Part shown: in pieces, positions 1 through 45,888 of the stretch
Layout: each line of letters begins with the position of its first letter
Numbering within the stretch: the stretch's first letter is position 1
Source of the DNA: a virus
Lineage: Duplodnaviria; Caudoviricetes
Virus record (IMG/VR): IMGVR_UViG_3300010052_000193
Location: 1 to 45,888 of that record
Direction: 5' to 3' (one strand)
DNA length: 45,888 nt
Translations under genes and position numbers: made by a program
Notes under the pieces: generated by a model
Told to the model about the DNA's origin: nothing
The model's database searches: none
What the model saw: the letters and a program-made list of their open reading frames with translations, nothing else

Positions 1-384
1 CTACCATTTCGGATCGTCCAACGGGCAATGCTCGCTCGCCATGCGGAGCTTGATCGACGTCTTACATCCGCACAGCCTGCATCTCTTCTGGTCGGCGTCG
101 TACTGGTCGCACGACTGGCAGATCGCGAGCCGTGCCCGATAGGCGTCGTCGTCCACACGCTGGAGGCCCGATGCCACGAACCGGCCCACGGCCTTGGCGA
201 GGCTGCCGGCCTGGGCGACGAGCGGCGGGTAATCGGCGGGGGGTTTGCCTTGAAGCTTGGCCGACTGACCGACCAGCCAGAGCCGTTCGGCGTCGGAACC
301 GTCGGCGAACTTGCACGCGAACGCCTGCCCTGGACTCTCGGCGATGCACAGCCCGGCGATCGGGCAACCCGCGCACTTGCTCAT
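1..384 (-). CDS. Cys-rich small protein with DUF6171-like C-terminus (127 aa, MSKCAGCP...)
   Basis: ATG at 384 overlaps the upstream stop (TAATG); motif RLAICQSC...CRLCGC..K....CP...KW. Confidence 0.75.
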   Translation of the reverse strand: MSKCAGCPIAGLCIAESPGQAFACKFADGSDAERLWLVGQSAKLQGKPPADYPPLVAQAGSLAKAVGRFVASGLQRVDDDAYRARLAICQSCDQYDADQKRCRLCGCKTSIKLRMASEHCPLDDPKW

Positions 385-1535
385 TACGGCTCCGATAGGA
401 CGACGGTCCCGGTGTAGGTGTCCCCGGAGAAGACGGCCGACGCGTCGCCGGGGCCGTAGCCGTTGCCGCTGGCGAAATGGAACGTGATGTTGAGCGGGAA
501 CACGCTGTTGATCGTGTAGGACGACGGCGCGTGGGGCTCGTTCGGGTCGGCTTCGAAGACGTTGGAGCAATCCGTCACGAGTCGCCACTGCCGACGGGAG
601 TCGGCCGGGGAGCATGGACTTCCGGGGTCGCAAGCGTCGGCCCGGTACAGGAGCGACGGGCCGATCTGACTCTTGACCGCGAAGAAATACCCGACGTAGT
701 TGATCGGGTCCGTGGCCATCCCCAATTGGAGACGCCACGCGATCCCGGTGTCGTTGTTGCCGATGTCGTCCGGGGGCAGGGACGCCGATCCGCCGATGCA
801 CGTACAGGTCTTGGCGTTGCCGGTGGGGGAGACGTCCGACAGGTTGCGGATCACGCACGTCTGATCGTCGCACGCCGCGACCTCGAACGATCCATTATCG
901 TCGGTCAGAATCAGGGTCGACGTCACGGGGAACGGCGTGTCGCCCAAGGCTCCGCAGCAGGTGTATCCGTCGGACGCCGCGAGGTTTCTTGCAACCCCGG
1001 TCGCCTCGCACAAGCTGGGGACCGACAGGCTTCCCGACGCCGATTGAAGGCGGCCGTTCGGGGGCGTGATCGTCCAGGCCGTGGTGCCGGTGTGCGAGAT
1101 CGGGATGGCGCAATTTCCGTCGCCATCGGTCACGGCGGACCCCGAATTCGCCCCCGAAATCGTGCAGGTCGCACCCGGCAAGGGACTCCCATTGCAGCCC
1201 CCAACGGTGAACTCGAAGAAAGCCCCCTCGGAACAATTGATCGCCCCGGCGAATACCTCCGTGTCGTCGCCGCAAGCGATGTCGACCGACTTACTCAGAG
1301 ACGAACATCCTTCCTTCGTGGCCGAGACCGAGTAGTGCCCCGGCGGGATGTCCTCGAAGCACACGCCGCTCGTCTCGCCCGTATTCGCCGATGCGGTGTA
1401 TCCCGGCTTGCTGATCGTGACATCGACGTTGTGAGACTCCGTGAAGTCGCACACAGCCCCGACGGTCACGCACATCCGGGTCGGGACGTCGCACGGGGGG
1501 CCGCACCGGCATTTGCAAGGTCCGAACAGAGGCAT
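384..1535 (-). CDS. Cys-rich putative tail fibre/receptor-binding protein with carboxypeptidase-regulatory-like (Ig/PEGA-type) segments
   Basis: About 23 Cys in 383 aa; motifs IPPGHYSVSATKEG and PLPGATCTI..AVTDGDG; lies distal to the tape measure gene. Confidence 0.6.
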   Translation of the reverse strand: MPLFGPCKCRCGPPCDVPTRMCVTVGAVCDFTESHNVDVTISKPGYTASANTGETSGVCFEDIPPGHYSVSATKEGCSSLSKSVDIACGDDTEVFAGAINCSEGAFFEFTVGGCNGSPLPGATCTISGANSGSAVTDGDGNCAIPISHTGTTAWTITPPNGRLQSASGSLSVPSLCEATGVARNLAASDGYTCCGALGDTPFPVTSTLILTDDNGSFEVAACDDQTCVIRNLSDVSPTGNAKTCTCIGGSASLPPDDIGNNDTGIAWRLQLGMATDPINYVGYFFAVKSQIGPSLLYRADACDPGSPCSPADSRRQWRLVTDCSNVFEADPNEPHAPSSYTINSVFPLNITFHFASGNGYGPGDASAVFSGDTYTGTVVLSEP

Positions 1536-1538
1536 GCG

Positions 1539-1901
1539 TCATCCCCCCGATGGGCAGTCGGCGTTGATCAGCCACCACTGGCCGCTGATCCACGCGACGA
1601 AACAGGCCGTGTCTTCGGCCACGTCTTCGTCGAGCGTGAACTGGTTGAAGCAGTCGACCGGATCGCCGGACTCGACCCACGCTTCGGCCGAACGATCGTA
1701 GTGGTAGATTTGGACCTGGCCCATGCCCGGCGAGTCGAACGTCCCGGTCGGGATGGCGGTCGTACACTTCGCCCGCAACACGCCGGGGTTCCAGTTGTCA
1801 ACCTTCCCCCGACGCTGGTCGGGCGTGTAGTCGCCCTCGGACCGCTTCACGGCCTTGGAGATCCGCTTGCCCTGCGCGGGCGTGACGCCGATCCAACGCA
1901 T
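1539..1901 (-). CDS. Putative tail-tip protein (120 aa, MRWIGVTPAQGKRI...)
   Basis: ATG at 1901 overlaps the upstream TGA (TGATG); position in the tail operon. Confidence 0.65.
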   Translation of the reverse strand: MRWIGVTPAQGKRISKAVKRSEGDYTPDQRRGKVDNWNPGVLRAKCTTAIPTGTFDSPGMGQVQIYHYDRSAEAWVESGDPVDCFNQFTLDEDVAEDTACFVAWISGQWWLINADCPSGG

Positions 1902-2836
1902 CAGACGCCCCCCGTGATCGTGAACAGGTCGTCCGGCAGGCCGAAGAACGAGAAGTCGGCCGTGGGATAGACGTCGAACGACAGGAAGCCCTGCTCTTCG
2001 TCGGGCTTGTACTCGCCCTTCGACGTCAGCGGGACCGGGGCCGACACCGGCGAGCCGTCCACGATGATCTTCCTGATCACGCCGCCCGTCTTCTCGCGCA
2101 GCCCGGCGTTCAGGACGACCTCGGCCCATCCGTTCTCGACGACCGTGCCGTCGTCGGCCGTGCGGATCGGCTTGAAGGCGAAGGCCAGCGTCTGCCCCCA
2201 CTGGTAGCCGAAGTCGGAATGGAAGACCCGGTCGCCGGTCAATTCCTTGCAAAGCACGGTGCCGGCCGGGAAGCCCATCCAGTCGAAGGCGTTGATGTGG
2301 TCCTGGTAGTCGAACACCCAGTTGGGGTCGAAGGTCGCCAGGGTCCGCGAGACGGTCGCGATGGGCACGGTGTAGGGCCGCACGAGGACCGGGTCGAACG
2401 GGTCGCCGACGACGTTGGAGATCCGCTTGCCGTTCCGGTCGTAGATGCAGGCGATCTCCATGCGTTCGCTGCCCCAGCGGACCGCCGGGGGGGCGAGGAT
2501 CGGGTTGACCGTGAACGTGTTGTCGGCCTGAGCCCCGTCCTGGTCGACCGGCTTATGCTGGGTGAAATCCAGCGTGACGATGTACGACCGCCCGTCCTCG
2601 GCCTCCTTGTCGACGGAGACGCCGGTCAGGGTCGAACCGAAGTCGACCTCGGTCGGGTCCGTCAGCGGGAAACGGTAGGGCGAGCCGACGTCCATGCTGC
2701 ACGCGAGCGCCGCCGCCCTCGGGCCGATCGCGACGTCGTCGGTCACGACGCGGACCTGCAACGTGTAGTTCCGGCCCCCGTCGACGGACCAGTTGAGCCG
2801 CCCGGATTGTTTCGTCTCGTCGACCTTGATGGGCAT
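1901..2836 (-). CDS. Putative distal tail/tail-tip protein (311 aa)
   Basis: First gene after the tape measure; beta-rich composition. Confidence 0.65.
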   Translation of the reverse strand: MPIKVDETKQSGRLNWSVDGGRNYTLQVRVVTDDVAIGPRAAALACSMDVGSPYRFPLTDPTEVDFGSTLTGVSVDKEAEDGRSYIVTLDFTQHKPVDQDGAQADNTFTVNPILAPPAVRWGSERMEIACIYDRNGKRISNVVGDPFDPVLVRPYTVPIATVSRTLATFDPNWVFDYQDHINAFDWMGFPAGTVLCKELTGDRVFHSDFGYQWGQTLAFAFKPIRTADDGTVVENGWAEVVLNAGLREKTGGVIRKIIVDGSPVSAPVPLTSKGEYKPDEEQGFLSFDVYPTADFSFFGLPDDLFTITGGV

Positions 2837-2845
2837 GTCGGGACC

Positions 2846-4351
2846 TCAGAGCGAAAGGGGGACGAGCGTCGGCCCCTTGGCGACGGCCTTGTGGATGTCC
2901 TTCAGGACCGCGACGGATTCCTTGACGCCGTCCGCCGTGTCCTTGGTGTTCTTGGCGGTCTGGTCCTTGTCGCCGCCCGAGCCGTATCGGCTGCGCAGGA
3001 TCGCGGACGCCGCCTCGACGGACCCCAACCGCAGGGCCTCGCCGAAGACCTTCGACGACTTGGATTTGCTCGACGACTCGCCGCCCTCGCCGCCGCCCAG
3101 CACCTTGCCGGCGAGCGACGCGACCGCGTTCGGCGTCCTGGCGGCCTCGGCCTGGAAGTCCTTGACCTTGTTGCGGACGGCCTCGAACTGCTCGCCCACG
3201 GCCTTGAAGGCCCACGGCTTGGCCATCTCGGCGGCGAACGCCCGGCGGGCCTCGGACAGTTCGTCCTTCAGGGCGTCGGAGAAGCCCCCGAGCCGCTTGC
3301 CGATCCCGGTGGACGTCCCGAAGATCGCCTCGGCGACGTCGTCCCAGACCTTCGCGAACTCGGCCGCACCCGACACGAGGACGTTGAAGACTTCCTGGAA
3401 CACGAGCTGCCCCGACTGGAACGCCAGCGAGACGCCCTGCCAGGCCGTGGCCAAACTTCCGACCGCGACTTCCACGAGGTTGACGCTCGTGAGAGCCCCG
3501 CCGAGGCTGCCCGTCCAGCCGAAGATGGATTCCTTCGACTGGTCCCACATCGCGGTGATGGCCGCGATGGACGTGTTGATCCCGCCGAGGACCCGGCCGG
3601 CGATCGGGGACAGCCCCTCGCCCAGCGTGGTGATCAGGTTCTCGAACCGGCCCGACAGGCTTTCGATCTGGGCCGCCGTGCCGCCCGCCGTCTCGGCCGC
3701 GTTGCCCTGGGCGTCGGCTAGCCCCTTGGTGATGAGCGACGCCGAGGCGGCGATCTTGGCCGTGTCGCTGATGTCCTCGCCGGCCTTCGCGACGCCGAGG
3801 GCCAACGCCTCGGCCTTGATCTTGTCGGCCGTCAGGAAGACCCCGAAGTCGCGCAGGGGTTCGGCTTCTCCCGCCAACCCGGAGCGGATCTTCTGGAAGG
3901 CCACGTCGAACGGGACGTTGAAGAACCGCGAGGCGTCGAGGGCGAGGCGGTTGAACTGCTTGGACAGGCCGGCGACCTCGGCGTCGCCGAAGCCGGCCCC
4001 CTTGAAGAGGCCGCCCAGCTTGCCGGCCGAGTCGAGCATGCCGTTGAGGGACACGCCGAACGCGTCGGCCATCTGGCGGGCGTCGGCCTCGACCGACTTG
4101 CCCTGCTCGCCGAAGATCGCGCCGATCTTGCCGACGTTCTCCGCCAGGTCGCTGGACGACTTGACCATCTTGCCGATGGCCAGGGCGCCGGCCGCGCCGA
4201 TCGCCGCACCGAACGCGCCCTTGACCAACGTCGACGTCTTCACGACCTGCGAGCTGAACGACGCGACGGCCGACGACGCCTGGCCGAGGTCCCTCTTGAG
4301 GGGGCCGGGGTTGGCCGACATGCGCAGGGCGATCGATCCGATGATGGCCAT
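2846..4351 (-). CDS. Tail tape measure protein (501 aa, MAIIGSIALRM...)
   Basis: Ala/Gly-rich helical protein; LALDASRFFN..AFQKIRSGLAGEAEPLRDFG is a typical TMP segment; ATG 4351 overlaps upstream TGA. Confidence 0.88.
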   Translation of the reverse strand: MAIIGSIALRMSANPGPLKRDLGQASSAVASFSSQVVKTSTLVKGAFGAAIGAAGALAIGKMVKSSSDLAENVGKIGAIFGEQGKSVEADARQMADAFGVSLNGMLDSAGKLGGLFKGAGFGDAEVAGLSKQFNRLALDASRFFNVPFDVAFQKIRSGLAGEAEPLRDFGVFLTADKIKAEALALGVAKAGEDISDTAKIAASASLITKGLADAQGNAAETAGGTAAQIESLSGRFENLITTLGEGLSPIAGRVLGGINTSIAAITAMWDQSKESIFGWTGSLGGALTSVNLVEVAVGSLATAWQGVSLAFQSGQLVFQEVFNVLVSGAAEFAKVWDDVAEAIFGTSTGIGKRLGGFSDALKDELSEARRAFAAEMAKPWAFKAVGEQFEAVRNKVKDFQAEAARTPNAVASLAGKVLGGGEGGESSSKSKSSKVFGEALRLGSVEAASAILRSRYGSGGDKDQTAKNTKDTADGVKESVAVLKDIHKAVAKGPTLVPLSL

Positions 4352-4770
4352 CAGCCGTCCTCCACGATCTCGTCGACGCCCTTCTTGATCTCCCGGAGGG
4401 CGACGTCCTTCGACGCCTCGCCCCGGTGCGAGAAGGCTTCGAGCATGAACGGATTCGGGTCCATGTGGTTGTCGAGATTGGGCCGCCCGTACTCGACCTG
4501 GGCCGGGTAGTAGTGCTCCCCGGCGTACCACTTCTCCCGGGGGCGGACTTCGAGGGCGATCGTCCCGCGTTTCTTCCTGCCCAGGGCGGGGAGGATGGCC
4601 AGGCTGTCGCGGAGCTTCCCGCCGTCGACGGGGGCGTCGGCCTTACACTCGTCGAGGAGGGGCTTGAGCCCCTTCCGAATGGACTGACGCAAGACCTTTC
4701 GTTCGACCTTGCCGCCGAGCTGTTCGAGGGCCTTGACGATCTCGTTCGCCCCGGTGATCTCGATCTTCAT
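4351..4770 (-). CDS. HK97 gp10-like tail-completion protein (139 aa)
   Basis: KADAPVDGGKLRDS and YYPAQVEYG...HMDPNPFMLEAF motifs. Confidence 0.85.
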   Translation of the reverse strand: MKIEITGANEIVKALEQLGGKVERKVLRQSIRKGLKPLLDECKADAPVDGGKLRDSLAILPALGRKKRGTIALEVRPREKWYAGEHYYPAQVEYGRPNLDNHMDPNPFMLEAFSHRGEASKDVALREIKKGVDEIVEDG

Positions 4771-5072
4771 AGGGTCTGATCCTGCACCGTGAAGGTGGTC
4801 CGCATCGCCGCCGCGAGGGCCTTGACGGAGTCCTCGGCCGACAACGCTTCGGGCCGGGTCGCCCTCGGGTAGAAGTCTTCGACCGTGTAACGACGATTGC
4901 CGCCGGCCATCGCGTTGGCGACGACGGCCGAAATCTGGGCGGCGTCCCAATGGGCGTCCGGCATGACCCGGATTTTCCTGTAGGCCATCCACTCGCTGAT
5001 CTGACGGCTCGGCATCGCCTCGATCTCGTCGATCGACTTGTGGAGCATCACCGCGAGATCGAGCATGAACAA
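4767..5072 (-). CDS. Tail assembly chaperone, frameshift extension (gpT-like)
   Basis: LA..L.KSIDEIEAMPSRQISEWMAY motif; in the -1 frame of the upstream chaperone. Confidence 0.8.
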   Translation of the reverse strand: MFMLDLAVMLHKSIDEIEAMPSRQISEWMAYRKIRVMPDAHWDAAQISAVVANAMAGGNRRYTVEDFYPRATRPEALSAEDSVKALAAAMRTTFTVQDQTL

Positions 5073-5086
5073 GCGGAGCGGATGGC

Positions 5087-5419
5087 TCAGGAGTTTTTTG
5101 CCAGCTCGTCCACGTCCGCTTCGGAGATCCGGTTGAGGTCGATCGCCGCCTTGGCGACGTCGTCCAGGACGAAGGCCGGGAGGTCCGTCAACGCGGCGAC
5201 GTCGGCGGGTCCGAAGATCAGGACGCCGCCCGAATCGCAGGCGGTCGCCGCCGCGATCCGAGCCCGGAAGTCCTTCTCCCCGGACCGGACGTGCTCGGCC
5301 TCGAAGCGGTCCCGCTCTCCCGCCGTCATCTGCTTGACGAAGACGGAGTCGCCGAGGGCCGGGACCTTGACCTCGCGGACCTCGGGCTTGAGGGCGAAGA
5401 AACTCTCTCGCGTGAGCAT
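5087..5419 (-). CDS. Tail assembly chaperone (gpG-like)
   Basis: Follows the major tail protein; VFVKQMTAGERDRFE motif; ends ELAKNS over a slippery site. Confidence 0.85.
   Translation of the reverse strand: MLTRESFFALKPEVREVKVPALGDSVFVKQMTAGERDRFEAEHVRSGEKDFRARIAAATACDSGGVLIFGPADVAALTDLPAFVLDDVAKAAIDLNRISEADVDELAKNS
5093..5099 (-). other. -1 programmed ribosomal frameshift heptamer A AAA AAC
   Basis: GCA AAA AAC TCC TGA; a -1 shift reads AAA AAA CTC CTG AGC CAT CCG CTC CGC TTG TTC ATG into ORF 4767-5072. Confidence 0.85.
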
Positions 5420-5429
5420 CGGTGAATCC

Positions 5430-5855
5430 TCAGCTGGCGGTCGTGACGGCCACGGTCCCGGTGATCTTGATCGTGAGCGACGCCGTGACCTTGTCTTCCG
5501 GGCCGCCGCCGCCGACCTCCATCCCGGTGGGGAAGCCGTCGAACGTGAAGAGCGTGGCGTGGGTGGCCGTCGGGAAGGTGATCTGCCACGACGCCACGGC
5601 CGGCGTCTCGATGAGCGTCTTCAGGGCGGTGTGCCCCGCGTCGGCGGGGTCGAAGTTCAGGTCGAACTTCATCTCGCCCGAGTCCGTGATGCCGGGTCGA
5701 TATTGCTTCGCGACGTCCGTGAGGACCGTGGTCTCGATCGATGCCACCTGGAAGGTCGGCCCGGAGAAGGAGACGACCTGTGCGACGAGGGCGTAATCGG
5801 CGTCGCCGCTCTTCTTGAGGCCGATGGTGGTCTGGGAGGCGATGTACGTGGCCAT
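5430..5855 (-). CDS. Major tail tube protein (141 aa, MATYIASQTT...)
   Basis: SFSGP...IETT.L....QYRPGITDSGEMKFDLNFDP...ASLTIKITG, lambda gpV-like. Confidence 0.85.
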   Translation of the reverse strand: MATYIASQTTIGLKKSGDADYALVAQVVSFSGPTFQVASIETTVLTDVAKQYRPGITDSGEMKFDLNFDPADAGHTALKTLIETPAVASWQITFPTATHATLFTFDGFPTGMEVGGGGPEDKVTASLTIKITGTVAVTTAS

Positions 5856-5866
5856 TGCGGCTCCTG

Positions 5867-6352
5867 TCAGGTGCGGTGGACGACCGTGAACGAAAGATTG
5901 ACGCGGAAGGTGTAGGTGTCGGTCCCGTTGCGGGGGTAGTCCGGCAGGTCGGACTCGTCTTCCAGGAAGCAGCCGAGGATGACGACTTGACCGATCGTCC
6001 CGCCGAATCCGTCGAAGGCCTGGCGGACCAGCGACGCCAGGGATGCGGCTTCCAGTTCGGTCCTCGACCAGCAATCGACCTGCCACGTCGCGGTCGAGAG
6101 GCCGCTCGGCCCCGACAGGTCGTGGTCGAAGGACCGCGAGGAGATGGAGTGCGTGACCGCCGGGAACGACGGAATCGATGCGGATTGGGGGCGGGCGTTG
6201 AAGTAGATCCGATCGGCCGTCGACGCCGCCAGGCCTTCGATGGACGCGAGCCGTGCGTGCAACGCCTCGCGCAAGGTCGCCGGCCCGGTGGGCGGGGGCG
6301 GTGCGCCGCCGACGCCCATGCCGAGTTGATAGGCCCAGAGGAGGAGGTTCAT
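5867..6352 (-). CDS. Tail terminator (DUF3168/gp17-like)
   Basis: DRIYF..RPQ...FPAVT...WQVDCWS motifs; directly upstream of the major tail protein. Confidence 0.8.
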   Translation of the reverse strand: MNLLLWAYQLGMGVGGAPPPPTGPATLREALHARLASIEGLAASTADRIYFNARPQSASIPSFPAVTHSISSRSFDHDLSGPSGLSTATWQVDCWSRTELEAASLASLVRQAFDGFGGTIGQVVILGCFLEDESDLPDYPRNGTDTYTFRVNLSFTVVHRT

Positions 6353-6356
6353 GGGC

Positions 6357-7718
6357 TCAGACCTCGCAGTAGACCAGCTCGCCGCCGACCGCGACGGCCG
6401 CCGAGAGGTTGAGGTTGAGGGCCTCGCCCGCCGCCGTCTCGAAGATCCCGACCGGGCAATAGGCCCCGCCGGCCGACGCGAACTGCGTCAGGTAGCGCGG
6501 GCCGGTGACGTCGGTCGTGTTGGACCGGAACTTCACGTTGACCGTGCCGTTGGACGCGAGGCCCCAACGGAGGACCCGGATCTTCTTGCCGGACACCAGG
6601 GCGACGATCGAGTTGTCGCCCGAGCTGGACGCGACGATCTTGGCGAACTTCGGCGTCAACGCCGTGGTGCCGTTGTAGATCGTGCTGGTGTCGTTTCCGG
6701 CGGACGCCTTTCCGATGAGGTTGGTCCCGGCCGCCACGCCCACCGGGTTGGTGATCGTGCCGACCGTGGTGACGCTCGTCACGGTCCCCACCGTGGTCAC
6801 CGTCGCCAACGTCTGGGCCGACGCGATGTTGACCGTGGCCAGGAGGCTGGCCGCGTTGCTCTGGGCGACGACGACCGGGTTCGTGACGCCCGTCAGCGTC
6901 GTGACCGTGCCGACGTTCCAGGTGCCCGACTGCGTCGCACCGACCGTCCACGTCCCGCTCTGGGTAGACGCCACGGGGTTGGTGATCGTGCCGACGGTCG
7001 TCACGTTGGCGAGGGTCTGCGTGGCCGAGAGGCCGACGGTCCACGTCCCCGATTGCGTGACCGCGACGGGGTTGGTGATCCCGGTCACGGCCGTGACGGT
7101 GGAGACGGTCCCGACGTTCCACGTACCCGATTGGGTCGCGGCCACCGTCCAGCTTCCGCCCTGGGACGCGGTGCAGAGCAGGTTGGCCGCCGTGCCCTGT
7201 GCGACCGTCACCGCACCCGTGACGCCGACGTTCCACGAACCGCTCTGCGTGGCGGCCACCGGGTTCGTGATGCTGGTGACGGCGGTCACGGTCGACACCG
7301 TGCCCACGTTCCAAGTCCCGCTCTGCGTGGCCGCCACGGTCCACGAGCCGCCCTGTTGCACGGTGGCGTTCAGGTTGGACGCCGTGCCCTGGACGATCGT
7401 CACGGGGTTCGTGATGCTGGTCACGGTCGTGAGCGTCTGGTCCTCGGCGAGGTAGGCCAACGCCTGGAGGTCGCCGGGCGTTGCGTTGTTACAGAGCACC
7501 GGGCCGACGATGGAATCGACGACGATCGTCCCCGTCAGCGTGGCCGCGACGGGCAACCTGTTGGTCGTCGACACGTCCAGGAGGACGTTCGCGCCGGGGC
7601 TGATCGTGGTGGCGTACGCCAGTGCGGAGACGCCGTACTCGATCCCGTCCGCCGTCGCCAGCGAACGGATGGTCGCGCCGTCGTTCGTCCCGGCGGAAAG
7701 TCTTACGTTGTCGGCCAC
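6357..7718 (-). CDS. Repetitive Thr/Val-rich fibre protein (putative neck/collar fibre)
   Basis: Many TQSG(T/S)W(N/T)V and VT.VT.ITNPV repeats between non-repetitive ends. Confidence 0.7.
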   Translation of the reverse strand: MADNVRLSAGTNDGATIRSLATADGIEYGVSALAYATTISPGANVLLDVSTTNRLPVAATLTGTIVVDSIVGPVLCNNATPGDLQALAYLAEDQTLTTVTSITNPVTIVQGTASNLNATVQQGGSWTVAATQSGTWNVGTVSTVTAVTSITNPVAATQSGSWNVGVTGAVTVAQGTAANLLCTASQGGSWTVAATQSGTWNVGTVSTVTAVTGITNPVAVTQSGTWTVGLSATQTLANVTTVGTITNPVASTQSGTWTVGATQSGTWNVGTVTTLTGVTNPVVVAQSNAASLLATVNIASAQTLATVTTVGTVTSVTTVGTITNPVGVAAGTNLIGKASAGNDTSTIYNGTTALTPKFAKIVASSSGDNSIVALVSGKKIRVLRWGLASNGTVNVKFRSNTTDVTGPRYLTQFASAGGAYCPVGIFETAAGEALNLNLSAAVAVGGELVYCEV

Positions 7719-7722
7719 GTCG

Positions 7723-8886
7723 TTATCCTTCGACCTGGAAGATGTAGGTATTGGTCGGCACGCCGAACGCGTCCCTTTCCAGGGCGCCGGCCGAGGGAGT
7801 GCCGGGCCTCGTCTGGCTCCAGGCGTCGACGCTCGGCGGCGTCCCGTAGTTCCCCGCCGCGAGCATGGGGCTCGTCGCCGAGGGCTCGCCCCAGGGCCGG
7901 GGATTGCCGCCGAGGATCCGCTCGTCGTGGACGTTGAACGCGGGGCACGCCGACTGGATCGAGTGCGCCCCGGACGACACGTTCGTCAGGTTGGCGAAAC
8001 AGGCCCCGAAGACGTTGCCGTCCTCGACCACCTGCCCCGACGTGGTCGCGACGACGGCGTTACAGCAGAGGTTGAAGGTATTGCCGTACACCCCGATGGG
8101 GGTCGTCAGGGCGGGGTTGTTGCCGACGTGGACGCCGCGAAAGCAGAACCAGAATCCGTTCTGCTGGATGGCGATCCCGGTCCCCCAGTTCGAGCCGCTG
8201 CCGCCGTTCTGGACGACCTGGATGGCCCCCGGAGCACCGAAGAAATTGCAATTCTGGATCAGGACGTTGACGTTGTACTCGGACGAGTTGAGCGGCAGCC
8301 GGATCTGGAGGCCGAAGAAGGTCGACGATTGGCCCACTCCCACGAAGTCGCATCGCTTGAACGTGCAGTTGAGGGCCGTCCCGGCCGTGGCGTCCAGGCG
8401 TCCGAGCCCCGGCCTGGTGGACGACCCGACGAAGATGCAATCCTCGAAGTTCCAATTCGACGGCGTCCCGGTGATGTTGAAGCAGCCCACGCCCGAACCG
8501 TTGCTGCTGATCAGCTTGACGTTCTTGACGGTGACGTAACTCTTGCCCGAAGCACTGAGCACGTCGCCGGTCGTCATCGCCGTGACGTCGTCGGTCCAGC
8601 CCCGGATCTCCACGTCGCCCGTCGTCCCCGCGCCGCCGTTGTTCGAGTACAGCACCCCGTCCTTGTCGCCCACGATCGTGAGCGTGCCGCTGGCCGTCGG
8701 CGAGACCGACACCGTCACCAGCTCGCGATAGATCCCGGGGGCCAGCACGAGGGTGTTGGGATTGGCCGAGTCGAGGGCGAAGATCCCCGACGATCCGATC
8801 GCCTTGCCGATCGTCTTCACGGGATTCGTGGCGGTCCCGGTCCCGGTCGAGTCGTCGCCGGTCGGGCTGACGAAGAAGAGAGCCAC
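7723..8886 (-). CDS. Right-handed beta-helix (pectin-lyase-like, DUF1565-type N-terminus) virion appendage
   Basis: FVSPTGDDSTGTGTATNPVKTIGKAI...LAPGIYRE, Asn/Cys-ladder repeats and C-terminal PSAGALE. Confidence 0.75.
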   Translation of the reverse strand: MALFFVSPTGDDSTGTGTATNPVKTIGKAIGSSGIFALDSANPNTLVLAPGIYRELVTVSVSPTASGTLTIVGDKDGVLYSNNGGAGTTGDVEIRGWTDDVTAMTTGDVLSASGKSYVTVKNVKLISSNGSGVGCFNITGTPSNWNFEDCIFVGSSTRPGLGRLDATAGTALNCTFKRCDFVGVGQSSTFFGLQIRLPLNSSEYNVNVLIQNCNFFGAPGAIQVVQNGGSGSNWGTGIAIQQNGFWFCFRGVHVGNNPALTTPIGVYGNTFNLCCNAVVATTSGQVVEDGNVFGACFANLTNVSSGAHSIQSACPAFNVHDERILGGNPRPWGEPSATSPMLAAGNYGTPPSVDAWSQTRPGTPSAGALERDAFGVPTNTYIFQVEG

Positions 8887-9125
8887 TACACTACCCCCTT
8901 GGCGAGCTTGACGAGGTCCACGGCCTGGCTCCGCACGACGTCCGCGAGGGCTCCGGGGGGGAGCGAGGCGAGGAGCTGCGACGCGTGGACGGCGTTCTCG
9001 CCGCCGAAGTCGTACACCGTCTCGCCGGTGGCGGGGTCGATGAACTCCAGGTCGATCAGGAAGTCGTCGGCGAACGTCACCGTCACCGGGCCGGCCACGG
9101 GCGTCATCTGGAATCGGATGTTCAT
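8886..9125 (-). CDS. Small hypothetical virion-cluster protein (79 aa)
   Basis: Translationally coupled ORF in the late operon. Confidence 0.6.
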   Translation of the reverse strand: MNIRFQMTPVAGPVTVTFADDFLIDLEFIDPATGETVYDFGGENAVHASQLLASLPPGALADVVRSQAVDLVKLAKGVV

Positions 9126-9128
9126 GCG

Positions 9129-9395
9129 TCAGCCTTCCAGTTCGGCGGCGAGTCCCAGCATCGTCGTCGCGACGCCGGCCGCGAACGCCGCGAGTTGCTC
9201 GGGCGTCAGCCCCTTGGTGAACTCCACGAGCGCGTTGCTCTGGTCCTTCGAGAAGTGAGTGGAGACTGCAAATATGTATTCTTGTGGATCTGTGTCGTGG
9301 ACCTTCAGGTATCGAAGGTCGACCTCGAATTCATGAGGATCGGTAAAGAGAATCCGGATTCGATCTGCGTCCGACGCGTCGATCGTGTAGGTCAT
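9129..9395 (-). CDS. Small hypothetical protein (88 aa, MTYTIDASDA...)
   Basis: ATG at 9395 fills the gap in the late operon. Confidence 0.55.
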   Translation of the reverse strand: MTYTIDASDADRIRILFTDPHEFEVDLRYLKVHDTDPQEYIFAVSTHFSKDQSNALVEFTKGLTPEQLAAFAAGVATTMLGLAAELEG

Positions 9396-9400
9396 TCGAT

Positions 9401-9784
9401 TTAGTTCGCGATGATGAGGATCTGGAGGCGGGTGCTCGCCGTCGTGGTGACGTACAGGTTGGCGGCCGTGGTCGTGCCGGTGAACGGGTTGGCGAAGTAG
9501 TCGCCGTTCCAGACGAGGGCGGAGCCGGCCTTCAGGCTGATGGTCGACGTCGGGCTCGACCCGCTGTTGACCTCGATCGTGCAGTCCTTCGAGGCGAGCA
9601 GGATGCAGCTCTGGAGATTGGCGACGGTGAACGCACACGGGATGGCCGAGTCGGTGACGACGCCGAGGACGGTGTCGATCGCGACGGCCGTCGAGCCGGA
9701 CTTGAACGCGGAGCCGCTGACCGTGGTCCCGGAGTTGGAGCCGGACTCGCTGGCCGTGACGCTGGCGGTGAACTTGTGGATCAT
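9401..9784 (-). CDS. Hypothetical beta-rich virion protein (127 aa)
   Basis: Ser/Thr-rich ORF tightly packed after the head-closure gene. Confidence 0.65.
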   Translation of the reverse strand: MIHKFTASVTASESGSNSGTTVSGSAFKSGSTAVAIDTVLGVVTDSAIPCAFTVANLQSCILLASKDCTIEVNSGSSPTSTISLKAGSALVWNGDYFANPFTGTTTAANLYVTTTASTRLQILIIAN

Positions 9785-9787
9785 GGG

Positions 9788-10126
9788 TCAGGACTCGCTC
9801 GGGATTTGCTCGGTCGCGGAGATGGTGAGTTGCACTCGCCGGCTGTCTTCGTCCTTGATCCCGTCGATGTTCAGGACGCGCGAGCCGTCCATCAGGAATC
9901 GGCCCGTGGGCTTCAGCCGGGCGTCGTAACGACAGGTGATCGTGTGCGTCGTGCTGGCCTGGACCTGAGAAGCCCAATACTGCTCGCGGGCGTTCAATGG
10001 GCTGACCATCGCCCATACCGTCGCGACGTCGGCGAACGACTCGACGGCTTGGCCGACGGAATCCTTGGAGATCGTCGGCTCTTGGTATGTGAGCCTCTGG
10101 CGGAACTGGCCGGGGTCGATGGGCAT
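9788..10126 (-). CDS. Head closure protein (SPP1 gp16-like)
   Basis: PGQFRQRLTYQ...ATVWAMVSPLNARE...THTITCRY motifs. Confidence 0.88.
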   Translation of the reverse strand: MPIDPGQFRQRLTYQEPTISKDSVGQAVESFADVATVWAMVSPLNAREQYWASQVQASTTHTITCRYDARLKPTGRFLMDGSRVLNIDGIKDEDSRRVQLTISATEQIPSES

Positions 10127-10722
10127 TACGGATACGACCCCCAGAAAAGGGACGCCGCCAGGCTGTCCAGCATGAAAGGCAGGGTCGCCACGATGGTGCC
10201 GGTCACGATCGGCTCGCGACGGTCATACCAATGGGCGGCCATGATCTTGACGCAGAGCTTGGCGACTTCGGGGACGTCGTCCGCGTCGCCGTATCCCGCG
10301 ACGAACCGGACGGTCACGGAGCCGGGCCGATCCGAAGTGGACGGCCACGAGTTGGCGAGGCGAGCGACCAGGCCGGGCGTACCTTCGGCGACCGCGTAGG
10401 TGCTCGGCGAGAGCGTCTGCTCGACGCCGTCGGGGTCGATGTAGTTGATCGACGAGATAGACTGCAACGGAGGGTACAGCAGCTTGATCGTCTGCGGGGC
10501 TCTGTCGTCGGTCGTCGGGAAGCCGTCCAACTTCGCGTCGAGCGTCTGCGTGACGAGCGACCGGCAGACCTTGGCTTCGAGGAGTTCGCGGGCGGTCTTG
10601 CCGAGCGATGCTATGTAAGCGTCCTCATTGTCGTCCTGAACGAATACTCGCATGTGCTGACGCAATTCAGCGAGCGAACAGGGCTCCGTGGCCGGCGGCG
10701 TGACGACCTTGTACTGCTGCAT
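10126..10722 (-). CDS. Head-tail connector/adaptor (gp6/gp15-like)
   Basis: PPATEPCSLAELRQHMRV...VTVRFVAGYG...AAHWYDRRE. Confidence 0.88.
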   Translation of the reverse strand: MQQYKVVTPPATEPCSLAELRQHMRVFVQDDNEDAYIASLGKTARELLEAKVCRSLVTQTLDAKLDGFPTTDDRAPQTIKLLYPPLQSISSINYIDPDGVEQTLSPSTYAVAEGTPGLVARLANSWPSTSDRPGSVTVRFVAGYGDADDVPEVAKLCVKIMAAHWYDRREPIVTGTIVATLPFMLDSLAASLFWGSYP

Positions 10723-10737
10723 GGATCACCGGCCTTC

Positions 10738-10941
10738 TTATCGGGCGACGGCCTTGCGGGCTTGGGCGGGAGCTGCGGATACGGCCTCGCGGACGACGGG
10801 CTTGGGCTGGGGTTCGACGTGCTCGACGGCGTAGCCCATGCGGACGGCGAACGCCGCGAGCGAATCGGCCAACTCGACGATCGCGCCGTCGCCGTAGACG
10901 TGCGTCCCGAGGACGGCCTGCGTGGTGAATCGGATCTTCAC
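10738..10941 (-). CDS. Small capsid-adjacent protein (67 aa, GTG start)
   Basis: GGAG RBS before GTG AAG ATC; typical short gene after the capsid gene. Confidence 0.6.
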   Translation of the reverse strand: MKIRFTTQAVLGTHVYGDGAIVELADSLAAFAVRMGYAVEHVEPQPKPVVREAVSAAPAQARKAVAR

Positions 10942-10997
10942 GATGGGACTCCGAAGGCCGTGGAGAGGGCCGAAACCCTCCCCACGGTCGGGATGGA

Positions 10998-12347
10998 TCA
11001 GGCGGTCAGGGCGTCCACGCAGATCGCCCACGCGGCCGGGTGTGCGACGTGCATGTCGAAGTCGACGGCGCCGGTGACGTTGACGTGCGGCTGGGCCGAG
11101 TACGGGTCCACGAACAAGTCGATACCCGTAAACATGCCGATGATCATGTCGGACCAGTTGCCGAAGCCGATCGCCGAACACACTCCGGAGGACGTGCCCT
11201 TGGTCAGGTTGTCGGGGGCGAGGCTGGTCGTCGCGTACTTGTAGCCCGCGATCATGTTGTCGCTGTCGAGGATGAACCGGGCCTGGCTGGCGACCTTCAC
11301 CGTGCCCATGAAGAACGACGCAAGCTTGGGGCTCAGGATGAACGCCTGCGAGTCGTCGCCGCTGTTCGCGCTGTTCACGTTGCCGACCAGCGAGAGGATG
11401 TTCGCCCACGTCAACGCTGCACCGTTGCTGCCGGCCGCCAGGACGTAGATGCCTTCCGTCCCGTTCGTGAACTTAAATAATCCCTTCACCGCACCGCTCG
11501 ACCCAGCCCCGTTGAGGCAGTCGCTTTGCAGCTTGTTGGCCACGGTTTTGACGATCTGGTCGGTGATGTAGTTCTCGGCCGAGACGCTGGACCCGAGCAC
11601 GAACTGGCGGGTCAGCTTGGTCTTCGCCTCGATCGAGTGGTACGTGAACGACAAGTCGTCGATCGTCGGGTTGCTGGCGGCGACGGTCGTGCCCTCGGTC
11701 GCGACGTTGCCGGTCGTGACGGTCGCGGTCGTGCGGGGCAGCGAGAACTGCTGACGCTGGTCGGTGATGAGCGACGCACCGAGTTGGACGATCGGGAGCT
11801 TCGCACGAAGAATGTCGATCATCGTCGGCATCGTGTAGTCGCCGACCGCACCCGCACCGGTCGAGGTCGACAGGTCACGACGATGGATGTTGTTCGGGAG
11901 CAAGTCCCGACTGACCGGGGCGTCCCAGGGGACGATCAGGCCGGCGGCCGGCTTGCCGCGCAGCTTCTCCAGCTCGCAGTGGACCTCGTACTCCAGGCCG
12001 TCAAGTTGGCCGCGCCCCTGGATGGCGTCGATCTGCCCCTGGATCGCTCGGAACAGGCTGTAGCCGTGGCGGCCGTTGCCGGTCGCGTTGCGGTCCTGGT
12101 GCGGGAGGATCGGCGTGCCGACCCGGCCGGCGGGCTGCTTGGCCAGGCTTTCCAGGTTGCGGAACTTGGCCTCACGCTGGTCGGCCTCGTTGGCCTGGTT
12201 GAACAGGCCCTCGGCCTCGGACAGGGCGTCGTCGAGCTGGGCCTTCTCGTCGGCGGAGACGGACTCGGCGCCCTCGAAACGGGACTGGAGTTCGCGAGCC
12301 CGCTGGAGAGCGGCGTTCGCCTGATTGCGAAGTTCGGTGGGATTCAT
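10998..12347 (-). CDS. Major capsid protein, HK97 fold with N-terminal coiled-coil delta domain (449 aa)
   Basis: CAGGAA RBS-like sequence before MNPTEL; coiled-coil N-terminus; IGFGNWSD...VDPYS...HPAAW. Confidence 0.92.
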   Translation of the reverse strand: MNPTELRNQANAALQRARELQSRFEGAESVSADEKAQLDDALSEAEGLFNQANEADQREAKFRNLESLAKQPAGRVGTPILPHQDRNATGNGRHGYSLFRAIQGQIDAIQGRGQLDGLEYEVHCELEKLRGKPAAGLIVPWDAPVSRDLLPNNIHRRDLSTSTGAGAVGDYTMPTMIDILRAKLPIVQLGASLITDQRQQFSLPRTTATVTTGNVATEGTTVAASNPTIDDLSFTYHSIEAKTKLTRQFVLGSSVSAENYITDQIVKTVANKLQSDCLNGAGSSGAVKGLFKFTNGTEGIYVLAAGSNGAALTWANILSLVGNVNSANSGDDSQAFILSPKLASFFMGTVKVASQARFILDSDNMIAGYKYATTSLAPDNLTKGTSSGVCSAIGFGNWSDMIIGMFTGIDLFVDPYSAQPHVNVTGAVDFDMHVAHPAAWAICVDALTA

Positions 12348-12384
12348 CGGGGATTCCTGAGATGTGGAGACGAGGCGGGGAAAC

Positions 12385-12999
12385 TCACTGGCGGGCGGCG
12401 ATTTCGAGCAAGCGAAGTCTCGACCGCCTTGTCCCAAGCCAATCGCGCCGGGCTTGGTCGGCAAGCTGCTGAGCACGCAGGCTGACGGAAGTGGATTGAT
12501 AAGCCGGGTAGGTCACGACCGAGACGTCGTAGAGGTCCACGTCCGTGATCTCGATCTCCTGGACGTCCTTGCCGTTCTCCTGACGGATGGTGACAGTCTC
12601 GCCGCCGCTCCGAGGGACGAAGGCGAAAGAGCATTGGGAGATGTTGCCGAGGCGGATGTTCTCGGCCAGGTCCCGGGCGATGGAGGTGTCAGGCAGGTCG
12701 CACTCGAATCGGAGGCCGGTTTCATCCTCGGTCAGCCGGAGGGTGCCGGACTTGGTACGGCCGATGATCTGAGAGCTGTCGTGATCGATGAGGGCTCGGA
12801 CGTCTTGACCGCTCGCAATCGCGTTCCTGAACGACCCGGGGCGGATGATCTCGCGGACTTCGCCATAGGGCGAGCTGTAGAGCGTGGTCCACACGTCGAT
12901 CACGGAGGCGTAGCCCACGAGCTTGGCGGGCTGATCGCCCTCTGCCCGAGTCTGGAGCCGTGCGTCACCGACCGTCCGGCGTTCCACGTTACTTGCCAT
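12385..12999 (-). CDS. Prohead protease, HK97 family
   Basis: LVGYAS, ALIDHD..IIGRT.SGTLRL.ED..GL, SFAF and DVSVVTYPAY motifs. Confidence 0.93.
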   Translation of the reverse strand: MASNVERRTVGDARLQTRAEGDQPAKLVGYASVIDVWTTLYSSPYGEVREIIRPGSFRNAIASGQDVRALIDHDSSQIIGRTKSGTLRLTEDETGLRFECDLPDTSIARDLAENIRLGNISQCSFAFVPRSGGETVTIRQENGKDVQEIEITDVDLYDVSVVTYPAYQSTSVSLRAQQLADQARRDWLGTRRSRLRLLEIAARQ

Positions 13000-14263
13000 C
13001 GGCGTTGTCCTTCTTCGGCTTCGTCTTGCCGGCGTCGGGCGGCGGCGCCATGCTCGGGGCTAGGTTGAGGGGGACGAGATACTCGTCGCCGCCGGGTCGA
13101 GGATTCATTCCCTCTCGGGCTCTGATCTCGTTGCTTGAGATCGACGCCGTGTTCCACAACGTCGTGTAGAGGGCGGAGCGGCCGGCGGCGTCGGCTCGCA
13201 GGGCGGCCGTGAAATCATGGCGCCAGGTGAAACCGGCGCCGACTTCCTCATCCGACAGCAGGCGGAGGTTGAGCGACTGTTCGAACGCCTCGGCCCAAGG
13301 CACGAGGCAGGACTGCGTGAAATCCAAATTCGATGCTTCGATTGACGCGTAACTTTCGCCGCTCTTGTCGCCCAATTTGTGCGGCGGCACGTTCAACAAC
13401 CGGGCGACGTCCAGCACGGAGAACTGACGAAGCTCCAGGAGTTGGGCGGATTCCGGATTCGCCCCTCCCTTCGACTCCAGGAAGTTCCAGCCGACGGGGA
13501 GCAACCCCATTCGGCCGGCTTGCTCGGGGCCTTTGTGCCGCTCGTCGACCGACTCCAGGAACTCTTTCCGGGCCTCGGCCTTCAGGTCGTTGGGCGGTTG
13601 GAACCATCCCGCCGAGCCGGTCCCGTTGCCGAGGTAGGACCCGCCGAACTGCTCGGCCGCGAGCCCCAACCCCAACGCTTGGCGGGCGAGTTTTACGATC
13701 GGATGGCCCGTGATGCCGTCGTGGCTGAGGCCGCTGAAGTGGACGATCTTTTCTTTCGCGAGCGTCCCGCCCGCCGTCGTGTAACGGACCTCGCCTGTCG
13801 AGGCGATCTGGACCTGGGTGGTCGCCGGGTCGAGCAAGAACAGGTAGATGCGCGAGTCGTCGACGGCCGGCGTGATCTCGGCGAAACCGCCGCCGTATAC
13901 GATGGCGTGCGAGGTGATCGCCGACCGCCACCTCATGCTGGTCGTCTGATTGTCAGGGCTTCGGCTGAAGATCGGATAACAGCGATGTTCCGTCGCCTTC
14001 CGCGTCACGCCGTTTTGGATCTGAACCAATTCCAAAGGGAGCGACGCGAGCGAGGAACTGATGACGTTGACCCCGGCGAAGAAAGCCGGGAGCGTCAGGG
14101 CCGTCCGCTCGTTGACGTTCACGCCGGTCGTGTTGACCGACTGGAAGCCGTGGCGGTTGAGGAACCCGTTGCCCATGAAGGTCGACGAGTTCGACGCGCG
14201 GGGACCCGGCGGCGACGATCGGAAGAACGTCGTGAATCGATTGAAGGCTTCGCCGATTCGCAT
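12989..14263 (-). CDS. Portal protein, HK97 family (424 aa, MRIGEAFN...)
   Basis: ISSSLASLPL, IVHF.GLS.DGI.G, ARLLNVPPHKLG and NEIRAREGMNP motifs. Confidence 0.93.
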   Translation of the reverse strand: MRIGEAFNRFTTFFRSSPPGPRASNSSTFMGNGFLNRHGFQSVNTTGVNVNERTALTLPAFFAGVNVISSSLASLPLELVQIQNGVTRKATEHRCYPIFSRSPDNQTTSMRWRSAITSHAIVYGGGFAEITPAVDDSRIYLFLLDPATTQVQIASTGEVRYTTAGGTLAKEKIVHFSGLSHDGITGHPIVKLARQALGLGLAAEQFGGSYLGNGTGSAGWFQPPNDLKAEARKEFLESVDERHKGPEQAGRMGLLPVGWNFLESKGGANPESAQLLELRQFSVLDVARLLNVPPHKLGDKSGESYASIEASNLDFTQSCLVPWAEAFEQSLNLRLLSDEEVGAGFTWRHDFTAALRADAAGRSALYTTLWNTASISSNEIRAREGMNPRPGGDEYLVPLNLAPSMAPPPDAGKTKPKKDNADGK

Positions 14264-15900
14264 TACATCCTCACCCAGGTGACCCGGGGGTTCTCGTCGT
14301 AGATGGGCTGGGGCGGGGCGAACGCCATGGCCGCGGCGAGGGCGTTCACGGACGCGGCCATCGGGTCGATCTTCTCGACGCCCGTCGGCTTGCGGAACAT
14401 GATGTTGTTCGTCTTGTCCCGCTCGACTTCGCAGTTGCTGGCCGTCCAGGTGTAGAGGGGGTTGCCGCCGTGGCGCCACTTCCCCTCGGCGATCAGGCGA
14501 TCCAGCTCCTTCGTGGCGGGCGACAGGCTGAGCATGCCCTGCCGGATCTCCGTGACCGGGACGCCCTTGGCCTGGAGATTGAGGTTCATCCGCTTGGCGT
14601 TGTAAGGGTCGACGAACAGGCTGGCGAACGGCTGCCCCTGGTATTCTTCCTCGATCGCCGACTCGATCATGTCCACGTCGATACGCGGCGTATGGCAGAG
14701 TTCAAGAAAGCCCTGTTCCGCCCACAGCATGAAGGGGATGCCGTACTGCTGGTGGCGGCGTTCGGCCTCCGCCTTGGTCATCCAGGCCCGGATTCGCACG
14801 TCGAACCCGGTGGACGGCGTCCCCGTGATGAAGGACAACGCCGTCATGTCGCGGCAGTCCGACAGGTCGGCGCCGACGTACGTCGGTTCCTCGGACGCGG
14901 CGATATCCCGGGCCGACCGGATCGGCTCGCATCGGTCCCACGCGGCGATGTCGATGAAGCGATTCGTCTTCTGGGACCACACGTTCAGCCGTCGTTGCTT
15001 CCAGTCCGCGAAGTCGCTGGGCGTGTTCTTGGCCGACTCGTAATCCGCCTTGAAGCCGGCCAGGCTCATCGTGTGGCCGAGGCTGGGATTGAAGCGGAAC
15101 CAGTCCTTCTCGCCGTGCGGGTCGAAGTCTTCGCCGGGCTTCGGCCCGTAGACCACCGCGCACAGGTAGGGGTCGATCAGCTCGCCGCTCTCCACCTTCC
15201 AGGCCCGCTGCGTCTGCTCCCACATGACCGATTCGCGGTCGTTCCCCGCCGTCGAAATGACGACCTTGAGCGGGGACCGGCGTGCGGCGCCGCTGCCGCT
15301 GTACACGTTCCAAGCTTTCCGGCGGCCCTTGGTCCACAGGTGTAATTCATCAATGCATACGCATGAAAGGCTCCCGCCCTCCTTGCTGTCGACGTCGCTG
15401 GAATGCGTGACGATCTCGCCCCCCGTCTTCGGGTAGCGGATACGCTTGTGGAACTCGCTCGATTCGAGGTGCTTCTTGAGGTAGGGAGAAGCCTTGATCA
15501 TGCGGTCGGCCTCTTCCCACATCGCACTGGCCTGCTTCTTGTCGACCGCCGCCAGCGCGATCCTCGCCACGGGCTCGTCGTCGCCCATGATCATGTACAG
15601 GGACAATGCACTGGCGAGTTCCGTCTTGCCGTTCTTCTTCGGGACGGCGATGAACAACTCTCGGTGGCGTCGCCTGCCCTCGGAGTCCAGCCAGCCGAAC
15701 GCCCTCCACAGGGCCGACTTCTGCCAGTCCAGGAGCAGGAGCGGCTTGCCGGCGAACTCCCCCATGCTCTGCTTGCAGATCCGCTCGATGAATTTCACAG
15801 GCCGATCCGCCGCCTCGCGATCGAACGCGTAGCCCATCTTGAGGGCCTCGCGGTCGCTGGGCGTGACGATCGGATTGAAGTTCTGGATCGTGGGCGGCAT
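14263..15900 (-). CDS. terL: Terminase large subunit
   Basis: Walker A VPKKNGKT, Walker B CIDELH, ISTAG, GADLS and KIDP motifs. Confidence 0.95.
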   Translation of the reverse strand: MPPTIQNFNPIVTPSDREALKMGYAFDREAADRPVKFIERICKQSMGEFAGKPLLLLDWQKSALWRAFGWLDSEGRRRHRELFIAVPKKNGKTELASALSLYMIMGDDEPVARIALAAVDKKQASAMWEEADRMIKASPYLKKHLESSEFHKRIRYPKTGGEIVTHSSDVDSKEGGSLSCVCIDELHLWTKGRRKAWNVYSGSGAARRSPLKVVISTAGNDRESVMWEQTQRAWKVESGELIDPYLCAVVYGPKPGEDFDPHGEKDWFRFNPSLGHTMSLAGFKADYESAKNTPSDFADWKQRRLNVWSQKTNRFIDIAAWDRCEPIRSARDIAASEEPTYVGADLSDCRDMTALSFITGTPSTGFDVRIRAWMTKAEAERRHQQYGIPFMLWAEQGFLELCHTPRIDVDMIESAIEEEYQGQPFASLFVDPYNAKRMNLNLQAKGVPVTEIRQGMLSLSPATKELDRLIAEGKWRHGGNPLYTWTASNCEVERDKTNNIMFRKPTGVEKIDPMAASVNALAAAMAFAPPQPIYDENPRVTWVRM

Positions 15901-15903
15901 GGC

Positions 15904-16332
15904 TCAATCGGCGAGGATGGATTCGAGGTCGTCGCGGTCCTCGGCGGCTTCGATGGGAGTCGCCCTAGTCCGGTCGACCGGCGTGAGGCCGAGGGCCTTG
16001 GAGTACCGGAGGATCGCGTTCTCGGCGCCGCTCAAGACCCCCCAGAGCGGGTTCGCTTTTTCGGCCCCTTCGCGGACGCTGACCACCGTCGCCGTCGCCT
16101 TGGCCAGCTCGGTCTTGACCCTGACCAACGTCGAGAAGGCCGAACAATAGCTGGTCATGAGGCCGAGGCATCCGGCATTGAGCGTCCTGTTCTGCGTGAG
16201 GACGACGACGAGCCTGTCCCATTCCTCGCTGGCCACGGAGTCTGCCTCGATGACCGGCGGCTTGCGGGGCGGCTCGCACACGACGAACGCCGGCTCGGCT
16301 TCGTGGATCTTGGGCTTCCTACCGCGTCCCAT
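15904..16332 (-). CDS. terS: Terminase small subunit (P27-like)
   Basis: MGRGRKPK, EEWDRL, YC.AF, NP, LGLTPVDR motifs; adjacent to terL. Confidence 0.88.
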   Translation of the reverse strand: MGRGRKPKIHEAEPAFVVCEPPRKPPVIEADSVASEEWDRLVVVLTQNRTLNAGCLGLMTSYCSAFSTLVRVKTELAKATATVVSVREGAEKANPLWGVLSGAENAILRYSKALGLTPVDRTRATPIEAAEDRDDLESILAD

Positions 16333-16669
16333 CGCGATCCTCTTTCCGGTCCTGACGCCAACGGGTGACCATGCTGTGATGCTCGTGGCAGAGCGTTTCG
16401 AGGTTGTCCAGGTCGAGCGGGGCGCCGCCTTCGGCGAGGTCCTTGACGTGATGGACGTCCTTCGCCGCGACGGTGAATCCGTTTTCGAGGCATCGCGGAC
16501 ACAGCGGCGACCGCCTCAAGGCCAAGGCCCGGCATCGCTTCCAGGCCGCCGAGTTGTACAGCTTCTTCCTGGCCTTGCGTCCTTCGTCCGATTCCGTCGC
16601 CGCAGCCGGCTTGAACTGGGGGATGCTGCCGTCGGGTCGGCCGGTGAAGTAGGGGACGCGGTCAGCCAT
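16319..16669 (-). CDS. HNH endonuclease (terminase-associated, gp74-like)
   Basis: PLCPRC...DVHHV...NLETLCHEHH. Confidence 0.9.
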   Translation of the reverse strand: MADRVPYFTGRPDGSIPQFKPAAATESDEGRKARKKLYNSAAWKRCRALALRRSPLCPRCLENGFTVAAKDVHHVKDLAEGGAPLDLDNLETLCHEHHSMVTRWRQDRKEDRDGTR

Positions 16670-16988
16670 TCTCTTGAATCTTGAGTCGGGCGTTGAGTGC
16701 GGCCATCTCCACGACCATCTCGGCGGCCTTGGCCTTCGCCGCGATTGCGTCCGACTGGTGCCGATCCGATTCCTGCTCCGCCTTGGCGAGGCGTGAGAGT
16801 AGGCCGTCGATCCGGGAGTCGTTCGACGATCTCCAGATCGCCAATCCGAGCGTGACCAAGCCGACCGCCGAGCCCACGGCGACGGCCGAGAAGTCCTCGG
16901 TCACAGCCGCATATAAGAGGCTCGGTACGCCCGTGACGACGCCAACGGCGAACGAAACACCGGGGCTGATCGAATCCATGAAACGCAT
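16662..16988 (-). CDS. Membrane protein with C-terminal coiled coil (holin-like)
   Basis: Two hydrophobic segments followed by a coiled coil; position before HNH/terS. Confidence 0.5.
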   Translation of the reverse strand: MRFMDSISPGVSFAVGVVTGVPSLLYAAVTEDFSAVAVGSAVGLVTLGLAIWRSSNDSRIDGLLSRLAKAEQESDRHQSDAIAAKAKAAEMVVEMAALNARLKIQENG

Positions 16989-17024
16989 TTGTCGGTTCCT
17001 TCCGCCGTCAACGGCGCTACGGTG

Positions 17025-17237
17025 TTACTGGTCGCCGTTGGGCGTGAGGCGCGACTTCGAGGCCCGGTATGCACTCAACGAAACCGTCAGCGGGTTGCCG
17101 GGCGGGAGGCGGTCTTCCATGCTCTGGAGGAAGCCGACGATCACGTCGCCGAGCTTGGCCCAATCGCTCGCGGGGATCTTCCCGATCGCCGTGATGAGCA
17201 ACGAGAACGCGATCTTGGCGACGGTCATCCACGGCAT
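17025..17237 (-). CDS. Small amphipathic protein (70 aa, MPWMTVAKIAF...)
   Basis: GAGA RBS-like sequence; hydrophobic N-terminus; possibly lysis-related. Confidence 0.5.
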   Translation of the reverse strand: MPWMTVAKIAFSLLITAIGKIPASDWAKLGDVIVGFLQSMEDRLPPGNPLTVSLSAYRASKSRLTPNGDQ

Positions 17238-17338
17238 GGCGATTCTCGAATATGAGGGGGTGGGGCCGACGCGTTCCCTCGACAAGCGGCTCGGAGAAAC
17301 ACCGCTTGTCACGCGCCGGCCCCGGGGGGAGGGGCTCG

Positions 17339-17788
17339 TCAGGCGAACGACCGTTGTTTGCGAGGTTTCTTGTCCTTCGCGCCCTTGGGTCGTCCTCGTT
17401 TCGGTTTGGGCGGGTCGTCGGGCCAGAGTGCTTTCAAGGTCGGCACGGTCGGCGGCGTCTTCGGAAGCCGTTCTCGCTGAGGCATCTCGCCGGGTCGGAC
17501 GACAAGCCTGGGATCGTCCTCGACCCCTGTCTTGCCGCACCGATCGCAGTACAGGTGCGACCCTGTCTTGATGGTCCCGACGCCGCTGCCTTCGCACGAA
17601 AGACACGTCTCGCCGCCGACCGTGCCGAAACCCCGGCATGCAGAGCATCCATGAAGATCTCGGCACTCCTGGACTGCGAACGGCTTCGCTGAATTCTGGA
17701 GCAGCTCGAAGTGCTCGTGCTCGATCGCGTCGTCCTCGAAGGGCTGCGGGGGCGGGCGCCAGTCTTCCCAGATGTTCGTGCGAGCCAT
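17339..17788 (-). CDS. Zn-finger protein with CxxCxGxG repeats and a C-terminal AT-hook
   Basis: CSACRGFG, CLSCEGSG, CDRCGKTG and KPKRGRPKG. Confidence 0.7.
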   Translation of the reverse strand: MARTNIWEDWRPPPQPFEDDAIEHEHFELLQNSAKPFAVQECRDLHGCSACRGFGTVGGETCLSCEGSGVGTIKTGSHLYCDRCGKTGVEDDPRLVVRPGEMPQRERLPKTPPTVPTLKALWPDDPPKPKRGRPKGAKDKKPRKQRSFA

Positions 17789-18261
17789 CAGGCCTGTTTC
17801 CTCCGAGCCTTCTGGGCCGACCCCAGGGCGACCTCGGCCGATCGAGCACGAGAGCCCAGCATGAACAGCAGCTTGCCGGTCTGTGCGGAAGTGCCGGCCT
17901 TCCGTTGGATCGCCGTCACCAGGTCCGCGAAGGTCGGCGGGTTCTCCTCGACGACCTCGGTCAGCCGGCGGTGATAGCGGCGACTTTCATCGGGAATCGG
18001 GGGCGGATCGAAGCCGGCGTACCTGCGGCCGAGCGTCGACTTGCCCACGCCGAACCAACGTTCGAGCTGGCGGACCGACGCACCGGCGTGACGCAGGTCG
18101 TCCATGAGCAGATTGCGGGCCTTGTCGTACGTCGCCCTGCTGAACACGAACTCTGCGGCCATGCTTTCCAAGACGAGTGTGTCGACCTGGATTCCGTCGG
18201 CACGGCCGAAATCCTCCAGGTCCTGCTCCGAATCCGGGTTCTCGTAAACGATCGACGGCAT
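17788..18261 (-). CDS. HTH DNA-binding protein
   Basis: ASVRQLERWFGVGKSTLGRRY HTH; GGGGG RBS. Confidence 0.7.
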   Translation of the reverse strand: MPSIVYENPDSEQDLEDFGRADGIQVDTLVLESMAAEFVFSRATYDKARNLLMDDLRHAGASVRQLERWFGVGKSTLGRRYAGFDPPPIPDESRRYHRRLTEVVEENPPTFADLVTAIQRKAGTSAQTGKLLFMLGSRARSAEVALGSAQKARRKQA

Positions 18262-18667
18262 GCTATCCCCCCCCTAATAAGGGCACGAACTCAGCATGAT
18301 GTGAGGACGTGATATGATGATAAATTGCAGAAGTGATGTGGCGACAACGAGTTAGGTTGTTTCCGGCGAACGCCTGAAGATGTCCCATCTCGTGAAAAAG
18401 GATGGCGGAGAGGTGGCAGGGCGTGGTCGCGGGGCGTGCGGAGGGCGGGAGAAGCGGGAAATCCAAAGAGCCGGAGACGCGGCTATGTTCGTCCATGATC
18501 AAGATGAATGCCAATTAATGAGGTCGTTCTTCGACTTGTGCTTGACAGGATCCTGAAGGTACGTGAAATGACTCCGCCGTAGCACCAGGAAGTTGGAAGG
18601 CGAAGCAAACGATCGGAGGCTTAGCCTAAGAGGCTGATTACCTTCGATCCCAGGAAGGTCCAAGGCC

Positions 18668-19360
18668 ATGTCGATGAGAACCCTCAAGGTCATCGTTCTC
18701 GCGTGTGCTATCAGCCTAGGGGCCTTGCCGACTCAGGGGGCCTTGATCACCGACCTGCACAGCACGGGCGTGAGCAAGAGCGAGCACATCGTGCTTTTCA
18801 ACGGCACGACCGACCCGAACTACGTCGTGGTTTCGAGTCCCAGAGGTGCGGGGAACGCCTACGCAATCAACCCGCAGCCGTTCCAGTTTCCTTCAGGCTG
18901 GGTGCCGAGCGATCCCCCGGGCTCGACCGGAGGCTCGGCCTGGATCAGCGGCCCAAGGTCGCCTCTCGATGGATTCGCCTCGAATGGGACGTACCAATAC
19001 CGAACGCTCTTCACGATCGCGTCGGGCTTCGATCCGGAAACCGCCGTGATTTTCGGGAAGGTCGCCAGCGCGGACCGAGTGCGGATCATGCTCAACGACG
19101 TACAAGTATTCCTCGGCGACGGGGCCGCGAGCTTCGATTCGTTCGGCGTGTTCGACTACTTCAAGTCGGGCACGAACACGCTGGACTTCTTCGTCCAGCA
19201 CGTCTCAGTCTCTGGCATCGGCCCGCAAGGCCTAAGGGTGGAAATGCGGGGGACAGCATATGTGCCTGAGCCGGCGAGCCTGTGGTCGATCTTCGTAGGC
19301 ATGTCCGTCGTAATCGGTTTTGCTCGGCACCGGGCGAGGTCGTCCGGGCTTCGGAAATAG
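18668..19360 (+). CDS. PEP-CTERM (VPEP) sorted surface protein, moron
   Basis: Signal peptide; AWIS..., YQYRTLFTI, GTNTLDFFV, PQGLRVE; C-terminal VPEP + hydrophobic helix + RHRAR. Confidence 0.85.
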   Translation: MSMRTLKVIVLACAISLGALPTQGALITDLHSTGVSKSEHIVLFNGTTDPNYVVVSSPRGAGNAYAINPQPFQFPSGWVPSDPPGSTGGSAWISGPRSPLDGFASNGTYQYRTLFTIASGFDPETAVIFGKVASADRVRIMLNDVQVFLGDGAASFDSFGVFDYFKSGTNTLDFFVQHVSVSGIGPQGLRVEMRGTAYVPEPASLWSIFVGMSVVIGFARHRARSSGLRK

Positions 19361-19377
19361 TCGGTGGAGCAAGTGAT

Positions 19378-19692
19378 TCAGTTGTCGCTGGGCTGGCACT
19401 TCAGGAGTTCCAACTGCCGCCGGCCGTCGCCGATCGCTCGCCGGATCGTCCGCATCCACGAGCGAGGGCTGTCGTTCGACCACAGGTTGATTTCAGAGAA
19501 GACGTGGCCGTCGAGCACGACCCGGATGTCGCCGTCGTCCCCGCGCAACGCGAAGACCGAGACGCTGATTTCCAGGTCGCGGTTCTCGGCCTCGACCTTC
19601 GTCTGGATCTTCCTCAGCGAGCGGATCGCGGTCTGGATCAGCGATCGGTTGACTTCAACGACTACGGCGTCTTCCATGGGGTCGGTCGTCAT
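19378..19692 (-). CDS. Hypothetical protein (104 aa)
   Basis: AAGGAGA RBS upstream of ATG. Confidence 0.65.
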   Translation of the reverse strand: MTTDPMEDAVVVEVNRSLIQTAIRSLRKIQTKVEAENRDLEISVSVFALRGDDGDIRVVLDGHVFSEINLWSNDSPRSWMRTIRRAIGDGRRQLELLKCQPSDN

Positions 19693-20070
19693 AGGTGCAT
19701 TCTCCTTAATGTTTACCTACACGTGTAGGAATTAGGGGTTCGAGTTCTGGTGAAAAACATGCAAGCCCATGGTCGCGATCTGGGCAATCTACATGCATGC
19801 ACAATATTGGGGGCCTATGGGTAGTCTGGGCAGGCTGCCGCCTTGGCATAGGTGCATAGGTGCAGGGCGGCCCTATTCGCCCCCAGGATCGATTGCGTGG
19901 CCAGATGCGTGGTCGGCTCGACCTTGGCGAGTCGATCGCTCCTGGGTCGTCCTGGGGCGTTGTGGCGTGCGTCGGGCGGGACATGGTGGCGTTTGGCCAT
20001 CTTCCCCAGCGTGTGGGGAGGACTGTGTCGCTTGACGGCCTGCCAGAGATCGTATCGCATGGTCGTCCCC

Positions 20071-20403
20071 TTACGTGTTGCCGTGCTCAAGGAAGAAGTT
20101 GACCGCTCGGCCGACTGCACGATCCCATTGGGTGGAACCCCATCCGAGGTACTCGCGGCCCTCGTTCGTCGAGGCGATGGCTTCGAGCGTCTTGCCCTGG
20201 AACTTACCGAACGGCATGGTGAACGCCCTGGCTCGCTCGATGGTCATCTCCATCGGTGCCAGCGATCCATCAGGCCGTCGTTGCTGGGGCTCGCGCGGGT
20301 ATGACGCGGGGCGGCTGACCGACTCGGGTGCGGGCATGACGCGGATCGGCCGGTGGCAGTGCGGGCAGTCGAAGGCGTGCCCGTCTTGGGGGGCGTTGGA
20401 CAT
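20071..20403 (-). CDS. DUF3820/QSregVF-like protein with N-terminal CxxC
   Basis: MPFGKFQGKTLEAI...YLGW motif; GGAG RBS. Confidence 0.7.
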   Translation of the reverse strand: MSNAPQDGHAFDCPHCHRPIRVMPAPESVSRPASYPREPQQRRPDGSLAPMEMTIERARAFTMPFGKFQGKTLEAIASTNEGREYLGWGSTQWDRAVGRAVNFFLEHGNT

Positions 20404-20448
20404 GGTGTGACTCCATTCGAGGTGGGACGTGATCTAGGCGGGTAAGGC

Positions 20449-20787
20449 TCAGACTGGTCGGTAGGCGCGTGAGGCGGGATCGTAGACATAGCGGTCGCCG
20501 ACATGCCAGAACGCCTCGCGTTCGGAGTCTTGCCAGGACAGGCCGGCGTCTTGTTTGGCATTGGCCAGCTCGCCCCACTGCTGCCGCATCTCGGTCGTCC
20601 AGTGGCTGACGACCTCGCGCCAAGCGTGGGGCTGCATCGGGCGAGGGGCGGCGTCGTCACGAGGAAGGGACGGTGCCTGGGGAATTAAGTCGCATTTAGT
20701 AGCAAGGTCGCGAGACGCTCCCACGGGGGACGCTTCCTTGCTGCCGCAGTCATCCAGGCTTGCCCAAGCTAACTCAAAGAGAGTCAT
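20449..20787 (-). CDS. Hypothetical replication-region protein
   Basis: AAGGAGAAGAAGG upstream; W-rich helical C-terminus. Confidence 0.55.
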   Translation of the reverse strand: MTLFELAWASLDDCGSKEASPVGASRDLATKCDLIPQAPSLPRDDAAPRPMQPHAWREVVSHWTTEMRQQWGELANAKQDAGLSWQDSEREAFWHVGDRYVYDPASRAYRPV

Positions 20788-20965
20788 CCTTCTTCTCCTT
20801 TGGACTTAAGCTACTTAATGCGACCTAATTCGAGTCCATGCGGTAAAACACAGGGAAAATCGCCTGGGGAATTAAGTCGCAGTCGGGGTGAGGGAGTGCG
20901 ACCTAATTCGCCTCTACCGCCGTTCGATGGGCGAATTAGGTCGCACGACGAGGATTTAAGTCGCA
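20675..20965. repeat. Iteron-like cluster, six copies of GA(A/T)TTA(A/G)GTCGCA; putative phage origin
   Basis: Copies at 20682(+), 20819(-), 20869(+), 20897(-), 20933(+), 20953(+); 20-bp direct repeat at 20675 and 20862; perfect 16-bp IR 20896-20911/20931-20946. Confidence 0.8.
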
Positions 20966-20966
20966 T

Positions 20967-23315
20967 TCAGTTTTGCGACGGCTGAGTCTGGCCCGAACCC
21001 CTGCCGATGAACCACCGCTCGGCAGGTCGGCCTCGACCCGTCGACTCGGTCCTGGAGTGGACGGCCCCGCGGGTCAGCAGGTTGCCGAGGACGTCGGCAA
21101 TAGCCTTCGCCTTAAGATGGCGGCCGAAGACGTCGTGATTGATCTGCCCCCGCGTCAGCCCATCCGACGCCCCCTTGAGGGCTGCGATCAGCTTAGCCTC
21201 GTTGGGATCGGGGACGGCCGCACCGAACACGTACTCGATCGTCTGGTTGACGTAGTCCAGCAACGCGAGCGACGCCATGAGATGCTGGACGCCGACGACG
21301 GCGGTTTGATCCAGGAGGGCGTAGACGCAAGACAACCGCTTGCAATAGGCTTCCGACCTCGCCGCCATGACGTGCCGCTGATCGGAAGACAGCTCGTGAT
21401 AGATGTCCCGCCAGACGCGGCGGAACTCGTCGTCGAAGGTCATGCGGTGGTCGCCCAGGCCGACCGCGAAGTCCCGCGCACGTCGCATGCCGTCGAAGAT
21501 CTGGCGAAGGTCGAGATCGAGCATGTTGCCGCCGTCGGGCAACTCCTTGGATCGCCTCGCCGCGACCCACAGAAAGCGGTTGCCGAAACCGTTCAGCATG
21601 TCGGTCTCGCTCAAGCACTTGCGGATATCCGCCCGCGTAATGTGGCCGACGACTGATACGTGTGCGTCGGTGGCGACGTTGCCGTTGTGCTTTGAGAGGT
21701 TCCCGATTCGCTTCTTGCCGTCGAAGGTTTGCCGTAGGGTCTCGGACAGCGTGTTGGTGACGTGCCCCGACATCTTCGGGACCTTGGCGAACTCGGTTTC
21801 GATCAGGTACAGCCGCTTATCCACGATGCCCTCGTCGACCAGGATCAGCTCGTCGCGAGGATGCCCCTTGCGGATCTCCTCGCTGGTCGGCGGGCGATAC
21901 TTCGGATCTCGGACCAGGCTGATCAAGCCCTCGCCGGTCGTCAGGCCGTTCCGGCAGCAGTTCATCTGCCAATGAGGGTCGACGTTACCGAGGCAGAATT
22001 CGGCGTCGTCGCCGGACGTCCCCTTCCTGCCTACGGCCGTGGCACCTACCACGACGGCGTTGACCACCAAGGGATGACGAGTTGACGAGACGACGAAGTG
22101 CGGCCCCCGGCCGACAAGATTGCCGAAACCGGTGAGCACTTGCACAAGCGTCGCCACCGGGTCGGCCTCGGTCTCCGGAGCAACCGACCGGACGAAATCG
22201 CCGGCAAAACCGTGATACATGGCCGGGTTCACCTTCGGCCACCTGTCGACGACCTCGACGTCCTCGACGTCCTCGTCGGCGACGACTTCGATGACGGACG
22301 TCTCTTCGGCTTTGCCCACCGCCTGCCGCCTCGGCGTCCAATCCGGGCGGTCGGCGTTCAGGAGGCTGAGCGACGGTGCCGGGTTCTTCTCGATAGCACT
22401 GTTGAGCTTGTGCCGGATCTGATGGTCCGACTCTGGCGGGACGGCCTTCGCCTGGTTGTACTCGACCATGACCGGGTAGGCTTCGCCGAACGAAAGCCCG
22501 AACCCGTCTACGAGCACGCAGGCCGCATGATAGAGACGGTCGTGACCGCGACTGCCCTCGACGGCGGCCGGGAACCCGGCCGACATGAGGTAGGCTCTCG
22601 CCCGGTCGGCGGCTCCGGGCCTGCCGGGGGAGTCCGGAAGCCGCATCGGGATGACGACGGGCACCGGACTCGGCTCGGCTTGAGCCGGCTTCGCCAGGGC
22701 GATCTTCCGAAGGTTCTCGATCGCCGCCGTGGGTAGTTTCGCCAGCGTCCTGACGCCGTTCCACCTCCGTGGATTGCCGTCCGTCCCGACCGTCGGCGGG
22801 CAAGCGGAGTGGACCTGCTTGACCGCACCGTCGGGCTTGTAGCCGCCGATGCGGAACTCCAGGTCGGGGAACTCCGGGAGCTTCCACACGCCGCTCTTGC
22901 CGTGGCCTTTGCCCTCGGTCGCCCCGGCGGCCATCATGCCGTCCAGGAAGTCGTCGTCGGCCACGAACAGGTTGTGAGACCCGCGAACGGAGTCCCAGCC
23001 GGTCGTCTCGACGATCTCGCCGTCGAACAGCTTGGCGAGCGAGTCGAACGCCTGGGGGCCGTCGCCTTCCAGGTCGATCAGCCAGCCGCCGCCCGGAGCC
23101 CTTCCGGGTCCAAGGACGATGCCGACGCCGGCCGTCGGGTATGAGCGGAAGAGGGCGTCAACCTCCCCGAGGGACTTACGTTTCTCGCCCCAGTTGTTGC
23201 CGATCGGCCGTTTCTCGCCGGGGTGGGTGACAGTCGGCCAGTAGCCGCGATCGAGGAGACGCAGGGCCGTTGATTCGGCCGAGTCGCGCGGGGGCATCGA
23301 AGGTGCGGTGCTCAA
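20967..23315 (-). CDS. Bifunctional primase-polymerase fused to a DUF3987-type helicase
   Basis: TTG start after GGAGGTG; GEKRP, IDLE, H, CPPT prim-pol motifs; GATAVGRKGTS Walker A-like; NGFGNRFL; C-terminal GRGRP wHTH. Confidence 0.85.
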   Translation of the reverse strand: MSTAPSMPPRDSAESTALRLLDRGYWPTVTHPGEKRPIGNNWGEKRKSLGEVDALFRSYPTAGVGIVLGPGRAPGGGWLIDLEGDGPQAFDSLAKLFDGEIVETTGWDSVRGSHNLFVADDDFLDGMMAAGATEGKGHGKSGVWKLPEFPDLEFRIGGYKPDGAVKQVHSACPPTVGTDGNPRRWNGVRTLAKLPTAAIENLRKIALAKPAQAEPSPVPVVIPMRLPDSPGRPGAADRARAYLMSAGFPAAVEGSRGHDRLYHAACVLVDGFGLSFGEAYPVMVEYNQAKAVPPESDHQIRHKLNSAIEKNPAPSLSLLNADRPDWTPRRQAVGKAEETSVIEVVADEDVEDVEVVDRWPKVNPAMYHGFAGDFVRSVAPETEADPVATLVQVLTGFGNLVGRGPHFVVSSTRHPLVVNAVVVGATAVGRKGTSGDDAEFCLGNVDPHWQMNCCRNGLTTGEGLISLVRDPKYRPPTSEEIRKGHPRDELILVDEGIVDKRLYLIETEFAKVPKMSGHVTNTLSETLRQTFDGKKRIGNLSKHNGNVATDAHVSVVGHITRADIRKCLSETDMLNGFGNRFLWVAARRSKELPDGGNMLDLDLRQIFDGMRRARDFAVGLGDHRMTFDDEFRRVWRDIYHELSSDQRHVMAARSEAYCKRLSCVYALLDQTAVVGVQHLMASLALLDYVNQTIEYVFGAAVPDPNEAKLIAALKGASDGLTRGQINHDVFGRHLKAKAIADVLGNLLTRGAVHSRTESTGRGRPAERWFIGRGSGQTQPSQN

Positions 23316-23539
23316 AGGACACCTCCCCTCGCCGGCCCGTAGCCGCATTCGCAGGTCGCGCAATAGGGCACGGATTTCTTGCCTCGGATGGGCACTTTAG
23401 AAGTGCTGGGCGTGCCGCAGATCGGGCACGTTTGGAGAGGGGCAGGCTTATCGGCGGGAGCCGCATCGGACGCGGCGTCATAATTCGAAATGAACGTACG
23501 TTGGCCTTGACTGGCCGTCTCTCGTGATGTAAACTTCAT
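23312..23539 (-). CDS. Small Zn-ribbon protein (75 aa)
   Basis: CPIC and CATC; stop overlaps the primase start. Confidence 0.5.
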   Translation of the reverse strand: MKFTSRETASQGQRTFISNYDAASDAAPADKPAPLQTCPICGTPSTSKVPIRGKKSVPYCATCECGYGPARGGVL

Positions 23540-23823
23540 ATCAAGTGAAGGATCTCGATGCGTGCCGGGTGCCTACCCCGGCGTATGGCCAAGACGACGG
23601 TTCGGTGCTACGAACACCGGCCGTCGCACCGCCTCAAGGGCGGCCAAGTGCCAGATCCAAGGACGATCAAAGACCGACCTCGGCCGCTTCAACGGTCGGG
23701 GTCGTTTCTTTTCGCCATGCCCTCGATCGCATAAAGGCGGGCACGACCTTCTATCACGGGCCGATCACCTCCCGGCCCGGCCGACTTCCAGCATCGGCTG
23801 CTGCGTTGCGCGGGGGCCTGGCC

Positions 23824-24456
23824 TCAGATGTACAAGCCGAGACCACGTCCTGCACGCTTGGCTCGTGCTCGTAGTCGCTTCTTCTGAGACTCGGTCAACT
23901 TGTCGACGTCGACGAGTTTGGTTACCCCGGTCTCTAGTCCCCAACGATCGATTGACTCGGGATCAAAGCCCCAATAGTCCATGATTTCGTCGGCGAAGTA
24001 CTCGATATCAAACGAGTCCAGCACGTGCATGTCCTCGCCACTTGCCCACTGGTACACGTGTGCCAATTCGTGTGCGATCAGATCCTGGACGACGTCATCC
24101 GGCATCTTTTCGACGCGGCGACTAGCGAACCGAATGATGTGCCCACCGCACCGCACATAGCCGACGTCGCCCGGCTCCTTGCCGCTCCAATCGGAGGCGT
24201 ACTCGATATCCGGTGATAGGAGCACACCCGTGGATCTGACATCGTTGGATTTCCAAAGCTTGAGGATCGCCCGGCGGGCATTTAGCGGCAATCGATCCCA
24301 TGTCTCCCGGAACAAATGTGCGAACCTGGCACCACCTGAAGCGTAGGCCCGGAGATATACGGCGTGCCTAGGGGCGAGGGGATGATGGTCGCCCCGCTTC
24401 ACGCCCGGCTTTACGAACTGATCGAGAATTTGCCTCTTGCTGATCATCTCGTTCAC
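23824..24456 (-). CDS. HExxH zinc metallopeptidase-like protein (ImmA/IrrE/SprT-like)
   Basis: LIAHELAHVY followed by E..AD..M..WGF; GGAGG RBS. Confidence 0.7.
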   Translation of the reverse strand: MNEMISKRQILDQFVKPGVKRGDHHPLAPRHAVYLRAYASGGARFAHLFRETWDRLPLNARRAILKLWKSNDVRSTGVLLSPDIEYASDWSGKEPGDVGYVRCGGHIIRFASRRVEKMPDDVVQDLIAHELAHVYQWASGEDMHVLDSFDIEYFADEIMDYWGFDPESIDRWGLETGVTKLVDVDKLTESQKKRLRARAKRAGRGLGLYI

Positions 24457-24477
24457 GATCTCCTCCCCACTTATGGA

Positions 24478-24672
24478 TTACTTGGCTACCCGAATCACGT
24501 CTTCCAACCGATAGACGGGTCGCTCGCCCGGGTCGATGCGATACTCGATCGCCCCGCACAGGGCTAACCGATAGATCCGCGACGGGGCACACCCGGCTAC
24601 CTCCGTCGCCCGGCGTATGCCGATGAACTCGTCGACCTGCGCCATTGGCTTGTCATGAATCGCGATGGACAA
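24478..24672 (-). CDS. Small MerR/excisionase-like HTH protein
   Basis: IGIRRATEVAGCAPSRIYRLA..G.I......RPVYRLEDV. Confidence 0.6.
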   Translation of the reverse strand: MSIAIHDKPMAQVDEFIGIRRATEVAGCAPSRIYRLALCGAIEYRIDPGERPVYRLEDVIRVAK

Positions 24673-25346
24673 TTGCGGTAACCTCCGTGGTAAAAAAAAG
24701 AGTGATGCAATGCGTGTTTCTACAATAACAAACCCTTTTTGCGAGTTTCGTCGCGAAATTCGACGTAAGTCCTTATTTTACGTCGGATTATTCTTGCACT
24801 TACGGCATGAACGAAAAATATTATTATACGCAAGTTGTTACGCATCAATGTCAAGCGTTGCTCCACGAAAATAATTCTCGACGCAAGTCAGATTTTCGCT
24901 TTCTTGGAGCATGAATGTTATTTTGCGAAACCATATAGGAATAGTTGGCAATCGGATTCGGTCGTCCAGTCCAGGAGGTGGACGTGATCGATCGTCCAGG
25001 GGAATATATCTACATGATCCGGCGATCGGGCCGGGAATCGTCAAATTTTTGTTGAACGCGGCCATGCGTACACCTTATATGCACGCACGGTGCCAAACAC
25101 GATAAATCGCATGCTGACGCATGTTGGCGTACGGTTGCGTAATCTTCGGTTTGCCACTTTAGCAGGAGAATGCCGATAAGGCAGGCGATCGTGTCAGATC
25201 GTGCGGCATGAAGTGAACGCGGCCGTTCGAGGCCGATAAATTCATTCTACCATGCAATGTGGTCGCCTGTATAGTTCAATCTGGCGATGTTTATAAATAT
25301 CAACACCCCGACCAGTTTCCCGGCCGGGGCGTCGCGGGGCCTGGTG

Positions 25347-25595
25347 TCACCCGATCGTTAGCGGAACTTCGTGATCGCCGTACCCGACGTCTAGCGAGTA
25401 TGTCTCGTCGCCATCCGCACGAACACTGCTGGTCCATAGGTTCAGGCCGCAGTCCATCAGCAGGTAACGGACCAGTCTGGCCAGCTCCTCCTTGTCCTTG
25501 GGCGTGTGGAGCCTCGCGATCAGAGGGCGCTTCAGTGCGGCCTCGGCATCGCTGTCCTGGTCCTTGATCACGCTGCTCAAATTCCTGTCGTCCAT
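25347..25595 (-). CDS. Hypothetical protein (82 aa)
   Basis: GGAG RBS; protein-like composition. Confidence 0.6.
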   Translation of the reverse strand: MDDRNLSSVIKDQDSDAEAALKRPLIARLHTPKDKEELARLVRYLLMDCGLNLWTSSVRADGDETYSLDVGYGDHEVPLTIG

Positions 25596-25846
25596 CGTCT
25601 GTCTCCAGTCTTGGTTGGCCGAAGCGACGTGCTCGGCCTGGTGGTATCCGCGGAATCCTAGATCGCGCCGCCTCTCATGTCAAACATGCAGCATATTTTG
25701 ATTTAATGCCGCAAAAATCTGCCGCAAATCCGCGATCCCTCGCTAAGCCCGGCCCCCTTCCCTGGAGGCCGGCAGTGCCCTTGGCCCAGCAATTCGTCGC
25801 TGTCTCCTCGTGGTTCGCGGTCGCGTCTCTCGTGCCCGACAAACCA

Positions 25847-25875
25847 AATGTAGTCATTCGCTACCAGGATGTCAA
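25847..25875 (-). promoter_or_regulatory. Leftward sigma70-type promoter
   Basis: TTGACA-N17-TACATT on the minus strand. Confidence 0.7.
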
Positions 25876-25898
25876 ATCAGTCGTCCGATTTTTGTCGC

Positions 25899-25928
25899 TT
25901 TACGCTACCTTGTCCACCAGCCTATAAT
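25899..25928 (+). promoter_or_regulatory. Rightward sigma70-type promoter
   Basis: TTTACG-N18-TATAAT upstream of the repressor-like gene. Confidence 0.55.
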
Positions 25929-25973
25929 GTGGTGGCGGTCGCACGAGACGGGTATACTGCACCAAGTTGAGGA

Positions 25974-26237
25974 ATGGTGATGAACGCTACGTTGGAGCGA
26001 GTCGTGGCTAAGCAAGTCGAACGCAAAGACCGGCCGGTGCGGCTGTCCGAGGCCGCGATCCAATGGGCTCGCATCGCCTCGGGTTACACCGGGGAGTCGA
26101 TGGCCGAGTACGTGAGCCGAGTCGTCGCCGAGCGAGGCAAGGCCGACGCAGAAGAGATGCATGCCAAGCTGACGGCCGAATCTACGGCCGAGACGACGAA
26201 GGCGAAGAAGGGCGGGGCGAAGTCGGACGGGAAATAA
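25974..26237 (+). CDS. Ribbon-helix-helix-like small regulator, candidate repressor (start may be 25980)
   Basis: RPVRLSE...ARIASGY.GESMAEYVSRVV pattern; first gene from the divergent promoter. Confidence 0.6.
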   Translation: MVMNATLERVVAKQVERKDRPVRLSEAAIQWARIASGYTGESMAEYVSRVVAERGKADAEEMHAKLTAESTAETTKAKKGGAKSDGK

Positions 26238-26250
26238 GGAGGAATGCCCA

Positions 26251-26832
26251 GTGGAAGTGGATAAAGAACAAATAGCCATGCATGAGGCAGGACACGCCGT
26301 CTTGCAGTGGTTCGTGGGTTGGAAAGTTCACGGGCTTGTCATGCAGGTTCGAGGTACGAAGTCTACAGAGGCATATGCTGAGTGCCCTTGTCCTTCCACC
26401 GACACGCTCTCGGATATTAGGAAACGGCTACTTGTGCTCCACGCTGGAACGGCAGCGACGTGGGCTCGATGGCCTGGGCGCTACAACAATGCAAAGGACT
26501 GGGTCGACATTTACGCGGACGTAGCGACTCGTCTCAGACGCGAAGTCCTTCGAGACCTGAGTGACGATCAACCAACTCAGGATGCCGAGGCGAACCTCTT
26601 GATCGAGTCGGCGAGGAACCTATGCGATGTTCTCGCAAAGGACTCTCGCATCAGAGCTGCGATCGATCAGGTAGCAAAGGAATTCGACAAGACCCAGGCC
26701 GATTTTGAAGGCTATGTTCGATTTCAAGCTGAGAGGATAATCGCGATCTGCGAGTCGACGATCGGCGAAAAGTTTCGTGCACAGAACCCCTGGTCAAGTT
26801 GGCTCGCCGGGGGGGTAGGCAAAGAGGTTTGA
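26251..26832 (+). CDS. HExxH metallopeptidase-like protein (M41/M50-like)
   Basis: AMHEAGHAV, LLVLHAG.AA and D motifs; AAGGAGGA RBS. Confidence 0.7.
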   Translation: MEVDKEQIAMHEAGHAVLQWFVGWKVHGLVMQVRGTKSTEAYAECPCPSTDTLSDIRKRLLVLHAGTAATWARWPGRYNNAKDWVDIYADVATRLRREVLRDLSDDQPTQDAEANLLIESARNLCDVLAKDSRIRAAIDQVAKEFDKTQADFEGYVRFQAERIIAICESTIGEKFRAQNPWSSWLAGGVGKEV

Positions 26833-26843
26833 ACCCCGACAAT

Positions 26844-27245
26844 TCAAGGCTGTTGATAGCCTCTCACCAATAAGGCTGGGTAGAAGCAATCACTGTAATC
26901 GCCTCGATTTGGATTTCTCTCAAACCCGTCGAAGTTAGGCGAATTCACCCAACTGCCGCTAACGTAAAGATCGAGCCCATCGGCTCTCTTGATTACGTAG
27001 AGTGGTCGATCTGCTGGTAGCGGCATCGATTCATTCTGCCATTCGACGGGGGCGGTCGGATCGATCCAAACGCGCCACTGCCTGTCGACGTAGACGGCAT
27101 CAACAGTTATCGACCCAGCCCCTCCGGATTGAAGATCCTTCACGAGCTTAGGTTTCTCCGGCTCCTTTCTACGAAGTTTCTCAGGCAACTCAACGGCCTT
27201 GATTTCAGCTGTGCCACGGATCGGATCGTTGGTGACGTTCGACAC
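26844..27245 (-). CDS. Hypothetical moron protein (133 aa)
   Basis: Lower-GC ORF converging on the upstream gene. Confidence 0.55.
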   Translation of the reverse strand: MSNVTNDPIRGTAEIKAVELPEKLRRKEPEKPKLVKDLQSGGAGSITVDAVYVDRQWRVWIDPTAPVEWQNESMPLPADRPLYVIKRADGLDLYVSGSWVNSPNFDGFERNPNRGDYSDCFYPALLVRGYQQP

Positions 27246-27348
27246 GGTTGAGCCCTCAAGAGTTTGCTAACACGACCTGATGCACGACACCGCATTCTCG
27301 TGCGGGCCGAAGGGCGGGTCAAGGATCAACTGGGTAGGAGTTCGACGT

Positions 27349-28557
27349 ATGTCGTGGCAGGAAGAACGCCTTAGCGACTGGAGTCATTTCACAACGCTGA
27401 TGGACCGCTTCCTCAGCGTCGGTGTGCCTTGGGAACGGCAATACCTCTTTCGAGGCCAATCGAACGCTTCCTGGAATAACTTGAAGCCCTCCATTGCACG
27501 ACTGCTTGGCAACGAATCGCTCGCACGAGTGCGCCTCGCGGAACAGGAATCGCTATCCATGTTTAAGCGACAGGCTCATAATTTTATCAACATGAATACG
27601 TTCGACGACTTAAAGGATCCACTTGAGTGGTGGCCAATTATGCAGCACTATCGTTCGCCAACGCGTTTACTCGACTGGACTGCGTCGGGATACGTAGCGG
27701 CTTACTTCGCTGCACGCGATCACTGGAATCACGATGGCGTGATATGGTGCTTCCATGCGAATTCGCTTCGCAATCTGATGGCCGAACGCTACCCAGGCAT
27801 GGGAGGCGACAACGTAAACAGCTGCTTCAAACTCAGTCACGACCAATTGTTCGGAAAAAATACTTCATCATATATTATGGCAATAAAAAATGAATATGAT
27901 GACAATCGCATGTATGCTCAACAAGGTGAATTTACGGTATGCCTAAATCCGTTAGCTGATCATGCAAAGCTTCTGACCGAGGCTCTGCACAACGACCACA
28001 AGCTTAGGCTAGTGAAGTGGATCATCCCGAAGGATCAGAAGCCAGGATTCTTAAGACGCCTGCTTAATATGAACATGGGAGCAAACACACTATTTCCCGG
28101 GATCGACGGGCTCGGTCAGTCGATCGAAGAACTTATGCGATTGCAGACTGCACCGCCGATTCGCGATCCATACGAATTCGTGGCGAGGGCGAACGACCCG
28201 GTCCCCCCGTGGAGGGTGACCATGGTTTACGGTGGGGATCTGATCTCTGATGTAGATCCTGTTGAGCAAGTTCAAGTGCGTTTCAGCGACCCCCTCGATC
28301 GTCCGCCCCTGGGGGATGACCCCGATCCACATGCGGCAATTCAAATCCAGTGTGTCCTCGGCGTTGTCCCTATCGAGGACTCTTCTACTACGGAAGGTCA
28401 TTCTGAAGCTCAACCGAAATATCGAAAACCGAAGAAGCTGCCTGGAACTAAACCGGCCACTGGCAATCCCTCCACTTCCGATACCACGCCGCTTCAGCCA
28501 AAGCGGCCATCTCGGAGACGACGTGGTTCCGGTCTCCCCGATCCGCCGCCTTCATGA
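27349..28557 (+). CDS. FRG domain protein
   Basis: LFRGQ, MQHYRSPTRLLDWT, AAYFA, RMYAQQGEF and TLFPGIDG motifs; AGGAG RBS; low GC. Confidence 0.9.
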   Translation: MSWQEERLSDWSHFTTLMDRFLSVGVPWERQYLFRGQSNASWNNLKPSIARLLGNESLARVRLAEQESLSMFKRQAHNFINMNTFDDLKDPLEWWPIMQHYRSPTRLLDWTASGYVAAYFAARDHWNHDGVIWCFHANSLRNLMAERYPGMGGDNVNSCFKLSHDQLFGKNTSSYIMAIKNEYDDNRMYAQQGEFTVCLNPLADHAKLLTEALHNDHKLRLVKWIIPKDQKPGFLRRLLNMNMGANTLFPGIDGLGQSIEELMRLQTAPPIRDPYEFVARANDPVPPWRVTMVYGGDLISDVDPVEQVQVRFSDPLDRPPLGDDPDPHAAIQIQCVLGVVPIEDSSTTEGHSEAQPKYRKPKKLPGTKPATGNPSTSDTTPLQPKRPSRRRRGSGLPDPPPS

Positions 28558-28559
28558 CC

Positions 28560-28835
28560 TCAACGTTTCTTCTTGACCTTCTTGAACTCCAGGAAGCCGA
28601 AGTCGGGCCGGAAGGTCCGGTATCGGACGGCCATGTAGGCGTACGGGTTGTCGCATGGATCGATGCAGTCGTATGCGGCCATGTAACGCCATGGACCGTC
28701 TTTACTCGGGTACGAGATACCGTACTTGGTCGCGAAGCCGACGACTCCGGGTCGATAGTCTTCAGCCGGAATCGGAAGCGAATGGGTTTCCTGACCGGCG
28801 ATCCCGAGTGCGAGGACGAGCGTAGCTCCGAACAT
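28560..28835 (-). CDS. Small secreted protein (91 aa)
   Basis: AAGGAGG RBS; signal-peptide-like N-terminus; basic tail. Confidence 0.6.
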   Translation of the reverse strand: MFGATLVLALGIAGQETHSLPIPAEDYRPGVVGFATKYGISYPSKDGPWRYMAAYDCIDPCDNPYAYMAVRYRTFRPDFGFLEFKKVKKKR

Positions 28836-28877
28836 TGAGGGCCTCCTTAACGGCGAGTCGATTTAGATGATCTTAGC

Positions 28878-29138
28878 TTAGTACGCGCCGCGATGCGGCG
28901 TGGGATGTGCGCCGCATCGGATCACCCGGACGACCGAGCTGGTCCCTTCGACGTCCAAGTAAACGAAGCTCCTGTCGTGCAGGTGCATGAGCCTCGCCGC
29001 CGGGTACTCCCGGAAGACCGGCTCGTCGGTCCCGTCGTCCTGGACCCATTTCGAGCCGTCCGAAAGGCGGTAGACGTTGCCGCCCCGGTAGCCGTAGAAC
29101 GTGCCGACCAGGTGCCCGTTGAAGATCACGTCGTCCAT
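28878..29138 (-). CDS. Hypothetical protein (86 aa)
   Basis: GGAGGTG RBS; F.G..G..VYRL.DGSKW.Q motif. Confidence 0.65.
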   Translation of the reverse strand: MDDVIFNGHLVGTFYGYRGGNVYRLSDGSKWVQDDGTDEPVFREYPAARLMHLHDRSFVYLDVEGTSSVVRVIRCGAHPTPHRGAY

Positions 29139-29359
29139 AGATCCACCTCCACGCGGAACCTAACGCGCCAGTGGACCCATGTCCATAAGGGATCGGATGT
29201 GCATGGCAATTTGACAGCGACCGTCGCACCGTGTCATGATGGGATCGTCGATGTCGCAATCCGCCCACGATCCGAGAGGAGAACGCCTAGTCGAGCACGG
29301 ATTTTCGCCGACGATAGAGCGGCGAACCCTATGAGCAGTTTGGATGGAGCACACGCCTG

Positions 29360-29575
29360 ATGGCGTCCTCACCCGCATCATCGTCCGTCGTCCTCGAACC
29401 GCTTCTCTCGATCACCGACGTCGCCAAGATCCTTTCTTGCAGCCGCCGACTGGTGGAACGCATGCTCGCTTCCGGGAAGTTCCCCGCCTCGGACGTGCGC
29501 GTCGGCCGCATGCCACGCTGGGAGCGTGAGACCGTCGCACGGTGGATCGCCGACTCCAAGAAGCACCGGTCTTGA
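29360..29575 (+). CDS. xis: Excisionase/AlpA-type HTH
   Basis: LLSITDVAKILSCSRRLVERMLASGKFP...VGRMPRWERETV; directly upstream of the integrase. Confidence 0.8.
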   Translation: MASSPASSSVVLEPLLSITDVAKILSCSRRLVERMLASGKFPASDVRVGRMPRWERETVARWIADSKKHRS

Positions 29576-29593
29576 CGTCCAGGAGGGGCGACG

Positions 29594-31081
29594 ATGGCGA
29601 GTCTACGGAAGCGTGGGAAGGTCTGGTATTTCGCGTTCATCGACTCCGAAGGGCGTCGGGTCGAACGCAAGGGTTGTTCGGATCGGCAGGCCACCCGCGA
29701 GATGGCTCGCGAGGCCGAAGCCGAGGCCGCGAGGATCAAGGCAGGGCTGGTCGATCCCAAGGAATTGGCCAGGCGTGAGCACGCGGCCAAGCCGGTCTCC
29801 CATCACGTCGCGGCGTGGGGCGAGGCGTTGGCGGCGAGGGGCGGCACCGAACGGCACGTCTCCATGTCGGTCGGCCGGGTCCGTCGGCTGATCGCAGTCG
29901 CCCGGGGGGCCGAGCCCTCCGAGGCCGAGTATCCCCGCACAGCGAGCATGGCCGAGCGGGAAGAATACGAAAAACGATTGTCCGAATGGCTGAAGGCCGG
30001 GCGTCTCGGCGACCTGACGCCCGAGGCCGTCCAGCGGGCTTTGGGGGCGCTCCGAGCCCGGGGCATGTCCCTCCAGTCGCTCAACCACCATCGGGCGGCC
30101 GTACGGTCGTTCGCGATCTGGTGCCACGACACGAACCGGCTGAGGGAGAACACCCTTCGCGGCGTGAAGGGATTCAACGCCAAAGAGGATCGCCGGCACG
30201 ATCGACGAACGATCAGCCTGGAGGAGCTGAAGAGGATCGTGGAGGCCGCCGCCGCCGGCCCCGTCGTGCTCGGCATGACCGGCCCTTGCCGGGCGTTGTG
30301 CTACCGACTGGCCGTCGCGTCGGGGCTCCGGTTCTCGGAGCTGGCCAGCATCAAGCCCGGGTCGTTCGGCTGGGAAGACGAGCCGGCCACCGTGAGCGTC
30401 GAACCCTCCTACACGAAGAACGGCGAGCCTGCCGTCCAGCCGATCCCGCCCGACCTGGCCGTCGACCTGATGCGGTTCGTCGCGACGATCCCGCCGGACG
30501 AGCCCGTCTTCCCGCTCCCCCACGACCGGGGGGCCGAGATGCTACGGGCCGATCTGGCGGCGGCAGGCGTCCCCTACGCGGATGCATCCGGCCGGTTCTT
30601 CGACTTCCACAGCTTACGTTGCCAGACGGCAACCCTGCTCGACGCGGCCGGGGTGTCGCCTCGCGTGGCCCAGCGGATTATGAGGCACTCGACGCCCGGC
30701 CTGACCGACCGCTACACCAAGCCCCGGGCCGTCGACGTCGATCGCGCCGTCATGTCGATCCCGCCGCTGGCCCCGGCGAAAGCCCATCCATCCACCATGG
30801 CCGCGACCGGTACGGATGATCAACCCATAAACGATCCCTTTGCCGCACATTTGCCGCACGCGGGAGACGTTTCCGGTCGGTATTCGTCGCATGCTGACGT
30901 GACGACGAAGAAGGATGGCCATTCTTCGATGGAGCGTTTTCCCCGTAAAACAGGGGATATAAACGAAGGAAGCCGCCCGGAGGCGGCTTCCTTCGCGAGT
31001 GACCGGGCTGGGACTCGAACCCAGGACCAACGGATTAACATACCTCATCGGCTTTCACCGACAGGCCGGCACTTGACGTGA
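29594..31081 (+). CDS. int: Tyrosine integrase
   Basis: SGLRFSEL, TKNG, FHSLR, MRHS...T.RY catalytic motifs; AGGAGG RBS. Confidence 0.93.
   Translation: MASLRKRGKVWYFAFIDSEGRRVERKGCSDRQATREMAREAEAEAARIKAGLVDPKELARREHAAKPVSHHVAAWGEALAARGGTERHVSMSVGRVRRLIAVARGAEPSEAEYPRTASMAEREEYEKRLSEWLKAGRLGDLTPEAVQRALGALRARGMSLQSLNHHRAAVRSFAIWCHDTNRLRENTLRGVKGFNAKEDRRHDRRTISLEELKRIVEAAAAGPVVLGMTGPCRALCYRLAVASGLRFSELASIKPGSFGWEDEPATVSVEPSYTKNGEPAVQPIPPDLAVDLMRFVATIPPDEPVFPLPHDRGAEMLRADLAAAGVPYADASGRFFDFHSLRCQTATLLDAAGVSPRVAQRIMRHSTPGLTDRYTKPRAVDVDRAVMSIPPLAPAKAHPSTMAATGTDDQPINDPFAAHLPHAGDVSGRYSSHADVTTKKDGHSSMERFPRKTGDINEGSRPEAASFASDRAGTRTQDQRINIPHRLSPTGRHLT
30964..30995 (-). terminator. 14-bp perfect hairpin just downstream of the tRNA 3' end
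   Basis: CGAAGGAAGCCGCC-N4-GGCGGCTTCCTTCG, followed by TTTAT on the minus strand. Confidence 0.75.
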
Positions 31082-31371
31082 CGGCGTTGAAGGTCTGGAC
31101 TATCTCTTCGCCATCGCAGGCGCGCCGCGTCTAGTCTCTGAGGCCGGGGCCGATGATCCATCGGTCCCTTGCCTGCTGATTACCCAATCCCTCGACTTCT
31201 CGACCGTCACGATCGCCGTCGCCGGCCTCGTTGTGGTGCGAGGGCTCTCAGGGCGTCCCAGCATACTGCGGCGTCCACTCATCGCGGTTCGGCTTCTTCC
31301 CGCGCGAGGCTCCGAATGCAGTGGAATTCTGCTACTGAAGTCCGTTGCTCTACCGACTGAGCTACCCGGTC
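31000..31371 (-). tRNA. tRNA-Lys(UUU) split by a group I intron (exons 31371-31338 and 31038-31000; no encoded CCA)
   Basis: Joined exons give a 73-nt cloverleaf: GACCGGG/CCCGGTC acceptor stem, ACGGA-CTTTTAA-TCCGT anticodon arm, GGTTCGAGTCC T-arm. Confidence 0.93.
31039..31337 (-). ncRNA. Group I self-splicing intron, 299 nt, no ORF
   Basis: 5' exon ends in U and the intron ends in G; P AUGCUGGGA, Q AAUCAGCAGG, R UCAGAGACUA, S AAGAGAUAGUCC; P3, P4 and P7 pairings; GAAA-capped P9. Confidence 0.92.
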
Positions 31372-31625
31372 GCGAGTTGTCAAAGACACGATCAAGGTAC
31401 GCTTTTCAGCGACGAGAGTCCAGCCCCGATCAACTTCCCGGGGCGCGGCGGCGCGTTCCGAGCGTCTTTCTCGCCGACCCGGCTTCGCGTTTCGATCGGG
31501 CCACGGAGGAGTCCCGCAACTGGACCTGAACGCATAACTCCGGTATAGTCTCGACGGCGACGATTGTTTAGCAAGCCTTGAATATTTGCGGCGGCGGGTT
31601 CGTCTTGCGAAAGGGATCGACGGCG

Positions 31626-32574
31626 ATGGCAAGACGGTCGGGGGGGGATGGATGCGGCGATTTCCGTCGCAAGGGGGCCACGAGGCGCGAGGCGTTGCGA
31701 GCCGGGGCGCTGGCCCTGTCGGGGCTCGGGCTGCCGCAACTCTTCGCTAAGGCTCAGGCCGAGCGGTCGGGCGGGCCCGGGCGTGCATCCTCATCTTCCA
31801 GTGGGGAGGGCCCAGCCACCTGGACACCTGGGATCTCAAGCCCGACGCCCCGGCCGGCGTGCGGGGCGAGTTCTCGCCGATCGCCACGAGCACCCCGGGC
31901 CTGTTCATCAGCGAGCATTTCCCGATGCTCGCGGCGCGGACGCACCGGCTGGCGGTGATCCGGTCGATGACCCATGACGACCCGGCCCACCTCTCGACGG
32001 CCCATCGCGTGGTGACGGGGCACGTCGCGCCCCGGCCGAACTCCGACGGCGACGGCCCGTCGCCGAACGACTGGCCGCACCTGGGGGCGCTCGTCGCCAG
32101 GGTGCATCCGCGCGCCGGCGCGATTCCCGACTCGGTGATGATGCCCTGGTCGGTCGCCCACCCGGCCGCCCCGGGGGGCAGGGCCCCTGTGCAGCACGGG
32201 GGATGGCTGGGCAAGGCGTTCGACCCGTTCCGGGTCGAGGGGGATCCCAACGCGCCCGACTTCGTCGTCCCCGGGCTCGGACTCCCCGACGGCGTATCGA
32301 TCGAGCGTCTCAACGAGCGTCGTGCGATGCTCTCGACGGCAGGCGACGCGCTCGACGTCCCGTCCTGGGACGTCTTCCAGGCCAGGGCGCTCGACGCCCT
32401 CGGCTCGGCGGAGGCGCAGGGCGCCTTCCGCCTCGACGGTGAGCCCCACTCCATCCGCGACATGTACGGCCGGCACATCCATGGCCAGTGCCTCCTGATG
32501 GCTCGTCGCCTCGTCGAGGCCGGCGTCCGGCTCGTCACGGTCAACTGGCACGACGACGGTCGATCGTTCTGGGA
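31626..32574 (+). pseudogene. DUF1501 family gene, frameshifted near 31770 and truncated at FW-D(TH)
   Basis: TRREAL leader; CILIFQWGGPSHLDTWDLKP in another frame; GQCLLMARRLVEAGVRLVTV; family-like sequence stops after TTCTGGGA. Confidence 0.85.
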
Positions 32575-32687
32575 AGTTCAAGCGGCCCTTTTCGCAAGTC
32601 GTTCAGCCGCCTAGAATTCTGACTTAAGACCTATATCCCATAAGACGTTATGTGATCCCAGGCTGTCTCGTCTTGTTCCAGCCTTTC

Positions 32688-32990
32688 TCACTTCGTTTCA
32701 GGGTTTTTGGTGATCCTATTGGTGATCCCGGGCTCTGGGGCCGAAATCGGCTTGGTACTCCCGGTCCTACGCAGCGGGGGGCCGCAGGCGACCTTGCTGC
32801 CTATCCTCCCGGTGCTGATATCCCGATTGAAACGACGCAATGTCTCCGGGTCGAATTCGTACCCGCACTCGACTGCATCGTCCCAGTGTCTCCGGGCTGA
32901 AGTCTCGTCCCCTTCCTTTGCGCTCTTGAACGCCTGCCGGAGCAGCCTGGGGATTCTGCGCCTCGGATTACCTGCGTCGTCCGCGAACAT
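32688..32990 (-). CDS. Hypothetical protein (100 aa, MFADDAGN...)
   Basis: GGAGG RBS before ATG 32990. Confidence 0.5.
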   Translation of the reverse strand: MFADDAGNPRRRIPRLLRQAFKSAKEGDETSARRHWDDAVECGYEFDPETLRRFNRDISTGRIGSKVACGPPLRRTGSTKPISAPEPGITNRITKNPETK

Positions 32991-33005
32991 ATCTCGCCTC
33001 CAATG

Positions 33006-33041
33006 AAAAGCCCGGCGCATCCATTCTAGGACACGCCGGGC
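33006..33041 (-). terminator. Intrinsic terminator after the helicase gene
   Basis: GCCCGGCG/CGCCGGGC stem followed by TTTT on the minus strand. Confidence 0.7.
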
Positions 33042-33075
33042 GTGTTAGGTTTCGGGGTGGGGTCGGATGATCGCC

Positions 33076-36000
33076 TTAGTCGCTCTTGCGGGTGATATTG
33101 GCGAACATCTTCGCGAGGGTCTCGGCCGTCATCTCTGGGACCTCGAAGTCATCGTCGTCATCGTCGTCCTCGAAGTCGGCGAAGAAGTCGCCCTCTTCAT
33201 CGTCCTCGTCGTCATCGGGGCCGTGGACGCAGGTCGGGAGTTCCGAGCACTCGTCCTCGCACAGCGAGTCGCTGCACTCGAAGGCAGGCTTGTCCGACTC
33301 CTTCTGCTTGACCAGGGCCTCGGCGGCATCGAGCCGGGCGGCATCGAGTTCGAGCCCATCCTTCATCGTCGGCTCGGGGTTCGCGTTGAACTCGTCGAGC
33401 TTCCGGCTGAAGGCTTCGGACTTGGCCAGGGCTTCCCCGACCAATTGAAGCTCCGTGGGCAGGCCGTCGAACAGGCTGGGCTCGGGATTGGCGGCCTTCG
33501 CCAGCTCATCCCCGGGCTTCCGCTTCTTGGGCCCGCTCTTGACCTTGCCCCACGACCGCTGCATGTCGGAGTCGTCGATCCGGTCGGCCAGGCTCTTGGC
33601 CAGGGCCATCTGGAGGTTGTTTTCCCCGGCCATCGCCGCCAGCCCGTCCTCCGAGAACTCGCCTTCGAGGGCCTGGGCCGCCGCCATCTTGCGGGACATC
33701 AGGCTCATCGCGTTGTGCTGCATCGTGTCCCGGTAGTACAGGTAGTAGACGCGGCAGTCGCGGGGTTGGCCGATGCGCCACGCCCGCCGGGCGGCCTGAC
33801 GCATCGTGAACAGGTTGTACCCCGTCTCGTAGAAGACCAGGGTCGAATAGTTGTGCCCGCCGGACGCCTTGCTGAACAGGTCCAGCCCGGTGCTGACGAG
33901 GCTCGGGTGGGAGATCATCACGTCGTAGTCCCGGCCGTTCTGGGCGATCCACGCCTCGCGGTCAATCGGGTTGACGTCCGTCGAGCGGAGCACGCCGACC
34001 TTCAGGCCCTCGGCCTCCAGCAGCTTCTTCAGCCGGGGCTGGATGTTCCGCTTGCCGGTCATCTGGACGTAGACCCAGGTCTGGCGGCCGTCCTTCTTCT
34101 GCATCTTGCAGATGTCGATGAGGGCCTGCTCCTTCGGGTAGGTCACGTCCTCGGGGAGATCCGCCGGGGTGACCACGCCGACCCAGTTGTCGATCTTCCG
34201 GTCGCCCGGGATCTTCCAGTAGCCGACCGTGTGAGGAAGGCCGGTCTGGGGCTGGATGACGCACTCGACGTCGCGGACGGTGAACTTGCCGACCGTCACC
34301 GAGGAGATTTTCGTCCCGCGTCCCCTGACGAGCGATCCATCGGCGATCTGGGACATGACGATCGTGTCGCCCTGCTTGGGCCTCAGCCCAATCTCGTTCG
34401 CCATCGCCTCGGGCAGCGAGATGCTCGCGGCCCCGGTGTCGTACGCCAGGGCCTTCGTGACGTTGCCGTTAAACGTGACGTCCAGCCAGAAGATCCCGCC
34501 CTTGCTCCTCAGCGGGATGCGATCCGTCTCGGTGACGCCGTCCACAGTCTTCGACAGGACAAGCTCGGTGGCCGCCGAGTCGAACTGGTAGTCGAAGTTC
34601 CCGAGAAATGCCTGCCCTAGCAGCCCCGGGGCCTGCCTCTCCTGGTCGGCCTCTCGCTCGTCGATCGCCTTCCGGACCTCCAGATCGTGACCCCAGCCGA
34701 ACGGCTTGTCCGGGTAGTCCATCGTGGTCCAGAGGTAGGCCCCGAGGAGCTTCATGCTCCCGGCCTGGAGGATATCCTTGTTCGCCTCCTCCAGCCTGGA
34801 CTTGATCCGGTTGTACTCGGCGGCCTGCTCGGGCGTCATCGGGACCGCCGTGTCGTACCAGCCGTCGATCGAGCGGTCGTGCCGGTCCAATTCGTCCTCG
34901 GTTGCCCCGGAGGGCTCGGCCGGCTCGGGCCCGCCGATGTACTCGAACAGATCCGGGAGTTCGTCCGCCAGTTCCTCCAGCGTGATGAACATGGATGACC
35001 CGATCATGTGCCTGCCGAACATCGTCGGCATGACCCCGGGCCGGACGACCTTCATGCACTTCTGGTCCCCGGTCTTGGCCCGCCGCATCGACTTCGCGTT
35101 GCCAGCCACCGATGTCGAGCCCCCCTCCTCGGAGGTCTTGACGATCCGGTCGATCCGGCCGTACTTCTCGCTGAACGCCAGGTCCTTGCCCCACTCGAAG
35201 CCCTCATCCCGAAGCGACCGGGGCGTGAGCCGCATCATGAGCGGGAACAGGTGGTGGGCGTACCCGCCTATGATCGTGCCGGTGAGAGCCAGCGTGTGCC
35301 GGGCCGAGGAGATCAGCTTGCCGCACGCCATGCTCTGGGCCGACTCGTCCGACTTCTGCTCGTGGACCTCATCGATGATCAGGTAGTCGAAGAACCGCCG
35401 CATCTTCTTCTGGATGATGCGGGCCGGCGACCACCGGACGGGCTTGGACACGTAGTTGTAGAGCGGCTCCCCGCACGACATCACGCGGTAGCGACGTCCC
35501 GCCTGGGAGAACGTGTCGGCTGGGCGGCCCGTGGCCCGGTCAGCCGGCTTCTTGTCGGCGAACCGGCTGGGCAGCGGGGAGATCCGGTCCAACCCCTCGT
35601 GCCGGGGCTTCTCGGCCTCCGGGATCTCGACGGCGTAAAGGCCCTGGCAGGTCTTCTGCGTCGCCCCCTTGGTCTTCGCGGAGAAGTCCTTCTCCGCCAT
35701 CGGGACGCCCTTCTTGTCGACGAGGCGGTTGCCGCACTTGGGGCAGGCGTAGACGGTGCCGTGGACGTTCTTCGACCCGGTCACCCGGCCGTAGTCGTCC
35801 TTCTCGAAGACCTTGTCGACCACGACGGACTTGGCCGACAGGCTCTTGGTCGAGGTCTTGCCGCCGAACCGCGTGCCCAGGTCGGCGATGCCCACCCAGT
35901 CGGACAGCCACTTCGCCTGGTTGCGTCCCAGGACGTACCACTCGGCCCCTTGCGGCTTGGACCATCGACCCCCCTGCCCTTTGCTGAGCAGGGAGACGAC

Positions 36001-36594
36001 GTCGCGGAGCGTCCGCCTGGTGCCGGACTCCGGCTTGGCCGCGCCTTTCTTTTTGGACGCCACGGCCTCTTCCTCGGCGGAGCCGAAGCGAGCGGCCTTG
36101 GCACCTGGGATGGTCTCCTCGATCTCGCGGCACCACTTGCCGATCAGGTGGTCCGGGCAGAGGATCAGGGCCCGGTAGTTCCCGCCCTTGCCGCCCTGCT
36201 TGCGGCTCTTGGAGGCGTGCTTATGGGCGCTGACCATTCCTAAAAGCGTTTTCCCGGTTCCCATTTCCCCGACGATGAAACCGGAGCCCACTCGGTCCAT
36301 CATCTTGCCGGCGGCGGCGATGACGTGCTTCTGGCAAGGGAACGGCTCCCGGAGCAGTTCGCCCATATCGGGGAGTTCGTCCTGCCCGGGGATGTGCAGC
36401 GGTGTCAGGGCGTGGATGGCCTTGTGGCCGAGGATCTTGCCATACGAGCCGAGGTATCCGTCCATCGAGTCGATCTCGGAGAGCGGTTTGACCCGGAACG
36501 GGATGGTCCCGACGGGGGCCTTGGTCTCCTTGGGCTCCTCGAACATGAGTTCCTCAAGGGTGCTGATTGTCTCGTCGAAAACATTGTGGTCCAT
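33076..36594 (-). CDS. SNF2-like SF2 helicase (ICE type) with Zn-ribbon insert, internal retropepsin-like domain and acidic tail
   Basis: GEMGTGKT, IIDEVH, ALTGT, LVSTGLDL, QAARRAWRIGQ; insert containing YDTGA. Confidence 0.9.
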   Translation of the reverse strand: MDHNVFDETISTLEELMFEEPKETKAPVGTIPFRVKPLSEIDSMDGYLGSYGKILGHKAIHALTPLHIPGQDELPDMGELLREPFPCQKHVIAAAGKMMDRVGSGFIVGEMGTGKTLLGMVSAHKHASKSRKQGGKGGNYRALILCPDHLIGKWCREIEETIPGAKAARFGSAEEEAVASKKKGAAKPESGTRRTLRDVVSLLSKGQGGRWSKPQGAEWYVLGRNQAKWLSDWVGIADLGTRFGGKTSTKSLSAKSVVVDKVFEKDDYGRVTGSKNVHGTVYACPKCGNRLVDKKGVPMAEKDFSAKTKGATQKTCQGLYAVEIPEAEKPRHEGLDRISPLPSRFADKKPADRATGRPADTFSQAGRRYRVMSCGEPLYNYVSKPVRWSPARIIQKKMRRFFDYLIIDEVHEQKSDESAQSMACGKLISSARHTLALTGTIIGGYAHHLFPLMMRLTPRSLRDEGFEWGKDLAFSEKYGRIDRIVKTSEEGGSTSVAGNAKSMRRAKTGDQKCMKVVRPGVMPTMFGRHMIGSSMFITLEELADELPDLFEYIGGPEPAEPSGATEDELDRHDRSIDGWYDTAVPMTPEQAAEYNRIKSRLEEANKDILQAGSMKLLGAYLWTTMDYPDKPFGWGHDLEVRKAIDEREADQERQAPGLLGQAFLGNFDYQFDSAATELVLSKTVDGVTETDRIPLRSKGGIFWLDVTFNGNVTKALAYDTGAASISLPEAMANEIGLRPKQGDTIVMSQIADGSLVRGRGTKISSVTVGKFTVRDVECVIQPQTGLPHTVGYWKIPGDRKIDNWVGVVTPADLPEDVTYPKEQALIDICKMQKKDGRQTWVYVQMTGKRNIQPRLKKLLEAEGLKVGVLRSTDVNPIDREAWIAQNGRDYDVMISHPSLVSTGLDLFSKASGGHNYSTLVFYETGYNLFTMRQAARRAWRIGQPRDCRVYYLYYRDTMQHNAMSLMSRKMAAAQALEGEFSEDGLAAMAGENNLQMALAKSLADRIDDSDMQRSWGKVKSGPKKRKPGDELAKAANPEPSLFDGLPTELQLVGEALAKSEAFSRKLDEFNANPEPTMKDGLELDAARLDAAEALVKQKESDKPAFECSDSLCEDECSELPTCVHGPDDDEDDEEGDFFADFEDDDDDDDFEVPEMTAETLAKMFANITRKSD

Positions 36595-36714
36595 AGATGC
36601 TAGTCCCCGGGGTAGTGGCCAGAAGTATGTCGTTGGTTCAGGGCGAGCGGAGCGGTCACTTCATGCGCGAGAGAAGGCCGGCGATAGCCAGTTGGTTCTT
36701 AAGATCAGCAATCT

Positions 36715-37392
36715 GGCCTTCCTTTAGTAATCGGACAAAAAACAACGCTAAGGCCGGTCTGCCCCGGAACTCGACGGCTGGGCTACGGCCTGGGACGTTG
36801 ATTCCGGGACGGATATCGAGACGGTTTTTGGCCCTCCCGCGGCCGGTCAAGCCGCTTCGGAAGGAAGTGCCGAAAAGGCGCTATTTCGGGATGTTCTGTC
36901 GGAAAGGCGACCTGGTAGATTCGGGCCCCTGCAATTAGCCTACCCAGGTCAACGGGCGGGCTAATTGCGGAAGGGGGCCATCGGCCATGAAGACCGCGAG
37001 GCGACGGATATCGGTTCGGGGTTTGCTGGTCGTCATCGCTCTCGTTGGCGTCACTCTCGCACTCATAAGACCCTTGCGGCCTATGAGCAGAGCGGCGGCG
37101 ATTCGGATTGCGAGGCAATACGCCTTGGAGGTTTACCCAGGCATCCACCTCGACGAATATGCGATTTCGGCTCCCACCCGCTCCGACTGGTTTGAAGAAT
37201 GGGCGGTCTACTTCCGCCACACATCGCAGAACGCAGGATTCCTCATCGATGTTGCAGGCGGCGACCTCTACAACGGCAACAAGGTGCGGGTGTTCGTGGA
37301 CAACGAGTGGGGCAACCGGCCCTGATACGCCCCGTCGAACGGACTGGCTATCGTCTTAGCGTTGTTTTTTGTCCGTTTACTACGGGAAGGCC
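36715..37392. mobile_element. Non-autonomous Tn3-family cassette (MIC/MITE-like), 678 bp
   Basis: 38-bp IRs (36715-36752, 37355-37392; 35/38 identical) ending ACGCTAAG; 5-bp TSD AATCT on both flanks. Confidence 0.9.
36987..37325 (+). CDS. Passenger membrane-anchored protein (112 aa)
   Basis: RRISVRGLLVVIALVGVTLA N-terminal anchor; sole convincing ORF in the cassette. Confidence 0.7.
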   Translation: MKTARRRISVRGLLVVIALVGVTLALIRPLRPMSRAAAIRIARQYALEVYPGIHLDEYAISAPTRSDWFEEWAVYFRHTSQNAGFLIDVAGGDLYNGNKVRVFVDNEWGNRP

Positions 37393-37690
37393 AATCTCGG
37401 CCTTCAGTCCAGGGATCCACTCCAGGAGCCGGCACGCCACGTCAATCCGATCGGGCATTCCGGCCGGCTTCCCTGGGAACTCGCCGATCTTCTCCAGGGA
37501 CTCGCTGATCTGGTTGTCGATAGCGTTGTTGAAATGGTCGATACTGTCCCATGACTTCTCGACCTCGGCATTCGCGGCTTTAAGCCGCTCGATCTCGGCG
37601 CGCAGTTCTTTCTTGCTGGGGCCGAAGAAGCCCCGTAGTCGGCGAAGCATCGGATTCTCCGTGCGGATATGTGGATGGGATGCCGGGAAT

Positions 37691-37715
37691 TGAAAAGCTC
37701 ATAATGAGCTTTTCA
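37691..37715. repeat. 25-bp palindrome TGAAAAGCTCAT-A-ATGAGCTTTTCA (copy 1)
   Basis: Perfect 12-bp arms; the 23-bp core recurs at 42248-42270. Confidence 0.85.
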
Positions 37716-38294
37716 GCGGGGGATGGAGAGGAGGTACTGCTGGAGCCCCTCGGTGATGACTTCGTCGAGGCTCTTGTCGGTGGCGGAGAGCACGCCGCAC
37801 TCGCAGTTGTAGCAGTCCGCGTCCTCCAGCCTCTCGTCGGCCCTCAGCCTCTCGGTGATGTACGGCACCCACTCGCGGATCAGCGGCGTGGTGAACTTCG
37901 TGCCCTTGAGCTTCTGCCAGAGCGACTCCTCGGTCACGATCGGCAGGAACCCGTCGTCCCTGGTCACAAACATGGCGTGGACCATGCCGTACCCGAGCTT
38001 GTGGGTGTAGGTGGCGTACCCCTCGTTGTCCGGGAACAGGCGGCCTGGCGAGTAGGTGTCCCAATATTGGGCTCCGGGCTTTCCGACCCTGATGCCGCCG
38101 GCCGTGATCGAGCACTTGACGCCGCTCCCCAGGATCGCCCGGATCTGCTTGATCCGCATTTGGTCGGCGATCACCGACAGCAGGAGCAGCTTGCCCTGAG
38201 CGGTGACCGCGATCCGATCGAAGTCGATGCTCGGCGTAAGGAAGTCCTTACCGCTGAATTCGATGTCGCCAAATCGTCTGTCGTAAATTGGCAT
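37713..38294 (-). CDS. Hypothetical protein of the MTase-helicase module (193 aa)
   Basis: AAGGA RBS; LLLSVI...LWQKL...TTPLIREW pattern; lies between MTase and helicase. Confidence 0.7.
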   Translation of the reverse strand: MPIYDRRFGDIEFSGKDFLTPSIDFDRIAVTAQGKLLLLSVIADQMRIKQIRAILGSGVKCSITAGGIRVGKPGAQYWDTYSPGRLFPDNEGYATYTHKLGYGMVHAMFVTRDDGFLPIVTEESLWQKLKGTKFTTPLIREWVPYITERLRADERLEDADCYNCECGVLSATDKSLDEVITEGLQQYLLSIPR

Positions 38295-38410
38295 GGCTTC
38301 ATCCTTTTGTGGATGGGCGGTGGTTTTGTTATATTAGTTTTGCCTGAGGTTGCTTGCCTGGTGGCGTGCGGATTGGAAGCTTGTCATTGCAAACTGCACT
38401 GGAGTTATAT

Positions 38411-38899
38411 ATGTATAATGTTTCCCTATCAGGTGTTTGGGACGGCGAATACTCCTACGAGATTTCTACCGAGGCCAGCCCTTACCCATCGCTCGTAGTA
38501 GGCTTCGTGTTCAGGGCGGAGGACGTTGAACGAGGGAAGTTCATCGGCTCGATACGAGATGATGATTCGAAGGGAGGAGTGCCGGTCGAAGCGAGCGTAG
38601 TCGGTCGATCGGAAGGAAATTCGATCAGCTTTCTCAAGCAGTACGACACATTCTACGTCATGTCCGAAGGACGCTCACGCTCGTTCAAGGAGGCTATAAG
38701 GCCCTTCGGGGGCCGAGCAATTGGACGAACCCCTAAATTAACCATAAGCTACGCTGGCGTTTACGATCCCAACCAACAATCAATGAGTGGCAGTTGGACG
38801 TTTGAGCAGACCATCATTCGGTTCTACTCACGGCTCCGAATATGGAAATTCTCTTGCCCGAAGACTAGCGGCAGATGGTGGGCTAGAAGGCGTCCATAA
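38411..38899 (+). CDS. Low-GC hypothetical cargo protein (162 aa)
   Basis: GGAG RBS; LSGVWDGEY...ISFLKQY...ISYAG...MSGSW...SGRW. Confidence 0.65.
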   Translation: MYNVSLSGVWDGEYSYEISTEASPYPSLVVGFVFRAEDVERGKFIGSIRDDDSKGGVPVEASVVGRSEGNSISFLKQYDTFYVMSEGRSRSFKEAIRPFGGRAIGRTPKLTISYAGVYDPNQQSMSGSWTFEQTIIRFYSRLRIWKFSCPKTSGRWWARRRP

Positions 38900-38974
38900 C
38901 GAATCGGCAATTCAATAGCGGATCTTGCCCCATGTCGGAGAGCAACCGACCTCGATCGAGGCGTGGCGTCTCAA

Positions 38975-39727
38975 TCAGCGGTTACCCCGCTGTTCACTCA
39001 GTTGCAGCTTCAGTTCCGCCTCGCAGGCCCGACGCACTCGATTCTGATCCCACTGTGATCCGTCCTTTGTTTTGAGCTTGAGGTTGTAGGTCAGGTGGTC
39101 GGAGATTTGCTTCCAGGACAGAGGGCAGTCCTGCATTCGCCAGGAGGCGATCGAACGCATGACGTTGCGTTCCTCGTCGTCCCGCTCGCGGATCTTCGTG
39201 GGCTTCCCGTTGAGCGTCGTCTTGCGCCACTTGTAGCCGTAGCCGGGGAACCGAGGGTTGGCGAAGCCCTTGGCCCGCTTCCCCGTCAGGCCGTCCTTCG
39301 TCCGCTCGCTGATGAAGGCCCGCTCAAGCTCGGCGAACGCGGCGAGGATGTGGATCATGAACCGGCCCATCGGCGAGGACAGGTCGATCGCCCCGCCGAG
39401 GATGTTGACGACGTGGAGCTTGATCTTCATCCTCTCGAACTTCTCCAGCACGACCACGCAGTCGGCCAGGCGGCGGAAGGCCCGGTCGAGCTTGGCGATG
39501 ACGATGTGGTCGCCCGGTCGGAGCTGGGTGAATAGCTCGCGGCCGGCGATCCGCTCCTCCCAGGTCTCCTTGCCGCTCGTGGCGGCGTCGGTGAAGTACG
39601 CCACGTCCCCGAGCCCGTGAAGCTCGGCGTACTTCCGGATGTTTTCCTTTTGAGTCTCTGGCGACTCCACCTGGCGCTTAGTGCTGGCCCTTGCGTATCC
39701 GAACACGCGGGGCGTTCTCTCACTCAT
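38975..39727 (-). CDS. Serine recombinase (resolvase domain plus C-terminal extension)
   Basis: GYARAST..Q, KLDRAFR, AFAELERAFISERT. Confidence 0.92.
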   Translation of the reverse strand: MSERTPRVFGYARASTKRQVESPETQKENIRKYAELHGLGDVAYFTDAATSGKETWEERIAGRELFTQLRPGDHIVIAKLDRAFRRLADCVVVLEKFERMKIKLHVVNILGGAIDLSSPMGRFMIHILAAFAELERAFISERTKDGLTGKRAKGFANPRFPGYGYKWRKTTLNGKPTKIRERDDEERNVMRSIASWRMQDCPLSWKQISDHLTYNLKLKTKDGSQWDQNRVRRACEAELKLQLSEQRGNR

Positions 39728-39968
39728 GCTTCTCTCTCCCCTTGCGGTCCCAGGTGACGTTCTCCGTGTCGATGAACCTCGTGATCCAGGGCCCGTCGTG
39801 CCACTTCCGCAGGGAGGCCAGGCAGACAGCCTCTCCGTCGACAGCCTCGGCGATCCCGGCCGCCGGGTCGTACTCCACCCTGATGCCGCCCTTGCGGAGC
39901 CCCTTCAGGAATCCCTGGAGGGTGGCGTTGGTGATCAGGGCGAACTTCTTCTTAGTCGAACCACTCAT
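39720..39968 (-). CDS. Hypothetical protein (82 aa)
   Basis: Overlaps neighbouring genes; GAGG RBS. Confidence 0.55.
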   Translation of the reverse strand: MSGSTKKKFALITNATLQGFLKGLRKGGIRVEYDPAAGIAEAVDGEAVCLASLRKWHDGPWITRFIDTENVTWDRKGREKHE

Positions 39969-40371
39969 CGAAGACCCCTACCTCTCTCCAGATGTGCCCG
40001 CACCGCTTCTGGACCTCGGCGGTGCGGAACTTGCCGCGATGCAGCCCGGCCGGAACATTCCGATAGCGACGCCACTGGCGGATCTCGTGGGCATCCCACC
40101 AGAGGTCACGCTGGTAGTTCGACTCCTGCTTCCGACAGGACACGTCGGGGATGCCGGCCTTGCGGTTGATCGCCACGTTGATCAAGTACTTCAGGCGATG
40201 CCTAGCCTGACCCTTGGTGATAGTCCCGTAGCCCCACTGGCCCTCGGGGTCGCGGGCCTCCTCCTTGTCGGACTCGACGAAGGCCCGGTAGTAGCGGAGG
40301 AGCTTGGTCGCACCCTTGATTTGGGCCGCCGAGAACGCCTTGCCGGCGAACATGATCATCTTCTCGCTCAC
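39952..40371 (-). CDS. Hypothetical protein (139 aa)
   Basis: Co-oriented ORF in the operon. Confidence 0.6.
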   Translation of the reverse strand: MSEKMIMFAGKAFSAAQIKGATKLLRYYRAFVESDKEEARDPEGQWGYGTITKGQARHRLKYLINVAINRKAGIPDVSCRKQESNYQRDLWWDAHEIRQWRRYRNVPAGLHRGKFRTAEVQKRCGHIWREVGVFDEWFD

Positions 40372-40417
40372 AGCTTCACCCTTCGGGTAAAGCCATCCCT
40401 GGCGATGTTTCCTGGGG

Positions 40418-41602
40418 TCAGACTGTGAGGCGCGACCGCTCGGACTGGGCCTCGGCGTCCTCTTCCTTCTCGGACACGTCGTTGGAGTAGGTGCGGATCA
40501 CGCCGTCCTGCTCGACGCAGCGGATCACGGTCGCCATCCTTTGGCTGAAGACGTCCTTGGTCGTCACGGCCCCGGTCTCGGGGTTCATCGTGGACTCGGA
40601 CGCCTCTTTATTGTGGTACTCGGCCTTGTGCGACGAGGCCCGGACGACGTGCGGGCCGAACGGCCCCTGGACCACGCCGTCCAGCATGCCGCTGGCGAGA
40701 ATGAGGCCCAGGTGCCCCTTATCGAGCGGCAATGGAGGCGACTCGGGCGGCGGGGCGACGACCTCAGTCAGCAGGCGGCCCAGCGGGCTCCTTTCGACCG
40801 CGTCCAGAAGCTCCTCGTCCGTGAACTTCGTCTTCTTCCAGTTGGTCGGCTTGACCGAGTGCGGGACCTCCCAGGAGCGGACCTCCTTCTCCCGCTCGTA
40901 GCCGCCCCGGCCGTCGCTCCAATAGCAAGGCTGGACCTCGCCGAGCGGCGGGAGATCCTGGATCTTGACGTAGCCCAAGTGCATGTTCATATGAAGGATT
41001 TTGCCTTCGGACAGCCGGTCTCCGGGGATGGCCGACGACCTCTTGCGGCCGAAGACCACGATCTCATTGAAGGGGCGATGGCCCTCGGGGAACTTGTAGA
41101 CGCAGACGTCCGAGTAGTGCGAGTCGAGGAACTGGACGAAGTTGCGGTTCCCGGACAGGGCTCGCATCGGGCACACGAGGGCCAGGATGCCGCCGCTGAC
41201 CAGTTGCCGCGTGGCCTGCTCGGCGAACGCCTGCTCCTCTCGCCGGCCGCCGCCCAACTCGTCGTCGAACGGCGGGTTGACGTACGCCAGGCCGAACGAG
41301 CACGCCGAGATGCTGGAGCCCATATAGGACGCGGGCCCGAGGTGCTGGTGCTCGGGCATGAGTTCCCTGGCCTCCGCCGACCGGCCGGCGTCAAGCTCGA
41401 CCGTGTGGACGTGCTTCTCGTCGACCTCCAGGGCACCGGCGATCTGCTTGATCGCGGCCCCTTTCCCGCAGCAGGGGTCGATGATGTTATAGGTCCGCTT
41501 CGACCCGTCGTTAGGCTTGAGCCGGAGATGCCGAGTCAGGTGCTCGATCGCCACCTCGTCGGCCGGGTAGAACCCTAGCTTGACCTGGGCAGCCAACCTC
41601 AT
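40418..41602 (-). CDS. DUF6094-type amino-DNA methyltransferase
   Basis: RLAAQVKLGFYP, DPCCGKG (motif I), VELD, YVNPPF (motif IV); C-terminal PPLPL..GHLGL.LASG.LDG. Confidence 0.88.
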   Translation of the reverse strand: MRLAAQVKLGFYPADEVAIEHLTRHLRLKPNDGSKRTYNIIDPCCGKGAAIKQIAGALEVDEKHVHTVELDAGRSAEARELMPEHQHLGPASYMGSSISACSFGLAYVNPPFDDELGGGRREEQAFAEQATRQLVSGGILALVCPMRALSGNRNFVQFLDSHYSDVCVYKFPEGHRPFNEIVVFGRKRSSAIPGDRLSEGKILHMNMHLGYVKIQDLPPLGEVQPCYWSDGRGGYEREKEVRSWEVPHSVKPTNWKKTKFTDEELLDAVERSPLGRLLTEVVAPPPESPPLPLDKGHLGLILASGMLDGVVQGPFGPHVVRASSHKAEYHNKEASESTMNPETGAVTTKDVFSQRMATVIRCVEQDGVIRTYSNDVSEKEEDAEAQSERSRLTV

Positions 41603-41699
41603 GGTGTTAGTCCTTTATGATGATGGGGTGTTTATAAGACGGAATTGAAGTCTACTCAAGCAGCGTGGATGCGCCGGCCCGCCGTCCGCTTGCGATTGC

Positions 41700-42131
41700 C
41701 CAGGACGACCCGTTTCTCGACGAATGAATGGACCTCGACACGACGACGTCGAGGATCTAGCCTCATCCCGAGACGTGCTTCGCCCCGATGCGGCGTGGGT
41801 CCGATCGTCGAGCATGACTACGCCGTCCAGATTGCTCCGCCGCCACTCGGCGTCATGCTTTACGCGCGGCTAGCTGCGACAGATGGATCTGGTGCCCGGT
41901 GATCTTCCGATACCAGGCCGCATTGGACGGCTCCAACCAGTTGCCCAACTGGACGGCGAGTACGTCGCCGAGATCGTCCGGCTCCCGGCGGCACGTCTTC
42001 TCCTCCCAGAGCTTGGCCGGACGCTCCGGATCGCTTCCCATGATGATCGTGGCGTCCGATCCCCTGAGGCCCTTCCTGCGGGCCGCACGGGCCTCCAGGC
42101 TCAAGCCGAGTGTGCTGAGGTCAGCTATCAT
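41700..42131 (-). pseudogene. YqaJ/lambda-exonuclease-like recombinase remnant (lower boundary approximate)
   Basis: RRKGL.GSDA..IMG...LWEEKT...AVQLG..LEP, then W.RSNLDG and AKHV in shifted frames with stops. Confidence 0.75.
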
Positions 42132-42194
42132 ATGCTCCCCTTTTCATTCTGGTGGAACCTGCTCCCAGAGGCTTAGATCAGGTTCTGGAAAATG

Positions 42195-42220
42195 AAAAGC
42201 CAACCCCGAAGGATTGGCTT
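42195..42220 (-). terminator. Intrinsic terminator
   Basis: AAGCCAA/TTGGCTT stem followed by a T-run on the minus strand. Confidence 0.65.
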
Positions 42221-42246
42221 GTTTGTGCTCCGTTGGCCTACCGAGT

Positions 42247-42271
42247 CGAAAAGCTCATAATGAGCTTTTCG
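42247..42271. repeat. 25-bp palindrome CGAAAAGCTCAT-A-ATGAGCTTTTCG (copy 2)
   Basis: Perfect arms; same core as 37692-37714. Confidence 0.85.
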
Positions 42272-42706
42272 CTAGAACCCCACCGCCTCGACGCCGCTGG
42301 AGGTCAGGCTCACGACGTCGTCCGGGCCCCAGGGCTCGTCCTCGTCCGCGAGATCATCCCAGGTCTGTAGAGCGGCCTCTGGGTCCTCGCCATCATCGTC
42401 GTCGCCTCCCTCGTCGTCCTCGCCGTCGTAGCAGGTGCAGTCGCAGACATGCTCCCCGCAGTCGTAGCAGACATCCTCTTCCTCATCCTCCTCGTCGTCC
42501 TCGAAACAGTCGGCCGAGTTGCCGAACAGGTCGTCGTAGGACAGGTCCTCGTCCGAGACCTCATAGTCGCCCTTGAAGACCTGCTCCCGGACGTCGTCGC
42601 CGAAAGTGAGGGTGCGTTCGACGGGCCCATCCTGAACGTGAACCTCGACCTCTCCGCCCGCCTCGATCTCGACCCCATTCACGATGACCTTGAGTACCCG
42701 TGCCAT
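42272..42706 (-). CDS. Highly acidic protein with a Cys cluster (144 aa, MARVLKV...)
   Basis: GGAGA RBS; D/E tracts around CYDCGEHVCDCTC. Confidence 0.7.
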   Translation of the reverse strand: MARVLKVIVNGVEIEAGGEVEVHVQDGPVERTLTFGDDVREQVFKGDYEVSDEDLSYDDLFGNSADCFEDDEEDEEEDVCYDCGEHVCDCTCYDGEDDEGGDDDDGEDPEAALQTWDDLADEDEPWGPDDVVSLTSSGVEAVGF

Positions 42707-42764
42707 AGTTGAATCTCCGTTGACCAAACGCCAGGATGGCTGCCCGTCCGATCGGGCCACGCAA

Positions 42765-43040
42765 TTAGTCTTTCAAAGAATGCAGGCGGATCATCTCGCT
42801 GAGCTTGTCCGTCATGTCCCGGAATGCTTCCCCTACTTCGTTGGCCGTCATATCGGGCCATATAGCCGATCGGACGATGTAGGTTTCCCCCGGCCGTCCG
42901 ATCTCGACGCACGCCATCATTCCGATGCCGTGCCGACGAATGCGACCGCACGAGACGGCCGTATTTCGCACGATGAAATCAAGCATCGGAAATGCGATCC
43001 TAGCTAAGCGAGTTTGCTCGTCCGTCAAAGCTTCAGGCAT
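42765..43040 (-). CDS. Hypothetical protein (91 aa)
   Basis: GGAG RBS; overlaps the upstream ORF. Confidence 0.55.
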   Translation of the reverse strand: MPEALTDEQTRLARIAFPMLDFIVRNTAVSCGRIRRHGIGMMACVEIGRPGETYIVRSAIWPDMTANEVGEAFRDMTDKLSEMIRLHSLKD

Positions 43041-43240
43041 GGCTTAGCTCCCATTGGAGTTATGTTGAATTCTTCGATGACTTGATCCGCTATCGCCGCC
43101 GCTAGTGCGGTATCCTCGGGAATACCCATGCGTTGAGCGATTTCGGCCAGCCTAGCCGAATTGCGGCGAGCTAGCGACATATGACCATGGGCGATTTGAA
43201 CTAGTCTCGTGAAAACCGTCTTCTGTGATTTCGTTAGCAT
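43025..43240 (-). CDS. Hypothetical protein (71 aa)
   Basis: AAAGGGGG RBS. Confidence 0.55.
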   Translation of the reverse strand: MLTKSQKTVFTRLVQIAHGHMSLARRNSARLAEIAQRMGIPEDTALAAAIADQVIEEFNITPMGAKPCLKL

Positions 43241-43334
43241 CGCTTCCCCCTTTCGATCCGCCGATTCCGACTAAGGACCGTCGCCACGTTCACACATATG
43301 CAGGCTAGACTAGATCAGGTTTCCGCAAGCCAAT

Positions 43335-43368
43335 AAAAAGCCCCTTAACCGTTTCAGGCAAGGGGCTT
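43335..43368 (-). terminator. Intrinsic terminator
   Basis: AAGCCCCTT/AAGGGGCTT stem followed by a T-run on the minus strand. Confidence 0.7.
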
Positions 43369-43829
43369 GCGTCGATTCGAGGCTTTGGGACGTCCGGCCG
43401 CCCGGGGCGGGATCACCCGCCTTCAATGCCGTTCGTCGTTTGCCTACCGCGTTTCTCATCTCGCCTTATCTCCCGGTTTCAGGTTTCGTCGTCGTCGGGT
43501 CGATTTTGAAGGCTCCTTCAAACCGGCCCTTACTGCGTACTCCGATCGGCCCGATTTTCAGTCGGCTTTGTCCGATCGGCTTGCGGCCCGAAACCCCTGG
43601 TATTGTCCGCCGGATCGATTGCGGTCCTTACGGGAAGGCCGGTCGATTGTCGGTCGGAAGCGATGCCAGGGAACGCGAACCGCTATAGAGAGTAGGCTAG
43701 GGCGTTCGGACCGCTCCGGCCGATTTGACTCCGACCGCCCGTACTCCGGGAGCCTAGATCACAAACCAAGGTAGCGAGTGAAACCCCTTGGAATCGCTCC
43801 CAAGGGGCGGGATCGTTGAGGGTCGGCGA

Positions 43830-45035
43830 TCAGGCCGACAGACGTTCGGCAGAGGGATCAACCTTGACCTCGTGCGTAGCACGTTCGGCGTCCAGCTTGA
43901 CGCGGGCCTTATCCATTTCGGCGATGTACCGGCCGAGTCGCTTGTACAGAGCGACCATTTCCGTATACCGGCCGAGAGCGTACATCGTACCGGCGAGCGT
44001 GCGGCATTCGTCGGCGGTCGCGGTCGCGGGATCGAATCCGACGCACGGCATATCGACGCCGCAAGCGTCAAAGACGGTCTCGACGATGGCCATGACGCCC
44101 GTCGCCGGGAGCACGTTGTTCGACAGAGCGTCGGTTAGCGACGTCGTGATAGCTTCGTTGGCTTCGTTGATACGCTTGGCGGCGGCACGGCCGGCGGCGG
44201 CGGCGGCGGATTTCTGGCGTTGTTCGTCCGTCTGCTTAGACTTCGCCAATTCGGCCAGCTTGTCCTTATGGGCTTGAACCATACCCTCAAACTTCGCTCC
44301 GACGGTTGCGGCGTGATTGGCCGAACGCTTCGCCTTGAGATCGGTGAAGAAATCAAGCCATTCCCTGGAAAGCGAGTTTTCGAGCGTATCCTTGTCGAAC
44401 CGCTGAGCCGACGGATGCAGGATGATCGCTTCCGAGATCGTGAGCGAATAGGCCAGCGTATCGCCGAACAACTCGCGGACGTTCTCCCGGACGCGATAGG
44501 CTTTCACCCAGTCGGAAACCTTGATGGATTCCGGCTTGATGGCGACGAACAACCGCACTTCGGTGCGGATTCGGAGCACCATCGATTCAAAGTCAATGTG
44601 GCTGTAGTTCGGAGCGACGTTCCGCCATCCGATCGCGAGTTCATACGCATCCTTGCCGATCGAGAACGACCGGGCGGATTCGCTCTGATGCATGGCCACG
44701 TACTGGCCGACGATACCCTTAATGGCTTCCCGTTCGGTCGGCAGAAATTCCTCGGGAGTCATCTTCGGGGCGGATTCGGCTGGGGCGTTGCCGCTGATGA
44801 TAATAGCGGCGGTTTCGCGTTCGGCTTGCAAGCCGAGTTCCGCATTCTCGGCCGGTCCGGGCTTGGCGGGATCGGGAGTCACGTACCCACCATCGATCGC
44901 CAGCTTGTGGATTGCGTCGGCGATTGGGGCGGCGGATTCGATGGCATCGGCACCGATGGCGGACGCCTGGGAATCGGCGGAAACGATCGGCTTGCGGTTG
45001 CGGCGAGCGACGGGGGAAAGGGTAGCGGTCGACAT
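43830..45035 (-). CDS. Hypothetical helical protein (401 aa)
   Basis: GGAG RBS; long ORF with protein-like composition; no family recognised. Confidence 0.75.
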   Translation of the reverse strand: MSTATLSPVARRNRKPIVSADSQASAIGADAIESAAPIADAIHKLAIDGGYVTPDPAKPGPAENAELGLQAERETAAIIISGNAPAESAPKMTPEEFLPTEREAIKGIVGQYVAMHQSESARSFSIGKDAYELAIGWRNVAPNYSHIDFESMVLRIRTEVRLFVAIKPESIKVSDWVKAYRVRENVRELFGDTLAYSLTISEAIILHPSAQRFDKDTLENSLSREWLDFFTDLKAKRSANHAATVGAKFEGMVQAHKDKLAELAKSKQTDEQRQKSAAAAAGRAAAKRINEANEAITTSLTDALSNNVLPATGVMAIVETVFDACGVDMPCVGFDPATATADECRTLAGTMYALGRYTEMVALYKRLGRYIAEMDKARVKLDAERATHEVKVDPSAERLSA

Positions 45036-45499
45036 GGCTTGATGCTCCGTGTTGGTTCAGCGTCTTGCGACGGTAAGGAAAATCGGTCAGTAGTGAAACG
45101 GTTCTAGTTCAAGTGAGTGACGATGCGTTTCGATGAATCAACGGCTAGACCATGATTCGATCGTTCGACGACTCCGGCCGGACTGGTGACAGTCAGTCGG
45201 CCCGATGCGTGTTGCGTGACTGTCCACACTTCGCCGTCGATCGTGACTTGGTATGACTCGGAAGGCATGGCGACGACTCCGGCTTAGGCGTGCGAGGATA
45301 GGGCCGAGAACCGATCCCGGCCGCATAGAAAGACCGTCGGCCAGACTTCGGAGTTAAATCCCAGTCGCGGGATTCACGATCGCCCGGAGGGGAAAAAGCG
45401 TTGACGGTTCGTCGTCGAATTCAACCGTAATGTCGTCGAGTCGCATGGTTGCCATGATGCCGTTGAATGCGACACGCACCATATCGCCGACAACGGCTA

Positions 45500-45888
45500 A
45501 GCACCTGGCCGGGGTTTGTCTTCAGGGGTGTTCGTCCGTATCATTATGTATGATCCTCGTACACCTCGACGAAGCCTCTCGCGACGAACTCAAATCCCTG
45601 CGTCGCACCGAATTGACGCCCCGAGCCCGCGACCGGCTGGAGATGGTCCTGTTGTCCTCGGTCGCGTGGGCCCCGTCCCGCATCGCCTCGCACCTGGGCT
45701 GTTGCACGGCCACCGTCCGCGCCGTGCTGAAGGACTTCCAGGCCCGGGGCGTCGCCGCCCTGCACCCGAAGCGCACCGGGCCGCCGCCGGATCGCGACCG
45801 CCGCGCGCGCGTCGAGGGTTTGCTCCGCGAATGCCTCGGCGAGGCCCGCGCCTGGACCAGCCGCCAGCTCGCCGCGGCCCTGGCCGAG
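45500..45888 (+). mobile_element. IS630-like insertion sequence, left part
   Basis: TA at 45498-45499 then AGCACCTGG; jump to high GC; transposase ORF follows. Confidence 0.6.
45550..45888 (+). CDS. IS630-family transposase N-terminus (partial, runs off the window)
   Basis: ARDRLEMVLL...IASHLG....TVR.VLKDF..RG..AL.P...G.PP...WTSRQLA HTH pattern. Confidence 0.75.
   Translation, partial: MILVHLDEASRDELKSLRRTELTPRARDRLEMVLLSSVAWAPSRIASHLGCCTATVRAVLKDFQARGVAALHPKRTGPPPDRDRRARVEGLLRECLGEARAWTSRQLAAALAE

Follow-up and report, generated by a model that had tools for sequence, protein, structure and literature searches.

A group I intron at the anticodon site 34/35 of a tRNA-Lys(UUU) gene beside a prophage integrase

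The split tRNA gene and its neighbours

The stretch of DNA analysed here (45,888 nucleotides, hereafter the window) makes up the whole of its virus record. At 31371-31000, on the minus strand, it carries a host tRNA-Lys(UUU) gene that is interrupted between anticodon positions 34 and 35 by a 299-nt group I intron (Table 1). To the left of the tRNA lie genes for a terminase, a portal protein, a capsid protein, a primase and a tyrosine integrase, the last of which terminates on the tRNA 3’ end; to its right are genes for a DUF1501 protein, a helicase-like protein, a resolvase and a methyltransferase. The DUF1501 gene (31648-32614) seems split over two frames, the second of which has a Pfam match starting at model position 36. 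The region 33076-45035, with the helicase-like protein and its aspartyl-protease domain, the resolvase and the DUF6094 methyltransferase, may represent another mobile element that lies upstream of the tRNA.

The insert begins directly after U34 and its last base is a G. When the exons are joined, ARAGORN recognizes a tRNA-Lys(ttt), a full cloverleaf with the loop CU-UUU-AA, and this sequence is identical at 73/73 positions to four of five natural intron-free alleles that we fetched, and at 69/73 to the fifth. Because these alleles, which come from related-family genomes and themselves read CU-UUU-AA, match the joined exons, they fix the intron boundary independently. The original prediction, which had read exons of 34 and 39 nt, a 73-nt tRNA-Lys(UUU) with this very loop, and a 299-nt insert at 34/35 with a U at the 5’ splice site and a terminal G, is thus borne out by the alleles. 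It had also expected standard tools to miss the gene, and indeed ARAGORN without the -i option calls no tRNA gene at the locus, and with -i miscalls it as Asn(gtt). A pattern that combines the S element with the 3’ exon matched the window once and none of 100 shuffles, so this match is not due to chance. Moreover, for a sequence model derived from 24 relatives outside the planctomycetes, the intron is the sole match in the window (91.3 bits, E 1.5e-27). The motif of the likely promoter recurs within 100 nt upstream of the tRNA in 20 of the 22 planctomycete loci, where shuffles would lead one to expect 0.075, and scores under the threshold of a generic scanner.

Table 1. Features of the split tRNA gene and of the adjoining integrase gene, in window coordinates
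Feature	Position	Strand	Remark
Likely promoter: TGGACT (31422-31417), 17 nt, TACCTT (31399-31394)	31394..31422	-	ends 22 nt before the tRNA
5’ exon of tRNA-Lys(UUU), positions 1-34, ending in CUU	31338..31371	-	34 nt
Group I intron, without ORF, terminal G at 31039	31039..31337	-	299 nt
Internal guide GGAG; P1 with C32, U33, U34 (U.G pair) and intron C+1	31310..31313	-	paired in 22/22 sequences of alignment A1
P2	31278..31308	-	two-sided change in 3/9 pairs
P3 (31273-31268 with 31128-31123), enclosing P4, P5, P6/P6a and R	31123..31273	-	
P4	31263-31258 with 31179-31174	-	
P5 and extension with GNRA hairpin	31254-31182	-	
P6/P6a	31173-31142	-	
P7 (31138-31132 with 31102-31097), bulged A, guanosine-site G-C pair	31097..31138	-	
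P8	31122-31109	-	
P9.0, around a variable hairpin and one capped by GAAA (31061-31048)	31042..31094	-	
3’ exon (positions 35-73) with discriminator A and no encoded CCA; likely prophage attachment core as well	31000..31038	-	39 nt
Tyrosine integrase of the adjacent prophage	29594..31081	+	PF00589, E 8.8e-10

Fold of the intron and its predicted removal

With the Rfam model RF00028, on which the original prediction had wanted to see a hit, the insert scores 21.7 bits (E 0.012) and does not reach the 50-bit cut-off, whereas 5 of 20 relatives do pass it. We therefore file the intron as group I on its structure, and not as an RF00028 match. P1 to P9 were placed by hand on the window sequence while the alignment was being consulted, and pairs were counted on 22 planctomycete sequences (alignment A1). 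The P, Q, R and S elements lie at 31256-64, 31172-81, 31132-41 and 31097-108, as predicted, as does the guide GAG, which is present in 78 of 79 distinct introns. Furthermore, the U before the 5’ splice site pairs with a guide G, the intron ends in G, P3 and P7 form a pseudoknot, and there is a P4-P5-P6 domain. P7 contains a bulged A and a G-C pair, as is established for the guanosine site of group I introns.

In A1, 97.1% of cells are paired, compared to 30-42% in slid controls. Two-sided changes occur in 18/74 pairs vs 8.7 +/- 1.7 in shuffles (0/500), a comparison in which kinship among the sequences can by itself produce an excess. Such changes are seen in P3, P7 and P8, with the terminal P7 pair being A-U in 14 and C-G in 8 of the 22 sequences; P4 never varies within A1. 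We place more weight on P3, because no search pattern imposed it: in the best of nine registers, it pairs 6/6 in 78 of the 79 distinct introns, which come from several phyla and have very different letters. By contrast, the search pattern and script in part dictated five P7 pairs (the first five), the terminal G and CUU, and the tallies of the latter two across loci, being required by both, are no evidence. The core covaries across relatives, in line with the predicted group I identity.

Taken together, a chromosomal tRNA-Lys(UUU) gene, likely of the Isosphaeraceae, is very probably split at 34/35 by an ORF-less group I intron, for which we predict self-removal through a two-step, guanosine-initiated reaction. 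After transcription from the upstream promoter, the guide GGAG would pair with the exon end CUU and, going by group I chemistry, a free G would cut after U34 at the U.G pair; the terminal G would then enter the P7 site, and joining of the exons would yield CU-UUU-AA, to which CCA would be added afterwards. As P1 counts only 4 bp, and P10 only 1 bp, the folded tRNA body likely helps to hold the splice sites.

Alternatively, the intron might need a host protein or chaperone for splicing in the cell, though we regard such a need as rather unlikely. In its favour are the short P1 and P10, an unconstrained fold in which the exon end is held in a longer, rival P1, and the 4-nt J3/4, a feature that marks protein-assisted intron classes. 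Conversely, a full P5 extension and a GNRA-capped P9 are kept, and the presence of the intron across many phyla and phages would favour independence from host factors.

Prophage, host and relatives of the split gene

On the opposite strand, the integrase frame reads through the 3’ exon and through the final 43 nt of the self-splicing candidate. As this frame passes at 31000-31081 through the likely attachment region and into the intron, its C-terminal tail would differ between the integrated and the excised state. Homologues that are 63-70% identical sit at the same place in genomes G089 and G091. Six fetched genomes have two copies of the 3’ exon, one within a whole gene and the other consisting of the 3’ exon with the last 3-28 intron bases, and in four of the five searched, an integrase homologue (51-70% identity) abuts one of them. 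From this arrangement, we infer that this integrase family would recombine near the end of the intron and leave the gene intact; likewise, the prophage in the window likely attaches at the 3’ end of a gene that is left whole. No second attachment copy was found within the window, nor were relatives of its integrase in the viral contigs searched.

The closest intron (L080) comes from an Isosphaeraceae bin, and because its exons are 100% and its intron 88% identical to those of the window, the host is likely a member of this family. The record being a virus record, and phages being known from our own searches to carry Lys introns, one may ask whether gene and intron belong to the phage instead. 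This is very improbable, as the flank upstream of the gene agrees with chromosomal loci, the intron falls among the chromosomal copies of Isosphaeraceae in a core tree (bootstrap 100), and what integration duplicates in relatives is limited to the 3’ exon plus 3-28 nt of intron.

The pattern of S element and Lys 3’ exon yielded 5 viral and at least 80 genome loci. Among the matches listed, plus the window (86 in total), 82 have a full cloverleaf Lys(ttt), one is a false match, and three lie at contig or locus ends; L014 and G214 were discarded as false pattern matches. The 82 listed loci comprise 40 actinobacterial, 22 planctomycete, 7 Patescibacteria-type, 5 viral, 3 proteobacterial and 3 Chloroflexota loci, one from Salinibacter and one labelled Woesearchaeota. 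An intron at Lys 34/35 is therefore present in some Microbacterium and Agromyces, some Patescibacteria, Chloroflexota and Proteobacteria, and some phages; further phage and plasmid records gave only partial core matches. G040 (locus L035), an unpublished actinobacterial genome, enters the counts of loci, structures, core types and intron-free copies, and no conclusion rests on it alone.

The original prediction had proposed a survey of planctomycetes; in the Isosphaeraceae (the family of Tautonia), BLAST matched the intron in 66 of 74 genomes. Five others have an intron-free allele and no intron, and three show neither. Among 131 sampled Microbacteriaceae, 101 match the 3’ exon and only two carry the intron, one of them being the centre of the sample. 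The intron is patchy in the Microbacteriaceae, and nearly fixed in the Isosphaeraceae, where it would have entered before or early in the spread of the family, followed by mostly vertical descent with few losses. Among 251 genomes, 5 matches fell in the class but outside this family, and the four inspected proved to be Leu or CAU tRNA introns. Confinement to the Isosphaeraceae within the class was nevertheless rejected as a conclusion, since the same pattern missed about half of the known family carriers.

Five Lys introns are 628-656 nt long. All three of those tested (L004, L053, L079) hold an ORF for a PD-(D/E)XK endonuclease (PF11645, E 1e-17 to 1e-20) between Q and R; the other two look broken. 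These relatives, with an endonuclease gene in P6, suggest that the intron may have spread between phyla by homing. One of them, L079:457-1112, lies on a 1252-base contig of a Woesearchaeota-labelled bin that is likely mis-binned, as the contig is short and its core groups with Chloroflexota copies. In L032, the P6 region looks like the remnant of an endonuclease gene, and L046 has a duplicated stretch in P8.

Is this tRNA gene the only one to read AAA in its genome? We took 50 intron-bearing genomes from 77, three of which also lack a match for the Lys(CUU) control, and confirmed an intron-free Lys(UUU) in nine of them, namely 8 of 21 planctomycetes and one alphaproteobacterium. None was found in the other 41, many of which are incomplete bins; these include 12/12 actinobacteria, eight Patescibacteria-type genomes and a complete chromosome. 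Since 41 of 50 carriers show no intron-free copy, splicing is likely essential where such a copy is absent, and reading of AAA would there depend on the ribozyme. This is not general, because a further Lys(UUU) gene, free of the intron, exists in 8 of the 21 planctomycete carriers. In L086-L090 and L092, this second copy is divergent and part of conserved Isosphaeraceae arrays of 8-12 tRNA genes.

These second copies, six of the eight lying in such arrays, could also mean that the split gene is a dead remnant while another copy reads AAA. We find this hard to believe, given that 13 of the 21 have no intron-free Lys(UUU) by pattern, and that the cloverleaf, the promoter motif and a core with compensatory changes are all conserved.

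RNA was compared for 8 of 22 listed runs, all as contigs. A joint that skips exactly 299 nt occurs in X4 (one contig, with another acceptor stem) and X6 (two contigs). Because these contigs run on into foreign sequence, and intron-free alleles exist, the joints lend no support to splicing. Intron pieces are present in the RNA libraries, without a ranking by depth, and no circle joint was listed among the contigs of the eight runs.

That the gene is a tRNA-Asn(GUU) with an intron after U33, which is what ARAGORN -i reports for the window and many relatives, can practically be dismissed: the intron would end in U rather than G, the intron-free alleles have CU-UUU-AA, the discriminator is A in 77 of the 82 listed loci where tRNA-Asn needs a G, and separate Asn-type loops exist in the same genomes. 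The tRNA-Lys(UUU) with an intron after U34 explains the hidden or Asn-miscalled tRNA in most genomes of a family common in soil and peat, and in some cultured Microbacterium and Agromyces strains too.

Core lineages and comparison with known tRNA introns

Subgroup IC3 is marked by a 3-nt J3/4 and a compact P5, and subgroup IA by an extra helix between P7 and P3. The window intron has a 4-nt J3/4, as do 72/72 introns of its type, together with a 78-nt P5 insert and a P4 of UGCUGG/UCAGCA, and J7/3 is 3 nt in 79/79 introns. By these features, the Lys 34/35 intron is neither IC3 nor IA, in agreement with the original prediction, which had seen a long P5 extension and nothing obviously of IC3 type. 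Its P, Q, R and S elements may resemble the classic consensus, and the original prediction had suggested a likeness to IB-type rRNA introns.

In the core tree, 22 Lys introns of the window kind are set apart, with bootstrap 100, from Leu-type cores and from five phage and proteobacterial Lys introns that lie scattered among Leu(UAA), CAU and Arg introns. That the Lys site was invaded twice, independently, was considered and not retained: although the tree splits the two core types, a single Lys clade was not rejected in an AU test on 32 rows and 92 columns (p = 0.069). Leu(UAA), Lys(UUU) and Arg(UCU) all present CUU before the site, and this shared CUU would let one guide serve all three tRNAs. 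Two core types at one site, together with Leu and Arg introns that follow the same CUU, offer a natural test of intron movement between tRNAs.

Several related introns were encountered along the way. The 484-kb phage LR756508.1, a record without annotation, has a Lys(UUU) and an Arg(UCU) gene side by side, both interrupted after U34, by introns that are related to each other (L158:523-1173). In Microcoleus phage OR578706.1 (L157:1-696), a free-standing PD-(D/E)XK gene immediately precedes a split tRNA-Arg. In other Planctomycetia (L126, L128, L129, L130), Leu(UAA) is interrupted at 34/35 and a CAU tRNA at 33/34, by introns with a compact core and a P9 layout as in the Lys introns. Two Isosphaeraceae genomes have a second tRNA group I intron, at 36/37 of a CAU tRNA (L124:1456-1788 in G051; L125:1479-1831 in G003), which has an insert between P7 and P3 and is IA-like by the features above; the RF00028 genome search reported this intron, and not the Lys intron.

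A broader proposal, which we consider less likely than not, is that of an undescribed, non-IC3 and non-IA lineage at Lys 34/35, which would be near-fixed in the Isosphaeraceae, move between phyla with a P6-encoded PD-(D/E)XK endonuclease, share its site with a second, Leu-like lineage, and be targeted by an integrase family whose attachment core starts inside the intron end. If true, decoding of AAA by a housekeeping tRNA would be gated by an intron in this family.

The original prediction implied novelty, listing Leu, fMet/Ile, Arg and Asn/Asp as the known sites; this overlooks Williams 2020 (bioRxiv 10.1101/2020.01.27.920355), which raised the four classical bacterial tRNA-intron classes, all IC3, to 21, thus adding 17. 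That survey, of genomes of January 2017, used a cut-off of 18-20 bits with RF00028 and an ARAGORN split call, which both the window (21.7 bits) and the Microbacterium copies (54-55 bits) pass. Its classes share with the window intron an anticodon-loop site, a U at -1 and a terminal G, and its naming rule would make ours ‘Lys.3Ug’ (Lys, loop position 3, U-1, terminal G). The main text of Williams 2020 names neither a Lys class nor planctomycetes, and assigns neither structures nor subgroups to the 17 added classes; still, Lys 34/35 is quite probably among those catalogued. Our literature search, which covered few subscription papers, found no text naming a bacterial Lys 34/35 group I intron. 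Fixation throughout the family, the existence of two core types and an attachment core that starts inside the intron may be unreported. Hausner 2014, in whose text ‘Lys’ does not occur, places phage introns exclusively in protein genes, a statement contradicted by the phage tRNA-Lys intron loci found here.

Among the closest known systems is the tRNA-Leu(UAA) 34/35 intron (Leu.3Ug, assigned to IC3 by Williams 2020), with the same position, CUU exon end and GAG guide, and a similar P9 region. Leu copies L126, L128, L129 and L156 score 61-75 bits on the Lys model. The Leu copies examined differ, however, in having a 3-nt J3/4, a UUCGG/CCGAG-type P4 and a P5 insert of 20-25 nt; they lie in another tRNA, and their core identity to the window is about 50%. 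The tRNA-fMet intron has a PD-(D/E)XK endonuclease, presumably I-Ssp6803I, and PF11645 is likewise found in relatives L004, L053 and L079, but that intron occupies another tRNA and another site, and the window intron is without an ORF. In Patescibacteria, Nakagawa et al. reportedly described in 2025 tRNA-Asn/Asp introns at 35/36, of subgroup IA, that standard tRNA finders miss; the broader survey in that study may include Lys. These introns, too, are hidden from tRNA finders and are not IC3, as is the case for the window intron, but they occupy another site in other tRNAs, and the window intron is without their insert between P7 and P3.
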